Shown here: positions 1-64,000 of the stretch, one piece after another
How positions within the stretch are numbered: position 1 is the stretch's first letter
How the letters are laid out: every line of letters starts with the position of its first letter
DNA from: Ignavibacteriota bacterium
Lineage (GTDB): Bacteria > Bacteroidota > Ignavibacteria > UBA10030
Direction: 5' to 3'
Length of the DNA stretch: 64,000 nucleotides
Assembly: GCA_963701295.1 (NCBI GenBank)
Contig: OY969585.1
Location: 1,280,001 to 1,344,000 of the forward strand
Notes under the pieces: model-generated
Told to the model about the DNA's origin: nothing
The model's input: only the letters and a program-made list of their open reading frames with translations
Databases searched by the model: none
Translations under genes and position numbers: made by a program

Positions 1-392
1 CAAGATCAATAGCCAGATATCCAATCCATTGAGATTCTTACGCAATGTATCAAAGGTGAGCTTATAATTTGCAGTGACGAGAACATCTGAAAAATCATTT
101 GGTGTGCCAACGGCATATAATCCGGGGGCGACTCGGTAACGATCTCGGCGAATTCCCCAGCGGACTCTGAAAGCACCAAGGTAATCTCTTATGTCCAATT
201 GTGATGAAATGCGTGGAATCATTCCTGCCGGTGTTTGAATTTCATCCAAGATATAACGCCCTTTTTTTTTAAATTGAAGATGGTTTTACTCTCTGCGATT
301 TGGCAGCCACAATTATCAGCCGGAATTTTCAACTGGAGAGATACCAATTCCTCGGAATTCTCGCAACCGCATGGCTGATTTGAATATCCCAT
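1..392 (-). CDS. hgcA: HgcA-like mercury-methylation corrinoid protein, 5' part (runs off the window edge; -1 frame break at A9 run 262-270)
   Basis: Manual translation of the minus strand, 261 to 1: GRYILDEIQTPAGMIPRISSQLDIRDYLGAFRVRWGIRRDRYRVAPGLYAVGTPNDFSDVLVTANYKLTFDTLRKNLNGLDIWLLIL. This matches the HgcA segment preceding the cap-helix motif N(V/I)WCA(A/G)GK, which would lie just outside the window. ATG at 392 is 3 nt after the arsC stop but in another frame. Confidence 0.82.
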
Positions 393-395
393 ATT

Positions 396-830
396 CTATC
401 TTCGACTATCTTTCAACTTCGATTGATAAAGCTCAAAAAACTTCTCTTTGATTTCATCCCGTACACGCCGAAAAACTGCAAGCACTTCTTCTTCTGTTCC
501 TGTTGCCTCTGACGGATCATCGAATCTGAAATGGAGACTGTGTTTCACTATTCCGTTAAATACCGGACATGTTTCTTTGGCATGATCGCAGACTGTAATG
601 ACATAATCGAATGACTCGCTAAGAAATTCATCAACCGACTTTGGATACCCGATACTAATGTTGATTCCCACCTCTTCCATGACCTGAATTGCACGGGAAG
701 AGACGCGCGATGCCGGATGTGTTCCAGCAGAATAGACTTCCAGGTCCGGATCGAACGATTTCAAAAATCCTTCCGCTATCTGGCTTCTGCAGGAATTACC
801 GGTGCAGAGGATAAGAATACGCTGCGTCAT
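396..830 (-). CDS. arsC: Thioredoxin-coupled arsenate reductase (LMW-PTP fold)
   Basis: P-loop CTGNSCRS, resolving cysteines in VCDHA and ETCP, DDP motif; ars operon context. Confidence 0.93.
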   Translation of the reverse strand: MTQRILILCTGNSCRSQIAEGFLKSFDPDLEVYSAGTHPASRVSSRAIQVMEEVGINISIGYPKSVDEFLSESFDYVITVCDHAKETCPVFNGIVKHSLHFRFDDPSEATGTEEEVLAVFRRVRDEIKEKFFELYQSKLKDSRR

Positions 831-850
831 AATGATTTCTTTGTTATGAA

Positions 851-1729
851 TTATTCATTAATCCATGAAACTGTATATTCAGTGTTTTCTGGAATTTCTA
901 CCCGGGGGTCTTTGATTACCCATTGTCCATTCAAAGCCAACGCACGTGCAGTGAATTCAAAATGGCACATCGCAATACCCATATCAACGCGTTGTAAATC
1001 GGCAAGTCTGAGAATGTTAAATATCATTGTTCCTTTGCCGTATCCTTTCGTCCGCTGAAGATAAAAATGCCATGCATCACCGATTCGAACAATACGCCAT
1101 GGTTGTTTATTCGAAGCCGATGGAGCCCAGCGAACCATTTCCAATGGCTTAGCATATTCACCAGTAGTATCTACAGATAATGAGTTACCGAATATCTCTG
1201 AAAAGAACAATTGATCTGATGGCAAACGGCGAGCAGCACTCAGGTATTTCCTGATCTGTCCGTTTCTACCTCTTTGCTCCTCATCATATCCGATAGAAAC
1301 AACAGCAGGAATTGATTCTTTCTCACATAACGATATTTTCTTTGCAAAACTGCTCTGGGTAAATGAACCACCAAGCCAGCATGTTCCTACACCAATATTG
1401 GTTGCTGAAAGAATTGCCTGTTCCAGGAGATACCCATAGTCTTCAAGGTTTTTTGATCCTTGCTCAACTGCACCAATAATAAATCCTGTCGGGTTCTTGA
1501 TGAAACCGTATGTGCCGAGTCCTTTCAACGCTTTTCTATCGTCCTGGATAGCAGCAACCAGTTCAAATCGAGCTTTCGTTCCCAGAGGACCAACTTTCAA
1601 TGTTTCTAAAAACCCTCTCAGTTCCTGTTGTTGCGTTTCCTGTACCGGTTCATCAATATAAGAACGGCAGGAATATCGCTGTCTTATGATTTCTTGAATG
1701 GGTTGATTCATTCTTCTTTCCTGAAGCAT
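851..1729 (-). CDS. Two-domain nitroreductase-family flavoprotein
   Basis: RYSCRSY, GVGTCWLGG and APSASNKQPW motifs; start may be ATG 1711 (MNQPIQ). Confidence 0.85.
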   Translation of the reverse strand: MLQERRMNQPIQEIIRQRYSCRSYIDEPVQETQQQELRGFLETLKVGPLGTKARFELVAAIQDDRKALKGLGTYGFIKNPTGFIIGAVEQGSKNLEDYGYLLEQAILSATNIGVGTCWLGGSFTQSSFAKKISLCEKESIPAVVSIGYDEEQRGRNGQIRKYLSAARRLPSDQLFFSEIFGNSLSVDTTGEYAKPLEMVRWAPSASNKQPWRIVRIGDAWHFYLQRTKGYGKGTMIFNILRLADLQRVDMGIAMCHFEFTARALALNGQWVIKDPRVEIPENTEYTVSWINE

Positions 1730-1739
1730 ACCAGCTGAA

Positions 1740-2177
1740 TTATAAATCTAGTTTCATGCATATAGCCGAACTGCAGCAGCAGCTCCCAAATTGTGATGAT
1801 TTCTTCATAGTGTCATTTTTGATAGAAGAACGATCTACAGCAATAAATCCTTTCTTGGCAAAGAACTTCGATGCGGTTTCTGTTAAAAGCACTATCCTCT
1901 TAATATTCCTCTGTTTTGCCAGTGATATCATCCAGTCTACCAATTGTGTACCGATTTGTTTCTTCTGTAAAGAGGTTGGAACAGCCACGGAACGGAGCAG
2001 CGCATCTTCGTCGTAATATTCAAATCCGGCAACTCCAACGATAGCATTATTCTCAACAGCGAGATAGAATTCAGTCATTGTTGTGCCGACTGTTTCTGTT
2101 GGGAGTTTCTGGCTTTCCAGCAGCGAGCGAATGTCTACGGTGTCTTTTTCTGCCGCTTGACGATACGAAATGTTCAT
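1740..2177 (-). CDS. arsN2: Arsenic-resistance GNAT N-acetyltransferase, ArsN2-like
   Basis: ALLRSVAV, IVLLTETA..FF.K.GF and C-terminal SQFGSCCCSSA; overlaps the arsM stop. Confidence 0.8.
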   Translation of the reverse strand: MNISYRQAAEKDTVDIRSLLESQKLPTETVGTTMTEFYLAVENNAIVGVAGFEYYDEDALLRSVAVPTSLQKKQIGTQLVDWMISLAKQRNIKRIVLLTETASKFFAKKGFIAVDRSSIKNDTMKKSSQFGSCCCSSAICMKLDL

Positions 2178-2983
2178 GACTTCTCCGCATAGACTGTTAT
2201 ACTAAATATACCGATGTGACTTCTCTTGTAATCCTGCAATTGATCTACAGTAAGAAATCTAGAAAGAATATCGTTTGGGATATCGATCTTCCTATCCCTT
2301 TGAATGGTGATATTTATGAAACCGGCTTCTTTAATGATCCGCAGATATTCTTCTTTCTGAACAGCACCGGAAATACATCCAGCGTACAATGTCGCTTCAT
2401 TTCGAAGTTCATCTGAAAGTTCGCCTTGCAGAACGATATCCGAAATACTGAAATGTCCACCTGACTTGATAATTCGGAATGCCTCTGCAAATGCTTTTTT
2501 CTTATTAGGCACTAGATTCATAACACAATTGCTCACGACAACATCAGCGGTACCTGTTTCAATGGGCATATTGTCTATATCACCCAAACGGAATTCCACA
2601 TTCTTGAATCCGAGTTTTTCTGCATTCGTTCGTGCCTTTACAATCATCGCTTCTGTCATATCAATTCCGATAACACGTCCGGTTTCGCTGACGATGGAAC
2701 GCGCAATAAAGCAATCATTCCCTGCGCCCGAACCAAGATCGATAACTGTGTCGCCTGATTTGATTTGAGCAAACTCTGTCGGCAAGCCGCATCCTAATGC
2801 AAGATCAGCATCGGGGACATAGCCGGGAAGTTTTGTATAATCTTCAGCCATGATCGAAAAATCCACATTCGAACATCCGCAGCCGCTGCCGCAGCAAGAG
2901 GATTGGTTCTGCTCTTTGGTTTGCTGTGCAATGGCTCCGTATTTCTCTTTCACCATTTCTTTGATCTCTCGTTCGGTATTCAT
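2174..2983 (-). CDS. arsM: Arsenite S-adenosylmethionine methyltransferase
   Basis: LGCGLP, DLGSGAGND SAM motif, SNCV and GCISGA cysteines, N-terminal CCGSGCGC. Confidence 0.95.
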   Translation of the reverse strand: MNTEREIKEMVKEKYGAIAQQTKEQNQSSCCGSGCGCSNVDFSIMAEDYTKLPGYVPDADLALGCGLPTEFAQIKSGDTVIDLGSGAGNDCFIARSIVSETGRVIGIDMTEAMIVKARTNAEKLGFKNVEFRLGDIDNMPIETGTADVVVSNCVMNLVPNKKKAFAEAFRIIKSGGHFSISDIVLQGELSDELRNEATLYAGCISGAVQKEEYLRIIKEAGFINITIQRDRKIDIPNDILSRFLTVDQLQDYKRSHIGIFSITVYAEKS

Positions 2984-3005
2984 ATGTCATTCTCCTATAA
3001 ATAAC

Positions 3006-3023
3006 TATCGCAATATTACGATA
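3006..3023. promoter_or_regulatory. Putative ArsR operator, copy upstream of arsM
   Basis: Near-perfect 18-bp palindrome TATCGCAATATTACGATA; 16/18 identical to the copy at 3371-3388. Confidence 0.7.
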
Positions 3024-3041
3024 GATGAGTATAAAAAATTT

Positions 3042-3362
3042 TCAACAACACGATTTCACGTTATTCAGAAACTGAGCAAGAATCTGTTTTGCTTCCTGCC
3101 ATGCTTTTTTATTAATGCAGTAACACACCTTCGGTCCTTCAATCTCGCCTTTGATTAGACCGATACGTTTCAATTCAGCAAGATGTTGTGATACAGTCGC
3201 CTGAGACAGGGGGAGTTCTTCCACAATGTCGCCGCAAACACAAGCATTTTGTTTAGCTAGGAATTCTAGAATTGCAATTCGTGCCGGATGTGCAAAAGCT
3301 TTCCCGAGATCCGCGAGGCGATTCTGACTGTTGCTAAAAACTTCTTTCTTTGATGTTCCCAT
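3042..3362 (-). CDS. arsR: ArsR/SmtB metalloregulator
   Basis: KAFAHPARIAIL, CVCGD metal box, LSQATVSQHL helix-turn-helix, C-terminal CC; true start taken as ATG 3362 (MGTSKK). Confidence 0.93.
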   Translation of the reverse strand: MGTSKKEVFSNSQNRLADLGKAFAHPARIAILEFLAKQNACVCGDIVEELPLSQATVSQHLAELKRIGLIKGEIEGPKVCYCINKKAWQEAKQILAQFLNNVKSCC

Positions 3363-3370
3363 AATTCTTA

Positions 3371-3388
3371 TATCGTAATAATACGATA
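3371..3388. promoter_or_regulatory. Putative ArsR operator, copy upstream of arsR
   Basis: TATCGTA-ATAA-TACGATA 7-4-7 palindrome 8 nt upstream of the arsR ATG. Confidence 0.7.
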
Positions 3389-3455
3389 GAAGTTTCACAA
3401 AAACAAGAAAAAAATGAGATGATGCCTTTATACGCGGGAAAATGGGTCGTTCTGT

Positions 3456-3502
3456 AAAAAAACTTCTGGCTTTCCGAAGAAAAAACCTAAAACTGGAAAG
3501 CC
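3456..3502 (-). terminator. Possible intrinsic terminator after ftsZ
   Basis: 8-bp stem GGCTTTCC/GGAAAGCC with a long 19-nt loop; T7 run 5 nt downstream on the minus strand; atypical geometry. Confidence 0.35.
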
Positions 3503-3589
3503 GCAAATGCGTGAGTCATCCCTCATTCCCACCGTGCAAGGAGAGAAGAGAAAGTACATCACTTCTATCAATATGAAATAGCCGCCCGA

Positions 3590-4765
3590 TTAGTCCATGA
3601 TCTTACGAAGGAACGCTGGACGTTCGGTATCGGACTTGTCAATCCTTTCTCTTTGCATACCGACTTCTCGAAGCGGAGCATTTGGAATTTCTACACCGCG
3701 ACGTACGAATGTCGGCACCTCAAAACGCTGCAACTCTGTTGGACCGACTGGCACATGGTCGATCAGTTTCGCTGTTGGTTTTGCAGGCCGTTGAACTGCC
3801 GCTGCTCGTTTGTTGAAACCGGTTGCGATGACGGTTACCATAATCTCTTCTGTCATGTTTTCATCAATGACAGTGCCGAGAATAACGTTTGCTTCCTCGC
3901 CTGCTGCTTCGTGAATGATTTTTGTTGCTTCATCCACTTCCATAAGGCTGAGTTCTTTACCGCCCGTGATATTGATGAGAATGCCCTGTGCTCCGGCGAT
4001 GGATACACCTTCAAGTAACGGGCTGGAAATTGCCATTTGTGCTGCTTCGGTTGCACGGTTTTCGCCTGAAGCAATACCGGTGCCCATGAGCGCGTCGCCC
4101 ATTTCTTTCATGATAGTACGCACATCGGCAAAGTCTACGTTGATGTAGCCTGGGACAGTGATGACTTCCGAGATGCCGCGCGTGGCATTATATAAAACCT
4201 GATTGGCTATTTCAAATGCTTCAAGAATAGGAGTGCGTCGATCAATAAGATCAAGAAGCCTTTGGTTGGGAATGACGATGAGCGTATCGACATTCTTCTT
4301 CATCTCTTCAATTCCTTGCTCGGCTTGTCCATTTCTTCGTTTGCCTTCGCTGTTAAAGGGCTTCGTCACGATACCTACTACAAGTGCACCGACACTTTTT
4401 GCGATGCTGGCTACTAATGGTGCACCGCCGGTACCGGTACCACCGCCCATTCCTGCAGTGATGAATACCATATCACAACCGGACAGGGCCTGCGCGATTT
4501 CTTCCCGATCCTCTTCTACAGCACGGAAACCAATACTGGGGTCAGCGCCGGCGCCGAGTCCGCGCGTGAGGTTTTTGCCAATTTGAAGTTTATGCGGAGC
4601 TTTATTGCGTTCCAGTGCTTGCAGATCTGTGTTGATGATAACGAAATCAACACCAGCAAGACCTTTATCGATCATACTATTGACGGCATTGCCTCCGCCT
4701 CCGCCAACACCAACAACACGAATTTTTGCTCCTCGACCAGTTACGGTGTCAAGTTCGATAGGCAC
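3590..4765 (-). CDS. ftsZ: Cell division protein FtsZ
   Basis: [15 protein letters not shown] and INVDFADV motifs, C-terminal PAFLRK. Confidence 0.99.
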
Positions 4766-4821
4766 GGTGGGTTCTCCTTTTATTTGTTGTGAAATTATTG
4801 TTAATAAAGTTCTTACTCGTA

Positions 4822-6060
4822 TTACAGTTCGTCAAACCACGATTTCATTTTCTGGAAGATCGTTCTACCTTTTCCGTCTTGAATGACTGCTTTTACACCG
4901 GAACGATCACGATGCTTTAATTCATGCATCACTAATCCGACGCCTGTGGCGTAAATTGGATTCTCGATTTCTCGAACGAGGCCAGAGCTGAATCCGCCTG
5001 GAATTCCAATCTTTACTGGCATTCCGAGTACCTCCTTTGCAAGATCAGCAGTTCCTTTAATAAGTGAGCCGCCACCGGTGAGCACAACACCTGCTGAAAG
5101 ATGCTTAGAATACCCGGAACGTTTGATCTCCATCGCAGCAAATTCTAAAATTTCTTCCATCCGTGGCTGAATAACTTTGCAGAGTAAATGTTTGTCGATT
5201 TCGAGCGGTGCGCGTCCGCCAATACCGGGAATTTGAATCGGCTGGTTATCCACGATTGCAGGCTCGTACGTGAAGCCATAATCCACTTTGATTTTCTCGG
5301 CTTGATCTGTGAGGATGCCAAATCCTTTACGAATATCGTCCGTTACTTTTCTGCCGGCAATACCAATGACAGCTGTATGACGAATAGTTCGTTCCTCGAA
5401 CACGGCGAGATCCGTTGTGCCACCGCCGATATCGAGAAGCGCCACGCCCACTTCTTTTTCTTCATCATCCAAAACTGCATAACTCGATGCAAGTGGTTCG
5501 AGCACCATATCGTTGACATGCAAACCGGCGCGTTGGACGCATTTGTAAATGTTTTGCGCTGCCGTAACTAGTCCGGTGATGATATGAACAATCGCTTCCA
5601 TGCGGACACCGGACATTCCGACAGGATCGTAAATGCTATCCTGTCCATCGACAATGAATTGCTGGGGAATGACATGAATAATTCTTCGGTCAAGCGGAAG
5701 TGCGACACGTTTTGTATCCTCAATAAGCCGATCAACATCTTCCTGCGTAATTTCATTTTCCGGCCTGCTGATACTGATGACTCCGCGGCTTTGAAAACTC
5801 TGAATGTGGTCGCCAGCGATACCGACTGTCACAGAACTAATTTTTACACCGGATTGCTGTTCAGCATCCTGGACAGCCGATTGAATGGAACGAACAGTTT
5901 TTTCAATGTTTGTCACCACACCACGGGTCAATCCTTCAGATGTGCTCTTGCCAATGCCAAGTATTTTCAGTTTCCCGGGATAATTGTCATCTGGTGATGC
6001 AACAATTGCACATACTTTTGTGGTACCAATATCTAATCCAACTGCTATATCCTGCTCCAT
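4822..6060 (-). CDS. ftsA: Cell division protein FtsA
   Basis: [17 protein letters not shown] and LTGGGS actin-like motifs; position in dcw. Confidence 0.98.
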
Positions 6061-6105
6061 ATCACATCCTTCTCGTCATAAATATTTTCATTAAATAATC
6101 TTTCG

Positions 6106-6867
6106 TTATAGACTCTTTGTTGCTAATGGTTCTTGACTCCAGCGTGCAACGATCTGATCTTGATACCTTAAATCCACATATTGCAAGTATTGCACTCCAC
6201 GCGTTCGTACAATATCATTCCAAAATATTTCCAATCGAATAAGTTTTCCAGGAAGTTCACCGCGTCCAAAAATAATAGGCACACCGCCTTCCGCCGAGTA
6301 GAGCACAATATCTCCACCATTTCGCACTTGTATTTCTGAAATATTATGATACAATGGACGATTCACGGTTCTTAACACTGCAAGCAATTGCAGAGCTTCG
6401 ATTTCGTCTGGCTGAGTAATGGTTGAACCTAAAACAAAGGGCTCACTTGCCGAAATTCCGCTGATCATGGGCAGATCAAAAATCTTGTACGAAACAGTTT
6501 TGGGAAGTACGACTCCATCTTCATCTAAATACACTGGTTCGGAGAGATTCACCATGGCGACAGGAACGCGCTCAATAATTTGAATATGTATTGAATTGGG
6601 TAAGTTTCGCTCAACCACAGCATCTTTGATATAATAATGGCTCATGACATTTTGTTGAATTGCGGTTAAGTCAACTTTATACAGAAGTGCACCTATTTGT
6701 ACTTGAGTAAGTTGAATAATTTCATTCGTGTTGACGATCCGGTTGCCGTCTATTTTAATTTGATTGATTTTCAAACTTGATTTCCATGCATTAGCACCGA
6801 ATGCAAGACAAACCACCAAAGCTATCAGCATCAGCACATGAAAAGTCTTCGGTTTTGATTCGTTCAT
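6106..6867 (-). CDS. ftsQ: Cell division protein FtsQ/DivIB
   Basis: N-terminal TM, POTRA-like region, IIERVP, YVDLRY; upstream of ftsA. Confidence 0.92.
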   Translation of the reverse strand: MNESKPKTFHVLMLIALVVCLAFGANAWKSSLKINQIKIDGNRIVNTNEIIQLTQVQIGALLYKVDLTAIQQNVMSHYYIKDAVVERNLPNSIHIQIIERVPVAMVNLSEPVYLDEDGVVLPKTVSYKIFDLPMISGISASEPFVLGSTITQPDEIEALQLLAVLRTVNRPLYHNISEIQVRNGGDIVLYSAEGGVPIIFGRGELPGKLIRLEIFWNDIVRTRGVQYLQYVDLRYQDQIVARWSQEPLATKSL

Positions 6868-7790
6868 GCTGCTTCCTTCGCAGAACTGGAGAATCCGACC
6901 ATCCTAACTTCCAACTCCAACATCACTCCTGAATTTTGATATACCGTACGCTTCACCAAATCGATGAGTTTTACTATGTCCTCTGCTTTCGCATTGCCAA
7001 GATTGATAATGAAATTTGCATGCTTCTCTGATATCTGTGCGTCGCCCACTCGTTTGCCTTTTAATCCGGCTTGTTCAATCAATTTTGCCGCAAATGTATT
7101 TGGTGGATTCTTGAACATACTACCAAGGTTTGGAAATTCCAGCGGCTGAGTCTCATTGCGGCGAAGGATCAATTCCCGACGCTTTGCACTGAGCGGTTCT
7201 TTGTCCCCTCGTTGAAGCTTAAATGCTGCACTCAGCACAACATCTTGATCAAATCCCGAATGCCGATATGAGAACTGCGCATTTTCATTCTTCACTTGCT
7301 GTGTATGTCCATTGCGGATGACTTCAACTTCAATAAGATGATCGGCAATTTCGCCGTCGTGAGCACCGGCATTCATTGCTACTGCGCCGCCGATAGTACC
7401 GGGAATTCCAGCAAGCATTTCCACACCAGCAAGTTCATTCTGAATACAGAAGTCAACAAATTTTGTCAACCATACCCCAGCTTCAGCAATGACAAAATTG
7501 CCATCGATATAAATTTTTGAAAGTGCCTGTTCAACATTTATAACAGCACCTCGAATTCCTTCGTCACTGACAAGGAGGTTGCTTCCCCGACCGAGAACCA
7601 TCCACGAATAATGATGGGTGTGAAAATAGGCGATGATTGCCTTGAGATCATCTTTATCCATCGGTTCGATGTAGAAATCTGCCGGCCCACCGACCTTCAT
7701 CCATGTATATTTTCTCATTGGTTCATCAACAGCAATGTTGCCGCGGAGTATCTTCTGTATGTCATTTAAAGAGATCATTGTTTCATGCAA
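6864..7790 (-). CDS. murB: UDP-N-acetylenolpyruvoylglucosamine reductase
   Basis: GGPAD, GRGSNLLVSD, GIPGTIGGA..MNAGA, GSMFKNP, KHANF. Confidence 0.97.
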   Translation of the reverse strand: MHETMISLNDIQKILRGNIAVDEPMRKYTWMKVGGPADFYIEPMDKDDLKAIIAYFHTHHYSWMVLGRGSNLLVSDEGIRGAVINVEQALSKIYIDGNFVIAEAGVWLTKFVDFCIQNELAGVEMLAGIPGTIGGAVAMNAGAHDGEIADHLIEVEVIRNGHTQQVKNENAQFSYRHSGFDQDVVLSAAFKLQRGDKEPLSAKRRELILRRNETQPLEFPNLGSMFKNPPNTFAAKLIEQAGLKGKRVGDAQISEKHANFIINLGNAKAEDIVKLIDLVKRTVYQNSGVMLELEVRMVGFSSSAKEAA

Positions 7791-7825
7791 GGGAATATTT
7801 TTAACCTGCTCGGATTTATTCCTTT

Positions 7826-9211
7826 TTACTGTTTGTTCTTTATTTGATTTAAAAACTCTTCACCGTATTTCCAGATATCACCTGCACCCATGGTTATTAC
7901 GATATCACCCGGTTTTACGATAGACTTCAGAAAAGTAGCAACCTCTTTTTTATCCGGAACATAGTGAACATCCTTGTGACCAAATTGTTTTGCTGCATTT
8001 ACAATTAACTCGCCGTTCACTCCCTGTATCGGTTCCTCGCGCGCAGGGTATACATCCGTAACAACCAGCACATCTGATAACAGGAACGACTTGCCGAAGT
8101 CTTCATAGAAATCGCGCGTACGGCTGTACAGATGCGGTTGGAAAACACATACCACCCGTCGCCGCCAACCTGACTTCACGCCGGAAAGCGTAGCCCTGCA
8201 TTCCGTTGGATGATGTGCGTAATCGTCGTACAAAGCAATATCGTTCACTTCGCCTTTCTTTTCCCAACGCCGATAGACGCCAGCAAATTTCTCGATGCCA
8301 GCTTTGATCTTTTTAAATGGTATGCCAAGTTCCAATGCGACAGTGATTGCACCCAGCGAATTCTGTACGTTATGGATGCCCGGCACCTGAAGCATGATTG
8401 TGCCTAGTTCATGATTATTACGAACAAGCGTGTACGTGGTTGAGTTATCCTTGTGTCGGATGTCCACCGCTTGAACGTCCCCTTGCGGGTTAAGACCATA
8501 GGTGACAATTTTCTTTTTGCTCAAGTGTGGCATAATATCCAACAATGCTGGTTCATCGAGGCAGAGAACAATGAATCCGTAGAATGGTACTTTTGATGCA
8601 AACTGGATAAATGCACTTTTGATATCTTCCAAATCACGATAACAATCAAGATGGTCGGTTTCGAGTGTGGTCAACACGGCAATGGTCGGTGTGATGGACA
8701 GGAATGACCGATCGTATTCATCCGCCTCTACAACAATGAATTCACCTTGCCCAAGACGCGCATTCGTACCGCCTAATCCGCTTAATTTACCGCCGACAAT
8801 AACTGTTGGATCAAGTCCGCCTTCCATCAGTACAAGACTTGTCATCGAAGTCGTCGTTGTCTTTCCGTGAGTGCCAGCGATGCCGATGCCATATTTTAGC
8901 CGCATAACTTCAGCAAGCATTTCGGCCCGACGCACGATGGGAATGGTTCGCTTCTGGGCGTCGAGAATTTCTGGGTTATCCGGTTGTACCGCAGAAGAGT
9001 ACACAACGGTGTCTACATCTTGCGCTATATTTTCTGCACGATGCCCTTCGAATATACTGGCGCCAAGTTTTTGGAGACGTTCCGTCACTTCAGAAAGCGC
9101 GCGATCGGAGCCGCTAACCTTAAATCCCTGATCGAGCAGAATTTCAGCTATGCCACTCATCCCTATACCGCCGATACCAATGAAATGTAATTTCTTGATA
9201 GAACGAAACAT
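7826..9211 (-). CDS. murC: UDP-N-acetylmuramate-L-alanine ligase
   Basis: HFIGIGGIGMSG, GTHGKTTTT, EADEYD, DDYAHHPTE. Confidence 0.98.
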   Translation of the reverse strand: MFRSIKKLHFIGIGGIGMSGIAEILLDQGFKVSGSDRALSEVTERLQKLGASIFEGHRAENIAQDVDTVVYSSAVQPDNPEILDAQKRTIPIVRRAEMLAEVMRLKYGIGIAGTHGKTTTTSMTSLVLMEGGLDPTVIVGGKLSGLGGTNARLGQGEFIVVEADEYDRSFLSITPTIAVLTTLETDHLDCYRDLEDIKSAFIQFASKVPFYGFIVLCLDEPALLDIMPHLSKKKIVTYGLNPQGDVQAVDIRHKDNSTTYTLVRNNHELGTIMLQVPGIHNVQNSLGAITVALELGIPFKKIKAGIEKFAGVYRRWEKKGEVNDIALYDDYAHHPTECRATLSGVKSGWRRRVVCVFQPHLYSRTRDFYEDFGKSFLLSDVLVVTDVYPAREEPIQGVNGELIVNAAKQFGHKDVHYVPDKKEVATFLKSIVKPGDIVITMGAGDIWKYGEEFLNQIKNKQ

Positions 9212-9214
9212 CTG

Positions 9215-9739
9215 TTATGATTCCCGTTGAAAGAAAGTTGAATGCTGTCTGTACCGTCTGATGTCAAAACGACGTTGCTTTTTACCGGGCACTATTTTTG
9301 CGATTTTTTCCATCTCAACAACAAGCTCACGATTATGTTCATATCGTCCAACTCGAATTCGAATTGGAATCGCTCGGCTTTTCATCTTGATGGAAATTTG
9401 TTGAAAACGCCCGGCCGTTTGTACTAATCGTTCCTTGCCAATGTGCATCCATTCGATTTCTTTGATTTCAAAAATTCGTTCCCGATGCCGCGAATGAAAT
9501 ACCATTTGTTCTGAGGTCATGATGAATTTTCGATCGCGCCAGATATTGAGAACCAATACAATTGAGGAAATACTAAAAAAGAGCACGATGATGTATACAA
9601 TGGGATCCTTAAATACGAAACTAAACTCGTTTTCCACAAAACTCCCACGGATGCCAGCGTACAATACCATTGTTAGAAGATATATTAGTGTTTGCTGGTA
9701 ATAAAAATCGAGCTTATATTTGAATGTTTTCCCGTTCAT
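9215..9739 (-). CDS. Hypothetical membrane protein (2 TM plus basic soluble domain) inside the dcw cluster
   Basis: 174-aa ORF with 2-3 nt gaps to murG and murC; two hydrophobic segments. Confidence 0.8.
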   Translation of the reverse strand: MNGKTFKYKLDFYYQQTLIYLLTMVLYAGIRGSFVENEFSFVFKDPIVYIIVLFFSISSIVLVLNIWRDRKFIMTSEQMVFHSRHRERIFEIKEIEWMHIGKERLVQTAGRFQQISIKMKSRAIPIRIRVGRYEHNRELVVEMEKIAKIVPGKKQRRFDIRRYRQHSTFFQRES

Positions 9740-9741
9740 GA

Positions 9742-10836
9742 TTACTTCACTATATCAAGAATTCGATATGCAATCTCAGTGCCTGCATTAGGTTTCCCAA
9801 GCTTTCGGCAAGCTTCGTTCATCCGCTGCCGTTTCTTGTCATCGCTCAATAAAGAAATCACTTCATCTTTTAACATTGTCTTCACATTCCGATCTGTTAT
9901 CATAATTGCCGCTCCGGCATCGACCAATGATCGTGCATTAAATGTTTGATGATCCGCCGTCGCGTACGGATAGGGCACAAGGATCGCTACTTTGCCTAGA
10001 CGTGTCAATTCTGCCAGTGTTGTTGCTCCGGCACGGCAAACAACAATGTCAGCGGCGGCAAACGCGTATTCCATTTTATCGATGAATACGCCAACCCACG
10101 TATTCTTTTTTGTTTTCATTTCATCCACGAGTATCGTGTCTGATTTTCCTGTTTGCCATATAAACTGTATTCCAGCATCTGTCAATTCATGTATCATTTC
10201 TCTCACAGCCAGATTGATGGATGTTGCACCGAGACTTCCGCCAAATATGAGCACTGTTTTTTTCGATGGATCGAGATTGAAAAATCGAATTCCGTGTTCG
10301 TGTGATATTGTACCAAGTACGTTTCGTGTTGGTGTACCAATAAGTTCGACATTGTCTTTTTGCTTCAGCCATTGCTTTGTTGCATTGAATGCTGTAAATA
10401 TTCTTGTTGCCCTCGTTGAAAGTAACCGTGTTGTCACTCCCGGGTAACTGTTCGACTCGTGAATTATGGTCGGAATTCCAAGCATCGATGCAATATATAA
10501 TACCGGTCCGCATACATAGCCGCCGGTTCCGATCACCACATTCGGCTGAAACTTTCTTATGAGAAAGAACGATTGAACAAGTGAAACGACTCCTTTTATC
10601 AGAAACAGCAAAGTATCCATTCGAAAGCTACGATGGAATCCACTGATCCAGATATTTGCAAACGCATATCCTCGCTGAGGAACAATGCGCGCTTCAATTT
10701 TTCCTTTGGTGCCGATAAACAAGAATTCTGCATTTGGATTCACTTTTCTTATTTCATCTGCGATGGCGATTGCCGGAAATACATGACCGCCGGTTCCGCC
10801 TGCCGCGATGAGAATTCTCAGTTTCTCTTTCAGCAC
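9742..10836 (-). CDS. murG: Lipid II GlcNAc transferase MurG
   Basis: GGTGGHVFP, GTGGYV, HESN, GGSLGA, RAGATT, HQTFNA. Confidence 0.98.
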   Translation of the reverse strand: MLKEKLRILIAAGGTGGHVFPAIAIADEIRKVNPNAEFLFIGTKGKIEARIVPQRGYAFANIWISGFHRSFRMDTLLFLIKGVVSLVQSFFLIRKFQPNVVIGTGGYVCGPVLYIASMLGIPTIIHESNSYPGVTTRLLSTRATRIFTAFNATKQWLKQKDNVELIGTPTRNVLGTISHEHGIRFFNLDPSKKTVLIFGGSLGATSINLAVREMIHELTDAGIQFIWQTGKSDTILVDEMKTKKNTWVGVFIDKMEYAFAAADIVVCRAGATTLAELTRLGKVAILVPYPYATADHQTFNARSLVDAGAAIMITDRNVKTMLKDEVISLLSDDKKRQRMNEACRKLGKPNAGTEIAYRILDIVK

Positions 10837-10839
10837 TCT

Positions 10840-12027
10840 TTAATACACTTTTCCGAGATCCGTCTCCGGTGTAAGTGTCGACACGTCGCTTTCTATGGAT
10901 TTAACCATCCGTGGATGCAAATCCGTGTGCGCTGAAATATTCAGTAGCACGCCGATGGAAAACGCCGACAGCATCAAAGACGAACCTCCATAACTGATAA
11001 ATGGCATCGGTAAACCTGTGGTAGGAAAAATTCCCAATGCCACACTCGCATTCACTAATGCATACAACGTAATTGTGCTTGTAATAGCAATAGCAAGAAA
11101 TCGGGCGAAGTCATCTTTTGCGTATTTCGCAATCCGAAAACCGCGCAGCATCACAAATAAAAATGCACACAGCACGACGAATGTACCGAGCAATCCATAT
11201 TCTTCTCCGACAATGGAATAAATAAAGTCATTGTATGATTCGGGCAAAAACAAATCACGTTGTCGGCTCTCGCCAGGACCGACGCCGAATAATCCGCCAT
11301 TACCGAAGCCGATAATACCTTGCCAGAGTTGATAATTATGTTTGCTGTTCGGATCTCCTTGTACGAAATGCATGATGCGCTGCAACTGATAGGGACGTTT
11401 CAATACATATGCCATAAACAGCACATAGAGAGTAAACAGACAGATGGCAACGAGAATCATTCCGAGAAGATGTGGAAGTCGGACACGGCCGACATACAGG
11501 AGCACAACCGTCAGCACAAACAGCATCAAACTCGTGCTGAGATTGGGTTGTGCAAGCACTAACCCGGTAACAGTCCCAATCCAGATGATGACAGGGAGAA
11601 ATCCTTTTTTAAAATCTCTGATAGTTTCACCTTTTGTTGCAAGCAAAAGACTTATATGGAACAGCAACGCAAATTTTGCAAATTCTGACGGCTGAAATCC
11701 TAATCCGCCGAAGCGAAGCCAACGAACGGCACCTTTCGCTTCACCTCCGAGCACGAAAGTGATAATTAAAAATAACACGGAGATCATAAGCGCAAGCTTT
11801 GTAAATTTCCTATAGAAACCATATGGAATGCTCAAACCTACAAACAATGCACTAATGCTGAGCAATACTTTGATTGCATGCAGGTCGAGATAATGACTTT
11901 GAGTCTCGAAGCGCTTCAATGACCATTCTGCAGATGCGCTATAAACGACGCCGAGACTAACAACCATCAGTCCGAGCACGACAATGAGCAACCAAATGTC
12001 AATATGATTTCGTTGAATCTTCAGCAT
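10840..12027 (-). CDS. ftsW: SEDS peptidoglycan polymerase FtsW
   Basis: GAVRW, FQPSEFAK, LPESYNDFI, PFISYGGSS; dcw position. Confidence 0.96.
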   Translation of the reverse strand: MLKIQRNHIDIWLLIVVLGLMVVSLGVVYSASAEWSLKRFETQSHYLDLHAIKVLLSISALFVGLSIPYGFYRKFTKLALMISVLFLIITFVLGGEAKGAVRWLRFGGLGFQPSEFAKFALLFHISLLLATKGETIRDFKKGFLPVIIWIGTVTGLVLAQPNLSTSLMLFVLTVVLLYVGRVRLPHLLGMILVAICLFTLYVLFMAYVLKRPYQLQRIMHFVQGDPNSKHNYQLWQGIIGFGNGGLFGVGPGESRQRDLFLPESYNDFIYSIVGEEYGLLGTFVVLCAFLFVMLRGFRIAKYAKDDFARFLAIAITSTITLYALVNASVALGIFPTTGLPMPFISYGGSSLMLSAFSIGVLLNISAHTDLHPRMVKSIESDVSTLTPETDLGKVY

Positions 12028-12127
12028 TGATTATTCTGATGACGTGGTTGTTTCGCAGATAACAGATTATACAGATTTATATTCCGCGAATTTAACAATC
12101 TTTGTACAGTTAATGATATCTTTGAAA

Positions 12128-13483
12128 TCATAAATTCTTTACAAGTTCTTTGAACACTTGACCGCGGTGTTCATAATTCTTAAACCAGTCGAACGACGCG
12201 CATGCCGGCGAAAGGAGAACCACATCTCCAGATTGTGCGAGGGACCGAGCTGTCGCGACTGCTTCATCCATCGATGCTGTCTTTGTAATGGTGGACGTTC
12301 CACGAAATGCTTGTTCTACTTTATCTGCCGATTCGCCGATGGCAACAATCGCCTTCACTTGGTTCTTCACAAGTTTGGCTAATCGGGAATAGTCATTTCC
12401 TTTATCACGACCTCCAAGGAGCAGCACAATCGGTTCCTTGAATGCTTGCAGCGCGTACCATACCGAATCCACATTAGTAGCCTTCGAATCGTTATAATAG
12501 CGAACGCTGTTAAGTTCTCGAACAAACTCCAGACGATGTTCAACTCCTTCGAATGTCTTCAATGTCAATTGAAGCGAATCTGCCTCAACTCCAAGCAGTT
12601 GTCCTGCAAGCGCTGCTGCCATCGAATTATAAAGATTGTGTCTGCCTTTGATGAAAATCTGATTGATGTCGATAATTTCCGTCTTGACTCCTCCAAGAGA
12701 AATGACAAGCTTTTCGTTTTCAACGAATGCACCTTCGTTCAATTTTTGCTGTATGCTGAAAGCAACCTTACGGCTTTGTGCTTGAGAAACAACTCGGTTT
12801 GTCCATTCATCATCTACGTTGTAGATGAGCACATCATCAGACTGCTGATTCTTAAAGATTCGTGCTTTGGAAGCCGCATACTTCTCCATCGAGTGGTCGT
12901 ACCGATCCATGTGATCCGGTGTTATATTGAGCAGAATTGAAATCTTTGGCCGGAAAGCATCGATATGATCCAATTGAAAGCTGCTCACTTCCAGAACGAC
13001 AATATCTGTTTCAGCCAGCTCCAAAACGATAGATGAGAATGCCGTTCCAATGTTACCAGCAACAACATGTTTTTTCTTTGCATGGTCGAGTATCCTTCCA
13101 ATTAAAGTTGTGGTTGTCGTTTTTCCGTTGCTACCGGTAATTGCCACAATGGGTGACCGGCAAAACCAACTACTAACTTCAAGTTCACTGACAACTTGAA
13201 TACTGCGTTTCCGTGCTTCAAGAACAACAAGCGCGTTGCTTGGAACACCAGGGCTAATCACCATTAACTCGCAATCATAGACATGATTGGAATGCTTGCC
13301 GACCTCAAATTCAATTTTTTCAAAATGAAGGTCGGAAATTGAGGATTTCAATTTCTCTGCCGATGAAGAGTCGCTTATAAACACATCAGCTCCTTGCGAA
13401 TGCAGCAGTTTTGCAACTGCTACGCCGCTACGCGCTCCGCCAATGACAGATATTTTTTTTCTATGAAGACGTGTAATGTTCAT
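12128..13483 (-). CDS. murD: UDP-MurNAc-L-Ala-D-Glu ligase
   Basis: SPGVP, GSNGKTTTT, LEVSSFQL, NDSKATN, LSPACASFD. Confidence 0.98.
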   Translation of the reverse strand: MNITRLHRKKISVIGGARSGVAVAKLLHSQGADVFISDSSSAEKLKSSISDLHFEKIEFEVGKHSNHVYDCELMVISPGVPSNALVVLEARKRSIQVVSELEVSSWFCRSPIVAITGSNGKTTTTTLIGRILDHAKKKHVVAGNIGTAFSSIVLELAETDIVVLEVSSFQLDHIDAFRPKISILLNITPDHMDRYDHSMEKYAASKARIFKNQQSDDVLIYNVDDEWTNRVVSQAQSRKVAFSIQQKLNEGAFVENEKLVISLGGVKTEIIDINQIFIKGRHNLYNSMAAALAGQLLGVEADSLQLTLKTFEGVEHRLEFVRELNSVRYYNDSKATNVDSVWYALQAFKEPIVLLLGGRDKGNDYSRLAKLVKNQVKAIVAIGESADKVEQAFRGTSTITKTASMDEAVATARSLAQSGDVVLLSPACASFDWFKNYEHRGQVFKELVKNL

Positions 13484-13491
13484 TCTGAAAA

Positions 13492-14616
13492 TTATCGCAC
13501 TTTAAACGTTGCCAAACTTAATATCATCAGCAAAATGGCAATGATATAAAACCTTGTTACAATCTTTGGCTCTGCCCAGCCGAGCAGTTCAAAATGGTGA
13601 TGAATAGGCGCCATTTTGAAGACGCGCCTGCCTTCACCGTAGCGTCTCTTAGTATATTTAAAATAGAATCGCTGAATAATAACCGACACTGTTTCCATCA
13701 AAAATACACCGCCGAGTGTCGGCAGCAATAATTCCTTTTTAATAAGGACGCACATAGCACCAATAACACCGCCAAGTGCGAGCGACCCGGTATCGCCCAT
13801 AAATATTTCCGCCGGATGTGAATTGAACCAGAGAAATCCTAAAGCTGCGCCTGTGATTGCTGCACAATAAATTGTCAGCTCACCGTTTCCGCGAAGATAG
13901 GGAATAGTGAGATATTGGCTCCAAATTGCATGCCCTGATACATATGTTATGATGGCGAGTGTAAAGCAAACAATACCAACATTGCCGATAGCTAGTCCAT
14001 CGAGTCCATCTGTTAAATTTACAGCATTCGATGTTGCGGTAATGACGAAAACTACCATCGGTATATAAAATATCCCAAAATCGAATTCAAGATATTTAAA
14101 GAATGGAACTGTCGTGGTTGATTTTAACCGAACTAACTCCGGATCGATCCATTGCGGGAAAAAATAGATCACACTGCCGACAATCAATCCCACAAGAACT
14201 TGACCGACAATCTTGTACTTGCCGATGAGTCCTTTTGGTTTTTTTCTGACTACTTTTAAATAGTCGTCTAAAAATCCAACAGTGCCGAGTGTTACCGTAA
14301 CAAAGAGAATGAGCAAAATATACACATTCTTAAGATCTGTCCAGAGTAGCGCAGGAATCACAACCGAGAGAAGAACAATCAGTCCGCCCATGGTCGGAGT
14401 GCCGGCTTTTATGAGATGTGTTTTGGGTGCTTCAAGTTTTGCTGCCTCGCCGATCTGGAGTTCACGTAGCTTACGAATGATTTTCGGTCCCAGCCAGAAT
14501 GAAATAATTAACGCTGTCACTGCGGCGGCGCCGGCGCGAAAGGTGATGTATCGGAAAACACCAAAACCTGGAAAGGCAAATGTTCTATGCAAATATGTAA
14601 AAAAATAGAACAGCAT
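13492..14616 (-). CDS. mraY: Phospho-MurNAc-pentapeptide transferase
   Basis: GTPTMGG, NAVNLTDGLDGLA, FMGDTGS, MAPIHHHFE. Confidence 0.98.
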   Translation of the reverse strand: MLFYFFTYLHRTFAFPGFGVFRYITFRAGAAAVTALIISFWLGPKIIRKLRELQIGEAAKLEAPKTHLIKAGTPTMGGLIVLLSVVIPALLWTDLKNVYILLILFVTVTLGTVGFLDDYLKVVRKKPKGLIGKYKIVGQVLVGLIVGSVIYFFPQWIDPELVRLKSTTTVPFFKYLEFDFGIFYIPMVVFVITATSNAVNLTDGLDGLAIGNVGIVCFTLAIITYVSGHAIWSQYLTIPYLRGNGELTIYCAAITGAALGFLWFNSHPAEIFMGDTGSLALGGVIGAMCVLIKKELLLPTLGGVFLMETVSVIIQRFYFKYTKRRYGEGRRVFKMAPIHHHFELLGWAEPKIVTRFYIIAILLMILSLATFKVR

Positions 14617-14619
14617 CAG

Positions 14620-16032
14620 TTATGATTCTCCCTTTTGTGAAAAATGCTCATCGAGAGCGAAAACTACTTCTTCCATTTTCATTCCGCGCGACCCTTTGAT
14701 GAGAACAATATCACCATCATCGAGTGTATGAAGCAAATGTTCGATAAGCAGGGTTTTATTTTCAAAATGTCCTTTGGTCTCCACGGACGCAGCATCATAT
14801 GTATGCTTTGAGAGTGCGCCAACGGTAAAAAGAATATCAACATTGTACTGAGCAAGGGCTTTTCCAATTTGTTGATGTAACTCTTCTGATTGATGTCCGA
14901 GTTCCAGCATATCAGACAGCACTACAATCTTCTTCCCCTTTGATACTATGGTATGCAGCGTTGCTAATGCTGCACAAGTGGAATCGGGATTTGCATTGTA
15001 TGTATCATTCAAGATGGTTATTTTTGCAATCTGATGAATTTGCATCCTTTTGCTGACTGATTGGAATGAACTAAGAGCTTTTTGAATATTTACACGCGGT
15101 ACTTTCAAAGCAAGACCCACTGCTGTTGCAGCAAGAGCATTCTGTGCATTATGTTCTCCGGGAGCACCCACAGTGATGTCGAATGCCTTCTTGGCTCGTG
15201 GTTTCACTCGCAAGAGGGCTTGAGCATTCGCGTTATATGATTCTACTGTTCCCTTGATGGATACGCCGCGAGATGAGAATCCGTAACGCACTCTTTTCTT
15301 TAACCTCTTTGTTAAATATGCAAGATTCTTGTCATCCGTATTGACGAAAGAAGTACCGTTGTGCTTTGCCAGCCAATCAAAGAGTTCACCCTCAGCATTA
15401 GCGACGCCTTCTATCGAGCTGAAGAATTCCAGATGCTCACGACCAATGTTGGTGATTAATCCGTGTGTTGGTTCTAAAACGGTGCAGAGATATTTAATTT
15501 CGCCCGGATGATTAGTGCCGATTTCGATAACTGCGATCTCATTTCTTTTCTTTAAGCGAAAGAGTGTCTGCGGCACACCTATATGATTGTTGAGATTTCC
15601 TTCTGTGCACAACACGTTATATTTTTGACTGAGGATATCCTTCAGCATTTCTTTTGTTGTTGTCTTCCCGTTAGATCCGCCCACTGCAATAAACGGAATG
15701 GCGTACTTTCGTCGATACACCCTAGCAAGATATCCAAGAGCATGGATAGTGTTTTCGACGATGAGTCTGGGGATATGGATGCTCACCATCATTGTTGCAT
15801 TCGCTTCTGCCCATCGGCGCTCAACAATAATACCGCCTGCACCCATTTCGATTGCTTTGGAAATAAAATTATGTCCGTCGAATTGATTACCTCGAATGGC
15901 GATGAAGAGTTCACCTGTCTTAATAGTCCGTGAATTAATCGAAATACCGGGGATTCTAAAATTCTTCAGTCCATCAAACCCAATCGCTTTCTGATGCGGA
16001 AGTGCGAGGATGTCGGGCTTGGTCAATTTCAT
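14620..16032 (-). CDS. murF: UDP-MurNAc-tripeptide-D-Ala-D-Ala ligase
   Basis: GSNGKTTTKE, NNHIGVP, DTYNANP, DMLELG, KGSRGM. Confidence 0.97.
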   Translation of the reverse strand: MKLTKPDILALPHQKAIGFDGLKNFRIPGISINSRTIKTGELFIAIRGNQFDGHNFISKAIEMGAGGIIVERRWAEANATMMVSIHIPRLIVENTIHALGYLARVYRRKYAIPFIAVGGSNGKTTTKEMLKDILSQKYNVLCTEGNLNNHIGVPQTLFRLKKRNEIAVIEIGTNHPGEIKYLCTVLEPTHGLITNIGREHLEFFSSIEGVANAEGELFDWLAKHNGTSFVNTDDKNLAYLTKRLKKRVRYGFSSRGVSIKGTVESYNANAQALLRVKPRAKKAFDITVGAPGEHNAQNALAATAVGLALKVPRVNIQKALSSFQSVSKRMQIHQIAKITILNDTYNANPDSTCAALATLHTIVSKGKKIVVLSDMLELGHQSEELHQQIGKALAQYNVDILFTVGALSKHTYDAASVETKGHFENKTLLIEHLLHTLDDGDIVLIKGSRGMKMEEVVFALDEHFSQKGES

Positions 16033-16135
16033 TATTGTGCGCTCAGAATATTTTTATGAAACGCAGACCATTGAATCCACAGACGACACATCTGTGAAAT
16101 TCTGGATCTGTCGAAAATCAGAGTTATCAGTGCAA

Positions 16136-17632
16136 TCATAAAAGATTTTCCAGAACTTCGCGATCACTGAAATGGATTTTCTCTTGACCAACTACCTGAT
16201 AATCCTCGTGCCCTTTTCCTGCAACGAGAATGACGTCACCGCGCTGTGCACAATTGACAGCACGTTCAATTGCTGTTCTCCTGTCTATTTCACGTAACAC
16301 ACTTGCGTGACGAATAACACCGTGCATAATGTCATCAATAATTTTTTCTGGATTTTCAGTCCTCGGATTATCAGTCGTTACGATGACAATATCGCTATAT
16401 TCGCCTGCAATACGACCCATCAATGGGCGTTTAGCTTTATCACGATCACCTCCCGCACCAAACACAGTTATAATACGGCCTCGATTTTGTGTCGGCAGAA
16501 TTTCGTGAATGGTTTTCAGGCAATTCTCAAGCGCGTCCGGTGTGTGTGCGTAATCGATGATTCCGGTCCATCCTTTAGGAGAAACAATACGTTCAAATCT
16601 CCCGCGAACATTTTTTAGATTGTTGATACCAGTTATAATTTGTTCGCGTGGAATTCCAAGTGCAATACCGGCAGAATATGCTGCGAGGACATTATAAACG
16701 TTAAACTTTCCAATAAGCGGCATGGTGAATGTGAATTCTCCGTGTCCATTGCTCAGCGTAAGCGCTGTTCCCGTGATGCTAAACTTCATATTTTTTACTT
16801 GAACATCGGCGGCAGAGGTAATACCGTAAGAAATTGCTTTTGTGGTGATAGCGTCTCGTATTTGAACTCCTCTCCGATCATCATGGTTGATGACGGCACA
16901 ACCAGATGGCTTCAAATCCATAAAAAGAGTTTTCTTTGCTTCGAAATACTTTTCCATTGTTCCATGATAATCGAGATGATCTTGTGTCAGATTTGTGAAA
17001 ATTGCAACATTGAAGTCGAGTCCGTAGACACGGGACTGATCCAGTGCATGCGAAGAGATCTCCATCGATACCGATGTGCATTTTTCCTCTACCATCGAAG
17101 CAAATAGTTCGTTGAGCTCAAGCGATTCTGGTGTTGTATGCGTAGCTGGAATGACACGGTCGCCGATTTTATATTCAATTGTCCCGACCAAGCCAACCTT
17201 CTCTCCGGCAGCTTCCAGAATCGACTTCACCAGGTGAGAGGTAGTAGTTTTTCCGTTTGTACCAGTTACACCGATAAATTTTAATTTCTTTGATGGATGA
17301 CCATAAAAATTCGACGACATCATAGCAAGTGTTTTTCGCGTATCGGGTACTACAACTTTGATAACACCAACATGCATACAGAACGAATCTGGAAGTGCAT
17401 TATCATCTTGTAGGACAACAACTTTCACGCCTTGATTGATAGCACCCTGAAGATAGGCATGTCCGTCACTTGTCGTTCCCTTGAGTGCGACAAAGCAATC
17501 ATCGCGCTGAACTTTCCGTGAGTCGTACTGGAGTTTGTTGATTTCCACTTCATGTGTAACGACCATCTGCCCGTACATCGTTTGGAACAATTTGGAAACC
17601 GTAACACCTTCGAGTAGTTGAGAGAGTTTCAT
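16136..17632 (-). CDS. murE: UDP-MurNAc-dipeptide-meso-DAP ligase
   Basis: GTNGKTTT, TNLTQDHLDYH, DYAHTPD, DNPR (DAP-type), AGKGHE. Confidence 0.98.
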   Translation of the reverse strand: MKLSQLLEGVTVSKLFQTMYGQMVVTHEVEINKLQYDSRKVQRDDCFVALKGTTSDGHAYLQGAINQGVKVVVLQDDNALPDSFCMHVGVIKVVVPDTRKTLAMMSSNFYGHPSKKLKFIGVTGTNGKTTTSHLVKSILEAAGEKVGLVGTIEYKIGDRVIPATHTTPESLELNELFASMVEEKCTSVSMEISSHALDQSRVYGLDFNVAIFTNLTQDHLDYHGTMEKYFEAKKTLFMDLKPSGCAVINHDDRRGVQIRDAITTKAISYGITSAADVQVKNMKFSITGTALTLSNGHGEFTFTMPLIGKFNVYNVLAAYSAGIALGIPREQIITGINNLKNVRGRFERIVSPKGWTGIIDYAHTPDALENCLKTIHEILPTQNRGRIITVFGAGGDRDKAKRPLMGRIAGEYSDIVIVTTDNPRTENPEKIIDDIMHGVIRHASVLREIDRRTAIERAVNCAQRGDVILVAGKGHEDYQVVGQEKIHFSDREVLENLL

Positions 17633-17644
17633 AAGCAGATCAAT

Positions 17645-19834
17645 TCAATATAATGATGCCTGTGCCATGCTGCGCGGCATGCAGGTAAGTGTGATAGATG
17701 AGCCAAGCCGCGTTCGTTCACCCGCGTTTGGGAATTGTTGTGTCACAACACCGGATCCCTGTACTTTTACTTCAAATTCATCTGAAACAAGCCGATTCAT
17801 TGCGCGACGAATGCTCATTCCCCGTACATCCGGCACTAAAATCATTCCATCAGACGAAGCAACGGATTCTCCATTGAGGATGAGAGAGATCGTCTCGTCT
17901 TTTTCGACTTTTTTCCCCGGTTCAGGAGTTTGCCTAATGACTAAATTGCCCTTTCCAAATATCTGACAATTGAGTCCGTAGTTTGTGAGCAGTTTTTTTG
18001 CTAACGACGATTGCAGCATACGTACGTCGGGAACAACAATACCGTCGTGGGTAGCAGGATCCTTTGCAATTGCAGTTCGAGAAAATTTATACGATGTCAT
18101 AATCACGCGTTCTGCAATGGCACGAAACACCGGTCCAGTGGTGCTCCCACCGTAGTACCCTTGTGAGCGCGGATTGTCCATCATCACTAAACAAACGACT
18201 TGCGGATCTTCTACTGGATAAAAGCCTACGAATGATGCCGTATAGTTATTCTCCACGTATTTTCCGCCAAAATACTTGCGCGATGTTCCGGTTTTACCAG
18301 CGATACGCACATCATTGATTTGCACTTCTTTTCCTGTTCCGCGTTCAACAACTCCTTCAAATGCAGGTAAAAGTTGATCAAGTGTTTTCTGTGATACAAC
18401 GCGTCTGATTGCTTGCGGCTTTTGCTCAGCGATCGTTGCGCCGTTACCGTCTTCAATGTGAGCAACGACAAAGGGTTTCATGAGCATACCTTTGTTGGCG
18501 ATAGCCGCATACGTACAGACAATTTGAAGGGGTGTTGCACCGATTTCATATCCATACGACATAGTTTGAGTCGTAGTGCTTGACCAGTCTTGATCGATCG
18601 GTTTCTTCAGCACACCGCGGACTTCACCGGGAAGATCAATTCCTGTAATCATCCCAAATCCAAAGTCTCGTGCTTTGCGAAATAATTTTTCCCCGCCAAG
18701 TAATTTTCCCACTTTTGCAAGCACGATATTGGAGGATACCTCGATCGCTTCCTGAAACGTAAGATAGTCAAACTCGTGGGAATCGTTGATGAAACGAAAC
18801 TTATTACCGCCAAGCGACACTTTCATCTTTCCATGTTCAGCATTGAAACGGCTTCCTGGTGTAACGAGATTGTTCTCAAATGCAGCAGCTGCTGTAACCA
18901 CTTTAAACACAGAACCCGGTTCAAACACATCGCTGACGATACGGTTGCGTGCATCAGCTATGTTGAGCGAATTAACATCGTTTGGATTGATGCACGGATA
19001 GACGGACATTGCAAGAACTTCGCCTGTCTTTGGATTTACCATCACCGCACACCCACCATCAGCTTTGTTCACTTCAACACCGTGCTTCAATTCTTCGTCC
19101 ACAATCGCTTGATATTTGACGTCGATGGTAAGAAAAATGTCTTTCCCGTTTATTGGTTCGCGACGAGGATAATCTGCGGAAGGACGTACACGTCCCAATC
19201 CGTCTCGTTGCATGACAACAGAACCGTTGAAACCCTTCAATTCGTTATCATATTGAAGTTCGATACCTGAGATTCCTTTGTTGTCGATATTGGTAAACCC
19301 AAGCAGCGCTCCGGCAAGTTCATCGTAATGATATAACCGTTTCGGTTCGTTGATGACCACGATGCCTTCGAGTTTTGCCGCTTCGATTCGGTGAGCGATT
19401 TCAGGGGTCACTCTGCGTTCAAGCCAGACAAATCGTCGCATGTTTTGGTCTTCATTTGTCTCGCGAATTTTTTCAAGATAGAATGAAGAGGGCTTTCCAA
19501 AAACGCGCGCAAATATTTCTGCCACATGGTCTTGATGGTCACCAATAATCTTTGGGTCAGCAGCAAATGAAAGTAATATCGTGTTCGAAACAACGACATT
19601 ACCGTTCCGATCGAAGATGTTTCCGCGCGTTGCCGGCAAGATGAATGATCGTTCATACTGCTTTCGTGCTAAGTCTTTGTACGTACCGGCATCGATAATC
19701 TGGATCTTCACTAACCGGGAAAAAATAACAGTGAAGAAAATGGCAAAGATGAGTTTTAGTACCAAAAAACGGGAACGGGAGAGAGAATTGGTCTCTTTTC
19801 CCTGAACAGCTCGTTCTCTGTCCCGATAGGTCAT
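17645..19834 (-). CDS. ftsI: Class B penicillin-binding protein FtsI with two C-terminal PASTA domains
   Basis: RGNIFDRNG; EPGSVFK (SxxK), SSN, KTGT; two VPDVR repeats. Confidence 0.95.
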   Translation of the reverse strand: MTYRDRERAVQGKETNSLSRSRFLVLKLIFAIFFTVIFSRLVKIQIIDAGTYKDLARKQYERSFILPATRGNIFDRNGNVVVSNTILLSFAADPKIIGDHQDHVAEIFARVFGKPSSFYLEKIRETNEDQNMRRFVWLERRVTPEIAHRIEAAKLEGIVVINEPKRLYHYDELAGALLGFTNIDNKGISGIELQYDNELKGFNGSVVMQRDGLGRVRPSADYPRREPINGKDIFLTIDVKYQAIVDEELKHGVEVNKADGGCAVMVNPKTGEVLAMSVYPCINPNDVNSLNIADARNRIVSDVFEPGSVFKVVTAAAAFENNLVTPGSRFNAEHGKMKVSLGGNKFRFINDSHEFDYLTFQEAIEVSSNIVLAKVGKLLGGEKLFRKARDFGFGMITGIDLPGEVRGVLKKPIDQDWSSTTTQTMSYGYEIGATPLQIVCTYAAIANKGMLMKPFVVAHIEDGNGATIAEQKPQAIRRVVSQKTLDQLLPAFEGVVERGTGKEVQINDVRIAGKTGTSRKYFGGKYVENNYTASFVGFYPVEDPQVVCLVMMDNPRSQGYYGGSTTGPVFRAIAERVIMTSYKFSRTAIAKDPATHDGIVVPDVRMLQSSLAKKLLTNYGLNCQIFGKGNLVIRQTPEPGKKVEKDETISLILNGESVASSDGMILVPDVRGMSIRRAMNRLVSDEFEVKVQGSGVVTQQFPNAGERTRLGSSITLTCMPRSMAQASLY

Positions 19835-20358
19835 CGCCTGTGTTCCATCTGTTGTTGCAGCATCTCTTCCACTTGGTTCACGCGTTCAGGATTGATCTCG
19901 ATCCACACCGGAAGTTGTTTCGAATTCTGCAATCCTAACTGATCGCGGGCAACCTGTTGGATTCGTTCTAGACTAGACAACCGGTTGATCTGCACCTTCA
20001 GCAGTTCCTGTCCATTAAGGATTTGCTGGTGCTTCATTTGAAGCTGATTGTTCTGTGCCAAGAGCCGGTCAACCGCTAAGATATTACCAATATAGAGAAC
20101 ACTTGCTATTGCACCGCCAAGAAGAATTAAGATAATGGTAAACGGAGATACCTTCCGCTGACTCTGCCTTTTGTTAAAGGCCAACGGAGTGTGATCAGAA
20201 GTTGTTGTCTCTCTACTCGGTGTAGTGTCTGTTCCATTGTACACCATATCCCGCGCTTCACGAATTTTTGGAATGGAAATCGTAGAAAACGATGGTTCGG
20301 ATTCTGCCATTGCACGAGCAGTATACACTTCATCAAGTTTTTGTGTTTCAGATTGCAC
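19831..20358 (-). CDS. ftsL: FtsL-like cell division protein
   Basis: Cytoplasmic N-terminus, one TM, coiled coil ending LSSLERIQQVARDQLGL; between rsmH and ftsI. Confidence 0.8.
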   Translation of the reverse strand: MQSETQKLDEVYTARAMAESEPSFSTISIPKIREARDMVYNGTDTTPSRETTTSDHTPLAFNKRQSQRKVSPFTIILILLGGAIASVLYIGNILAVDRLLAQNNQLQMKHQQILNGQELLKVQINRLSSLERIQQVARDQLGLQNSKQLPVWIEINPERVNQVEEMLQQQMEHRR

Positions 20359-20372
20359 GATTATTTTTCTTC

Positions 20373-21305
20373 CTATACTTTTTCGGCGGCACGGAGTTTT
20401 GCACTCCGTGAACGAGGATTTGCCGCAATTTCCTCTTCCGATGCTGTCACAGGCTTTCGCGTCAACACATTCAGAACAGGCTGCACAGGTGTATCTGGGA
20501 CAATTTTATTACCAGAAGAAATCGAGTGCGCCGATGCTGTGCGAAATGCCTCTTTTATCAAGCGATCCTCCAGTGAGTGGTAGGAGAGAACGACGATTCT
20601 CCCACCGGGGTTCAAGACATCAACGCAATCGCGAATTGCATGCCGGAGATTTTCCATCTCATTGTTCACTTCAATCCGCACCGCCTGAAAAACTCTCGCC
20701 AGAGTTTTATTTAGGAACTGACCGCTAACGGTTCGCTCTATTATAGCGGCAAGCTGGCCAGTGGATTCAATTGGATGTTGGATACGATAGTGTACCATCG
20801 CTCTTGCAATCCGTCGTGCGTGTTTCTCTTCGCCATAGTTCCAAAGAATATCCGCAAGCGATTGTTCGTCGTAGTGGTTGACAACATACTTGGCATCGAC
20901 TTGTTGATGATGATCCATCCGCATATCGAGCTGCGCATCGGTTCGAAAACTGAATCCTTTATTGGTCTCATCAATTTGAAACGATGAAACGCCGAGATCG
21001 AGCAGCACACCTTGAACCGTATTCACTCCTTGTTGAGAAAGAACAAACTTAATATTTCTGAAATTTTCTTTTACAATAATTGCGCGATCACAAAATTGTG
21101 CCAGGCGTTCACTTGATGCTGCCAATGCATCGTCATCAAGATCAATTCCAATCACTTTCCCCAAGTGGTCGAGTTGTTCAAGTACTGCTTTCGCGTGCCC
21201 CCCGCCGCCAAGTGTTCCATCAACATATAACGCATTTTTCGCAGTGAGAAGATATGTAAGAACCTCCTGTATAAGAACGGGAGTATGATATGTGTATGTC
21301 TCCAC
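20373..21305 (-). CDS. rsmH: 16S rRNA m4C1402 methyltransferase
   Basis: HTPVL, DGTLGGGGH, DLGVSS, LDMRM, SYHSLEDR, NPRSRSAKLR. Confidence 0.98.
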   Translation of the reverse strand: METYTYHTPVLIQEVLTYLLTAKNALYVDGTLGGGGHAKAVLEQLDHLGKVIGIDLDDDALAASSERLAQFCDRAIIVKENFRNIKFVLSQQGVNTVQGVLLDLGVSSFQIDETNKGFSFRTDAQLDMRMDHHQQVDAKYVVNHYDEQSLADILWNYGEEKHARRIARAMVHYRIQHPIESTGQLAAIIERTVSGQFLNKTLARVFQAVRIEVNNEMENLRHAIRDCVDVLNPGGRIVVLSYHSLEDRLIKEAFRTASAHSISSGNKIVPDTPVQPVLNVLTRKPVTASEEEIAANPRSRSAKLRAAEKV

Positions 21306-21319
21306 TCCGTGTCACGACG

Positions 21320-21775
21320 CTAGTGCTGGGGTTTAAAAACTTGTTCTGCAACGGTTTCATAAGTATCCGGATGATTTTTCTGATACTCTTCATACACAGA
21401 AGGATTCCAGATCTCAATCCGATCCAGCACACCGAGAATCAATACTTCATTATCAATATTCGCAAACTTCATTAACTCCGGGGGAAGTGTAATTCGAGAT
21501 TGTTGGTCGATCTTTGAATCATTTGCGCGTTCAAATAACGTTCGCGCATAGAAACGATGCTGTGCATCGAGGAATGAAAGACCCCGGACGAATTGTTCCA
21601 GCTTATTCCATTCATCCTGTGGATACACATAGAGGCAGCGCTCGAATCCGCGTGTAACGACAAAATTTCCTTTTACGCTCGTTGCAAGATTTATTCGCAG
21701 CTTTGCAGGAAGAGCCACACGCCCTTTCTCATCAACCGAATAAGAATATCTGCCTTTAAATGACGACACAAACAC
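21320..21775 (-). CDS. mraZ: dcw transcriptional regulator MraZ
   Basis: VDEKGRVALP and IDQQSRITLP repeats, GVLDRIEIW. Confidence 0.96.
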   Translation of the reverse strand: MFVSSFKGRYSYSVDEKGRVALPAKLRINLATSVKGNFVVTRGFERCLYVYPQDEWNKLEQFVRGLSFLDAQHRFYARTLFERANDSKIDQQSRITLPPELMKFANIDNEVLILGVLDRIEIWNPSVYEEYQKNHPDTYETVAEQVFKPQH

Positions 21776-21811
21776 CCTCTTAAGTTTTGTTTAAAATCAT
21801 CGGGAATCTTC

Positions 21812-21838
21812 TTCCCGAATTCCCCACTTTTCCCCACA
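21812..21838 (-). promoter_or_regulatory. MraZ-binding direct repeats
   Basis: Minus strand GTGGGG-AAAA-GTGGGG-AATTCGGGA: GTGGG boxes at 10-nt period upstream of mraZ, as known for dcw promoters. Confidence 0.7.
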
Positions 21839-22174
21839 CTGAAGATGAAATTTACGGAAATACACCAGAAAGTCAAGCGAAAATTAGGATATTTTATATT
21901 AAAAGAAGGAACGCTTGAAAAATTTTCCATGTGGGGCATTATCGGACTTCGGCTTGTATTTCAAGAATCTTTACCTCAGATGAATAATCCTCCTCTGCAA
22001 AACCGGAGGTTATTGTCTGTGAAAAAAAATCATGAACTGTTTTGTTGTGGTCGTTTGTTCAGTCCGTTCATTAAGTTGGGCATGCAGTATGAAATAAAGC
22101 ACAAAAGGGGATTTGAATTTATCCGATCAATTCAATAGCTTGGCATTGTCGCAGAGAAAACGGAACATAAAGCA

Positions 22175-23311
22175 ATGTCACAAAACAGAAGAGAGTTTCT
22201 TAAATCCACCGCACTTCTAAGCGGTGCCGCAATGATGATCAACGATCCGTATCAATCTATTGCCGGAAATATTCCAGCTCATTTTAAGATCGGTACGATG
22301 AAACTGACATATCGTCCGTACACATTGGAACTGAAACACGTATTCACCATTGCAACGAATTCTCGAATGACAACTCCTGTTGTGCTCACAGAGATTGAAT
22401 TGAATGGAGTGATCGGATATGGTGAAGCTTCTATGCCGCCGTATCTTGGTGAGTCACATGAAACTGTACAGGTGTTTCTCTCCAAAATTGATTTGAGCAA
22501 GTACGAAAATCCATTTGATCTTGAAACCATTCTGAATAACGTCGATACACTTAAACCGGGTAATACAGCCGCAAAGGCATCTGTGGATATTGCGCTTCAC
22601 GATCTTATCGGCAAGTTGATGGGACAGCCATGGTTCAATATTTGGGGATATGATAAAAACAAAACACCGAACACGTCCTTCACTATTGGTATAGACACGC
22701 CGGAGGTTGTAAGGCAGAAAACGAAGGAAGCAGAAGAGTTTAAAGTGTTGAAAGTGAAACTTGGTCGCGATACTGATAAGGAGATGATCGAAACGATTCG
22801 TTCGGTCACCGATAAACCATTAACCGGTGACGTGAATCAAGGATGGAAGGACAAAGAGAAAGCATTGGAAATGCTTCACTGGTTGAACGAGCGAAACATG
22901 GTGATGATCGAACAGCCGTTGCCGAAAGAACAGATAGACGATTTGGCATGGTTAACAGAGCGTTCACCGCTTCCGATTATCGGTGATGAAGGAGTGCAGC
23001 GTCTTACCGATATAAAAAAAGCTGTCGGTGTCTATCATGGTATTAATATTAAATTAATGAAATGCACAGGAATGCGCGAGGCGCAGAAGATGCTTACACT
23101 TGCCCGCTCGCTGGGAATGAAAGTCATGGTTGGCTGCATGACGGAAACATCGTGTGCGATATCCGCAGCATCCCATCTCTCACCGATGGTTGATTGGGCA
23201 GATCTTGATGGTGCGTTGCTCATCAAGAACGATGTCTTTGACGGCACGAAAATCATCGATGGAAAAGTGACACTCATGGACCAGCCGGGAATTGGCGTTG
23301 TGAAAGTGTAA
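22175..23311 (+). CDS. Dipeptide (L-Ala-D/L-Glu) epimerase, enolase superfamily, with Tat signal
   Basis: NRREFLK twin-arginine motif; KVKLG, DVNQGW, EQP, INIKLMK, GCMTE, DLDG. Confidence 0.9.
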   Translation: MSQNRREFLKSTALLSGAAMMINDPYQSIAGNIPAHFKIGTMKLTYRPYTLELKHVFTIATNSRMTTPVVLTEIELNGVIGYGEASMPPYLGESHETVQVFLSKIDLSKYENPFDLETILNNVDTLKPGNTAAKASVDIALHDLIGKLMGQPWFNIWGYDKNKTPNTSFTIGIDTPEVVRQKTKEAEEFKVLKVKLGRDTDKEMIETIRSVTDKPLTGDVNQGWKDKEKALEMLHWLNERNMVMIEQPLPKEQIDDLAWLTERSPLPIIGDEGVQRLTDIKKAVGVYHGINIKLMKCTGMREAQKMLTLARSLGMKVMVGCMTETSCAISAASHLSPMVDWADLDGALLIKNDVFDGTKIIDGKVTLMDQPGIGVVKV

Positions 23312-23357
23312 TCTCATTGATGATGTACAGTCAAAATAATTGTATACTAGGAAGGTA

Positions 23358-23960
23358 TTAGAGGATACCTAAATTTTGTAAATCTGTTTCCAACTGCCCA
23401 GTACTTTCAAACCGTATTGCCTGCATTCCTGCACTTTTTGCTGCTTTCACATTCTCAGCAATATCATCAATGAACAGCATTTTGGAAGGAAGTATTCCCT
23501 GGTCTTTGATGATGGCATCATAGAAACCGCGTGCTGGTTTCATTACTCGTAATTGGTACGAGAGATAATGCTTCTGAAGAATTTTAAGTACTTCGAATTT
23601 TGTTAAACTGAGCCTGTAATGAATTTCATTGGTGTTACTGACCAACGCCGTTTGATGCGTTCGTGAAACCTGCTGTACGATATCTTCCATTCCTTCCACA
23701 GGTTTTTGAATAATACATGCGAATGCTTGCTCGATTCGTTGTGGAGTAAATTGTTGATTAAAGACAGTGCGAAGCCCGTTGAGGTATAAATCCGTAGAAA
23801 TCTGTCCGGTTTCGTATTGCTGTGTTAATGATGTGTATCCTTCTGTATAAGGAATCATTTCTTCAGCGCGGAGAAATCCAAGGTCGCGCCAGAATGCATT
23901 GAAATCGATATATGCAATGACATTTCCAAGATCAAACAATACAGTGCTGATTTGTTTCAT
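23358..23960 (-). CDS. HAD-family phosphatase (YihX-like)
   Basis: FDLGNV, SNTN, KP and FIDD..ENV motifs. Confidence 0.9.
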   Translation of the reverse strand: MKQISTVLFDLGNVIAYIDFNAFWRDLGFLRAEEMIPYTEGYTSLTQQYETGQISTDLYLNGLRTVFNQQFTPQRIEQAFACIIQKPVEGMEDIVQQVSRTHQTALVSNTNEIHYRLSLTKFEVLKILQKHYLSYQLRVMKPARGFYDAIIKDQGILPSKMLFIDDIAENVKAAKSAGMQAIRFESTGQLETDLQNLGIL

Positions 23961-24120
23961 TCACCAATCTCCATTCTTCTCATTTTCCTGTAAGATCGCA
24001 AGAAGTCTTGAAAGATAAAAATATAAAGAATCAACGGGAACCTAGCTCATTGTTTTTTTTGTTATTTATTTTGACAGCAAATTGTCACAAATTCAACATT
24101 AATGGAAAGAGGATTTTTAT

Positions 24121-24684
24121 ATGATAAAAATCAACACACCAGCTCCCGATTTCACTGAAGATGCGTATTTGAACAACCAAATCAAGAAAATTTCTCTGAA
24201 AGAATATCGAGGCAAATGGGTGGTTCTGTTCTTCTATCCGGCAGACTTCACATTTGTATGTCCGACGGAACTTGGAGAATTAGCAGATCATTATGCCGAG
24301 ATCAAAGCAGAAGGTGCGGAAGTTATTTCGGTCAGCGTTGATACCGGATTTGTGCACAAAGCATGGCATGACGCTTCCGAAACGATTAAGAAAATCAAAT
24401 ATCCTATGTTGGCAGATCCAGCACGCCGGGTATGCACAGAATATGGCACACTCATTGAGGAGGAAGGATTGTCGCTTCGCGGAACATTTCTGATCGATCC
24501 TCAGGGTATCTTGAAGGCCTACGAAATCAACAATAACAGCATTGGCCGCAGTGTTGATGAAATTATTCGCAAACTTCAAGCGGCAAAATTTGTTGCCGAA
24601 CATGGTGGTGAAGTATGTCCGATGAACTGGAAGCCGGGAGCAAAAACGCTGAAGCCAGGTTTGGATTTAGTGGGAAAGATATGA
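24121..24684 (+). CDS. ahpC: 2-Cys peroxiredoxin AhpC
   Basis: FYPADFTFVCPTE and GEVCP..W motifs. Confidence 0.95.
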   Translation: MIKINTPAPDFTEDAYLNNQIKKISLKEYRGKWVVLFFYPADFTFVCPTELGELADHYAEIKAEGAEVISVSVDTGFVHKAWHDASETIKKIKYPMLADPARRVCTEYGTLIEEEGLSLRGTFLIDPQGILKAYEINNNSIGRSVDEIIRKLQAAKFVAEHGGEVCPMNWKPGAKTLKPGLDLVGKI

Positions 24685-24806
24685 GGAATGGGAAGAATCT
24701 CGATGGAAGCTTTTTTGGGATTTTAGGAAATAAAGAAGGCGTTTGAGTTCTATTTTATCAAGAGTCTTGTACTCATGCGAAATCAATCTTTAGCTGAAGA
24801 GAGTGG

Positions 24807-26024
24807 TTAATACTCTTTCCGGTTCGCATAGAAATTCATCAGCAATCCGATCATCATCATATTGGCAACGAGTGCAGAACCACCATAGCTGATAAAAGGA
24901 AGTGGAATACCAACCGCCGGCAACAATCCCATCGACATACCGGTATTTATAATGATGTGGGCGCCGAAAATTCCCATAATACCAATCGCTGCCAGACTAC
25001 CAAATCTATTTTTTGAAATACTTGCAACTCGAAGTGCATGCAACAAAAGCGCTGCATACAATCCTAACATGATCGATGCCCCTAAAAATCCAAACTCTTC
25101 TCCGGTTACGCAAAAAATAAAATCTGTCCATTGTTCGGGAATATAATTCAATTGTGTCTGCGGTCCTTTGAGAAATCCTTTACCGAAGAATCCGCCTGAG
25201 CCGATTGCAATTTTTGATTGAACAACATTGTAGCCCGAACCCAAAGGGTCGGCTTCAGGATTCAAGAACACAGAAATTCTTTTTTGTTGATACACGTGCA
25301 TGCGTTCGTACACAACCTGCACGGAAAGTCCGATTGCTAATGTAATGCCAAATGCCACTGCTACCGTAAATCTATTCTCACGAAAGATGTACAGCAGTAT
25401 TGTACCGATAGCAATTGCAATGAGAAATTGTGTTGTACCTAAGAGGGCACCAAATGCTGCCAGAATAGGAACAAGAATAGCAATAAGGATAAAGTTTGAT
25501 GCGCCTGCCCAATAGAGTAATGGCAGTAAAGCTGCAAAAAAGACAATGGCGGTTCCGAGGTCAGGCTGCGCAAGGATGAGAAACATCGGTGCAGCGAATA
25601 TACAGAGGGAGATAGAAAGATGTTTAACCTGCGAGATGGAGACATCGGTTCTCGAAAGGTAAGAGGCGAATGCTATCACAGTTGCAATCTTAGCAAACTC
25701 AGACGGTTGTCCACCGAGTCCACCGATTCCAGACCATCTCTTTGAACCTTTGACGGTACTTCCAATAACTAAGACGATCACAAGGATAGCAAGTACAATA
25801 AAATAAAATGAAATCGAAAGCCGCTGCAAAGTTCGGAGGGGAATAAAGGATGTAACTATCATGATGATAAAACCAATACCTGCCCAGAGAACTTGACGGT
25901 GGAAGTTCGCTGCGTTGTTGATAACGAATGTCGCACTGAAAATGGATACTAACCCAATGACCACCAACACAACGCAGATAAGAAACGCGCGGAAGTCGAA
26001 ATATTCTTTGAAGTACGAGAACAT
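24807..26024 (-). CDS. rodA: Rod shape-determining SEDS protein RodA
   Basis: QPSEFAK, QPDLGT, PEQWTDFIF, PFISYGGS; follows mrdA. Confidence 0.95.
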   Translation of the reverse strand: MFSYFKEYFDFRAFLICVVLVVIGLVSIFSATFVINNAANFHRQVLWAGIGFIIMIVTSFIPLRTLQRLSISFYFIVLAILVIVLVIGSTVKGSKRWSGIGGLGGQPSEFAKIATVIAFASYLSRTDVSISQVKHLSISLCIFAAPMFLILAQPDLGTAIVFFAALLPLLYWAGASNFILIAILVPILAAFGALLGTTQFLIAIAIGTILLYIFRENRFTVAVAFGITLAIGLSVQVVYERMHVYQQKRISVFLNPEADPLGSGYNVVQSKIAIGSGGFFGKGFLKGPQTQLNYIPEQWTDFIFCVTGEEFGFLGASIMLGLYAALLLHALRVASISKNRFGSLAAIGIMGIFGAHIIINTGMSMGLLPAVGIPLPFISYGGSALVANMMMIGLLMNFYANRKEY

Positions 26025-26025
26025 A

Positions 26026-27876
26026 TTAATGTTTTCCTCTTTCAGTTGTGTGCATTATTGTGTCATGCGGTGTTGTTGCAGAAACGGGCGTGCTTACTTT
26101 CCGGCGTAATTCACCGAAAAGATATTTCTCCATGACCATGCCGGCAATAGGAGCTGCTTTCGTCCCTCCGAATCCGGCATTCTCCAGCATTACGGCGATC
26201 GCAATTCTTGGATGATCAAAAGGAGCAAAACCGACGTACCATGCATGATCTGCTCCGTGCGGATTTTGTGCGGTTCCTGTTTTCCCGGCTGAGACGACAC
26301 CGGAGATACGTGCCAAGCCGCCAGTGCCTCCTGGTTCTTCAACAACCCGCCGCATACCTTCTCGGATCATTCTCATCACATCGCTATTAAGCCACACCGG
26401 AATTTCACTATGATCTATAATGTCGACCCTGTTTGTACGTTTATTGCGGATCGAATTGACTGCGTGTGGCTGAAGGAGTGTACCGTTGTTTGCTAAGGCT
26501 GCGACATACTGCGCCATCTGCAACGGCGAGACACCGATCTCACCTTGACCGATGCCGAGACTGACAAGATTTCCCTGAGTCCATTTTTCCTTTCCGTATA
26601 CTCGATCGTAGTACTCTGTGGATGGAATAAGCCCTGATGTTTCATCACCAATATCAATTCCGGTTGGCTTACCGAATCCAAACCGCTCAGCATATTCATA
26701 AAGCTTATCTAATCCAATTTTCAATATGAGTTGATAGAAAAAAACATCGCACGATTGTTGAATAGCTTCCACTACATTAACGGATCCATGTACGTGAGTA
26801 TCCTTGAACACCTTTTTCCCGAACCGGAATGAACCTCCGCATATAATGCGATAATGTTCGTCAATGATGCCTTCTTCCAGCGCAGCGGCTGCAATAAGCA
26901 TCTTGAAGGTAGAACCGGGCGGGTAGCGTGTCATCGTGGCACGATTGAAAAGAGGCTTGTCGGGATCGGTATTTAGTTTTGTCCAGACTTCAGACGAAGT
27001 GACACCGCTGAACACTGACGGATCGAAATCCGGCTTGCTCACTATCGCAAGCACACCACCGTCGTTTGGATCGATGGCAACCAACGCACCACGATAATTT
27101 GTCATGAGCGATTCTGCGAATGCTTGAAGTCCGAAATCAATGCTGAGCATAAGATCGAATCCTTCTTTCGAAGCGACATCACGTCGTCCTTCTTCCAGCG
27201 GTCCGAGAAGTTGTCCTTTGGAATTGACAGAGATGAACTCGTATCCCTTTTCGCCGCGAAGGAATGTTTCGTAACTTGCCTCTAATCCGGATGAACCGAC
27301 AAGGTCACCTTGTCGATATACAGTACTGGATCTTGCAAGTTGAGCGTCAGTAATTTCTTTGCAATAGCCGAGTAAATGCGGCGCACGTATGTTGAATGGA
27401 TACAATCGCTTGGATTCCACTTCATAGCTGACTCCAGGAAGTAAGTAGAGATTTTCTTCCACGTGGGAGAGAGTTTTGAAATCAACATCACGGAGAACAC
27501 GCACGGGAGAAAACCGTGAATATGCACGTCCGCGATTGATGCGTCCTTGAATAAGCGCAGGATCTAACTGCAATAGCGAACTCAAGAAACCGAGATTGTT
27601 TGTATCGAAAATTGCAGGTGTCACAGTAATCGAGTACGCTGGTCCCACATCCACGACAAGACGACCGGTACGATCAAACATATATCCTCGCACCGGTTCT
27701 TTGACAACCACGCGCACACTGTTTTCCTCGGATTTTTTTCCAAACTCAGTATACGACAATAATTGAAGCTGGTAGAGCCGAAGAAAAAGGACAACAAATG
27801 CTAGTATAATGATGATCTCTAAGACGCGTCTCCGCGAAGATACGTCAATTTCGCCTACAGTGATCATTGTGCCCAC
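26026..27876 (-). CDS. mrdA: Penicillin-binding protein 2
   Basis: RGYMFDR, YPPGSTFK, SCDVFFY, KTGTAQ, DHAW. Confidence 0.95.
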   Translation of the reverse strand: MGTMITVGEIDVSSRRRVLEIIIILAFVVLFLRLYQLQLLSYTEFGKKSEENSVRVVVKEPVRGYMFDRTGRLVVDVGPAYSITVTPAIFDTNNLGFLSSLLQLDPALIQGRINRGRAYSRFSPVRVLRDVDFKTLSHVEENLYLLPGVSYEVESKRLYPFNIRAPHLLGYCKEITDAQLARSSTVYRQGDLVGSSGLEASYETFLRGEKGYEFISVNSKGQLLGPLEEGRRDVASKEGFDLMLSIDFGLQAFAESLMTNYRGALVAIDPNDGGVLAIVSKPDFDPSVFSGVTSSEVWTKLNTDPDKPLFNRATMTRYPPGSTFKMLIAAAALEEGIIDEHYRIICGGSFRFGKKVFKDTHVHGSVNVVEAIQQSCDVFFYQLILKIGLDKLYEYAERFGFGKPTGIDIGDETSGLIPSTEYYDRVYGKEKWTQGNLVSLGIGQGEIGVSPLQMAQYVAALANNGTLLQPHAVNSIRNKRTNRVDIIDHSEIPVWLNSDVMRMIREGMRRVVEEPGGTGGLARISGVVSAGKTGTAQNPHGADHAWYVGFAPFDHPRIAIAVMLENAGFGGTKAAPIAGMVMEKYLFGELRRKVSTPVSATTPHDTIMHTTERGKH

Positions 27877-28361
27877 GAGACATTAAATTTGCGGGAGAAG
27901 AAAAACATCGGCAAAATGCCGATGATGCATGTGTATAGTGTCATTCCCAATGTAGACTCCAGCGTAGAGATGATAATTGAATTTTCGTTTCCTTGAAAGA
28001 AAATGGCAAAGTACACGAAATTATGAACTATGGAGCACATCCCGATGAGCAACAGATATCGGTATGATCCAAGTGTCTGCTCAGTTGTATTTTCATTGAA
28101 GAAATAGCCTGCCACGAATCCGGCAACAGTCTTCGAGAGCGCAGCAAGACCGAAAAACTTTATAGCAATTATATCTTGAAGCAAACCGACGATAAACCCC
28201 GAGATGGTTGCTTCGATTTGTCCGCGGCGTAAAGCGATATATACCAGATACAAAATAAATAAATCGGGGAGATATCCACTGAGTGAGATGAACGGGATGA
28301 AGGTGGTTTGGAGTAGTACCAAACCGATGACTATAAAAGCAGAACGTATGTAAGTTTGCAT
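27864..28361 (-). CDS. mreD: Rod shape-determining protein MreD
   Basis: Polytopic membrane protein with PDL and GFIVGLLQD; upstream of mrdA; start taken at ATG 28361 after CGGAGAG. Confidence 0.88.
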   Translation of the reverse strand: MQTYIRSAFIVIGLVLLQTTFIPFISLSGYLPDLFILYLVYIALRRGQIEATISGFIVGLLQDIIAIKFFGLAALSKTVAGFVAGYFFNENTTEQTLGSYRYLLLIGMCSIVHNFVYFAIFFQGNENSIIISTLESTLGMTLYTCIIGILPMFFFSRKFNVSWAQ

Positions 28362-28454
28362 TTCTCTCCGTAGATTAGTTTCAGAAAAATAGTACCGAGA
28401 AATGGAGAGAGAAGCAAGAACGAGTATAGAAAAGAAACTGAAAAATTCTATGGA

Positions 28455-28496
28455 TAGGAAAAACACAAAGAGCCAGTCGAGGAAACCTGGCTCTTT
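28455..28496 (-). terminator. Intrinsic terminator after the Spy-like gene
   Basis: 10-bp stem AAAGAGCCAG/CTGGCTCTTT followed by GTGTTTTT on the minus strand. Confidence 0.65.
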
Positions 28497-28515
28497 GCGA
28501 TGCAACGGTTGTCTA

Positions 28516-28899
28516 TTATTTGCCGGTATTCATTCGTCTGCTCATCTGTGCTCGGCGATCCTTTACCATTTTGTCATAAGCCTTGGCCTGCTCTTCAGTA
28601 AGAACTTCCTTGATTTTGTTATCTGTCTTTTTCATTATCTCCTGTGCTACATCGTGTATTGCCTGGCGGTCGTCGCGATTCTCATTCATCGCTGTAGTCA
28701 TCTCTTCACGTTGATCTTCGAGTATCGTCGTGATCTTTTTGGTTTGTTCGTCACTTAATTTCAGTGTGTCTTTGAGAATCTTAATGCGCTCCTCAACAGA
28801 CATCCGTTGTCGTTGAGCTTGTGACACAGATGATAAGAGCATCAGCACTCCGAGAAGAAAAACGATTACTGCGGTCATTCGCTTGATATTTATGAACAT
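28516..28899 (-). CDS. Secreted Spy/CpxP-like helical protein
   Basis: Signal peptide ending SQA; LKLSDEQ and VLTEEQ LTxxQ-type motifs; RBS AAAGGA before ATG 28899. Confidence 0.7.
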   Translation of the reverse strand: MFINIKRMTAVIVFLLGVLMLLSSVSQAQRQRMSVEERIKILKDTLKLSDEQTKKITTILEDQREEMTTAMNENRDDRQAIHDVAQEIMKKTDNKIKEVLTEEQAKAYDKMVKDRRAQMSRRMNTGK

Positions 28900-29038
28900 A
28901 AAGTTGTCCTTTCTTGAATGATTATTGGCCAACGTTCGTTTTTCCGCACCAAACTGCTTGGGGAAGAACGTTTCATGTAGAGTGAATCTTGTCTCATTAT
29001 ATTAATAAACGTGTACAACACAAAAATGTTTCTGTTCT

Positions 29039-32000
29039 CTATGATGTACTTTTCTTATCTAAAACCTCTCGGAGCTTTCGTAAGACCCCTTCATTCGAGT
29101 ATGGCTTCTGAATGAATCCTTTTGCCCCTAATTGATGGAGAGAGAATTTGAGATCTGGTTCAAAAAAACCACTTGCAAGAACAACTTTCACATGTGGATC
29201 AATTTCTTTGAGTTTCTTGAATACTTCAATCCCGCTCATTTTAGGTAAACCAACATCAGAGAGTACGAGAGCGATCTCATCCCGATGCCGTGTGAATACT
29301 TCAAGAGCTTCTTCACCATCTGCGGCAACATAGACACTGTATCCATAGGATTTCAGCAGCCGCCGAATCAATTTCAATATGAGATATTCATCCTCTATAA
29401 GAAGGATGGTCTCTGATCCACCAACTGGTTTTTCGTTTCCCGGGAGTACTTCCTCAATCAGTTTATCTGGAATATGTGAGACAGGGAAGTACAAGTAAAA
29501 CGTTGTTCCCTCTCCCACGTAGCTTTCCACATCTACAAATCCATGATGTGACTGCATCACCCCGTACACTACCGAAAGACCAAGGCCTGTTCCTTTGCCT
29601 TTTTCTTTGGTTGTGAAAAAAGGATCGAATACCTGGGCGTATATTGCTTCGTCCATTCCCACACCGGTATCGGCTACGCTGATACAGACGTACAATTCTT
29701 GATCGGCTGCAGGAAAACGCTTCGATACTTCTTTTTTTGTTCTCAGCTCTGCCTTAATGGTAATCGCTCCGCCATCGGGCATGGCATCGCGTGCATTGAC
29801 ACATAGATTTAAAAGTGTTTGATGAATCTGTGTACGATCAGCAAGAATGTCCGGAAGGTCCGGTGCATATGTTTGTGTGAAAGTGATCGTCTTCGAAAAA
29901 GTCTCTTTCAGCATCGAAAGAAGTTCATGGACAAGATCAGGAATATTTAATGGTTCGAAAGCAATATCAGTTTTCCGTGCAAATGTTAAAATTTGACGGA
30001 CAAGGGCTGCACCTCGATCTATTGCTTGACTAATGGCAGCAATACCCTCGGTATGTTTCCGAGCATCATTCATGTTCTTTTCTAACGTGGATGAATATCC
30101 GAGGATAATGGCAAGAATATTATTAAAGTCATGTGCTATACCACCGGCAAGCGTGCCAAGGCTTTGAATTTTTTGTGATTGAAAAAGCTGATTCTGTAAT
30201 TTCTTTTGATCTGTAATATCTCGTACAACAACTTGTGTTGCAGGTTTTCCCTGAAAAATAATCGGCAACGAAGTCACTTCTACTTCAATAATCAAACCAT
30301 CCAGCCGGATAAATTTTTCTTCAAGGGGTGGCAATGCTTTTCGTTCTGTCATTCCAAGCACTACACGTTGACGAACAATCTCAATATCGTCAGGATGGAT
30401 AATATTCATAATCGGCAATCCGATTAATTGGGACTCGTCAGTTGCACCAATAAGTTTGATTGCCGCTGGGTTGACGTATACAAATTTTCCTTCTCTGTGT
30501 ACCGCAATAGCATTGGGTGAATATTCCACGAGGCGGCGATAACGCTCTTCACTTTCTTGCAGCTGTTCTTCCGCAATCTTCCGCTGAGTGATATCGCGGA
30601 AACTCCAGACCCGTCCAACAGGCCGTCCACCTATTCGTTGAGGACGTGAATAGCGTTCAAATATTCTGCCATCCTTGAATTCCAGAACGTCAAAACTTTC
30701 GTCTTCTGGATGAGAATAGAGTATATTCACTTTTTTAACAAAATCTTTCGGAGACTTCAATTGCGCTAAAACGAAGTTAATGACTTCTCTGTCCTTGCCT
30801 TCCGCCATGATGTTTTCAGGGATATTCCACATCTTAACAAATTGAGCATTGTAATTCGTGATGACTCCGATGTTATCCACAACTAAAATCCCATCAGCGG
30901 TAGATTCCAATGTTGCCTGAAGGAGCGAAAACGATTGCTGTAATTCCTGCTCCGTTCGTTTTCGTTCAGTGATGTCTTGCACATGCGTGACATAGTATTT
31001 CGGTTTGCCTTTACTGTCTCGAATTAATGAACTCGATACAAGTCCCCAAACGAGATGTCCGTCTTTATGAATATACCGCTTCTCGAGCGTGAACTTCTTT
31101 ACCTCTCCTGACAATGTTCGTTGGATAAAGGAAGATCCAATTTCTCTATCCTCGATATGCGTAACATCGTTGAATGTGAATTGCCGCAGCTCGTCTTCTG
31201 AGTACCCAAGAAGTTCCTGCATGGCATCATTCACGGTGAGAAATTTTCCATCAACGCCAACAAGGCATGTTCCTACGGATGCATTCTCAATCACCGTACG
31301 AAAATGGTCTTCGCTTTCTTGAAGCTCCTGCTCAGCCCGTTTACGTTCAGCAATATCCGTAATGATACCCAGAATAGCTTTTCCGTTTTCGTACGGTATA
31401 AGTTTCGTGGTAATAATAGCGTTAATTTGACTTCTTTGTTTTGTCAGTAAGGTATATTCATATGCTGGAACTTCGTCACCTCTTGTATGCTTACTAAACA
31501 TCTCCTTGAGAAGTTCCACAGATTCTGGAGCAGTTATTTTCAGAAAGTTGAAATCAGGAGAATAGAACTCTTCTTTTGTATAACCCATTTGTTCTTCACA
31601 TTTTGCATTTGCATAGACAACATTCCCATTATAATTGATAAAAATCATATTCGGTGATTGTTCGGCAAACGTTCGAAATTTTTCTTCGGATTCTCTTAAA
31701 ATTTCCTCAGCTTCTTTTCGTTCAGTAATATCTCTGATAATGGCTTGGTAGAACTTTTTTTCTTCGATTTCAATGAGGCGTATACTTAATTCAATTGGAA
31801 AAGTGCTTCCATCTTTTCGCTGGTGAATTGATTCAAATGTGGTACCATTTTGCTCAATATCAACTTTTAATTGCCTGAGCAAGTTGCTGGAATTTACAAT
31901 AAGCAGATCACTTACTTTCAATGTAAGAATTTCATCGCGTGTATATCCATATGCTTCCAATGCCCGGTCATTGATTTCTACAATTTCCAAATCTTCATTT

Positions 32001-33070
32001 GCCAGGATATAAATATCGTTCGCATATTTGATTAAGTATTCGAAGTGTTTGAACAGCGCTAAGCGTTCAACCTTTGCTTGATACTGTTTGTTTTGCCACC
32101 AGAAACCGAGAAACGTACCGGATGCAAGAATGAGAATGATTATCATGCCACCAATCAGCCAGGCTTCTAACCGAAGTGGTGCAAAAACTTCTTCTTGATC
32201 TACTTTTGAAACCATAAACCAGGGGGAATCAGAAATTTGTCTCATTACCGCAAGCACGGGAACTCCGCGATAATCTATTCCTTCCACAATCCCTTCAATG
32301 CCGCGTACCGCCATCGCTGCAGGAAGTTTTTCGTTTGAAATCGGCAGTCTCAATGTGGATGGAATGTTCTTCTGATGACGAAGTTCATTCAAGAAGACAA
32401 CATCATCACTGTCGCGTTCTATCAGCAGTGTCTCGGATGAAGGGCTCGGTGTGGGCCACAATTTAATGAGAGGGAACAATAATTTGTTTGGATCGATGCG
32501 TAACAATAATACACCGATAACAGTACTATTATTCTGTCTGGACAACAAGAGCGGGACTATGAGAGAGAGGTGGATTCTTGATGAGTCATCTGTCCGTTGG
32601 AAATCAGTAAGAATTACCTTCTTTTGAATGATCGCTTCCTTGCTTAATTCTTGAACCTGCGCCTGAATGGTATCCGTGAAAGCGGAACTTGAAAGGCGAA
32701 TGATTCCTAATGTATCAAGTAAATAGGCGGCTGAATATTCATTATACTTTTGGAAGGAATGCAACCATGACGAGACTTCATTTTTTCGATTCAGTTCATT
32801 TGGTGACTGAAAATAGAATTGTATTTGATGAGCCACAAGCGTATTTTTAGAAACCATTTCAGCATCACTGAGCCGTCCATTTCTCCATTGAGTGATTTGC
32901 CATATTTTTAAATCCGCAATAGCCGCAAGTTCATTCTGCTTCTCGTCGACAATTCGTTTTTGCTGGAATCGATAATAAAAAGATGCTGTAATAAAAATAC
33001 TTGCTATCAGGAAGAGAAAAATAAGAATGAGTGTCCATGGTATTTGGCGGTTTTTCTTATGAACGCTCAT
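29039..33070 (-). CDS. Hybrid sensor histidine kinase: TM, periplasmic Cache-like domain, TM, 5 PAS, HisKA, HATPase, REC
   Basis: Five PAS units ending DITERK/DIAERK/DITQRK/DITDQK; GIAHDFNN, NARDAM, DPFFTTK, GTGLGL; receiver LSDVGLP...QKPY. Confidence 0.95.
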   Translation of the reverse strand: MSVHKKNRQIPWTLILIFLFLIASIFITASFYYRFQQKRIVDEKQNELAAIADLKIWQITQWRNGRLSDAEMVSKNTLVAHQIQFYFQSPNELNRKNEVSSWLHSFQKYNEYSAAYLLDTLGIIRLSSSAFTDTIQAQVQELSKEAIIQKKVILTDFQRTDDSSRIHLSLIVPLLLSRQNNSTVIGVLLLRIDPNKLLFPLIKLWPTPSPSSETLLIERDSDDVVFLNELRHQKNIPSTLRLPISNEKLPAAMAVRGIEGIVEGIDYRGVPVLAVMRQISDSPWFMVSKVDQEEVFAPLRLEAWLIGGMIIILILASGTFLGFWWQNKQYQAKVERLALFKHFEYLIKYANDIYILANEDLEIVEINDRALEAYGYTRDEILTLKVSDLLIVNSSNLLRQLKVDIEQNGTTFESIHQRKDGSTFPIELSIRLIEIEEKKFYQAIIRDITERKEAEEILRESEEKFRTFAEQSPNMIFINYNGNVVYANAKCEEQMGYTKEEFYSPDFNFLKITAPESVELLKEMFSKHTRGDEVPAYEYTLLTKQRSQINAIITTKLIPYENGKAILGIITDIAERKRAEQELQESEDHFRTVIENASVGTCLVGVDGKFLTVNDAMQELLGYSEDELRQFTFNDVTHIEDREIGSSFIQRTLSGEVKKFTLEKRYIHKDGHLVWGLVSSSLIRDSKGKPKYYVTHVQDITERKRTEQELQQSFSLLQATLESTADGILVVDNIGVITNYNAQFVKMWNIPENIMAEGKDREVINFVLAQLKSPKDFVKKVNILYSHPEDESFDVLEFKDGRIFERYSRPQRIGGRPVGRVWSFRDITQRKIAEEQLQESEERYRRLVEYSPNAIAVHREGKFVYVNPAAIKLIGATDESQLIGLPIMNIIHPDDIEIVRQRVVLGMTERKALPPLEEKFIRLDGLIIEVEVTSLPIIFQGKPATQVVVRDITDQKKLQNQLFQSQKIQSLGTLAGGIAHDFNNILAIILGYSSTLEKNMNDARKHTEGIAAISQAIDRGAALVRQILTFARKTDIAFEPLNIPDLVHELLSMLKETFSKTITFTQTYAPDLPDILADRTQIHQTLLNLCVNARDAMPDGGAITIKAELRTKKEVSKRFPAADQELYVCISVADTGVGMDEAIYAQVFDPFFTTKEKGKGTGLGLSVVYGVMQSHHGFVDVESYVGEGTTFYLYFPVSHIPDKLIEEVLPGNEKPVGGSETILLIEDEYLILKLIRRLLKSYGYSVYVAADGEEALEVFTRHRDEIALVLSDVGLPKMSGIEVFKKLKEIDPHVKVVLASGFFEPDLKFSLHQLGAKGFIQKPYSNEGVLRKLREVLDKKSTS

Positions 33071-33336
33071 ACGTCGTGCCGTTCTTATTGAATACTACGG
33101 TTGTGAAATAATGTTCTTATGGGGAACCATAGGAAATCAAGACTGTTCTTGATGAAAAACAATTCAGCATACATAAGGACCTATCATAGATGCTGCAGAT
33201 TATATTGGTTCATTCCCGTATGCTCAAGCATAAATCTTGAAAGACATACCAGGGAACGTGTATGATATAAACATACCTCAGGACTTTTCATATCCCCCAA
33301 ACCTATAAAATTTCGCAAACGGAAGCAACAGGCAAG

Positions 33337-33371
33337 AAAAAAAATGCTCAAGATACTTCATCAAGAGCATT
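33337..33371 (-). terminator. Possible intrinsic terminator after the ABC permease
   Basis: AATGCTC/GAGCATT stem followed by a T run on the minus strand. Confidence 0.5.
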
Positions 33372-33451
33372 ATGAAGAACTGCCAGAATTTTTTGAAGCA
33401 ATATCTTCTTCAGAACTTTATCAAAGAAGATAAACTTTGTTCATGGGGAAG

Positions 33452-34669
33452 TTATTCGTATCTCAGAGCATCAATGGGATTCAGCATGGCCGCTTTCCTT
33501 GCCGGATAGAAACCGAAAAAGATGCCGATGGCAATCGAAAACCCGAATGAAAGAATAATCGAAAATGCCGTGATAATTGTAGGCCATTTTGCGATACTGG
33601 AAATCACATTTGAGCCGATTACTCCAAGGATGATTCCTGTAATCCCGCCGAGCAAGCTCAAAACAAGCGCTTCAATCAAAAATTGTGTAAGAATATCTCT
33701 AGCGCGAGCACCAATGGACATGCGTATACCTATTTCACGCGTTCTTTCGGTGACAGAGACAAGCATAATATTCATAATGCCAATGCCTCCAACAAGCAAC
33801 GAGACCGATGCAATACTTGCCAGAAGGATAGTGAGTACCTGCGTAGTCGCCGTCGCTGTAGCGGCTAGGTCTGTCTGGTTTCGAATTGTGAAATCGTCTG
33901 CATCATAAGGTTGTATCTTGTGCCTCATTCGTAAGAGCTCAGAAATTTGTGTTTGCGCTGCAGCAATATCCTTCAAACTTGTTGCAGAGACAAGGACATA
34001 TCGTAAGTTGGGCCAGTGTGAGAGTCTGCGAATAACGGTTGTATACGGTGCAAGGATGACATCATCCTGATCCTGGCCCATCGCGTTTTGTCCTTTTTTT
34101 GTTAGCACACCGGCCACTTTAAAAGGAACACTGCGAATACGAATTGTCTGATCGACAGGACTTGCATCAGGAAAAAGATTATCGGCAACAGTTCTTCCAA
34201 GTATACAGACCTTTGCAGCAGCTTTAACGTCTTGATCCGTAAAGAAATCTCCGTATTCAATAAGCCACTGTCGTATTTCAAGATAATCGGTACCTACTCC
34301 TTGAATGCTTGTTGACCAATTCAAATTGCCTGCGATGACCTGGCCGCCAGCCATTGATCCAGGAGAAATATATTGAACGGCGGAGCATTCTTTTGCAATT
34401 GCGAGAGCATCATCTTCTGTGAGGGTTGTTGCCGACCCCGCTCCGCTTCGTACACCTGCCTGCTGTTGTGCACCTGGAAAGACCATGAGTACGTTGGTTC
34501 CTAATGCCGCAATTTGTTCCTTCACCGAATATTCTGCCCCCTGTCCGATGGCAAGCATCGCAATAACGGCTGCGACTCCGATGATGATCCCAAGCATGGT
34601 CAGGAAGGATCGCATTTTATTGCGCTGCAATGCTCTAAATGCGGAAAGAAGAATATTTAATATCTTCAT
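33452..34669 (-). CDS. MacB/FtsX-family ABC permease
   Basis: RSFLTMLGIIIGV, GGIGIMNIMLVSVTERTREIG, PIDALRYE. Confidence 0.95.
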   Translation of the reverse strand: MKILNILLSAFRALQRNKMRSFLTMLGIIIGVAAVIAMLAIGQGAEYSVKEQIAALGTNVLMVFPGAQQQAGVRSGAGSATTLTEDDALAIAKECSAVQYISPGSMAGGQVIAGNLNWSTSIQGVGTDYLEIRQWLIEYGDFFTDQDVKAAAKVCILGRTVADNLFPDASPVDQTIRIRSVPFKVAGVLTKKGQNAMGQDQDDVILAPYTTVIRRLSHWPNLRYVLVSATSLKDIAAAQTQISELLRMRHKIQPYDADDFTIRNQTDLAATATATTQVLTILLASIASVSLLVGGIGIMNIMLVSVTERTREIGIRMSIGARARDILTQFLIEALVLSLLGGITGIILGVIGSNVISSIAKWPTIITAFSIILSFGFSIAIGIFFGFYPARKAAMLNPIDALRYE

Positions 34670-35454
34670 GCTGCTTCCTCCTCATCGTCGATCATAGGAA
34701 GTCCTTTGATCACTTCAGATGCAATTTTGGGTTTGGTGTTGATTTTGTCTGCTCGGATCCTGCCGTCCCGAAAGACAATGTGACGTTTCGCAAAGTCGGC
34801 AATATCCGGCTCGTGTGTCACAAGAACGACGGTGATACCGTTCTCATTTAAATCCTGAAAAATCCCCATAACCTCAACGCTCGTTCGGCTATCAAGATTG
34901 CCGGTTGGCTCGTCGGCGAGAATAATGCTTGGATCATTCACTAACGATCGTGCGATTGCAACGCGTTGTTGTTGTCCACCAGAGAGCTGGTTCGGATAAT
35001 GATGGACTCTGTCTCCGAGACCGACTCTTTCGAGCGACTCCATCGCCTTCACCTTTCGAACTTTGTTTGATGTTGGACCATAGAACAGCGGAAGTTCCAC
35101 GTTCTCAAGTGCCGAAGTGCGCGAAAGCAGATTGAATCCTTGGAATACGAAACCAATTTTTTTGTTTCGTATCGCAGCAAGCTCATCTCTGGATAATTTC
35201 CCCACATCAATCCCTTCAAGGATGTACGATCCCTTTGTCGGTTTGTCGAGACATCCCAAAATATTCATAAATGTGGATTTACCTGATCCAGATGCTCCCA
35301 TGATTGCAACGAACTCTCCTTTTGATACATTGACCGATACCCCGCGGAGCGCATGCACATCAACCTCGCCAAGTTGATAGACCTTGGTTAGGTGCTCTAT
35401 GTGAATAAGAGTTCCATTCGTACCGGACGATGATTGAGTGAGATTCTGGATCAT
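34666..35454 (-). CDS. MacB/LolD-type ABC ATPase
   Basis: [27 protein letters not shown]. Confidence 0.96.
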
Positions 35455-36968
35455 CGGAAGCCACCTCCTCCGCCAGGACGTTGCTGCTGTCCTGATCCCG
35501 CGAGAGGATTCTGTACTGATCCGCTTCCGGAATCGTTGTTCGATGTTGCACCAAGTACAATCTGATCTCCAGGCTTCAATTTCGAAGTAGTGATTTCGGT
35601 GAATCGCCCATCGTTCAATCCAGTCCGGACGAAGACTGACTCAAGCAATCCATTCGATTTCAAAATCCAAACTCTACCTCTTCCTGATTGATGAGAGGGG
35701 ACGTAAGCGTTCTTTTGGTATTCGGGATAATTCGATATAACGCTGAAATCATTTGATTCTTTCTGTGTTTTCATTTTAGGTTTGTTTTGCTGCGCAATTA
35801 GATTACTCCGTTTCATTCTGCCCACGAATAACTTCTGCATTTCGCCTCGTAACTCCTCTTGACTCAACTTCCCTCCATGTGCCGCTTGAATTGAATCTCT
35901 GAGAGCTCGGAAGCGCTCTCTATCACCTTGCGAAAATTGTCCTTCATTCTGTACACTCTGGCCATCGGATTGAATCTTAGAAGAATCTCCAGTATCTGTT
36001 CGTCTACTCGTGAAATCACTTCGCATCAAACTAGAACCGGTTGTGTCAATAATATCATTGGGTGGCTGGAACCTGAGAGCCATATTCGAAACTTTCATAA
36101 CATCATTTGCACTTCCAACGAGAATTTTGACGTTTGCAGTCAATCCCGGCATGAGTTTCAGTTGGTCATTGTTCACATCGATGATGACGATGTAGTTGAC
36201 GACGTTTTGAATGGACTGGGGAGCAAGCCTGATCTGCGATACCGTGCCTGCGAATTTATCGTCCGGGTATGCATCAACGGTAAAAGTTGCCTGCTGACCG
36301 ATGCTAACCCTGCCAATATCTGTTTCATCAACTGTCGTCTCCACCTGCATCTTCTTCAGATCGTTTGCGATAGTATAGAGTGTGGGAGAAGAAAAGCTTG
36401 CTGCTACTGTCTGTCCAATATTAACCGCACGGTTGATTACGACGCCGTCTATGGGGGCATAGATTGTCGCGTATGCCAGGTTAATTTTTGCTCTATCAAG
36501 AGTGGCTTCCGCAGATTTTAGATTGGCTTCATTTGATTCGTACGTTGTCAATGCCGCATCGTAATTGAGCTGAGAATCAAGCCCGTGATCGAGGAGGGAT
36601 TTCTCCCGGTCAAGGTTTCTTTTGCTGTCCGCGAACTGTGCCTTTGCCTTGTCGAGACTTGCTTCAGCATCTTTTACCGATTGGACAAGGAAGGTAGAAT
36701 CTATTTGAGCAATGATTTGCCCTTTTTTCACAACTGAGTTGAAGTCAGCGTACAACTTTGCAATGATTCCGGAAACCTGAGTTCCGACATCGACTGATGT
36801 CACCGCATTGATTGTTCCCGTTGCAGTAACGAAGACAGTAAGATCGCCTTGCGAGACTTTATCGAATTTGAAGTTGTAGATCTGACTATGGTTTCGTGCA
36901 AAGAGAAGATACGCGACTATAATAATCACAACGACCGCTGCACCAGAGATATAGATTGTTCTTTTCAT
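35451..36968 (-). CDS. MacA-like periplasmic adaptor subunit
   Basis: VGTQVSG, APIDGVV, GQTVAASF, VDETDIG; N-terminal anchor. Confidence 0.93.
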   Translation of the reverse strand: MKRTIYISGAAVVVIIIVAYLLFARNHSQIYNFKFDKVSQGDLTVFVTATGTINAVTSVDVGTQVSGIIAKLYADFNSVVKKGQIIAQIDSTFLVQSVKDAEASLDKAKAQFADSKRNLDREKSLLDHGLDSQLNYDAALTTYESNEANLKSAEATLDRAKINLAYATIYAPIDGVVINRAVNIGQTVAASFSSPTLYTIANDLKKMQVETTVDETDIGRVSIGQQATFTVDAYPDDKFAGTVSQIRLAPQSIQNVVNYIVIIDVNNDQLKLMPGLTANVKILVGSANDVMKVSNMALRFQPPNDIIDTTGSSLMRSDFTSRRTDTGDSSKIQSDGQSVQNEGQFSQGDRERFRALRDSIQAAHGGKLSQEELRGEMQKLFVGRMKRSNLIAQQNKPKMKTQKESNDFSVISNYPEYQKNAYVPSHQSGRGRVWILKSNGLLESVFVRTGLNDGRFTEITTSKLKPGDQIVLGATSNNDSGSGSVQNPLAGSGQQQRPGGGGGFR

Positions 36969-37557
36969 TGTTCACTCCTAATCAACATATATGGAAATCG
37001 TACACTGCTTACATGAATAAAGACGAGCGAAAAACCGAAAAGTTGTTTGAATAATAAATATAAAAGAGGTTTAGCAATGATTCATTGCTGCTCCAGGTTT
37101 AGACAACATCAAATATACGAGGTTTTACGGAAATACAAATACTTCATCAATATCTGCAACTTGAACGTGTGATTTAAAAAAAATCAAGTAGTCTAACTAA
37201 AGAACCATGAGACCTTTTTGTAAATAAAGAAAAATTAATGTGTGGAGTAATTATATCATAGAAGCAAGCTGGAAATCATTGTCTTTCTTAAAACGCGGTG
37301 GACGCATTCGTTCTTTAAAATTCGGGTTTATAAATGATGGGGTAATGGATTCATTCGTGACGAAGAGCTTTATACGTATTAATAGACTGCCAATCCAGGA
37401 CTTATGTAACCCCTTAATTTATTCATTTTCGGGAAAGCGGTTTCCTCTTTTTTGCATAACTGAAAAGCGATAAGCTTGTTTTGTCCGAAAGTAGACGAAT
37501 GCGAATCGGTACGTTTCTTGCCCTGTAAAATAGTAATTCTTTGAGACATAGACAGTT

Positions 37558-37918
37558 ATGCATGAACTTTCAATTGCGCAGAATATTATTGAGATAATCC
37601 AGCAACGTATTCCCGAGACGGAATGGAAACAAGTAACCGCAGTGCGTGTAAGAATTGGGGCAGTAGCGGGCATCGTACCGGATTCATTAAAATTTTCTTT
37701 TCAAGCAATCACAACAGAATCGGCACTCTGCAATGCACGGTTGATTACTGAACATATTCCGTTCCGTGTTCATTGTCGTACCTGTCACACAACTACAGAG
37801 AATGAAGATGGATTTGCCATGTGCGGTGAATGCGAGAGTACCTGATATTCAAGTACTCTCTGGTACTGAGTTGCATGTTGTAGAGATTGAATTGGACGAG
37901 ACTGTACAGGTACTATGA
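37558..37918 (+). pseudogene. hypA: Hydrogenase nickel chaperone HypA, interrupted by a +1 frameshift near 37843
   Basis: MHELS, CRTC and CGEC, then TGA at 37843-37845; the next frame continues DIQVLSGTELHVVEIELDE to TGA 37916-37918, overlapping the hypB ATG. Confidence 0.88.
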
Positions 37919-38571
37919 GTATTATTACGGTAGAACGAAAAGTACTTGAGAAAAACGATGAGCTTGCGGCCCGAAACCGTGAAGTTTTTCGTTCCCATGG
38001 TGTGTTCGTGGTAAACATGGTCAGCTCGCCCGGCTCCGGTAAAACAAGTATCCTAGAACGAACGCTTGAATACTTGAAAGACAGTTTTCGGGTGACAGTG
38101 ATTGAAGGAGACGTGCAGACGGACTTGGATGCGCAGCGTGTAGCAAAGTTTAGTGTACCCGTGGTGCAAATTATTACGAACGGCGGATGTCATCTCGAAG
38201 CAAATTTGATACAAGATGCACTCGGTACTATCAACCTCAATGGAGTTCAACTCTTGATTATTGAGAATGTCGGCAATCTTGTCTGTCCCGCTAATTATGA
38301 TTTGGGAGAAAACATGAAAATTGTCGTTGCGAGCACCACGGAAGGTGACGACAAACCGCTGAAGTACCCTGGAATGTTTCGGAATGCATCAGCCCTCATT
38401 ATCAATAAAATAGATCTCCTCCCGTATGTCAACTGTCATCTTGAAGAATTGAAAAGCAATGCTCTCCGCATCAATCCGACATTAAACGTGTTTGAAACAT
38501 CATGTACAACAAAGCAAGGAATTGTAGAGTGGTGTATGTGGTTGAAGGGGCAAGTAACAAGAAAGAAGTAA
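37915..38571 (+). CDS. hypB: Hydrogenase nickel incorporation GTPase HypB
   Basis: SSPGSGKT, GGCHL, ENVGNLVCP, EGDDKPLKYP, NKIDL. Confidence 0.97.
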   Translation: MSIITVERKVLEKNDELAARNREVFRSHGVFVVNMVSSPGSGKTSILERTLEYLKDSFRVTVIEGDVQTDLDAQRVAKFSVPVVQIITNGGCHLEANLIQDALGTINLNGVQLLIIENVGNLVCPANYDLGENMKIVVASTTEGDDKPLKYPGMFRNASALIINKIDLLPYVNCHLEELKSNALRINPTLNVFETSCTTKQGIVEWCMWLKGQVTRKK

Positions 38572-38678
38572 AAAATGAAAGTAAGAAGCTTTTAAAGCAG
38601 AAGGTATCAAGAGAGATCGATTTATAAACACAAAGGTATCATCAACTAACAACGAAGAACGGACTTCAAACAACAACT

Positions 38679-39194
38679 ATGGTACAACCAGAACCTAAGA
38701 ACCATCCAAGTGGCGACAACCGATTCAAGTTGCTCGACCGTGCCATCACAAAACATCACGCAAGCGGCGATGCTTTAATCGAGATTCTGCATGTGGCGCA
38801 GGGGATTTTTGGATTTCTCGAAAACGACCTGATGGTATATATTGCCAATGCACTCAAACTTCCCCTCAGCCGTGTGTACGGCGTCGCAACATTTTATCAT
38901 TTCTTCCGCCTCAAACCGCAAGGCGAACACACTTTCGTACTCTGTACGGGTACCGCTTGTTACGTGAAAGGTGCGAACGAAATCCAAAAAAGCGTCGAGC
39001 ATCATTGCGGCTGCAAATTCGGTGAAACAACAAGAGACAATAAAGTATCTCTCATTTCAGCGCGGTGTGTCGGCTCATGCGGTTTAGCACCTGTCGCAGT
39101 GCTTGATGATGCAGTCGCAGGCAAGCTCACAACGAGTGAAGCTGTGAGACGCATTCAACAGTGGCAGGAAGAGAAAAAGGAGGTTGCAGCATGA
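38679..39194 (+). CDS. hoxE: Bidirectional hydrogenase 2Fe-2S subunit HoxE
   Basis: GVATFYH, CTGTAC, CVGSC. Confidence 0.93.
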
Positions 39195-40852
39195 CCGTAG
39201 AAGATCTCCGTGAATTAGCGGAAAAGGAGCAAGCACGGCAAGCGGAATATGAGCATCGCATTTTATACTGCTCTTCTGCAGGGTGTGTTTCAAGTGGATG
39301 CAACGCAGTTAAAAATGAATTGAAGAAAGCAATCGATGAACTTGGTTTATCAAAAAAGTGTGAAATGACCGGCACCGGCTGCCTTGGCCTCTGCGGTGAA
39401 GGTCCGCTTGTTTTTATGCATTCAGACCCGACACTCTATCAGCACGTCGATGTAGCAGTAGCGCGCAGAATCGTAGAAGAGCATATTGGGCAGGGCAAGA
39501 AGGTGAAAGAGAACGAGATCGACTTGAATGATCCCTTCTTCGCATCGCAAAAGAAAATCGTACTTGAAAATATGGGTAAGATCAATGCCGAGAGCATCGA
39601 AGAGTACATTGCAGCAGATGGCTACGAAGCGCTCGCGAAAGCACTGACCGAAATGGTGCCGGAAGAAGTCATTAGCGAAATTCGCAAAGCCGGATTGCGC
39701 GGGCGCGGCGGCGCAGGCTATCCAACAGGATTGAAGTGGGATATTGTCCGCAAAGGAGTCGCTGATCAGAAGTACATTGTGTGTAATGCTGATGAAGGAG
39801 ATCCCGGTGCATTTATGGATCGTAGCGTACTGGAAGGTGATCCGCATCGAGTACTGGAAGGAATGGCTATCGCAGGGTATGCTGTCGGTGCGAACCAGGG
39901 ATTCATCTATGTTCGTGCGGAATATCCGTTAGCCATCGATCGATTAAAAACGGCGATTAAACAAGCCGAAAGACTTGGTCTGCTGGGAAACGGAATTTTC
40001 GAATCACATTTTAATTTTCGCATCGATATCCGTATTGGCGCCGGTGCATTTGTCTGCGGTGAAGAGACAGCCCTGCTGCGTTCCGTGATGGGCCGCCGCG
40101 GCCGGCCGAAAGTACGTCCACCCTATCCTTCTGAGAAAGGATTATGGGACAAACCAACGGTTATTAATAACGTGGAAACGTATGCGAATGTTGCTCCAAT
40201 CTTGAGGAACGGCAACGCATGGTTTGCAGCAATTGGAACGCAAAAGAGTCCCGGCACGAAAGTATTTGCGATTGCCGGAAATGTGAAACGGCCCGGTCTT
40301 ATAGAAGTGCCGATGGGTATTGCACTGAGGAAAATTATTTTCGACATCGGCGGCGGAACACCGGAAGGAACGAAGTTCAAAGCAGCCCAAGCCGGCGGGC
40401 CCTCCGGCGGATGCATTCCGACAGAACATCTCGATATACCCGTTGATTATGAATCGCTCCAAACAGTCGGTGCCATGATGGGCAGCGGCGGTATGATTGT
40501 TATTGATAACACGTCCAATATGGTGGAGGTAGCAAAATATTTTTCCGAATTCTGTATGGATGAATCATGCGGTAAGTGTATTCCTTGCCGTGTCGGAACA
40601 AAGCACATTTACATGATGCTTGATAAGATCGTTAAGGGTGAGGCGACAGAGAACGATTTTGAATTACTGAAAGAACTTTGTGTCATGGTAAAAGAGACAA
40701 GTCTCTGTGGTCTTGGTCAATCAGCCCCCAATGGCGTGCTTTCCACTGTTCGATTTTTCAAGGACGAGTATCTTTCGAAGTTGAAAAAATCGGCCGAGGG
40801 CAATATACATCCCAATGAATTCTCATCAGTACCTGTTGTGAAGGAGGCTTAG
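39191..40852 (+). CDS. hoxF: Bidirectional hydrogenase FMN/NAD diaphorase subunit HoxF
   Basis: [33 protein letters not shown]; start ATG 39191 overlaps the hoxE stop. Confidence 0.94.
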
Positions 40853-40855
40853 ACT

Positions 40856-41590
40856 ATGTCCGTTATTACATTTACCATCGATGGAGAACAATATAGCGCG
40901 AAAGAAGACGATACGATCCTTCAAGTGGCGCGTGATAATAAAATTCCTATTCCCACACTGTGCTATCTCGAAGGTTTATCCACGTTTGGCGCTTGCCGTT
41001 TATGCGTTGTTGAAATCGAAGGATCACCAAAGTTATTTCCGGCATGCACATCAAAACCGACTGAAAATATGGTTGTCCGTACGAGCACCGATAAGCTGAA
41101 AAAATACCGAAGAATGATCGTCGAATTGTTGGCATCTGAAGGAAACCACCAATGTGCCGTATGTGTCGTCAACGGGCATTGTGAATTGCAAGATCTGGCG
41201 TACGAAGTCGAACTCGATCACGTGCGGTTTCCATATCTCTTTCCCAAAAAATCCCTCGATGCAACACATAAAGATTTTGTGATGGATCGAAACCGCTGCG
41301 TTCTATGCACTCGCTGTGTACGCGTTTGCCATGAAGTGGAAGCAGCACATGTTTGGGATATTGCAGGCCGCGGGATCGATTGCGAGATCATCGCCGATCT
41401 CAATCAGCCATGGGGTACTTCTCCAAGCTGCACGTCATGCGGCAAGTGTGTCCGTGTATGTCCGACGGGTGCTTTATTTGAGAAAGGTGCTGCTGTCGGC
41501 GAAATGCAAAAAGAACGCGGCTTTATCAAGTTTATTGTGAACGCGCGTAATAAACACGAATGGGTACGAACAGCACATGAAGAAGAATAG
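40856..41590 (+). CDS. hoxU: Bidirectional hydrogenase Fe-S subunit HoxU
   Basis: IPTLC..CRLC, HQCAVC, CVLCTRC, CTSCGKC...CP. Confidence 0.94.
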   Translation: MSVITFTIDGEQYSAKEDDTILQVARDNKIPIPTLCYLEGLSTFGACRLCVVEIEGSPKLFPACTSKPTENMVVRTSTDKLKKYRRMIVELLASEGNHQCAVCVVNGHCELQDLAYEVELDHVRFPYLFPKKSLDATHKDFVMDRNRCVLCTRCVRVCHEVEAAHVWDIAGRGIDCEIIADLNQPWGTSPSCTSCGKCVRVCPTGALFEKGAAVGEMQKERGFIKFIVNARNKHEWVRTAHEEE

Positions 41591-41670
41591 GATTAATAAA
41601 AAATGATCGAAAAAATGCGCATGAAAACCAACAACGAAAACTGATAATTTAAAACTAGAAATACAAAACT

Positions 41671-42207
41671 ATGAGACCAAGAATAGCAACAGCATGGCTC
41701 GGTGGATGTTCAGGCTGTCATATGTCATTCCTCGACATGGATGAACGGCTGATCGAATTGGCAGACAATATCGAACTTGTGTATTCGCCCATCATCGATA
41801 TAAAAAAATTTCCGGTGAATGTGGATGTCACTCTTGTAGAGGGTGCAGTGACTAATTCTGAAAACGAAGAAATGGCGCACATTATTCGCAAGAACTCGCG
41901 CATCGTCATTGCATTTGGAGATTGTGCAACGACGGGGAACGTCACCGCAATGCGCAATCCGTTCAAGGTCGAAGATATCCAGCGGCGTGCCTATATTGAA
42001 CTTGCCGATAAGAACCAGCACATCCCTGATGAGTATATCACCATTGCACAACTGTTAAAAACGGCCAAACCGCTGCATGAAGTGATCAAGGTGGATGTAT
42101 GGCTGCACGGATGTCCACCGACTGCCGACCAAATTTGGTTTGCTGTAAATGAATTGCTGCAAGGCAGAATCCCGGTACTACCGCCTGCGTATTTGAGATA
42201 TGGATAA
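41671..42207 (+). CDS. hoxY: NiFe hydrogenase small subunit HoxY
   Basis: GGCSGCHMS, GDCA, GCPP. Confidence 0.94.
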   Translation: MRPRIATAWLGGCSGCHMSFLDMDERLIELADNIELVYSPIIDIKKFPVNVDVTLVEGAVTNSENEEMAHIIRKNSRIVIAFGDCATTGNVTAMRNPFKVEDIQRRAYIELADKNQHIPDEYITIAQLLKTAKPLHEVIKVDVWLHGCPPTADQIWFAVNELLQGRIPVLPPAYLRYG

Positions 42208-42265
42208 ATGAAACATGACCCTGAATATGGTTGAGGGTTTCTGATAAAAAAGAAATGAGAAGATT

Positions 42266-43699
42266 ATGTCTAAAATGATTACAATATCGCCGGTGACTCG
42301 TATTGAAGGTCATGCAAAAATCACAATACAACTGGATGACAAGAATGATGTGATCGATGCCCGATTTCATGTGAACGAATTTCGCGGCTTTGAAAAGTTC
42401 ACAGAAGGACGCCTGCTGTGGGAAATGCCCGGTATCACATCGCGCATTTGCGGTATCTGTCCGGCCAGCCATCTTGTAACGTCGGCAAAAGCAGGTGATG
42501 ATATTCTTGCGGTGGAAATTCCCGAAACCGCAGAAAAACTTCGCCGCCTCCTGACGCTTGCACAATGGTTGCAATCCCATGCGCTCAGCTTTTTCCATCT
42601 CTCCGCACCGGATTTTCTGCTGGGTTTCGACTCCGATCCTGCAATACGGAACGTATTTGGCCTTATCGCTGCTGATAAAGAATTTACGAAACGCGGAATT
42701 CGTTTGCGAAAATTTGGACAGGAGATCATCGAAATTCTTGGCGGCCGACGCATACACACTCCGTGGACGGTTCCCGGCGGTGTGCGCGAACCGCTCGAAC
42801 TGGCGAAAAAGAATCACATGCTCACATGGATTCCCGAAGCAAGGGAAACCGTCGGGCTTGCATTAGATGCATTGAAAAAAATCCATAAGAAGTACGCAAA
42901 AGAAATTCCCGAGTTCGGCAATTTCCGCACATTGCTGGTCGGGCTTGTATCCAAAGACGGCGGATTGGAATATTATGACGGATTCCTCCGCATCAAAGAC
43001 GGCAACGACAATACGATTGCCAATGCGATTGAACCGAAAAAATATTTCGAACATTTTGGCGAAGCTGTAGAACCATGGTCATACTTAAAATTCCCGTATT
43101 ACAAACCGTTCGATTATCCAAAGGGAATGTACCGTGTCGGTCCGCTGGCGCGTGTCAACATCTGTGATTATATCGAAACGCCGCTGGCAGAAGCCGAGCG
43201 TAAAATTTTTAAATCACTCAGCGGGAATGTCAATGTCGTGAACAATTCGTTCTATTATCACTATGCACGCTGCATTGAAATGCTCTTTACTGTGGAAAAG
43301 ATCGAGATGCTCTTGAAGGATCCGGCAATTCTCGGAGAAACCATTCGCGCACAAGCATCCATCAATCGGCTGGAAGGCATTGGGTGCACCGAAGCGCCGC
43401 GCGGTGTGCTGTTCCATCATTACCATGTCAATAAAGACGGCGTTATCCAGAAAGCGAATCTGCTCATTGCCACAGCACAGAATAATCTTGCCATGAACCG
43501 CACGGTACGCCAGATTGCTTCGCACTTCATCGATGGCAAGAAAGGAAAGATTACCGAAGGTATTTTGAACCGTGTGGAAGCCGGTATCCGTTGTTACGAT
43601 CCGTGCCTCTCCTGTTCGACACATGCACTCGGACAAATGCCTCTGCATGTGGAATTGCTCAGTGCGGGCGGTGAGGTGCTCGACGAAGTTCGCCGATGA
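42266..43699 (+). CDS. hoxH: NiFe hydrogenase large subunit HoxH (group 3d)
   Basis: TRIEGH, L1 [17 protein letters not shown]2 DPCLSCSTH with C-terminal extension. Confidence 0.96.
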
Positions 43700-44145
43700 A
43701 GAAGGTGCTCGTTATCGGCTATGGCAACACACTCCGCGGTGACGATGCTGCGGGGATTCGTGCCGCCGAGTTGATTGCGAAGCGCCGCCCTGAAATCGAA
43801 TGTGTCTGCATGCACCAGCTGATGCCGGAACTGGCTGAACAGATTGCAGTAAGCGATATCGTAATTTTTATTGATGCAGATGTGAATGTTGCAGAACCGA
43901 ATGTGCGTTTGGTTGTGCCCAGTGTTGAGGACGATCAGCCGCGCACACATTTTATCTCCCCGGAATCCTTGTTTCGTCTGAGTCAACAGCTCTATCAGCG
44001 TATGCCGTTGAAAGCGTACGTCATCGGTATTCCTGCCTCACAATTTGAATTCAGTGAAGAATTGTCGGAATCGACGAAGAGAGCAGTAGAGGAAAGTGTA
44101 ATACTGATGGAATCTTTGTTGCTCTCTGGGAATTCAAAGCACTGA
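43696..44145 (+). CDS. hoxW: Hydrogenase maturation protease
   Basis: [20 protein letters not shown]; overlaps the hoxH stop. Confidence 0.9.
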
Positions 44146-44205
44146 AGTCACTGCTGTACCTTTCAAAGAAAAATTACTGCACGCATCTTCAGTATCCTTT
44201 GGTTA

Positions 44206-44574
44206 TCAACGTTTGCCTCTTTGCACTCCCGAATCTCGAGTTCCATTGTTATTATTATCATTCTTTACCGGCGGTGGATTCGGATTGACTGAACCTCGTC
44301 CTGTTTGTATCGGTCGGTGATCATTCGAACTCGGCGGTGGTGAGGATGATCTATCGGAGACATACGTGGCTGGTGGTAAATATTGTGGTTGTCCCGGCAT
44401 ATGTTCCGGAACTGAGGTTGGATAATATACTTGAATATATTCATCAGTTGGCTGAGGAGCCGGAGCGGGTTCAACATAACCATTTTCCGTGGCATCTCCC
44501 ACAAGAAGAACTGAATAGCATCCGGAAAATAAGAAACTAGTAATAAGAAGAGTAAAAACTAATTTCGATTTCAT
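44206..44574 (-). CDS. Pro/Asn/Ser-rich small lipoprotein
   Basis: MKSKLVFTLLITSFLFSGC lipobox from ATG 44574 with GGAGA RBS; low-complexity mature part. Confidence 0.7.
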   Translation of the reverse strand: MKSKLVFTLLITSFLFSGCYSVLLVGDATENGYVEPAPAPQPTDEYIQVYYPTSVPEHMPGQPQYLPPATYVSDRSSSPPPSSNDHRPIQTGRGSVNPNPPPVKNDNNNNGTRDSGVQRGKR

Positions 44575-44828
44575 GTGGGTTATTCTCCATTCATTTTTTA
44601 ATCGTAATGGTATTAACAAGATACTATATATATGCCACAATAAGTAATTGATTTTAAGAGAATTTGTGTAGGCATGGAAGTATAGCGACTTCTTTTATCG
44701 ACAGTGGTGTAGAGAATTTTGTACGAATATGCATTTGCTCGGTAAGCATGTTGCATAGCAGAGCAAATAATCTATCCTCTCAGTTCTTTTCCTAAATTCT
44801 TACTACATTCTTAATACTTATCTTGGAA

Positions 44829-44976
44829 GTACCTTTAAGGGAAGCACTATCAACTTGAGCACAGTCAAATGTGAGTTTGTTAAGAGGTTGTCGCAATTGG
44901 TTTTGAGCTGACTGTCTTGATTTCTTCGTAACGCCTCATGGAACTGTGAAGAAGAGGTAAGTGTTTTGAAAGGTGC
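44829..44976 (+). ncRNA. Candidate rod-shaped structured RNA or leader, family unknown
   Basis: Seven nested helices read by eye, all centred near 44904, with many G-U pairs on the + strand. Confidence 0.4.
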
Positions 44977-44977
44977 A

Positions 44978-45913
44978 ATGTCGGTGCAACGTAAATATAC
45001 ATTTGGTCCCGTCCCTTCGCGGCGATTAGGATTATCGCTCGGAGTTGATGTTATTCCGAAAAAACTATGCACTCTCGATTGTGTGTACTGCGAAGTCGGA
45101 GTGACCGATAAACGCGGACTCGCGAGGAAAGAATATTTTCTTGCGAAAGATATCCTTGCTGAAGTGAAGGAAGTCATTGCGGAATATCCGAATCTCGATC
45201 ACATCACCATTTCCGGTTCCGGAGAACCGACGCTGAACTCCAAAATCGGCGATATCATTCGCGGTATTAAACAAATGACGGCAGTGCCTGTTGCCGTGCT
45301 GACAAACGGGACATTGCTGGATGATCCAATAGTTCGTCGTGATTTGATGGATGCCGATATCGTTTCACCTTCGCTGGATGCAGTGACGCCGGAAGTGTTC
45401 GGAAAAGTCGACCGGCCTAATCCGAAACTTCGTATAGATAATATCATCGATGGCATTAAAAAATTCCGGCAGGAATACCGCGGCAGAATGTGGATGGAAA
45501 TTCTCTTTGTCAGTGGAATCAATGATCAAAACAATGAAGTTTACAAAATGAAGCACGTGATCGATGAGATTCAACCGGAGAAAGTTCACCTCAACACGGT
45601 TATTCGTCCGCCGGCGTATTCATTTGCCCAACCTACGAGTCAAGAACGCCTAAGGGAAATCCAAAAAATATTGGGTGAGCGAAGCGAAATTGTCTGCATC
45701 TTCAAAGAAACGCATAAAACGCAAGCACATACTACAGACGGGCAAGCGATTCTTGCGCTCCTCAAACGCCGTGCAATGACTGTCGATCAGATGACCATTT
45801 CGTTGGAAATGAAAAAGGAAGAGATCGTAAGCTCGCTCGATCAATTGCTGAAAGGAAAATTTATTAAGACATACATCTTCAACGGGGAAGAATACTTTCA
45901 AGCAGTGTCATAA
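44978..45913 (+). CDS. Radical SAM protein (COG0731-like) with probable C-terminal winged helix
   Basis: FGPVPSRRLGLSLG, CTLDCVYC, GSGEPTL, VLTNG. Confidence 0.9.
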   Translation: MSVQRKYTFGPVPSRRLGLSLGVDVIPKKLCTLDCVYCEVGVTDKRGLARKEYFLAKDILAEVKEVIAEYPNLDHITISGSGEPTLNSKIGDIIRGIKQMTAVPVAVLTNGTLLDDPIVRRDLMDADIVSPSLDAVTPEVFGKVDRPNPKLRIDNIIDGIKKFRQEYRGRMWMEILFVSGINDQNNEVYKMKHVIDEIQPEKVHLNTVIRPPAYSFAQPTSQERLREIQKILGERSEIVCIFKETHKTQAHTTDGQAILALLKRRAMTVDQMTISLEMKKEEIVSSLDQLLKGKFIKTYIFNGEEYFQAVS

Positions 45914-46119
45914 TCTCACCGGCTCATTCGAGAAAAAATTACAAGCCAAGAAATTGTATTGCGATTCCGCAGAGAAGAATAGAAACGCCTGCAGATGCGT
46001 GGGTGTGCCGCTCGAGCTGTCCGGTGGGGAGGATATTTTTTCTTCCTTAAGATATAGAAGAGATTTTTTTTTCGATACCAACCAAGTCAGAATTCCTTTA
46101 GAATAAAGGATAGAACTTG

Positions 46120-46393
46120 TCACTTGTAGTAGCAGATGTAAGAAACATCGGCATCGGCTTCGACATCGAAGAATGCCTTTGCCGGCACAATGAACTCAGT
46201 TTTTTTTCATTGCTACCCAATCTTTCCCTGGGAGTTTCACTTTCAGTGTTCCTGAAGTAATAGCCATACGTTCTTCTGTCGAAGTCGAAAAAGTAAACTT
46301 ACCGGGTGAAATAACCCCGACTGTTGCATTGCCTCCTTCCGTAGTGAGTCCAAAACTTTGCACTTTACCGTCAAAATAGATATTGTGTTTCAT
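46120..46393 (-). pseudogene. ppnP: Pyrimidine/purine nucleoside phosphorylase (YaiE/PpnP), frameshifted at A8 run 46200-46207
   Basis: N.YFDGKVQS, ATVGV..PG..TFST...E.M; stops at MKKN*; shifted frame continues TEFIVPAKAFFDVEADADVSYICYYK* ending at 46120. Confidence 0.82.
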
Positions 46394-46473
46394 GGTCGTT
46401 CCATTGCATGTGGTTTGATAATAAATATTGTGATGTCAGGACTTATGCCTGACATGAACATTGATTGATACGA

Positions 46474-46824
46474 TCATAAAGTGATGGAATCGGTGTCCAA
46501 GTACTTCTTATAGTCCTCACGTGGTGGCGAAAAAATTTCCAATACTATTGAGTCTTCTTGTACATCCGCTTGATGTGAAATATTTTTATGAATACACCAA
46601 CTATCGCCTTTTTTCATTTCATATTTCTTCTCTTCTATATGAAGAACGATAGTACCGGAGACCAAATATCCCGTTTGTTCATAAGGATGGCTATGACGTG
46701 GTACGAGGGTACTCTTCGATAATTTAAATTCTGTCATGAGTGTTGCTTCACCGAGTACGAGTGTCTTAATTAGAATTCCCTGTGCCACTACTTGAAAGTT
46801 CTTATCGGAATGACGGCTAATCAT
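46474..46824 (-). CDS. Cupin domain protein
   Basis: HSHPYEQTGY, GDSW.I....H, FSPPREDY. Confidence 0.9.
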   Translation of the reverse strand: MISRHSDKNFQVVAQGILIKTLVLGEATLMTEFKLSKSTLVPRHSHPYEQTGYLVSGTIVLHIEEKKYEMKKGDSWCIHKNISHQADVQEDSIVLEIFSPPREDYKKYLDTDSITL

Positions 46825-46912
46825 CTTGTCTCCATAATATGAGTGTCATTGCAATAGTTCATATACATCCTTTAGTTAGAAATGTGAATGCACCTTGCCC
46901 CATTCAACATTA

Positions 46913-47443
46913 TCATTGAGCTAAAAAACGATCCAGGCGTTTTTTCTGACGCAGGTGATGGCGAAAGTGCATCTCGATTAGCTGAAACCATTCCCGCGCA
47001 TTCAAAAAACCAAAAGCAGGATGACCAGTCTTTTGAATTTCAGAAGCGCCGGATAATTTCTGTTCTGTTTCCCGAATTATTTTTATGAGTTTTTCCAAAC
47101 CTGTTTTCATTGCCTCAATATTCGGCGGTTGCTTGGGGGTATATGTTTTCGAAGGCGGAACTTTGATCCGCATTGGAGGGAAGTTTTCAAGAAAAAATAT
47201 AAGCTTCCCCGGAAGCTTCTTTCCCACATTTCTCTCAGTTTGTTTACCTTCAAGACATTGCGCGATTTGTTGTAAATGATAAAGGCGGGCACCGGCAATC
47301 AAATGGTTGTACACCTGCCCGATCGACCAAGAATCTGCATTGGGTTTTTTGGCAAACTCTTCTTCGGAGTATTGGCTCAGGGAAGCCAGCCAGACTTCAG
47401 CAGTTTTTTCAAATTGAGATAAAATCGATTGTGTAATTTTCAT
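46913..47443 (-). CDS. DinB/YfiT-family protein
   Basis: WSIGQV..HL, HPAFG.L...EW, HFRHH. Confidence 0.88.
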   Translation of the reverse strand: MKITQSILSQFEKTAEVWLASLSQYSEEEFAKKPNADSWSIGQVYNHLIAGARLYHLQQIAQCLEGKQTERNVGKKLPGKLIFFLENFPPMRIKVPPSKTYTPKQPPNIEAMKTGLEKLIKIIRETEQKLSGASEIQKTGHPAFGFLNAREWFQLIEMHFRHHLRQKKRLDRFLAQ

Positions 47444-47816
47444 GGTTTATAGATCCGGAATATGAACACTGAAAGTCAAAATAAATTCAAATGACACACA
47501 AAAATCAAATTGCTCGTTGAAGAAAAAGAAGTATTGTAGTTAAATTTGTGGCATTGCATTTTGTGACCTCAGATCATATCCTATAGGTGAAAAAAACCGT
47601 TGGATAAAAATGCAGATGCTTCAAAAGTGTAATGAGTTTTCCGTTCAATCGCAATGTGAACCCAATTCGAATCATATTACAGGTAATTGTACGTATTAAT
47701 TAAACGTCTCTTGTTCTCGCAGCTTGAGATATTTTTGCGCTAATCGGAACTCCTGCCGCTCCTATGTCGTCAAACACCGGAAAACAAAATGAGTTTAAAA
47801 CTTGTGATTTAGAAGC

Positions 47817-47914
47817 AAAATTATGGCGGAGGCTGGGTGCTCTTGGCATCAAGCGGTCAAATCCAACAAGCGGCAACCTCCTTCTTGCTATGCTTGTTCA
47901 TCCGCCATATTTTT
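47817..47914 (+). ncRNA. Candidate three-way-junction RNA upstream of the PFOR gene
   Basis: 14-bp closing stem (1 mismatch) enclosing two hairpins, one with a CCTCCTTC loop; read by eye, strand uncertain. Confidence 0.4.
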
Positions 47915-48200
47915 TCCACGAGTGTTGGTTAAATTTGCCTTTCCCGATTTGCCTTCAAAATAATTCATTTATTATCCCTCCAAGCATACACTGATGGTGT
48001 GCAATGAAGTTACTGAGAGATAGCTGCCTACTAAAATCTGCAATCTCTGTTGATTTCTATCTTAAAACTGCGAATTCCGTTTGTAGTTGCGGACATTTTT
48101 TGCGAAATTGAATGAAAATTGACTCTGGAAGACGGAACAATTCTTGCCTGAGAAGATTGACTGTGAACATTTTCATCAACGAATAAAAGAGAAAAATACA

Positions 48201-51200
48201 ATGTCAGACGCGAAGAATGGACGAATAAAAGTTACAATTGACGGCAACGAGGCAGCCGCCTATGTTGCCCATAAACTCAACGAGGTCATAGCAATTTACC
48301 CCATCACCCCTTCATCAAATATGGGCGAATGGGCAGATGAATGGTCGGCATTAGGACGCAAGAACCTGTGGGGCACAATTCCTCAGATAGTCGAAATGCA
48401 GAGTGAAGGCGGCGCTGCAGGTGCAGTGCATGGTGCATTACAAGCCGGAGGTCTTTCCTGCACGTTTACAGCTTCGCAAGGTCTGCTCCTGATGATCCCC
48501 AATATGTTCAAGATCGCCGGTGAACTCACCTCGACAGTCTTTCATATTGCTGCGCGCACCGTTGCAACGCATGCGTTATCGATTTTCGGTGATCATAGTG
48601 ATGTAATGGCAACGCGTGCGACCGGTTGGGCAATGCTCGCGGCAAACTCGGTACAGGAAACGATGGATCTTGCACTCATCGCATATTCATCAACGTTCGA
48701 ATCACGCGTGCCGTTTATCCATTTCTTTGATGGCTTCCGCACATCGCACGAAGTAATGAAGATTGAGCAATTGAGCGATTCCGATTTGAAAGCAATGATC
48801 AACGACGAGTTGATCCAGAAGCTACGCGAACGCGCACTTACACCGGAACATCCGGTGCTTCGAGGTTCTGCACAGAATCCCGATGTTTTTTTTCAGGCGC
48901 GTGAAGCGGCAAACCTCTATTATGATGCTGTTCCCGGCATTGTACAGAAAACTATGGACAAGTTTAAACAGGTCGTTGGTCGTGAATACAAACTCTTCGA
49001 TTACGTCGGTGCACCAGATGCAGAACGTGTTATTGTAATGATGGGCTCTGGTGCCGAGACAGCTCACGAGACAGTGGAATATCTTACGGAGAAAGGTGAG
49101 AACGTTGGCTTACTGAAAATCCGGCTGTATCGCCCATTCTCTATTGAACATTTTGTAAAAGCGCTTCCAGCCACTATAAAGCACATTGCTGTACTGGATC
49201 GCACGAAGGAATCCGGTTCCACCGGCGAGCCGATGTACTTAGATGTCGTAACGGCATTGAGTGAGACTTTTGCCGCCGGTAAAGCTCCGTTCAAAGAGAT
49301 GCCGCGTGTCATCGGTGGACGGTATGGATTATCGTCTAAAGAGTTCACACCGACGATGGTGAAGGCAGTCTTCGATGAAATAAAAAAACCTCAGCCGAAG
49401 AATCACTTTACGGTCGGAATCAATGATGATGTTTCACACACAAGCTTAACTTACGATCCAAACTTCAGTGTTGAGCGAGACGATGTGGTTCGCGCTGTCT
49501 TCTACGGTTTGGGTGCAGACGGAACGGTCGGTGCCAATAAGAACTCTATCAAAATTATCGGCGAAGATACAGACAACTACGCACAAGGGTATTTTGTGTA
49601 CGACTCGAAGAAATCCGGTTCCACCACGACATCGCATTTACGTTTCGGGCCGCGTCCGATCCATTCCATCTATCTCATCGACCGTGCCAGCTTCGTTGCG
49701 TGTCATCAGTGGTTCTTCCTTGAAAAATTTGACGTACTGCAATCGGCAATTCCAGGAAGTACATTTCTATTGAACAGTCTCTATGGGAAGGATGAAGTTT
49801 GGGATCACTTGCCGCGCCACATTCAAAAACAGCTTATCGATAAAAAAATGAAATTGTATGTCATCGATGCATATGATGTGGCAAAGAAAACCGGCATGGG
49901 CAGCCGCGTAAATACAATTATGCAAACTTGCTTTTTTGCCATCTCCGGCGTTCTGCCGAAGGACGAAGCGATTAAAGCCATCAAGTACTCAATTGAAAAA
50001 ACGTACGGGAGAAAAGGCGAAGCGGTTGTTCAGAAAAACTATGAGGCAGTCGATCAGACGCTGGCGAATTTATTTGAAGTTAAAATTCCGTCCAGTGTAA
50101 CGAGCAAGATCGAAATGCCGCCGGTTGTTTCCGACAAGGCGCCGGATTTTGTCAAAAAAGTCACTGCAATGATTATTGCCGGTAATGGTGAACAACTTCC
50201 TGTTTCTGCAATGCCGGTAGATGGCACATTCCCGACAGGGACTGCACAATGGGAGAAGCGAAACATCGCTCTCGAAATCCCTGTGTGGGAAACAGATATC
50301 TGTATTCAGTGCAATAAATGTGCAATGGTTTGTCCGCATGCGGCAATTCGTACCAAGGTATACGATCCTGCAAAATTTGTATCAGTTCCAGCCACTTACA
50401 AATCGATGGATTACAAAGGTGCTGAGTATAAAGGTATGAAGTATACTGTACAGATTGCACCGGAAGATTGCACCGGCTGTACTTTGTGCGTGGAAGTTTG
50501 CCCGGCGAAGAGTAAGAAGGAAGCCAAAGTGAAGGCGATTAACATGAAGCCACAGCCGATTATTCGCGAACAGGAGAAAGCAAATTACGAATTCTTCCTC
50601 GCTTTGCCCGAAGTCGATCGCCGCAATGTGAAGGCCGATTCTGTAAAAGGATCGCAGTTCTTTCTGCCGTTGTTTGAGTACAGCGGCGCATGCTCAGGAT
50701 GCGGTGAAACCCCGTACATAAAACTTGCAAGCCAGTTATTTGGCGACCGAATGCTTATTGCAAATGCAACCGGCTGCACTTCTATCTATGGCGGCAATCT
50801 CCCGACAACGCCGTGGACAAAAAACAGCGACCAGCGAGGTCCAGCATGGTCAAACTCATTGTTTGAGGACAATGCAGAGTTCGGACTCGGTATGCGCCTG
50901 ACGGTTGACAAGCTAAACGAAATGGCGAAAGAGTATGTGACACAGCTTTCGACCGATATCGGTATTGATCTCGCAACTGCACTCATCGATGCTGTCCAAA
51001 GAGACGAAGCGACTATTTATGAGCAGCGTGAACGCGTGAAAATTTTAAAAGATAAGTTGACAGCCATCAAGAAACCCGAAGCGAGGCGTTTATTGAGTAT
51101 CGCAGACAATCTCGTGAAACGCAGCGTGTGGATTATGGGCGGGGATGGCTGGGCATACGATATCGGCTATGGCGGATTAGATCATGTGCTTGCCTCCGGC

Positions 51201-51791
51201 AAAAATGTGAATGTTCTCGTACTAGATACAGAAGTATATTCCAATACCGGCGGTCAGATGTCGAAATCAACAAACCGTGCTGCGGTTGCAAAATTTGCTG
51301 CAGCCGGCAAACCGACTGCCAAGAAAGATCTTAGTTTAATGGCAATGATGTACAATAACGTGTATGTTGCCCGAGTGGCGATGGGTGCCAATGATGCACA
51401 AACAGTACGTGCCTTTATTGAAGCAGAAGCATATAATGGTCCGTCGATCATCATCGCGTATTCACACTGCATTGCGCATGGAATCGATATGGCACGCGGC
51501 ATGACAAATCAAAAAGTGGCGGTCGAGACTGGATATTTTCCGCTTTTCCGGTACAATCCGGAATTAATAAAAGAAGGAAAAAATCCGTTCAAGCTTGATT
51601 CGAAAGCACCAAAAGGAGCGCTCTCAGAATTCACGTCGTTGGAAACACGATTCAATGTGCTGACCAAGAGCAATCCAGGTCGTGCAAAAGAATTGCTGAA
51701 ATTAGCAGAAGGAGATATCAAAGTACGTTGGGCAATATACGAGCAGTTTGCACATGAAGGCAGTGATGTGCAAAAACCTGCTTCGAATTGA
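48201..51791 (+). CDS. nifJ: Pyruvate:ferredoxin (flavodoxin) oxidoreductase, homodimeric type
   Basis: YPITPS, MQSEGGAAG, GLGADGTVG, two 4Fe-4S motifs, GACSGCGE, GGDGWAYDIG; start taken at ATG 48201. Confidence 0.98.
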   Translation: MSDAKNGRIKVTIDGNEAAAYVAHKLNEVIAIYPITPSSNMGEWADEWSALGRKNLWGTIPQIVEMQSEGGAAGAVHGALQAGGLSCTFTASQGLLLMIPNMFKIAGELTSTVFHIAARTVATHALSIFGDHSDVMATRATGWAMLAANSVQETMDLALIAYSSTFESRVPFIHFFDGFRTSHEVMKIEQLSDSDLKAMINDELIQKLRERALTPEHPVLRGSAQNPDVFFQAREAANLYYDAVPGIVQKTMDKFKQVVGREYKLFDYVGAPDAERVIVMMGSGAETAHETVEYLTEKGENVGLLKIRLYRPFSIEHFVKALPATIKHIAVLDRTKESGSTGEPMYLDVVTALSETFAAGKAPFKEMPRVIGGRYGLSSKEFTPTMVKAVFDEIKKPQPKNHFTVGINDDVSHTSLTYDPNFSVERDDVVRAVFYGLGADGTVGANKNSIKIIGEDTDNYAQGYFVYDSKKSGSTTTSHLRFGPRPIHSIYLIDRASFVACHQWFFLEKFDVLQSAIPGSTFLLNSLYGKDEVWDHLPRHIQKQLIDKKMKLYVIDAYDVAKKTGMGSRVNTIMQTCFFAISGVLPKDEAIKAIKYSIEKTYGRKGEAVVQKNYEAVDQTLANLFEVKIPSSVTSKIEMPPVVSDKAPDFVKKVTAMIIAGNGEQLPVSAMPVDGTFPTGTAQWEKRNIALEIPVWETDICIQCNKCAMVCPHAAIRTKVYDPAKFVSVPATYKSMDYKGAEYKGMKYTVQIAPEDCTGCTLCVEVCPAKSKKEAKVKAINMKPQPIIREQEKANYEFFLALPEVDRRNVKADSVKGSQFFLPLFEYSGACSGCGETPYIKLASQLFGDRMLIANATGCTSIYGGNLPTTPWTKNSDQRGPAWSNSLFEDNAEFGLGMRLTVDKLNEMAKEYVTQLSTDIGIDLATALIDAVQRDEATIYEQRERVKILKDKLTAIKKPEARRLLSIADNLVKRSVWIMGGDGWAYDIGYGGLDHVLASGKNVNVLVLDTEVYSNTGGQMSKSTNRAAVAKFAAAGKPTAKKDLSLMAMMYNNVYVARVAMGANDAQTVRAFIEAEAYNGPSIIIAYSHCIAHGIDMARGMTNQKVAVETGYFPLFRYNPELIKEGKNPFKLDSKAPKGALSEFTSLETRFNVLTKSNPGRAKELLKLAEGDIKVRWAIYEQFAHEGSDVQKPASN

Positions 51792-51902
51792 TTCGGAGTA
51801 CTTAACACAATGAAATCGATGGTGCTCAAACCGCTCCGGAATCTTCTGGGCGGTATCTGAAGTTTATGGTGAATGAGTGTGGTCATCCCAAAACTGTGAG
51901 GA

Positions 51903-52910
51903 GTGGAAGATATGGAACTATCAACAACTTATCTTGGACTGAAATTAAAAAATCCCATCGTTGCATCAGCGAGTCCATTGTCGCGTTCCATGGATTCGAT
52001 GCGCCAGCTAGAAGATGCAGGCGCGTCGGCCATTGTGATGCATTCCCTCTTTGAAGAACAAATCACGCATGAGGCTGAATCGCTTGATCACTATAAGTCA
52101 TATGGAACGGAGAGTTACGCCGAAGCGCTGACATATTTTCCCGATACTGGCGATTATCATTTTGCACCGGAAGAATATTTAGAACTCGTTGCGAAAGCAG
52201 CCAACAAATTAGATATCCCTGTTATTGCAAGTATGAATGGTTTTACTCCTGGCGGCTGGACAAGCTATGCAAAAAAAATGGCTGAAGCGGGAGCCTCGGC
52301 GTTGGAGTTGAATGTCTACTATTTACCTACTGAAGGAACCATGGCTGGCGTGGACGTTGAGAATCGTTATTCGGATGTTTTGAACCAAGTGCGCGGTGCG
52401 GTGAAGATTCCGATTGCAGTGAAACTGAGTCCGTTTTTCAGTTCGATACCGAATATTGTGCAGCGTCTTGTGAGTGAAGGCGCTGATGGCTTGGTGCTTT
52501 TCAACAGGTTCTATCAGCCTGATATCGATCTGGAAGAATTGGATGTGAAGCCGGGCGTCGAACTAAGCAATTCCTATGCAAATCGTCTGCCCCTGCGCTG
52601 GATTGGGATTTTATTTGGGAAAACAAAAGCAAGCCTTGCAGCAACAAGCGGTGTTCATACAGCTGAAGATGTGCTGAAGTTGACGATGGTGGGTGCAGAT
52701 GTGACGATGATGTGCTCGGCATTACTCATGCACGGCCCGGAATATATCGGCAAAGTATTAAAAGATCTTGAACGCTGGATGCAAGAACATGAGTACGAAT
52801 CCATCGAGCAGATGAAAGGGAGTCTGAGCCATAAATCCATTGCCGAACCTTCTGCGTACGAGCGTGCAAATTATATGAAGGCGCTTAACCGTTACAAGCT
52901 TCTTGCGTAG
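51903..52910 (+). CDS. Dihydroorotate dehydrogenase-like flavoprotein (nifJ-associated type)
   Basis: LKNPIVASASPL, SLFEEQI, VKLSP, LFNRFYQPD; lacks the usual pyrD NxSCPN loop (has LNVYY); ATG 51912 is an alternative start. Confidence 0.85.
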   Translation: MEDMELSTTYLGLKLKNPIVASASPLSRSMDSMRQLEDAGASAIVMHSLFEEQITHEAESLDHYKSYGTESYAEALTYFPDTGDYHFAPEEYLELVAKAANKLDIPVIASMNGFTPGGWTSYAKKMAEAGASALELNVYYLPTEGTMAGVDVENRYSDVLNQVRGAVKIPIAVKLSPFFSSIPNIVQRLVSEGADGLVLFNRFYQPDIDLEELDVKPGVELSNSYANRLPLRWIGILFGKTKASLAATSGVHTAEDVLKLTMVGADVTMMCSALLMHGPEYIGKVLKDLERWMQEHEYESIEQMKGSLSHKSIAEPSAYERANYMKALNRYKLLA

Positions 52911-52955
52911 GAACCGAATCCTCTTTCTCTGTGTTAGCAGGATGAGAGGATTGGA

Positions 52956-53339
52956 ATGAAAAGATTTGCAGAGAACCAAATGAAAAAAAAGATCTTGGTG
53001 AAAGCGCTCAGCAAGAATCTGGAGAAAATGTCTAAATCTCCATGGGTGCGTTCACTTAAAGATGGTAAAGATTTTATCTGTCCCTATTGTGACCAGCCGG
53101 TAAAACCATGCAAATCGAATCCCGCTGCAATGTGCGAAAAAATGCTTCGTGCTGGATCGGAAGGAAAACAAATTGAGGAAGCGTTGAAAGACTACGACGA
53201 AAACAAGTATGGCGTATGTCTTTCTTGTGGCAAAGAAATTTCGACAGCGCATTTGAAGAAGCATCCAACGGCTGAATTGTGTACTCACTGTGTCCGCAAA
53301 GGACACAAAACAGGGAAGAAAAAAACGACAAACGCTTGA
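52956..53339 (+). CDS. DksA/TraR-type C4 zinc-finger protein with an extra Cys cluster
   Basis: YGVCLSC-x17-CTHC; additional CPYC-x6-C-x7-C. Confidence 0.75.
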   Translation: MKRFAENQMKKKILVKALSKNLEKMSKSPWVRSLKDGKDFICPYCDQPVKPCKSNPAAMCEKMLRAGSEGKQIEEALKDYDENKYGVCLSCGKEISTAHLKKHPTAELCTHCVRKGHKTGKKKTTNA

Positions 53340-53381
53340 TCGTTATCTTTGTATTTGTGGCCACGTAACGACAAATTTAAT

Positions 53382-54767
53382 ATGTCCCTTATTGACGATC
53401 ATCTCCTTTCTATTCTGAAACAATTCGACCAGCCAGGCCCGCGCTACACCAGTTATCCCACTGCGCCGGTGTTCTCTGCTGAATACACGGCACAGCGATT
53501 TGAAAATGATCTCATCGAAAACAACCGTAACAGCTCTGCTCCTGTGTCGCTATATTTGCATATTCCATTTTGCGATACATTATGTTATTTCTGCGGTTGC
53601 AACACAATCATTACTCGTAATCATGAAAAAATATCCGAATATCTCATTGCACTCAAAAAAGAAATTGACCGTACAGCATCATTCATTTCAAAGAAACGAA
53701 ACGTTGTTCAGATGGCGTGGGGGGGCGGGACACCATCGTATCTCTCGACGGAAGAAATCCGTGATCTTGCAAACTATATTCGAGGGAGATTCACATTCGC
53801 TTCCGATGTCGAGATCAGCGTTGAGATTGATCCCCGCGAATTGACGTTTAATCATTTAAAAGCTTTTGTGGATGGCGGAGCGAATCGGTTCAGTCTCGGT
53901 GTGCAAGATTTTGACGACGAAGTTCAGGTTGCAGTAAACCGCATCCAGCCGGAATTGCTCACGCATCAAGTATTTCAATGGTCGCGTGAACTTGGAATCA
54001 AGAGCATCAACATTGATTTGATCTATGGATTACCGCTGCAGACAGTGAAGTCGTTCAAAGCAACACTTGACAAAGTGATTGAGCTTTCGCCGGAACGCAT
54101 TGCCGTTTTCAACTTTGCATATGTACCATGGATGAAGCAGCATCAAAAGCTCATTCATCAGGATCAATTACCGGCAGCTGAAAACAAATTATACATCCTT
54201 CAGCTTACTATCAATACGTTGATAAGTGCTGGATATGTGTATGTAGGAATGGATCACTTTGCCAAGCCGGCTGATGAATTAGCGCGTGAGCAGAAGAACA
54301 AAAATCTTAATCGTAACTTTCAAGGTTATTCCATCAAAGCCGGCGCGGATTTATTCGGCTTCGGCATGTCTGCGATATCGCATTTCGGAGTGGTGTACGC
54401 ACAGAATGCAAAAGACCTACCCGCGTACTATGAAGCGATCAATAACGGACGATTTTCCACTATTCTTGGTTACAAAATGACGCGAGACGATGAACTTCGC
54501 AAATTTGTGATTATGCGATTGATGTGCGATCTGGAATTGGATAAACGAAACATTGAGCGGCGATTCGGAATATTATTTGATGAATATTTTGCGGATGCGC
54601 TCGTGAAACTTGAAGAATTTCTACCGCTGAATTTGCTTGCGCTGGAAACGGATCGCATTGTCATCCTAGAAGCGGGACGCTTTGTTCTCCGCAATATTGC
54701 GATGTGTTTCGATGCCTACCTACCCAAGATGGCGAAGGGAAAACCGATTTTCTCGCGCACTGTGTAG
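53382..54767 (+). CDS. hemN: Oxygen-independent coproporphyrinogen III oxidase
   Basis: GPRYTSYP, HIPFCDTLCYFCGC, GGGTP, GMDHF, RNFQGY; start ATG 53382. Confidence 0.96.
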   Translation: MSLIDDHLLSILKQFDQPGPRYTSYPTAPVFSAEYTAQRFENDLIENNRNSSAPVSLYLHIPFCDTLCYFCGCNTIITRNHEKISEYLIALKKEIDRTASFISKKRNVVQMAWGGGTPSYLSTEEIRDLANYIRGRFTFASDVEISVEIDPRELTFNHLKAFVDGGANRFSLGVQDFDDEVQVAVNRIQPELLTHQVFQWSRELGIKSINIDLIYGLPLQTVKSFKATLDKVIELSPERIAVFNFAYVPWMKQHQKLIHQDQLPAAENKLYILQLTINTLISAGYVYVGMDHFAKPADELAREQKNKNLNRNFQGYSIKAGADLFGFGMSAISHFGVVYAQNAKDLPAYYEAINNGRFSTILGYKMTRDDELRKFVIMRLMCDLELDKRNIERRFGILFDEYFADALVKLEEFLPLNLLALETDRIVILEAGRFVLRNIAMCFDAYLPKMAKGKPIFSRTV

Positions 54768-54829
54768 TTAAGAAAACCTTGACAAGGGTCTCTTAACTAT
54801 GACTTAGAAAAACCTTGTCAAGGTTTCTA
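54767..54829. repeat. Pair of short palindromes (CCTTG-W-CAAGG core), REP-like, between convergent genes
   Basis: GTTAAGAAAACCTTGACAAGGGTCTCTTAAC and TAGAAAAACCTTGTCAAGGTTTCTA. Confidence 0.65.
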
Positions 54830-54841
54830 CGATACCTCTCC

Positions 54842-56296
54842 TTACTTCACCGCATCGACCGCTTTCTTTACGGCGGTTTCGATCAATGCCATGTCCGGTT
54901 TCTTGACAAAATTTTTCTTCATCAACAAATTCAAAATATCGCGTGACTCCTTGATTTCACGAAGTGTTGTATCATACACCTGTTGATGGCTCAATTGAAT
55001 TCGTGCAACACCTTGCTTCACAGCCTGTGTGGCAACGTCAGCGGCTTCTTGTGCAAACACTTCGGTTTCTTCCATCGTCGGCATAATGTAATCAGGATTG
55101 AGTCCTTTCTTCATCGCGAAATTTGCCATGGAATAGGCGGCGGTAATTGCCATCTCGTCTGTAATCTTGCGTGCACGCACCATCAAAGCACCTTTGAGAA
55201 TGCCGGGGAAACCCATCGAATTATTAACTTGATTGGGAAAATCGCCGCGCCCAGTAGCAATGATATACGCACCGGCTTCTTTTGCAGCGTATGGGTAAAT
55301 TTCCGGTACCGGGTTTGCACATGCGAAGATGATCGACTTCTTTGCCATCTTCTGTATCCAAGACGCCTTAATGACGTCTGGCCCGGGTCTGCTCAATGCA
55401 ATCAGCACATCGGCTCCAGTCAGTGCAGTTTCAATGTCTTCAATGCTTGATGGATTGGTCTCTCGGCAAATTTCCCATTTGCGGTAGAATGCTTTATCTG
55501 CTTCGATATCTTTGCGTTTTTTATTGAGTGAACCTTTGGTATCGAACATAACCACTTTACCAGGATCGGCCCCGTCCTTGAGAATCAATCTGGCGATAGT
55601 GGTGTTTGATGCACCCGCACCGTAGAAGACAATCTTCACATTCTTCATTTCCTTTCCAGCAACCCGCAGAGCATTGATCAAACCGGCGAGAGTCACGCTG
55701 CCCGTCCCCTGAGCATCGTCATGCCACACAGGAATGTTGCACTCCTCGCGCAACGTATCAAGCACTTTGAAGCAATTGGGCTGGGAAATATCCTCGAGGT
55801 TCACAGCTCCGAAACTCGGTTCCAGCATTTTTACAAACTCGATAATCTTATCTGGGTCATGTTCTCCTTTTATGCTTTTCGAGTTGATACAGAGAGCAAC
55901 ACCGTCGACACCGCCGAGATATTTCATAAGGAACGCCTTTCCTTCCATCACACCTAAACCGCCGGAAGGCGTGCAGTCGCCGTCGCCGAGCACGCGCGTG
56001 GAATCCGAAACGACAGCAACAAGGTTCCCTCGGTTGGTGAGCTCAAACGAAGCGTCATTATTGTCGCGAATAGTGGTTGAGATTTTAGAAACGCCGGGGG
56101 TGTACCAAACATTAAACCAATTGAAACCATAAATACCTGCCTTAGGTACTGTAGCCATTTTGCCTCCGTAGAATTTATGGCACGAAAGCGAAAGTTCTTT
56201 CAAGAAAATAGTTTTCGCTTTTGCTTTCTGCTCTTCATTGAAATTTTCAGGGAAAAAATTGTTCAAATCTTTGAGAGTCAAATCGAAGTTCTGCAT
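54842..56296 (-). CDS. NAD(P)-dependent malic enzyme
   Basis: YTPGV, RVLGDG, VMEGKA, NLEDI, HDDAQGT, GAGAS, ANPVPEI, NQVNN. Confidence 0.95.
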   Translation of the reverse strand: MQNFDLTLKDLNNFFPENFNEEQKAKAKTIFLKELSLSCHKFYGGKMATVPKAGIYGFNWFNVWYTPGVSKISTTIRDNNDASFELTNRGNLVAVVSDSTRVLGDGDCTPSGGLGVMEGKAFLMKYLGGVDGVALCINSKSIKGEHDPDKIIEFVKMLEPSFGAVNLEDISQPNCFKVLDTLREECNIPVWHDDAQGTGSVTLAGLINALRVAGKEMKNVKIVFYGAGASNTTIARLILKDGADPGKVVMFDTKGSLNKKRKDIEADKAFYRKWEICRETNPSSIEDIETALTGADVLIALSRPGPDVIKASWIQKMAKKSIIFACANPVPEIYPYAAKEAGAYIIATGRGDFPNQVNNSMGFPGILKGALMVRARKITDEMAITAAYSMANFAMKKGLNPDYIMPTMEETEVFAQEAADVATQAVKQGVARIQLSHQQVYDTTLREIKESRDILNLLMKKNFVKKPDMALIETAVKKAVDAVK

Positions 56297-56924
56297 TGCA
56301 TTCTCCAGTATATGTAATGAGAAGACTTAATAATTTTGAAATCATTGTAATTTATTTTCCTTCTATATTCAAGCGATTCTGATATGTCTTTAGAGATTTG
56401 TATAAGCATTATGTTGTATTTTTCTACAGCTAGAGAAGTCAAAGAGGATGTACATGTCTTACGTTTGCCTATGTCGGATATCTGCATTCATGGAAATTGT
56501 CGATAGGGCTTGGCAGCCCAATGGTAATAGGACTGATGCTGTTAGGTATTCGACGGCTTGTGTATTTCATGATGCCGAGTTTTTAATATATTGTTAACAT
56601 AATAATTGTAACGGTTGGAGAAACGCGGTGTCATGCAGATTACTTTCTCACGGTGCTCAGTATGAAGTTCTTCGGAGCAGAGTGAGAAAGTAACTTCGTA
56701 GGAACGCAGTAATTTGTTGGAAAAATATTTTTCTGCTTTCAGGAATTCCATCAAAATATCTTCTCAAAAGTGCTAAGTAACCCCTTTTTTCTTCTGAAAT
56801 CTTGCAATTAAGTCTTTATGTCGTAAATTACTGATGTGGCACAATACTTGAGCATTGACAAGTATATTATTATGCGATTCCCTCCTTGGTCGTCGCACAA
56901 GATCTTTTTACGAGGAGAATATAT

Positions 56925-57173
56925 ATGATTCGAGGAGCGATTATCGTTGCCACGGATATTTGCAAAGCATGTGAACTGTGTATTACGGCATGTCCGCAGG
57001 ATTGTTTGGAGATGTCGCCCAATCTCAATGTTAAAAGTTATCACTATGTTCAGCTGAAGAATGATACATGCACTGGATGTGTGAATTGCGCTATCGTCTG
57101 TCCGGATAGTGCGATCACTGTGTATAGACAAGCAAAATCCTCATCGCCAAAAAGCTCAGCAATATCGTCTTGA
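56925..57173 (+). CDS. 2[4Fe-4S] ferredoxin, delta subunit of 2-oxoacid oxidoreductase
   Basis: CKACELC...CP and CTGCVNC...CP; GAGGAG RBS before ATG 56925. Confidence 0.92.
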   Translation: MIRGAIIVATDICKACELCITACPQDCLEMSPNLNVKSYHYVQLKNDTCTGCVNCAIVCPDSAITVYRQAKSSSPKSSAISS

Positions 57174-57206
57174 AACGAATTCTGAACCCAACGAATGTGA
57201 GTAGTT

Positions 57207-58313
57207 ATGGAAAACGAAAAAGAAACTTCTGAAACTCGATTAATGAAGGGCAATGAAGCTCTTGCTGAAGCAGCATTCAGAGCAGGGATGCAGGCGTATT
57301 TTGGGTATCCTATTACACCGCAATCGGAAGTATTGGAATATCTTGCGGCGCAGGCGCCGAATCATCCGGATGTCGTTATTCTCCAGGCAGAAAGTGAATT
57401 AGCGGCAATCAATATGGTTCATGGTGCAGCGGGTGCAGGTGCGCGTGCTATGATTTCATCTTCTAGTCCCGGTATAAGTCTGATGCAGGAATGCCTTTCG
57501 TATATGACATGCGCTCAACTTCCCGCATTAATAGTTAATGTACAGCGTGGCGGTCCAGGACTTGGTACGATCCAACCGTCGCAAGGAGATTACTTCCAGG
57601 CAGTAAAAGGCGGCGGTCACGGTGATTATCATCTCATTGTTCTTGCGCCTGCATCTGTGCAAGAAATGGTGGATTTTGTCTTTGATGCATTTCGTTTGAG
57701 CGAGAAGTACCGTAATCCGGCAATGATTCTTGCTGACGGTGCGATCGGTCAGATGATGGAAAAAGTAACTCTCCCAGCGGCGGGATCGCTGCCGAAGATG
57801 GACGCGCCATGGGCAACAACAGGGAAGAGTCACACCCGCGAGCGTGATATTATTACATCGCTCTATATTGAGGCTGAGCGGATGGAAAAACACAATTTAC
57901 TATTGCAAGCAAAATACAGTCAAATGCAGAAAGAAGTACGCTGGGAAGAAATTCAAACAGAAGATGCAGCCATCGTCCTCGTTGCGTTTGGACTTTCCTC
58001 CCGTATTTGTGAAAAGGCAGTGGATCTTGCCCGCGAAAAAGGATTGAATGTCGGACTCCTGCGGCCGATCACTCTTTATCCATTTCCGGCAAGCGCCATT
58101 GCGAAGTTAGCAAAAAGTGCAAAAGCATTCCTTACAGTCGAAATGAATGCCGGGCAGATGGTAGAAGATGTACGGCTTGCTGTTGATGGAAAACGGCCGG
58201 TAGATTTCTATGGCCGGATGGGTGGTATGATCCCATCGCCTGAAGAAGTGTTGGTGCGCGTGGAATCGATTGCTGAGAAACTTCAAGCGGTTCCGGCATT
58301 ATTAAAGGAATGA
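57207..58313 (+). CDS. vorB: 2-oxoacid:ferredoxin oxidoreductase alpha subunit (VorB-like)
   Basis: LMKGNEA, FGYPITPQSE, SSSPG, RGGPGLG, GGGHGDY. Confidence 0.88.
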   Translation: MENEKETSETRLMKGNEALAEAAFRAGMQAYFGYPITPQSEVLEYLAAQAPNHPDVVILQAESELAAINMVHGAAGAGARAMISSSSPGISLMQECLSYMTCAQLPALIVNVQRGGPGLGTIQPSQGDYFQAVKGGGHGDYHLIVLAPASVQEMVDFVFDAFRLSEKYRNPAMILADGAIGQMMEKVTLPAAGSLPKMDAPWATTGKSHTRERDIITSLYIEAERMEKHNLLLQAKYSQMQKEVRWEEIQTEDAAIVLVAFGLSSRICEKAVDLAREKGLNVGLLRPITLYPFPASAIAKLAKSAKAFLTVEMNAGQMVEDVRLAVDGKRPVDFYGRMGGMIPSPEEVLVRVESIAEKLQAVPALLKE

Positions 58314-58317
58314 AGAC

Positions 58318-59085
58318 ATGGAACCTGTAGCAAACATTGATGGCATGGAACTCGTTTACAAAAAACCGCATACGCTTACCGAAATACCAATGCACTATTG
58401 CCCCGGCTGCGGTCATGGTGTTGTGCACAAAATTCTCATGGAAGTTATCGATGAGATGGGAATTCAAGAAGAAACGATCGGTGTGGCACCGGTAGGATGT
58501 TCGGTGTTTGCATATGAATATATGAACATCGATATGCAAGAAGCTGCGCACGGACGCGCAAGCGCTGTGGCGACCGGTATCAAGCGTGTACTTCCCGATA
58601 AATATGTTTTCTCGTACCAAGGTGATGGTGATCTTGCGGCAATCGGTACGGGTGAAACTATACACACGGTAAATCGCGGCGAGAATATTCTGATGCTTTT
58701 TATCAACAACGGAATCTACGGCATGACAGGCGGGCAGATGGCTCCGACTTCGTTGATTGGCATGAAGACTACTACAACGCCATTCGGACGCGAAGCATCA
58801 AAGATGGGCAATCCGCTGAAGATTACGGAATTACTTGCGCAGCTTCCCGGCTCGTACTTCGTCACACGGCATGCGGTACACAATACAGCAGCTGTACGCA
58901 AACTCAAGAAAGCAATCGAAGCGTCGTTCAAGTATCAAAAATTAAATAAAGGAACATGTTTTATTGAGGTAGTTTCCAATTGTCCATCCGGATGGAAAAT
59001 GACACCGGTGGAATCCAACGAATGGTTAGAGAAGAACATGTTTCCGTTCTATCCCCTTGGTGATATCAAAGTACCGAAATCGTAG
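58318..59085 (+). CDS. 2-oxoacid:ferredoxin oxidoreductase beta (TPP-binding) subunit
   Basis: HYCPGCGHG, PVGCS, QGDGD, NNGIYGMTGGQ. Confidence 0.92.
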   Translation: MEPVANIDGMELVYKKPHTLTEIPMHYCPGCGHGVVHKILMEVIDEMGIQEETIGVAPVGCSVFAYEYMNIDMQEAAHGRASAVATGIKRVLPDKYVFSYQGDGDLAAIGTGETIHTVNRGENILMLFINNGIYGMTGGQMAPTSLIGMKTTTTPFGREASKMGNPLKITELLAQLPGSYFVTRHAVHNTAAVRKLKKAIEASFKYQKLNKGTCFIEVVSNCPSGWKMTPVESNEWLEKNMFPFYPLGDIKVPKS

Positions 59086-59130
59086 TAAGACAGAATGGAG
59101 TCGTGTCTAAGAAAATTGCAGGAGTGAAGA

Positions 59131-59700
59131 ATGAAGAGTGCGCACGAAATTATCATAGCAGGATTTGGCGGTCAAGGTGTTCTCTCGATGGGACAAATTA
59201 TTGCCTATGCTGCGATGAAAGAAGGCAAAGAAGTAAGCTGGATGCCGTCCTATGGGCCGGAGATGCGCGGCGGCACGGCAAACTGCATCGTCATCGTGTC
59301 AGATTCGCGCATCAGTTCACCCATCATCACAAAATTTGATACTGCGATTCTCCTGAATCAACCATCCTTAGAAAAATTTGAGTCTTCAGTGAAACCGGGT
59401 GGACTGTTGATCTATGAAAAATCCAGCATCATTCGTCCGCCGACAAGAACAGATATAGAAATTTTAGGTATTCATGGATTGGAAGAGGCACAAAAATTGA
59501 CAAGTAAGCAGGTAGCGAATATGGTGCTGCTTGGTGCATTCCTGGACCGGCGTCCGATCGTACAACCAGAACATGTTATCAATGTCCTATGTAACGTTCT
59601 GCCGGTGCATCGACAACATTTAATTCCGATGAACGAGAAAGCATTGATACGGGGAAAAGAATTAGCACGGGAAACAGCTTCAGAAATGGTGGAACGATGA
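59131..59700 (+). CDS. 2-oxoacid:ferredoxin oxidoreductase gamma subunit
   Basis: AGFGGQG, PSYGPEMRGGTA, NMVLLGA. Confidence 0.93.
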   Translation: MKSAHEIIIAGFGGQGVLSMGQIIAYAAMKEGKEVSWMPSYGPEMRGGTANCIVIVSDSRISSPIITKFDTAILLNQPSLEKFESSVKPGGLLIYEKSSIIRPPTRTDIEILGIHGLEEAQKLTSKQVANMVLLGAFLDRRPIVQPEHVINVLCNVLPVHRQHLIPMNEKALIRGKELARETASEMVER

Positions 59701-60020
59701 ATCAGATGGGTAAAGAACGGTCTGCAATTCAGACGTGGAAAGAGCAGACAATGGAACCAAGCGGAATAGACTGCAATCACGACTGCCGTATTACGTGCAA
59801 AATGTTGACAGAGGCAATGCGGAAAGAGGCGGAAATGATTCATTTCTATGAAAATTTGATGGTTGAATGCGACTATCCAGATGTGAATGCTTTTGTCCGG
59901 GAACTGCTTGAAGAAAAAAGCCGTATTGTCCTACACATTAATCAGAAATTGAACGAAATCCGCGCCCGAGGGCAAGTGAGTGAAGGGATTATTTCCAGCT
60001 TTAAGCCAGATGTAATATAG
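59697..60020 (+). CDS. Small half-ferritin-like protein with an N-terminal Cys motif
   Basis: ATG overlaps the gamma-subunit stop; A..KE....FY..L...P.V......L.EE two-helix pattern; CNHDCRITC. Confidence 0.6.
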   Translation: MNQMGKERSAIQTWKEQTMEPSGIDCNHDCRITCKMLTEAMRKEAEMIHFYENLMVECDYPDVNAFVRELLEEKSRIVLHINQKLNEIRARGQVSEGIISSFKPDVI

Positions 60021-60115
60021 CAGGATGCGGAAGAAATCCTGTGTTATCTAGGAAAAATAGTATCGGGACTTTCGTTCTAACACTGAACCGTCAGTTTCTG
60101 AAAAATTATGCGCGT

Positions 60116-60150
60116 TAGCGTCAGGAGGCAACTCCTGACGCTATTTTTTT
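60116..60150 (+). terminator. Intrinsic terminator of the oxidoreductase operon
   Basis: Perfect 12-bp stem TAGCGTCAGGAG/CTCCTGACGCTA, GCAA tetraloop, T7. Confidence 0.9.
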
Positions 60151-60293
60151 AACAGCTTGATAGAGGTTTTTGATGGACTTTCTCGATCAGAGTTCGTATC
60201 ATAGAATGGACGTAGTACTGAGACGAGAAAGAATTCTACGCCAAAGCAGCCCGATCGTACTCTTGCTCACGTCTAAGAAAGAGAAGGTGTGCG

Positions 60294-60671
60294 ATGAAAG
60301 GAAAAGAACTTCAGCGTGTCAAAGCCGCCCTTTTATCGGAGTTAGATATTACACTCCAGAAATGTTGCCACCAGCGCCTCAAAGATGTAGTGAACGATCT
60401 CCAAATTCGTTACGCCAGCATTAAGCCCGATTCTTCTCCAGACGAAGTCTTTTCCGTGTTTCTTCAAAGCGGCGTGCTGAAAACAATGACCGCAGCGCCG
60501 ATTGTGCGTATGCGCGAATCGCTTGAACGCATTCGGACGGGAACATTCGGTTTGTGTATTTCATGCGGAAGAAATATTTCCGCAAAATATCTTGAACAAA
60601 ATCCGACAACGACACATTGCGCTTCATGCGACCGGGAGTCGCAAAAACTTATGCGTCCGGCAGGTTTGTGA
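60294..60671 (+). CDS. DksA/TraR-type C4 zinc-finger protein
   Basis: LERIRTGTFGLCISC-x17-CASC; GAAGGTG RBS. Confidence 0.75.
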   Translation: MKGKELQRVKAALLSELDITLQKCCHQRLKDVVNDLQIRYASIKPDSSPDEVFSVFLQSGVLKTMTAAPIVRMRESLERIRTGTFGLCISCGRNISAKYLEQNPTTTHCASCDRESQKLMRPAGL

Positions 60672-60886
60672 AGTGGAACAAACTATATAAGAAAGTTCTT
60701 CATTTTCCATCCTCAGAGGCATGTCTAAGCAGGGTTTTATATACAATAGTGAGCTTGCCCCAACCAGTCGATATTTGCGGCTTTATTATACCTCAACTTT
60801 GAATTTCTATTCAATACTTTCTTGCACTTCAAATAATCATTTCCTAATGTTGAGCACGTTGAATCAGAGCTAAAAGGAATATTCTC

Positions 60887-62026
60887 ATGAATATAGGCAT
60901 CTTAAAAGAAGTATTTCCATCGGAACGAAGGATCGCACTGACACCCGGCGGCGTACAGACACTCGTCGGTTTGGGTGCCACAGTCTATATCGAACGAAAT
61001 GCAGGAGCATTAAGTTATTTTTCGGATGATGAGTATCGTACTGCCGGCGGAACTATTGTTTATAGTCCGGAAGAGGTCATCAACCGTTCTGATATTGTTC
61101 TCAAAGTTGCTCCGCCCACAGAGAGTGAACTGAATTTTCTTCATGAAGAGCAAACTCTTTTTTCTGCGCTTCATTTGGCAATTTCTAAACGCAAAACAAT
61201 CGAAACGCTTCTCAAAAAAAACATTACTGCTATCGCCCATGAACTGATTGAGAATGAACGGGGTGATCTGCCGATTGTCCAGACCATGGCGGAAATTGCC
61301 GGACAGATTTCAATTCAGGTTGCAGCGCATTATTTGCAGACGCGTGAAGGCGGCCGCGGTGTACTATTGGGAAGCATTCCTGGTGTTCCTGCTGCCGATG
61401 TACTGATTCTTGGCGCAGGAACTGTTGGCAGAACTGCGGCACGTGTGGCACTTGGCCTTGGGGCAAAAGTGATGATCATCGATAAGAATATCAACCAGTT
61501 GCGCGAGGTGGAAAATCTCTTTCAATGGAGAGTCTCTACCGCTGTTTCTGATCAATACAATATCGAATGTGCCGTGCGTGAAGCCGATGTGCTCATCGGA
61601 GCCGTCCTTCTGAAAGGCGAAAAAACGCCTCATTTAGTATCTGAAAGCTTAGTAAAACAAATGAAACCCGGTTCTGTTATCGTCGACATCTCCATTGATC
61701 AGGGCGGATGCGTCGAAACGAGCCGGCCAACAACATTATTGGATCCGACATTTGTTATGCATGGTATCGTACATTATTGTGTTCCGAATACACCGGCATC
61801 CGTACCACGCACGGCAACTGTCGGATGGACGAACGTGCTTCTTCCATTCCTGCGCGAGGCAACTGAGTTAGGGATGGAAAAAGTTCTCCGTGCTGATATC
61901 GGCCTTTCAAAAGGTGTTTGTACATTCCGTGGACAGTGCACCAATTACGCGGCAGCGAAAGCGTTCGACCTCAAAGTAATAGACATTCAACAAATGCTCA
62001 AGTCAACGTCGACTACCAACCGTTAG
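60887..62026 (+). CDS. ald: Alanine dehydrogenase-like protein (AlaDH/PNT family)
   Basis: ERRIALTP, LHLA, GAGTVG, DISIDQGGC.ETS, HYCVPN. Confidence 0.85.
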   Translation: MNIGILKEVFPSERRIALTPGGVQTLVGLGATVYIERNAGALSYFSDDEYRTAGGTIVYSPEEVINRSDIVLKVAPPTESELNFLHEEQTLFSALHLAISKRKTIETLLKKNITAIAHELIENERGDLPIVQTMAEIAGQISIQVAAHYLQTREGGRGVLLGSIPGVPAADVLILGAGTVGRTAARVALGLGAKVMIIDKNINQLREVENLFQWRVSTAVSDQYNIECAVREADVLIGAVLLKGEKTPHLVSESLVKQMKPGSVIVDISIDQGGCVETSRPTTLLDPTFVMHGIVHYCVPNTPASVPRTATVGWTNVLLPFLREATELGMEKVLRADIGLSKGVCTFRGQCTNYAAAKAFDLKVIDIQQMLKSTSTTNR

Positions 62027-62034
62027 GAACGAGT

Positions 62035-63348
62035 ATGAACTGGCTTGATCAATATAAATCAAAAGTTGTTTCCGTCGAAGAAGCGGTACGTGTCGTCAAA
62101 TCAAACGATCGAATTTTTTTAAGTGGCAATGCAGCAACACCTCTTCTTCTTACGAACACACTGGCCCAACGTGCACCTGAACTCTTTAACGTTGAGGTCA
62201 ATCATATCTTATTGTTGGGGAGCGATCCGCTTTCCACGCTGGGAATGGCACGGCACTTTCGACACAACTCGTTCTTTGTCGGTCCTGGGGATCGAGAGTC
62301 CATTGCAGAGGGGAATTCGGACTTTGTACCTGTTCATCTCTCTCAAATACCGGCGCTCTTCCGTTCAGAATATATTCCTCTTGATGTTGCTTTGGTGCAT
62401 CTCTCTCCGCCGGATCCGCATGGGTTCATGAGTTTTGGTGCTGAATGTGGCGCATCGAAAGCGGCAGCAGAGAATGCAAAGATTGTCGTTGCGCAAGTTA
62501 ATGAACGCATGCCGCGTACATTGGGCGATGTTTTTATTCATGTCTCTCGAGTGCATAGAATTGTAGAATGCTCTGTACCAATTATTGAAGGGAAACAGGT
62601 CGTTGCATCGGATATCGAGGAAAAAATTGCCGATTTCATTGCTCCGATGATCGAAAATGGTGCCACTCTGCAATTAGGAATCGGCGGCATTCCGGACGCT
62701 GTGCTGGCGCGCATCGAAGGAAAACAGCATTTGGGTATTCACACAGAAATGATTTCTGATGGAGTTGTGAGTGCAATTGAAAAAGGAATCATTACCAGCC
62801 AAAAGAAAACACTTCATCCAGGGAAGGTTGTAGGGACATTCGTATTAGGTTCTCAACAACTCTATGATTATGTCCACAACAATCCGCTCTTTGAACTGCA
62901 TCCGTGCGACTACACGAACAATCCGTTTATTATCGCACAGAATGAAAAAATGATCTCGATCAATTCTTGCATTGAAGTAGATATCACAGGACAGGTTTGT
63001 TCGGATTCCATCGGCACGAAAATCTATAGCGGATTTGGCGGACAAGTAGACTTCGTCCGGGGATGTGCATATTCCAAGGGGGGCAAGGCATTCATCGCAT
63101 TGCCTTCTACAACGAAGAATGATACAGTCTCTCGAATTGTACCCCAATTAAAACCTGGAGCGGGAGTAGTAACTTCCAGAGCGGACGTTCAATATGTTGT
63201 GACAGAATATGGCGTAGCTTTCCTTCATGGAAAAAATCTGCGTCAACGCGCAGAAGCTCTCATTGCAATAGCGCATCCTTCATTCCGTCCACAGCTTGAA
63301 GAGTACTTGCGGACAATCAGGAAAAGCGATTTGAATGCATGTGCTTGA
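62035..63348 (+). CDS. Acetyl-CoA hydrolase / 4-hydroxybutyrate CoA-transferase family protein
   Basis: LQLGIGGIP, GIHTEM, SGFGGQVDF, VVTEYG, IAHP.FR; start ATG 62035 (MNWLDQ). Confidence 0.93.
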   Translation: MNWLDQYKSKVVSVEEAVRVVKSNDRIFLSGNAATPLLLTNTLAQRAPELFNVEVNHILLLGSDPLSTLGMARHFRHNSFFVGPGDRESIAEGNSDFVPVHLSQIPALFRSEYIPLDVALVHLSPPDPHGFMSFGAECGASKAAAENAKIVVAQVNERMPRTLGDVFIHVSRVHRIVECSVPIIEGKQVVASDIEEKIADFIAPMIENGATLQLGIGGIPDAVLARIEGKQHLGIHTEMISDGVVSAIEKGIITSQKKTLHPGKVVGTFVLGSQQLYDYVHNNPLFELHPCDYTNNPFIIAQNEKMISINSCIEVDITGQVCSDSIGTKIYSGFGGQVDFVRGCAYSKGGKAFIALPSTTKNDTVSRIVPQLKPGAGVVTSRADVQYVVTEYGVAFLHGKNLRQRAEALIAIAHPSFRPQLEEYLRTIRKSDLNACA

Positions 63349-63721
63349 ATTTCGGTTCCTTTATTCGCTGTGAACGGAAAAAAACCATTTCAAATTATAT
63401 ACACTTGGATTTTTCGTTTATCCTTCAACACTTTTATTCCTGTTTTTAGCAAAAAATTCCAATTCTCAAGATAAAACGGTGAGTTATACAACACAATCAT
63501 TGATAATACGCTTAAATAACAAACACTTTGCTTGATTTCTTGGTACAATCATTGCCAATTGTTCAATGTTTTAGGTTATCAAAAAGAATCGGTGAATGTG
63601 TTTGAATAACGAATTTCTGAATGCTTGATAATCAAAATATGATTTGTCACCTTATGCGTGCCTTCATCCGTCATAATGTTTGTAGAAAAAGAATTCAGGT
63701 TGTTACCAGCGAAAAAAATCG

Positions 63722-64000
63722 ATGCAGAAACCTAAGCATTTAAGAATAAATCATTTCATAATCATCATATTAGCAAGTGTGTTACTTCCTTGTCTCGTTT
63801 CTGGGCAGACCGTGGATGATTGTCTTGCATGTCATTCAGACAATACGTTGACGATAGAGAAGAAGGGAAAAACAATTTCCCTGTTTGCGGATCAATCGAT
63901 ATTAAAAAAATCATCCCATGCAAAACTTATCTGCATTGCCTGCCATGTTAGTTTCGATGCCGGCAATGTTCCCCACAAAGAGAAGATCGATCCGGTCAAT
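63722..64000 (+). CDS. Exported multiheme cytochrome c, 5' part (runs off the window edge)
   Basis: Manual translation MQKPKHLRINHFIIIILASVLLPCLVSGQTVDDCLACHSDNTLTIEKKGKTISLFADQSILKKSSHAKLICIACHVSFDAGNVPHKEKIDPVN: signal peptide plus two CxxCH motifs. Confidence 0.88.
   Translation, partial: MQKPKHLRINHFIIIILASVLLPCLVSGQTVDDCLACHSDNTLTIEKKGKTISLFADQSILKKSSHAKLICIACHVSFDAGNVPHKEKIDPVN

Follow-up and report, generated by a model that had tools for sequence, protein, structure and literature searches.

The window analysed here, a stretch of 64,000 nucleotides (positions 1280001–1344000 of contig C1 of G000, a 3.64 Mb single-contig genome that is 99.3% complete), carries at positions 1–392 the 5′ end of hgcA, a genuine copy of the gene, which together with hgcB likely methylates mercury as part of a likely arsenic-responsive operon. 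The hgcAB pair marks microbes that convert inorganic mercury to methylmercury, which accumulates in food webs. Because the pair is genuine by its sequence, the uncultured anaerobe is likely a methylmercury producer; a first-pass annotation of the same DNA had named it a candidate mercury methylator, a proposal supported by the membership of both genes in the hgcA and hgcB families.

That annotation had placed hgcA at the left edge of the window, hidden from the ORF track, in a minus-strand frame taken to be open across 1–392. HgcA model score, cap helix, membrane helices and a separate hgcB all agree with the gene assignment, and each refuting condition named in the annotation was checked with none of them holding. 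Neither the frameshift nor the arsenic operon had been noticed there. The frame needs correction: the quoted peptide, RVRWGIRRDRYRVAPGLYAVGTPNDFSDVLVTANYKLTFDTLRKNLNGLDIWLLIL, is real and terminates on the minus strand at window position 1, but its frame reaches no further upstream than 285, and the ATG at 392 lies outside it. The ORF track did miss the gene, which appears there (1..249, “3open”) only once open-ended frames are included. With coordinates of zero or below denoting positions left of the window (genome position minus 1,280,000), the body of hgcA occupies 1–285 (minus strand) in the window, has a TAA directly upstream of 285 and continues leftward to a stop at −764 (G000:C1:1279236), 349 codons in total.

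This 349-codon frame scores 419.2 bits on the NCBIfam HgcA model NF040863 (cut-off 275), with residues 23–346 covering positions 1–322 of the 325 in the model, and chance is excluded because the E value is 1e-125. The motif of the cap helix, N(V/I)WC(A/S)(A/G/S)GK, with its cobalt-binding Cys, is present at −15 to −38 (1279985–1279962) as NVWCSAGK rather than in the N(V/I)WCA(A/G)GK form that had been expected left of position 1. Among 80 related hgcA loci, NVWCSAGK is found in 8 and NVWCAAGK in 72; the former is one of the six high-stringency motifs in the available text of Capo et al. (PMC10087281). In an AlphaFold model built from ATG 222 with 73 aligned sequences (mean pLDDT 88.7), the motif is helical and the C-terminal domain consists of five long helices, a predicted membrane domain where the annotation had looked for one; four of the five exceed a Kyte–Doolittle mean of 1.6 in a hydropathy scan. 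The top fold match of the model is PDB 9a0b, titled as a computational model of HgcAB, with CFeSP structures next.

The partner gene, which the annotation had proposed to look for downstream, is a separate hgcB starting 13 nt after hgcA (−778 to −1083, minus strand; 1279222–1278917). It encodes a 101-aa 2[4Fe-4S] ferredoxin that ends in CCN and contains CMECGA as well as two CxxCxxCxxxCP motifs, and it scores 104.4 bits on the HgcB model NF040864, a margin of only 5 bits over the cut-off of 99. NVWCSAGK and C(M/I)ECGA share one contig, the combination named in the high-stringency rules of Capo et al., and the 101-aa ferredoxin agrees with the high-stringency rule for hgcB. Reading-frame integrity aside, every feature that can be tested from sequence is in keeping with membership in the HgcA and HgcB families.

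There is a negligible chance that the gene encodes a non-methylating paralogue, either CdhE/AcsC or a fused HgcAB-like protein. The product has the CdhD/AcsC corrinoid domain PF03599 in common with these proteins, and its PDB matches by sequence are CFeSP chains only (three CFeSP sequences). However, in the scoring comparison that the first-pass annotation had suggested, the HgcA model outscores both the fused HgcAB-like model NF043039 (184.6 bits, cut-off 285) and the AcsC model NF003195 (66.5 bits, cut-off 306), which refutes this reading, and the protein nests amid the HgcA rows of our tree, distant from the AcsC and fused outgroups. AcsC/CdhE, a protein of some 445 residues that has N-terminal Fe-S and TIM-barrel domains, was rejected as the match is limited to residues 50–173; the fused form was rejected for its score below cut-off and for the stop codon and 13-nt gap that separate hgcA from the ferredoxin gene. 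A selenoprotein HgcA was likewise rejected, there being no in-frame TGA in the N-terminal extension and no selA found in the 99.3% complete genome; the PCUGP motif is absent in all 18 listed related loci that have an upstream in-frame TGA.

The reading frame is interrupted close to the start of hgcA. ATG 392 opens a frame of 57 codons that ends in a TGA at 221–219 and differs from the frame of the hgcA body. Its 5′ segment (260–392, minus strand), out of frame with the body, encodes an N-terminal extension, about 44 codons long, that is rich in Cys and contains two CGC motifs, and is 68% identical to codons 1–47 of HgcA from the relative G010. The break lies at 259–270 (minus strand), where the coding strand reads A9 then G3, 2 nt longer than in relatives and with an A-AAA-AAG heptamer in frame. 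In most relatives hgcA starts 3 nt past the arsC stop, equivalent to the position of ATG 392, and has an intact frame of 383–388 codons. In 10 of the 11 same-genus hgcA loci the extension is in frame with the body; among these ten, one carries ATA where the start would be and another differs at its N-terminus. In the eleventh, an NN gap falls within the extension. Eight sequencing runs were compared at the break, their contigs all coming from other strains or species: one contig from an unrelated run (X2, about 87% alike) crosses the break without the extra 2 nt, and the remaining seven runs have no listed piece bridging it. None of the runs shares half of the words of the stretch, and no RNA runs are listed; the eight runs carry no information on habitat.

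The two extra bases at 259–270 are, in our judgement, probably an assembly error, and the cell would then make an HgcA of about 385 residues from ATG 392. We compared 360 kb of G010 with this genome (244 ORFs of at least 150 codons, 221 with an orthologue). Eighteen of the 221 were flagged, and nine proved to be true frame-breaking indels in G000, in hgcA and eight other genes; those affected include miaB, gltA (citrate synthase), a waaA-like (Kdo transferase-like) gene and the cytochrome c maturation genes ccmF-like and ccsB-like. The other nine flagged ORFs were discarded because we placed their stops ahead of the true start, at the end, or within spurious ORFs. The comparison in the opposite direction flagged 12 of 200 ORFs of G000, four of them by frame: two of these breaks belong to G000 itself, a third falls upstream of the true start and the fourth is ambiguous, which leaves 0–1 of the 200 genes frameshifted in the relative. 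About 4% of the tested genes (9/221) are frameshifted, and findings of broken genes in G000 need caution.

Four of the eight non-hgcA indels are single-base indels beside GTAC, against 1.9% expected (P 9e-6, with the motif chosen post hoc), which indicates a systematic base-calling error. Systematic base-calling errors at methylated motifs occur in nanopore data, and we infer that nanopore was the sequencing platform; the pattern may hint at a GTAC-methylating enzyme. According to the available text of one study, homopolymer indels cause frameshifts in nanopore assemblies, and R10.4 resolves most runs shorter than 11 while runs of at least 10 stay difficult (PMC9262707). A true run of ten at the hgcA site would fit these limits. 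Against an assembly error, the hgcA site has no GTAC, its type of indel is not the commonest in this assembly, and a frame-breaking indel is present in only 1 of the 112 other A/T runs of at least 7 within aligned coding DNA. Frameshifts present in assemblies of this kind can truncate or hide hgcA in surveys, as in G000 and in one of the 80 related loci (L029). In L029, the hgcA of another genome, one extra base after GTAC breaks the frame upstream of the cap helix (4900–5000).

Were the frameshift real, HgcA could still be made as a form of 328–337 residues without the Cys-rich extension, through a restart at ATG 222 after the 57-codon leader or a start at TTG 249, an outcome that we regard as unlikely. 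ATG 222 overlaps the TGA of the leader (ATGA) and would by itself still yield the whole HgcA core, the HgcA model begins right after Met 222, and in 49 of the 80 related loci the open frame is too short for a 40-residue extension; a working short HgcA would therefore be plausible if the break is real. The active HgcA purified from Pseudodesulfovibrio mercurii, at 37 kDa, would also fit the short form and not the extended form, given as 363–400 residues in the available text of Haft and Gwadz (10.1101/2022.07.06.499078). Yet there is no Shine–Dalgarno match at ATG 222 (−1.7 kcal/mol, compared with −3.7 at TTG 249), a feature also lacking at ATG 392, and many other frameshifts occur in the same assembly. 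The ATG-ATT codons of the overlap are common to intact relatives, and the overlap is therefore not an adaptation.

It is very unlikely that the frameshift marks hgcA as a recent pseudogene and that mercury methylation has been lost in this strain. The gene may be dispensable, since no match to hgcA turned up in 4 of the 15 same-genus genomes, and homopolymer errors are rare elsewhere in the assembly; but neither hgcA nor hgcB has a second lesion, the catalytic core keeps its own in-frame start, and identity to the nearest relatives is 87–88%, with a short terminal branch (0.062). We find it hardly credible that a recoding switch restores some full-length HgcA, by −1 ribosomal frameshifting at A-AAA-AAG or by polymerase slippage in A9. 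Both sequences are known slippery sites in bacteria (dnaX), the heptamer lies in the leader frame, and a −1 shift leads from there into the body frame. However, the site is not conserved, as the A run of the nearest relatives is interrupted by T without a shift, and only weak hairpins (−4.7 to −7.6 kcal/mol per 50 nt) follow it. A real break combined with slippage-only full-length HgcA or restarted short HgcA would amount to a translational or phase-variable methylation switch atop arsenic control via two ArsR operators, which seems to us highly improbable; a literature search covering titles and abstract openings found no description of a frameshift- or pseudogene-based hgcA switch.

Whichever way the break arose, hgcA and hgcB are the sixth and seventh of eight co-oriented genes, arsR-arsM-arsN2-nitroreductase-arsC-hgcA-hgcB-acr3, with gaps from arsR to acr3 of 58, −4, 10, 20, 3, 13 and 35 nt, flanked by ftsZ upstream and by a convergent flavin reductase gene at the far end. 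On the minus strand these genes are arsR, an ArsR/SmtB metalloregulator with a mid-protein CVC and a C-terminal CC (3042–3362; NF033788, 72.8 bits, cut-off 55); arsM, an arsenite methyltransferase (2174–2983; NF008823, 344 bits, cut-off 263); the N-acetyltransferase gene arsN2 (1740–2177; NF040501, 130.2 bits, cut-off 125); a gene for a TM1586-like nitroreductase-family protein (851–1729; PF14512, PF00881); an arsC-like arsenate reductase gene of the LMWP fold (396–830), assigned by fold and context as its 127.8 bits on TIGR02691 fall below the cut-off of 174.3; and, beyond hgcAB, acr3 (−1119 to −2168; 1278881–1277832; TIGR00832, 452 bits, cut-off 283). The run therefore has the make-up of an ArsR-regulated ars operon, in which arsR, arsC and an arsenite pump are co-oriented and closely spaced, with arsC under its equivalog cut-off. 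Across the 80 related hgcA loci, in which at most 6 kb of flank was considered and short contigs were scored as misses, hgcB was counted in 77, arsC in 54, arsR in 52, acr3 in 47 and arsM in 7.

An 18-bp palindrome, a predicted ArsR operator, has two copies in the window and none in 100 shuffles. The first (3371–3388) precedes arsR and the second, TATCGTAATATTGCGATA (3006–3023), lies about 22 nt ahead of the arsM start; both are found at equivalent places in all seven close loci with the ftsZ-arsR arrangement. A promoter is predicted on the minus strand at 3371–3406, with TTGTTT at 3406–3401, a 17-nt spacer and TATTAT at 3383–3378, so that its −10 box falls inside the first palindrome and the operator is predicted to cover it. 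Here and in the seven close loci the pattern is TTG(T/C)TT, then 17 nt, then TA(T/A)TAT inside the first palindrome. This promoter was read by eye from conservation and was not listed by the consensus scanner; the promoter and terminator scan gave counts at chance level (14 vs. 14.4; 5 vs. 4.6). A loose palindrome pattern had 39 hits genome-wide, too unspecific to define a regulon. In the available text of Gionfriddo et al. (bioRxiv 10.1101/2022.10.17.512643), Cys32 and Cys34 are enough for arsenic binding in the ArsR of E. coli R773. Two further ArsR-family genes 3.5–4.3 kb left of the window count against the regulation assigned to this ArsR.

Beyond acr3 (L001, 3055–5814) lie two divergent ArsR-family genes together with genes for a SAM methyltransferase, a flavin reductase and a 201-aa Met-rich protein whose TsoA-like match is weak. 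Between ftsZ and arsR, at about 3500–3550, an element GCACGGTG.GAAT.A.GGA with an inverted repeat after it is conserved across the seven close loci and is possibly a small RNA or a terminator.

Work on P. mercurii HgcAB describes a membrane-anchored HgcA that binds cobalamin via the cap-helix Cys, with electrons from the two [4Fe-4S] clusters of HgcB, and a methyl group that passes from SAM to cobalamin and on to Hg(II). By analogy, the same chemistry would operate in this host, with a cobamide that the cell would import and not synthesise. The hgcAB genes would share a single transcript with the ars genes, and ArsR would be bound at the palindromes at 3371–3388 and 3006–3023 and released by As(III); hgcAB would thereby be induced along with arsM, arsN2, arsC and acr3. 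The operon offers a testable mercury–arsenic link, with a named repressor and a predicted 18-bp site. In strain ND132, the ArsR-like regulator of hgcAB is arsenic-responsive and an hgcAB deletion is more arsenate-sensitive, according to the available text of Gionfriddo et al. (bioRxiv 10.1101/2022.10.17.512643). Halomethanes are proposed as potential original HgcAB substrates in the accessible part of a 2026 preprint (10.64898/2026.04.26.720869).

With HgcA and HgcB of P. mercurii ND132 (Zheng et al. 2024, PMC11588087) the proteins share a corrinoid domain with the cap-helix Cys and five predicted membrane helices, and a separate ferredoxin that ends in CC and has one more conserved Cys besides its two CxxCxxCxxxCP motifs. 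They differ in the motif NVWCSAGK and in an N-terminal extension that has CGC pairs and no Cys-Sec dipeptide, selA not being found; the Cys-Sec (PCUGP) of the N-terminus in the selenoprotein HgcA of Haft and Gwadz, as given in the available text, is likewise absent. The ND132 hgcAB pair is adjoined only by an ArsR2 regulator, with no other ars genes in the account accessible to us, whereas here the pair lies within an ars operon. Fused HgcAB-like proteins (NF043039) and AcsC/CdhE (NF003195) share the homologous corrinoid-binding domain, but both models score under cut-off, there is no fused ferredoxin, and an AcsC gene was not found.

Further parallels are the hgcAB loci of Bacteroidetes/Ignavibacteria metagenome-assembled genomes. 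In the text available, McDaniel et al. (2020, PMC7438021) report that Bacteroidetes/Ignavibacteria carry hgcA and that acr3, arsC, arsM and arsR flank hgcAB, with Ignavibacteria among the groups that transcribe hgcA in deep fen peat, and Gionfriddo et al. count Ignavibacteriae among genomes with ArsR adjoining hgcAB. The present locus shares this lineage and these flanking genes; compared with the loci described in the accessible parts of these papers, it adds arsN2, the nitroreductase gene and two defined operator-like palindromes, and its ArsR is of the CVC type and not a four-Cys ArsR2. The main text of Gionfriddo et al., as far as it was available, does not mention a palindrome or operator, and our literature search found no paper combining UBA10030 with hgcA. 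These sources have already published both hgcAB from Ignavibacteria and its placement among ars genes, and their supplements may already list the genus or the operon. The locus adds little beyond a single-contig genome, an operator-like site that could be defined, and a warning regarding frameshifts.

The host had been described as Bacteroidota/Ignavibacteria-like, which is borne out by the nearest hgcA loci (65–88% identity), titled Ignavibacteriae, Ignavibacteriota or Bacteroidota/Bacteroidetes bacterium; ftsZ, where included in these loci, is 91–98% identical. Together with them this HgcA forms one clade with SH-aLRT 100 in a quick tree of 82 rows, which omits L029 for its broken frame. A match to hgcA above cut-off occurs in 11 of 15 other same-genus genomes, so that the single-contig genome is one more carrier in a genus with 12 of 16; among 40 sampled relatives 14 have a match, one of which is a fused HgcAB-like protein.

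The description of the host as fermentative stands in part. An [FeFe] hydrogenase is present and neither dsrA nor a heme-copper oxidase was found in G000, but cytochrome bd and a multiheme cytochrome cluster speak against a purely fermentative reading. The dsrA miss is weaker evidence because no control genome passed that cut-off either; the search for MerB had no match in any control genome either and is hence uninformative, and NrfA matched only below cut-off. The genome also has metK, three B12-binding domains and a MetH-sized B12-binding protein, and selA, COX1 (heme-copper oxidase), cobS and AcsC were not found in this 99.3% complete sequence, the AcsC search matching only hgcA and a 1186-aa MetH-sized protein. 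A cobalamin riboswitch precedes a gene for a TonB-dependent receptor, followed by one for a DUF6580 protein (2,018,270–2,021,146; L131, L133), a locus that likely serves B12 uptake. This inventory of hydrogenase, cytochrome and cobS genes suggests a host that is likely a fermenting anaerobe, may also respire via cytochromes and imports its cobamide.

From window position 63722 past the right edge (1,343,722–1,356,173; L132), lies a candidate route for extracellular electron transfer: a cluster that encodes seven multiheme cytochromes with 4–14 CxxCH each, along with cytochrome b, a Rieske protein and a 437-aa protein lacking any Pfam match, and that includes genes for cytochrome c maturation. 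In the same family, G019 (L018) has AcsC, AcsD-like and activator-like genes alongside hgcA, unlike G000. Genome G034 (L016, 84–1922) carries a 613-codon frame for a fused HgcAB-like protein of three parts, which unites a SAM methyltransferase with an HgcA-like domain (motif NVWCASAGG), with membrane helices and with a ferredoxin.

Follow-up and report, generated by a model that had tools for sequence, protein, structure and literature searches.

Separation of the Cys-rich HgcA arm from its core at an A9-G3 run in an Ignavibacteriota genome: arm loss or assembly error is likelier than a programmed switch

In the assembled sequence of the Ignavibacteriota genome studied here (G000, the source genome), a frame break detaches the Cys-rich N-terminal arm of HgcA from the HgcA core, and our results favor, at slightly better than even odds (about 0.52), a real and lineage-specific loss of a dispensable arm, with HgcA restarting at TTG 249. 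Since the arm is in frame and lacks a slippery signal in the related loci, a loss in one lineage or a sequencing error is likelier than the programmed switch of the original prediction, whose headline of recoding or phase variation fails on conservation, on the downstream stem, on Shine-Dalgarno (SD) pairing and on the lysine tRNAs. The caveat attached to that prediction, that a sequencing error was at least as likely, stands in that error is a strong rival, but we rank it below arm loss, at somewhat less than even odds. All these weightings, that of recoding included, are judgements made from counts and not computed posteriors. What remains is a likely case of an HgcA shedding its Cys arm.

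The window, i.e., the whole 64,000-nt stretch that was analysed (G000:C1:1280001-1344000), lies on a single 3.64-Mb contig, and positions below follow its numbering.

The hgcA locus and its frame break

The layout originally described was confirmed by the sequence (Table 1). An ATG at 392 on the minus strand, 3 nt past the arsC stop, opens a 57-aa ORF with two CGC motifs, which crosses an A9 run (270-262) followed by G3 and ends at a TGA; the HgcA core lies in the -1 frame, which is closed upstream by a stop and open from 285, and TTG 249, ATG 222 and an ATGA overlap are present where they had been placed. The arm encoded by the 57-codon ORF is identical to the in-frame arm of the congener G010 at 29 of 41 residues, with both CxC motifs intact and no second lesion.

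Table 1. Features of the hgcA locus and of the adjacent ars genes, in window positions.
Feature	Position	Strand	Remarks
hgcA core, 5' part from TTG 249	1..249	minus	337 aa in total, extending beyond the window to G000:C1:1279239
Proposed stem GATGAAAT/ATTTCATC	203..246	minus	Present; chance-level folding, no conservation
57-codon ORF	219..392	minus	Codons 1-43 encode the Cys-rich (CxC...CxC) N-terminal HgcA arm of the clade; remainder is out-of-frame read-through to TGA 221-219
A9-G3 purine run (frame break)	259..270	minus	Exceeds the orthologous stretch by 2 nt; 3' part gives an SD-like AAAGGG 9 nt before TTG 249
TAA stop upstream in the core (-1) frame	287..289	minus	Off-frame copy in intact relatives too
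Ribosome-binding site of the ancestral start, weakened	393..406	minus	GAAG vs GAGG in close relatives; overlaps the arsC stop
arsC-type arsenate reductase	396..830	minus	127.8 bits vs TIGR02691, below the cut-off of 174.3; directly upstream of hgcA
Presumed nitroreductase-like ORF	851-1729	minus	No NCBIfam match at 1e-12
arsN2	1740-2177	minus	Upstream ars cluster
arsM	2174-2983	minus	Upstream ars cluster
ArsR/SmtB regulator	3042-3506	minus	Upstream ars cluster

The distance from the ATG to the cap helix is 407 nt in G000 vs 405 in the closest relatives. It had been proposed that a tenth A would join the two frames, and one added base does restore the frame; however, the site exceeds its orthologues by 2 nt and is not 1 nt short, so that an A10 allele would carry one extra codon, an arm length found in none of the 70 arm-bearing homologues. 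A typical homopolymer error, the loss of one base, would thus presuppose that a real extra codon had arisen earlier.

The ATGA overlap and the -1 stop also occur, off-frame, in intact relatives (e.g., G010), because the codons for a conserved Gly-Met-Ile and a conserved Ser-Lys give rise to them. Translational coupling at ATG 222 was therefore rejected, the SD pairing there being -1.7; from the original proposal of a restart, TTG 249 is retained in our preferred reading and ATG 222 with its overlap is discarded as a signal. A promoter/terminator scan gave chance-level counts (9 vs 11.6; 4 vs 3.8).

The Cys-rich arm in related loci

A match was found in 15 of the 61 genomes searched, including 11 of 15 congeners. 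The junction was compared across 16 related loci (13 from genomes and 3 from metagenomes), with the partial or distant matches L016, L017 and L018 excluded; L021 is identical to G010 across the aligned stretch, and the counts of 16, 14 and 13 loci thus contain one duplicate. Alignment of the 5' ends spoke against the idea of a conserved frame break, as neither a break nor A-AAA-AAG occurs at any of the 16 loci. The arm is in frame at 14 of them, the other two being G001, with an NN gap inside the arm that hides its frame, and G052, with no arm; the longest A run at the junction among these relatives, a set without a conspecific genome, is A6.

A homologous arm is fused to the core in 70 of 120 protein matches, and the 57-aa ORF therefore corresponds to this clade's HgcA arm in detached form, and not to an independent gene. 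The peptide is absent from the protein collection, in which the 337-aa core and arsC each form a singleton deriving from this contig; no stand-alone homologue appeared among proteins of 31-100 aa in a weak search that required three shared 5-mers, and viral contigs gave no match to the junction pattern.

In a wider set of 80 related loci, about 10 of which are the same genes as those of congeners in the genome search, the first ATG lies less than 100 codons before the cap helix in 54 when only ATG starts are counted. In outgroups HgcA commonly lacks the arm, and, judging from these sequences, the arm appears to be dispensable in relatives. Derived amino-acid changes in the arm number 9 in G000 vs 5 in G010, and synonymous ones 5 vs 2, an excess too small to interpret. 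A codon-position test left the hgcA break unpolarised (10, 4 and 9 substitutions upstream), its polarity coming from the other relatives.

The in-frame arm of G002 (locus L012) has ATA at the start position and a weak SD (-3.0), and lacks the first CxC; it is likely a second case of arm loss in the genus, and its ATA could itself be an error. Furthermore, at two loci with arm-less hgcA (L213 and L201) the upstream gene has a Cys-rich C-terminal tail, namely an arsC ending in GCGCCG and a gene for a DNA-binding-type protein with a tail beginning ECCLC...

Recoding and slippage

In a selected form of the original prediction, a -1 ribosomal shift or slippage at the A9 run would be maintained so as to yield a free Cys-rich peptide together with full-length HgcA, a reading that we consider very improbable. 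The in-frame A-AAA-AAG heptamer (267-261, minus strand), the 9-A run and the retention of both CxC motifs agree with it, and 9-A runs slip efficiently in bacterial transcription, Thermus, with two lysine tRNAs, using slippage in dnaX (PMC5009743). Against it stands the absence of the motif at all 16 related loci; likewise, in the wider set, 4 of 80 loci have the heptamer letters nearby, and none of these showed a split Cys arm. Genome-wide, 261 of 2913 ORFs carry the in-frame heptamer, with 280 sites in total, compared with 396 expected from codon use, and such sites are thus mildly avoided yet common. Moreover, a shift would give a product of a length unseen in the 70 homologues, and the SD at the start of the peptide is weak.

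The accessory signals of a ribosomal shift fare no better. The letters of the stem originally proposed (246-239/210-203) are present, but they fold no better than shuffled sequences (three windows, with z of -0.49, -0.29 and +1.04). The pairing arms are disrupted in G001, G008, L019 and L020 but preserved in G010, a genome lacking the slippery site. Inspection by eye of the 20 nt preceding the heptamer revealed nothing resembling an SD. The Escherichia coli dnaX -1 frameshift uses the same heptamer and depends on weak pairing of the sole tRNA-Lys with AAG (PMC5009743), whereas G000 encodes the cognate tRNA-Lys(CUU) as well as tRNA-Lys(TTT), so the dnaX mechanism would be without its basis, in addition to lacking a significant stem, an upstream SD and conservation.

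Transcriptional slippage at runs of 9 A/T, as described for Thermus dnaX and for Buchnera and Blochmannia (PMC5009743), shares with hgcA the run of 9 A and the joining of frames by one base, but here the run is unconserved; slippage at this site would be at most an accidental by-product. No published frameshift of hgcA in mercury methylation was found in the literature searched, which covered few subscription journals, and a programmed switch on mercury methylation would, if true, be the first within it; the evidence does not support one.

Quality of the assembly

The strong rival to arm loss is an assembly error: hgcA would be a normal, continuous gene of ~384 aa, and a long-read-type consensus would have got the length of the A/G purine run wrong or blended two strains. 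To gauge this, the assembly was calibrated against the congener G010 over 2.78 Mb of ~3.3 Mb, G010 itself not being proven error-free. Among 1572 orthologues, 41 candidate frame breaks were found, of which 36, hgcA not counted, were polarised to G000, whereas 14 candidates in 1535 orthologues gave 8 polarised to G010 (Fisher p 2.4e-5). The broken G000 genes include trmD (C1:3386703), gltX (C1:3434963), a Kdo transferase gene (C1:928709) and miaB (C1:959753). Error motifs account for 25 of the 36 polarised breaks, 19 being +1 beside GTAC and 6 lying at words that resemble CATGAG. Within the first 2.0 Mb alone, GTAC adjoins 11 of 23 breaks vs a background of 3.6% (p 1.2e-10). The proportion of broken genes and their link to motifs indicate an error-rich assembly, making error a serious explanation for hgcA. 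From this pattern we infer a long-read (nanopore-type) origin of the assembly, as methylation-linked indels are described in nanopore-only assemblies, in which homopolymer indels nearly always consist of a missing base (PMC12506013).

Several features of the hgcA site agree with an error: just 28 long runs exist and it falls at one of them; neither arm nor core looks damaged, both CxC motifs being retained; each of the three polarised breaks at runs of at least 6 is -1, which would be the right direction for this site; and two other breaks fall in purine runs resembling that of hgcA. Furthermore, in another assembly (L211) the hgcA core is broken by a +1 insertion of the same GTAC class, ~60 nt before the cap-helix motif, and the GTAC artefact likely recurs across assemblies.

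Other features argue against it. Among runs of at least 9 A/T in 1547 orthologous genes, 27 of 28 are gap-free relative to G010, the sole exception being hgcA, and R10.4 consensus is reported to resolve most runs below 11 nt (PMC9262707). G000 shares a strong excess of motif-linked indels with nanopore-only assemblies (PMC12506013, PMC9262707), but the hgcA break differs in being +2 relative to orthologues and in having neither a GTAC nor a CATGAG context; breaks outside the motifs number 11 in G000, close to the 8 of G010. An error would therefore have to be a rare +2 event, or a -1 error upon a real extra codon: in 1.56 M aligned columns there are 3 differences of +2 (hgcA included) and 22 of +3.

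Two sequencing runs gave weak DNA matches (shares 0.10 and 0.06), with no RNA match listed. At 85% likeness, the junction had zero depth in the first (X1) and no indel listed in the second (X2), whose contigs are mostly less than 90% alike.

In assemblies with such errors ~2% of genes are broken, hgcA among them (L211), and frame breaks there therefore need a check of the reads before a biological reading; given the systematic GTAC and CATGAG errors, other breaks in G000 should first be screened for these motifs. No paper joining hgcA pseudogenes with long-read metagenome-assembled genomes was found in the same literature. A list of premature stops was set aside, as false ORF extensions at the N-terminus made up most of it. 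Separately, the thymidine kinase gene of G000 (C1:2725427) combines a premature stop with a frame break, and is a probable true pseudogene.

Start sites and loss of the arm

The SD pairing at ATG 392 is -1.8 kcal/mol, compared with -5.0 to -7.7 in 13 related loci, a count that omits G001, whose start was wrongly picked, and with G002 as the only other weak case. Comparable weakening was found at 12 of 361 orthologous starts (~3%), and an assembly error at the purine run leaves this uncommon event unexplained. A methylation-type G-to-A error as the source of the weak SD was considered and rejected, there being no excess in that context (25 vs 28 in the reverse direction).

Conversely, the pairing before TTG 249, a codon common to the three genomes, is -5.9 in G000 vs +0.4 in G010 and 0.0 in G001, and the same G3 that breaks the frame supplies it. 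As pairing of -5 or stronger is also found for 16.9% of positions drawn at random within genes, this is weak evidence alone, and most versions of the run that keep the frame would contain AAGG too. The product of TTG 249 places the cap-helix Cys at position 92, and in the annotated HgcA of ND132 it is Cys93 (PMC7305189).

Taken together, these observations are consistent with the favored loss of the arm: we infer that the bases are real, that the 2-nt excess at the A9-G3 run would cut the arm off from the core, that HgcA would start at TTG 249 as an ordinary short enzyme of 337 aa, and that the 57-aa ORF would be a remnant whose weak translation is coupled to arsC. With a real A9 run, slippage of RNA polymerase would probably join arm and core in a minority of transcripts, a side effect and not a selected switch. 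Against arm loss, no simple slippage event adds two G.

A related scenario, which we regard as unlikely, takes the A9 run as real and the start sites as being swapped, the old SD having decayed and a new SD-TTG having arisen, with slippage toggling a minority form that bears the arm. Were both elements true, a single gene in an arsenic-responsive operon would provide a natural two-form HgcA, with and without the metal-binding Cys arm.

The HgcA core, known arms and the hgcAB-ars cluster

The core scores 419.2 bits against NF040863 (cut-off 275), and the product of TTG 249 covers profile positions 1-322 of 325. The cap-helix motif NVWCSAGK lies just beyond the window end and is identical in congeners, and dN/dS of the core is 0.13-0.16, compared with 0.11-0.18 between relatives; the core is intact and under purifying selection. 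Both leading readings, arm loss and assembly error, leave the organism with an ordinary HgcA, from whose sequence mercury methylation is predicted.

A Cys-rich arm of 40-50 residues before the usual annotated start is known from the HgcA CU/CC extensions of Haft and Gwadz (bioRxiv 10.1101/2022.07.06.499078). Unlike their Cys-Sec arm, that of G000 has two CxC and no in-frame UGA, and its interruption is a frame break; the CxC arm of this clade may already be contained in their HgcA alignment (Fig. S7). A selenocysteine arm was rejected for this locus, as no UGA occurs in the arm of G000 or its congeners, no tRNA-Sec was called, and 0 of 1 SelB matches exceeded the cut-off.

Clusters of hgcAB with ars genes have already been described (PMC7438021; bioRxiv 10.1101/2022.10.17.512643). 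The locus shares with those of Bacteroidota/Ignavibacteria the same NF040863 core, hgcB, acr3 and arsR/arsM/arsN2/arsC, and differs in its out-of-frame arm and weak SD. Directly downstream of hgcA is hgcB (NF040864, 103.3 bits vs a cut-off of 99), followed by acr3, both outside the window, and hgcAB thus sits within a full ars cluster in the order arsR, arsM, arsN2, nitroreductase-like ORF, arsC, hgcA, hgcB and acr3 (window 851-3506, L001:7835-9222). From arsM to hgcB, the gaps are of ~20 nt or less, or the genes overlap shortly. The ORF upstream of arsC is taken by us to be nitroreductase-like from its sequence, and window positions 3590-9211 presumably hold, judging by the translations, an ordinary cell-division and cell-wall cluster with ftsZ, ftsA, ftsQ, murB and murC.

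Follow-up and report, generated by a model that had tools for sequence, protein, structure and literature searches.

Both the control and the evolutionary purpose of the mercury-methylation genes hgcAB are open questions, and the locus described here touches on both. The original prediction for this stretch of DNA (the window, 64,000 nucleotides from an Ignavibacteriota genome) was that hgcA belongs to an arsenic operon, so that methylmercury production would be arsenic-inducible, and that the native role of HgcAB may lie in arsenic chemistry. The presence of hgcAB inside ars clusters is already published, Ignavibacteriae included. We asked what controls hgcAB at this locus and whether HgcAB itself acts on arsenic. 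The explanation we favor, and consider probable, is that an eight-gene ars cluster forms one operon de-repressed by As(III) or methylarsenite, with hgcAB as co-regulated mercury-methylating cargo.

Gene content and layout of the unit

All six genes of the unit in the window (arsR, arsM, arsN2, the nitroreductase gene, arsC, and hgcA) were found on the minus strand. The predicted gene order, orientation, and gaps from arsR to hgcA (58, -4, 10, 20, and 3 nt) were reproduced from the ORF coordinates. No efflux gene had been noticed at first, and inspection beyond hgcB had been recommended. Just outside the window, downstream of hgcA-hgcB and on the same strand, we found acr3, with gaps of 13 nt between hgcA and hgcB and 35 nt between hgcB and acr3. 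The complete unit is arsR-arsM-arsN2-nitroreductase-arsC-hgcA-hgcB-acr3. It has the features of an ars operon, with an ArsR/SmtB gene at its head followed by co-oriented detoxification genes separated by no more than 58 nt. The view of hgcA as an integral gene of this operon held up, as ars genes flank hgcAB on both sides and arsC directly precedes hgcA in 9 out of 11 hgcA-bearing genus relatives. The 3-nt gap between arsC and hgcA was also found in G004, G005, G006, G009, G010, and G011.

Table 1 Coordinates of the features of the ars-hgcAB unit, in window positions or, where prefixed with C1, beyond the window.
Feature	Position	Strand	Description
likely arsR promoter	3378..3406	-	-35 TTGTTT (3406-3401), 17 nt spacer, -10 TATTAT (3383-3378) within O1
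operator O1 (predicted)	3371..3388	.	palindrome TATCGTATTATTACGATA (minus strand), 8 nt ahead of arsR ATG; conserved
arsR	3042..3362 (ATG 3362)	-	106 aa, likely ArArsR-type repressor; Cys41, 43, 80, 82, 105, 106
operator O2 (predicted)	3006..3023	.	TATCGTAATATTGCGATA (minus strand), in the arsR-arsM gap
arsM	2174..2983	-	269 aa, arsenite S-adenosylmethionine methyltransferase; NF008823 344 bits (cut-off 263)
arsN2	1740..2177	-	145 aa, GNAT acetyltransferase of ars operons; NF040501 130 (cut-off 125)
nitroreductase	851..1729	-	putative, TM1586-like, 292 aa (285 from ATG 1708); PF14512 121 (cut-off 27)
arsC	396..830	-	144 aa, LMW-phosphatase-fold arsenate reductase; CTGNSCRS motif, Cys9/14/81/88
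hgcA 5' part	219..392	-	Cys-rich N-terminal extension; separate 57-aa ORF as assembled (ATG 392)
hgcA frame break	259..270	-	A9G3 run, 2 bases longer than in close relatives
hgcA body	1..249 (start TTG 249 or ATG 222)	-	continues beyond window to C1:1279236
hgcB	C1:1279222-1278917	-	NF040864 104 (cut-off 99)
acr3	C1:1278881-1277832	-	TIGR00832 452 (cut-off 283)

ArsM has a SAM-binding fold and conserved catalytic cysteines, with Cys65, Cys153, and Cys203 aligning with cysteines of a solved ArsM (PDB 5evj). ArsC passed PF01451 (79 against a cut-off of 23) and scored 128 with TIGR02691, under the cut-off of 174. The acetyltransferase passed the ArsN2 model, and the clade 1 alternative ArsN1, the phosphinothricin-acetyltransferase-like arsinothricin acetyltransferase, was ruled out (clade division following PMC6465285). 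The putative nitroreductase is assigned by its fold family (PF14512) and its linkage to ars genes; nitroreductases that reduce roxarsone are known, such as BsNtrA (PMC11730784, available text). A role for this protein as a dedicated helper of HgcAB was rejected, as 5 out of 19 carriers lack hgcA and the gene was present in only 1 of 80 loci surveyed more widely.

Promoter-like and terminator-like signals in the eight-gene unit were in no excess over chance. Terminator-like matches numbered 3 against 5.5 +/- 2.5 expected in one scan and 5 against 4.6 +/- 2.3 in another. The claim that no terminator separates the genes needs one qualification, as a terminator-like hairpin was listed between arsR and arsM (3024-3005). 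It coincides with the operator palindrome O2 and was rejected as a terminator. An Rfam search over positions 1-5000 returned only a chance match, and a conserved stretch between ftsZ and arsR folded no better than its shuffles (z -1.03).

These observations bear on whether hgcAB is merely located in the cluster, with a promoter of its own and no response to arsenic. Internal promoters are possible on sequence grounds, and a weak minus-strand promoter-like match (9/12) lies at 877-850, upstream of arsC. However, promoter-like matches were at chance level (14 against 14.4 expected), the 3-nt gap leaves no room for an intergenic promoter, and the downstream acr3 would require read-through from the same direction. 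In addition, hgcAB retains an ArsR operator even where it stands alone in relatives. We consider an independent, arsenic-insensitive hgcAB highly improbable.

The repressor and its predicted operators

ArsR matched the profiles PF01022 and NF033788 (72.8 against a cut-off of 55). A single-sequence model (pLDDT 76), which confirms the fold only, showed the winged-helix ArsR/SmtB fold, and a search of PDB sequences gave no match at 1e-8. The cysteines at 41, 43, 80, and 82 and the C-terminal pair follow the pattern of ArArsR from Arsenicibacter rosenii, without the third cysteine of R773. ArArsR is a demonstrated sensor of As(III) as well as MAs(III); its response to As(III) requires C41, C80, and C82, and without C80 but with C41 and C82 it responds to methylarsenite only (PMC11868830, available text). 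A Spirosoma oryzicola homologue (108 aa, 63% identity) has aligned cysteines at 41/43/80/82/107/108 and heads arsR-arsM-arsC-acr3 behind the same palindrome. Judged by cysteine positions, operator, and this close homologue, the window ArsR is likely of the ArArsR type.

The predicted operators O1 and O2 are 18-bp palindromes on either side of arsR. They match the published ArArsR DNase I footprint at 15 (O1) and 17 (O2) of 18 bases. Two such palindromes occur in the window against 0.03 expected, and they are the sole such sites (<=1 mismatch) in the 3.64 Mb genome. Both were retained in 14 out of 15 genus relatives. The likely arsR promoter overlapping O1 was read by eye from sequence and conservation and is absent from the consensus-scan list. 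A further transcription unit might begin at arsM, marked by O2, which would leave arsenic control unaffected.

By analogy with the A. rosenii work, ArsR dimers would occupy O2 and O1, the latter over the repressor's own promoter, and As(III) bound at Cys41/Cys80/Cys82 would release them. Following the established functions of their families, ArsC would then reduce As(V), ArsM would methylate As(III) with SAM, and Acr3 would export As(III). HgcAB, which would also use SAM, would be produced simultaneously, and arsenic would raise the hgcAB transcript. Because the repressor cysteines and the operator match those of a studied arsenite sensor, arsenic likely switches hgcAB on. The case for the predicted inducibility has thus become stronger at the level of transcription, but a rise in transcript does not necessarily bring a rise in methylmercury: in Pseudodesulfovibrio mercurii ND132, the effect of arsenic on mercury methylation is reported to change sign with culture conditions.

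The frame break in hgcA

The original call of hgcA was right in that the gene is present (NF040863, 419 against a cut-off of 275). Its ATG at 392, however, opens just the 57-aa ORF, and the conserved body lies in another frame. From ATG 222, the body is free of stops and spans profile positions 1-322 of 325. It contains NVWCSAGK, in agreement with the HgcA cap-helix motif, N(V/I)WC(A/S)(A/G)GK, of the cobalamin-binding domain, which is accompanied by a C-terminal membrane domain. The downstream gene encodes the ferredoxin expected beside HgcA, with two CxxCxxCxxxCP motifs (cysteines 19/22/25/29 and 49/52/55/59) and further cysteines at 72, 74, 90, 98, and 99 towards the C terminus (hallmarks as in PMC11588087).

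The break raises the possibility that hgcA is decaying here, with a real frame break abolishing the protein and the operon no longer mercury-methylating. The two extra bases relative to relatives are consistent with this, and frameshifts are not widespread in the assembly: among 47 loci tested, only hgcA showed a frame change on this genome's side, and of 80 A/T runs of 9 bases, 4 looked break-like, compared with 94 of 3000 random places. Decay of hgcAB also occurs in the order, as in G420. However, the break falls within a homopolymer run, in an assembly of one contig, and lies upstream of the conserved body, which stays open. At ATGA (222-219), the stop of the 57-aa ORF overlaps an in-frame ATG from which the body can be read, the HgcA of G040 naturally lacks the N-terminal extension, and hgcB is intact. 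We consider decay improbable. HgcA would still be made here, either because the break is an assembly error or from a start at ATG 222; the break itself may be either an assembly error or a real mutation. The A9G3 run contains A_AAA_AAG, a -1 frameshifting motif; programmed -1 frameshifting was set aside, as the run is absent from seven aligned relatives. Among the sequencing runs searched, none with RNA was listed and one with DNA was, in which 6% of the words were found; its contigs came from relatives, not this organism, with 30 out of 37 being <90% alike.

The arsenic link across genomes and known systems

Among 277 genomes of the order, we found 21 hgcA loci, of which 20 are either part of an ars cluster or preceded by the operator (one, in G003, counted by its ars-linked nitroreductase alone) and one is at a contig edge. 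The link persists through rearrangement. In G229 and G414, the operator precedes a stand-alone hgcAB, while the genes for the repressor and ArsM are located elsewhere; such loci are all within one family and may represent a single event. In G420, operator-hgcA is located ahead of arsR, and in G040, a different ArsR goes with hgcAB, which has arsC on one side and acr3 on the other. Within the genus, arsM and hgcAB were lost independently of each other, and 4 out of 15 relatives keep arsR-arsM without hgcAB.

A wider synteny survey of hgcA neighborhoods, as originally suggested, showed that the arsC-hgcAB-acr3 core recurs in Bacteroidales MAGs, usually without the nitroreductase, and that arsM was in the hgcA run at 2 of 80 loci. 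Tight coupling of ArsM and HgcAB was thus rejected, and a specific tie to arsenic methylation is weakened. At 54 of the 80 loci, some on short contigs, no ars structural gene was in the hgcA run. The 28 linked repressors of the ArArsR-like subfamily carry C41 in 27, C82 in all 28, and C80 in only 7.

These patterns bear on whether HgcAB is a working arsenic enzyme, methylating As(III) or methylarsenite via methyl-cobalamin and SAM or handling As(V), with mercury methylation as a side reaction. That the arsenic link is conserved even where the locus has been rearranged exceeds what a pure passenger would need and favors this role. The scarcity of C80 corresponds to the methylarsenite-only pattern in ArArsR, and an ND132 hgcAB knockout is reported to be more sensitive to As(V). 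However, the stand-alone loci are confined to one family, arsR-arsM persists without hgcAB in the genus, most surveyed runs hold no ars structural gene, and an intact arsM is already present in the window operon. ND132 cultures carrying hgcAB are reported to form no methylarsenicals, and the knockout to show no increase in As(III) sensitivity. A 2026 preprint reports in its available text that HgcAB dehalogenates halomethanes, which is another candidate role. HgcAB acting on arsenic is a minority hypothesis that we consider unlikely. A broader form is slightly less likely still: hgcAB would be a selected member of one arsenite/methylarsenite (ArArsR-type) regulon that extends from Bacteroidota and Ignavibacteriota as far as deltaproteobacteria and probably includes ND132 ArsR2. 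It would keep the operator outside ars operons because HgcAB natively acts on a trivalent arsenical (most likely methylarsenite) and methylates mercury as a side reaction.

Under the favored reading of hgcAB as co-regulated cargo, arsenic present in anoxic sediments would count among the inputs that set hgcAB expression in such bacteria. The ars-hgcAB linkage is known; what this locus contributes is a named sensor with published biochemistry, together with an operator that has been footprinted. Induction of hgcAB by arsenite or methylarsenite is therefore directly testable with an E. coli reporter design that already exists, and the operator could also serve to predict which methylators are under arsenic control in genomes without an adjacent ars gene. 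In the literature searched, we found no assignment of repressor type or operator for hgcAB-ars clusters and no report of hgcAB alone behind an ArArsR-type operator, as seen here in two genomes of the order.

The closest published arrangement is that of McDaniel et al. 2020 (PMC7438021, Fig. 6), where, as here, hgcAB lies between arsC and acr3 with arsR and arsM nearby; its available text does not mention arsN2, a nitroreductase, repressor type, or operator. Bacteroidales MAGs with arsR-arsC-hgcA-hgcB-acr3 share the core, the repressor subfamily, and a related palindrome, but usually lack arsM, arsN2, and the nitroreductase, and their repressor is mostly without Cys80. In ND132, an ArsR-family gene also lies upstream of hgcAB, which is arsenic-induced, and Ignavibacteriae and Bacteroidetes MAGs are named with hgcAB beside arsC, arsB, and arsM (bioRxiv 10.1101/2022.10.17.512643, available text). 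The cysteines reported for ND132 ArsR2 (47/49/86/88) are spaced exactly like 41/43/80/82 here, which suggests a shared subfamily on spacing only; ArsR2 was not among the best 120 of 384 matches, and the ND132 hgcAB locus, unlike this one, is reported without ars structural genes. ArarsRMC of A. rosenii SM-1 (PMC11868830), whose available main text contains none of the terms "hgc", "mercury", or "ND132", resembles the window operon in repressor cysteines, operator sequence, and arsR-arsM-...-arsC order. It belongs to an aerobe and has three genes and no hgcAB, compared with eight genes, along with a second full operator, in the operon described here.

Gene order, extent and a frame break in hgcA

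The six genes from arsR to hgcA all lie on the minus strand, with successive gaps of 58, -4, 10, 20 and 3 nt, in the order originally described. The window corresponds to C1:1280001-1344000 of the source genome. We searched the 15 kb ahead of the window start and found, on the same strand, the remainder of hgcA, then hgcB (gap 13 nt) and acr3 (gap 35 nt), with convergent genes after acr3. The full unit is arsR-arsM-arsN2-nitroreductase-arsC-hgcA-hgcB-acr3, and the ars cluster containing hgcAB is real. The claim that hgcA is integral to an ars operon is supported, with arsC directly upstream and acr3, outside the window, downstream of hgcB. In family scans, arsM, arsN2, hgcA, hgcB and acr3 exceeded NCBIfam cut-offs. 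The arsC product was above the PF01451 threshold and below that of TIGR02691 (128, cut-off 174), and carries a CTGNSCRS motif and Cys9/14/81/88. The sole family match of the nitroreductase was PF14512.

The hgcA ATG at 392 opens just 57 codons, while full-length HgcA proteins of relatives span 382-387 aa with that same Cys-rich stretch fused to the body. The source genome carries two extra bases in an A9G3 run at 259-270, where a related contig has two bases fewer. A scan with 316 relatives' proteins, with matches covering 47 loci of the source genome, found frame changes at two: hgcA and an arsM-arsN2 fusion, the latter on the relative's side. Nine-base runs were break-like in 4 of 80 cases vs 94 of 3000, no clear enrichment by this crude test. 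The break may be an assembly error or a true mutation. In either case HgcA function is predicted probably to survive, because the body from the ATG at 222 aligns to positions 1-322 of the 325-position profile and the HgcA of relative G040 is naturally without the N-terminal extension.

The region just past acr3 (L001:10055-12814) encodes two further ArsR-family proteins, a SAM methyltransferase, a flavin reductase and a Met-rich protein that weakly matches TsoA; in relatives G004 and G011 the flavin reductase gene is placed between hgcB and acr3. Directly upstream of the ars locus (window 3590-9211) are ftsZ, ftsA, ftsQ, murB and murC, named from reading translations, and most genus members have the ars locus after ftsZ. 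The ftsZ-arsR interval (3440-3590, minus strand) is non-coding, conserved in 10 genus members, and ends in a hairpin (arms 3502-3495 and 3475-3468) with a T run. It is likely the ftsZ terminator plus a conserved upstream element; it had no Rfam match and a folding z of -1.03.

The repressor and its predicted operator palindromes

Predicted operator palindromes at arsR
Feature	Position	Location
O1, 18-bp palindrome	3371-3388	one side of arsR
O2, 18-bp palindrome	3006-3023	other side of arsR

The palindrome gave four strand matches (two sites) in the window vs 0.03 expected, and O1 and O2 are its only sites at up to one mismatch in the 3.64-Mb genome. The pattern was derived from O1 and O2 themselves, which makes conservation the meaningful test. 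O1 and O2 were both kept in 14 of 15 genus relatives; in the fragmented assembly G003 neither palindrome site nor repressor was found. A second ars cluster in the source genome (L042, C1:~538500-544400), with a different ArsR, thioredoxin-like proteins, an ArsP-like permease, a CcdA-like protein, arsC and acr3, is without the palindrome.

The window ArsR has cysteines at 41, 43, 80, 82, 105 and 106. ArArsR, the repressor of Arsenicibacter rosenii SM-1 arsRMC, is reported to have them at 41, 43, 80, 82, 107 and 108, to need C41, C80 and C82 for its As(III) response and C41 and C82 for its MAs(III) response, and As(III) reportedly induces arsRMC about 160- to 350-fold (PMC11868830). O2 is identical to the published ArArsR footprint at 17 of 18 bases (PMC11868830). 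The likeness was drawn from reported cysteine positions and footprint plus a close Spirosoma homologue. This homologue, on a Spirosoma oryzicola plasmid, matches ArArsR exactly in cysteine numbering and shares 63% identity with the window ArsR. It heads arsR-arsM-arsC-acr3 with the palindrome present; the ArsM there is 55% identical to the window ArsM. Because repressor cysteines, footprint match, and the Spirosoma homologue with its palindrome agree with the ArArsR system, we strongly infer that arsenic would control the unit. As originally predicted, the hgcAB of this cluster is likely to be arsenic-inducible.

Distribution of ars-linked hgcA

Eleven of 15 genus relatives carry hgcA. Across the order it is present in 21 of 277 genomes (12 in the window's genus, source genome counted), and in a class-wide sample in 7 of 251. 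The proposed synteny was upheld in part: among the 11 hgcA-bearing genus relatives, arsC immediately precedes hgcA in nine and the exact eight-gene order recurs in two (G009, G010), but arsM lies in the hgcA run at 2 of 80 wider loci (best 80 of at least 593; a SAM methyltransferase at L055 was sub-threshold). Within those 11, acr3 is within one gene after hgcB in seven and arsM inside the operon in seven, split in G002 and fused to arsN2 in G015. No arsM was found in G001, G003, G008 or G011; G001 and G011 retain O2 and the first arsM codons, and therefore arsM was lost there. Four genus relatives (G007, G012, G013, G014) have arsR-arsM without hgcAB.

Nine hgcA loci lie outside the genus within the order: six in ars clusters, one at a contig edge (G435) and two stand-alone. 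In G229 and G414, hgcAB stands by itself immediately behind the palindrome; their repressors (69% and 59% identity, with all four cysteines present) are located elsewhere together with arsM. G420 carries the operator, a deleted hgcA-hgcB remnant, arsR, a second site, arsC and acr3. All three belong to one family, and a single rearrangement may account for their arrangements. Of the 277 genomes of the order, 19 encode the nitroreductase. All 19 are in the window's family, and where flanks are visible the gene always lies among ars genes or beside hgcA, one short locus excepted. In G019 (L020:10217-12949) it is interrupted by an opposite-strand 565-aa ORF, probably an insertion element; an additional SAM methyltransferase is present there between arsC and hgcA.

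The wider survey was biased toward the query, and its labels came from BLAST comparison with 66 reference proteins at analyst-set thresholds. Among these best 80 of at least 593 loci, the hgcA run contained an ars structural gene in 26, arsC plus acr3 in 13, and an ArsR-like gene in 31, a count that includes at least one MarR (L114). The HgcA tree had 93 rows (the 80 loci and 13 hand-labelled handles; G011 was left out as a probable duplicate). Ars-linked rows made up 36 of 46 in the Bacteroidota/Ignavibacteriota half vs 5 of 47 elsewhere, with 18 rows unlabelled for short flanks, and the linkage required at least 11 changes as a raw count. The window HgcA is in a 14-row clade (FastTree support 99) in which the two named rows are both Ignavibacteriota MAGs, and the source organism therefore probably belongs to this phylum. 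A looser form of the palindrome lies ahead of the hgcA run at 26 of the 80 surveyed loci vs about 6 expected, and at 23 of 33 in the Bacteroidota/Ignavibacteriota half, an enrichment that is partly circular because the pattern was derived from some of the same loci. It was absent from all 7 loci whose regulators are other types. Of the linked repressors, 28 belong to the same subfamily as the window ArsR; C41 was kept in 27 of these, C82 in 28 and C80 in 7.

Three deltaproteobacterial arsR-hgcAB loci (L081, L085, L088) have an ArsR with the same four cysteines, of a type with at least 384 homologues, and a near-identical palindrome. A Bacteroidales locus (L057:1067-1112) has two loose palindromes directly ahead of hgcA, with no arsR within the available 1.1 kb. 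A ~233-aa CcdA/DsbD-like membrane protein directly precedes hgcA in L060, L102, L108 and L148 (G321), as do similar-sized ORFs of no assigned family in L066, L068, L090, L094 and L116. In twelve loci (L062, L063, L069, L072, L095, L100, L105, L106, L107, L114, L123, L125) the gene directly before hgcA is a MarR with a conserved Cys near residue 33-45 (four of the twelve have a CC pair there) and a C-terminal Cys, similar in position to the reported Cys36/37/157 of MarR_ars (bioRxiv 2021.08.12.456183).

Comparison with known systems

The occurrence of hgcAB within ars clusters is of a kind already published, and the window locus is a further case. Reported examples have acr3 and arsC flanking hgcAB with arsR and arsM close by (PMC7438021), or, in Ignavibacteriae MAGs, hgcAB next to arsC, arsB and arsM (bioRxiv 10.1101/2022.10.17.512643). 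Elsewhere, 4 of 35 contigs with hgcAB are reported to carry ars genes, and 14 of 31 confirmed methylators to have arsR upstream (PMC10349881). In the text accessible to a literature search covering few subscription journals, no paper was found tying the ArArsR type or operator to hgcAB. What the analysis usefully adds is an assignment of sensor and operator, together with the operator-hgcAB loci that stand alone.

A native arsenic function of HgcAB, as originally suggested, is possible. The HgcAB methyl donor is reported to be SAM (PMC11588087), and halomethanes have been proposed as substrates (2026 preprint). In Pseudodesulfovibrio mercurii ND132, the preprint reports that an hgcAB knockout has a phenotype with As(V) and none with As(III), that no methylarsenicals were detected and that methylation effects vary with conditions (bioRxiv 10.1101/2022.10.17.512643). 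Arsenic is reported to induce hgcAB in ND132 (bioRxiv 10.1101/2022.10.17.512643), and, as a lead drawn from positions, the reported ArsR2 cysteines 47/49/86/88 have the same spacing as those of the window ArsR.
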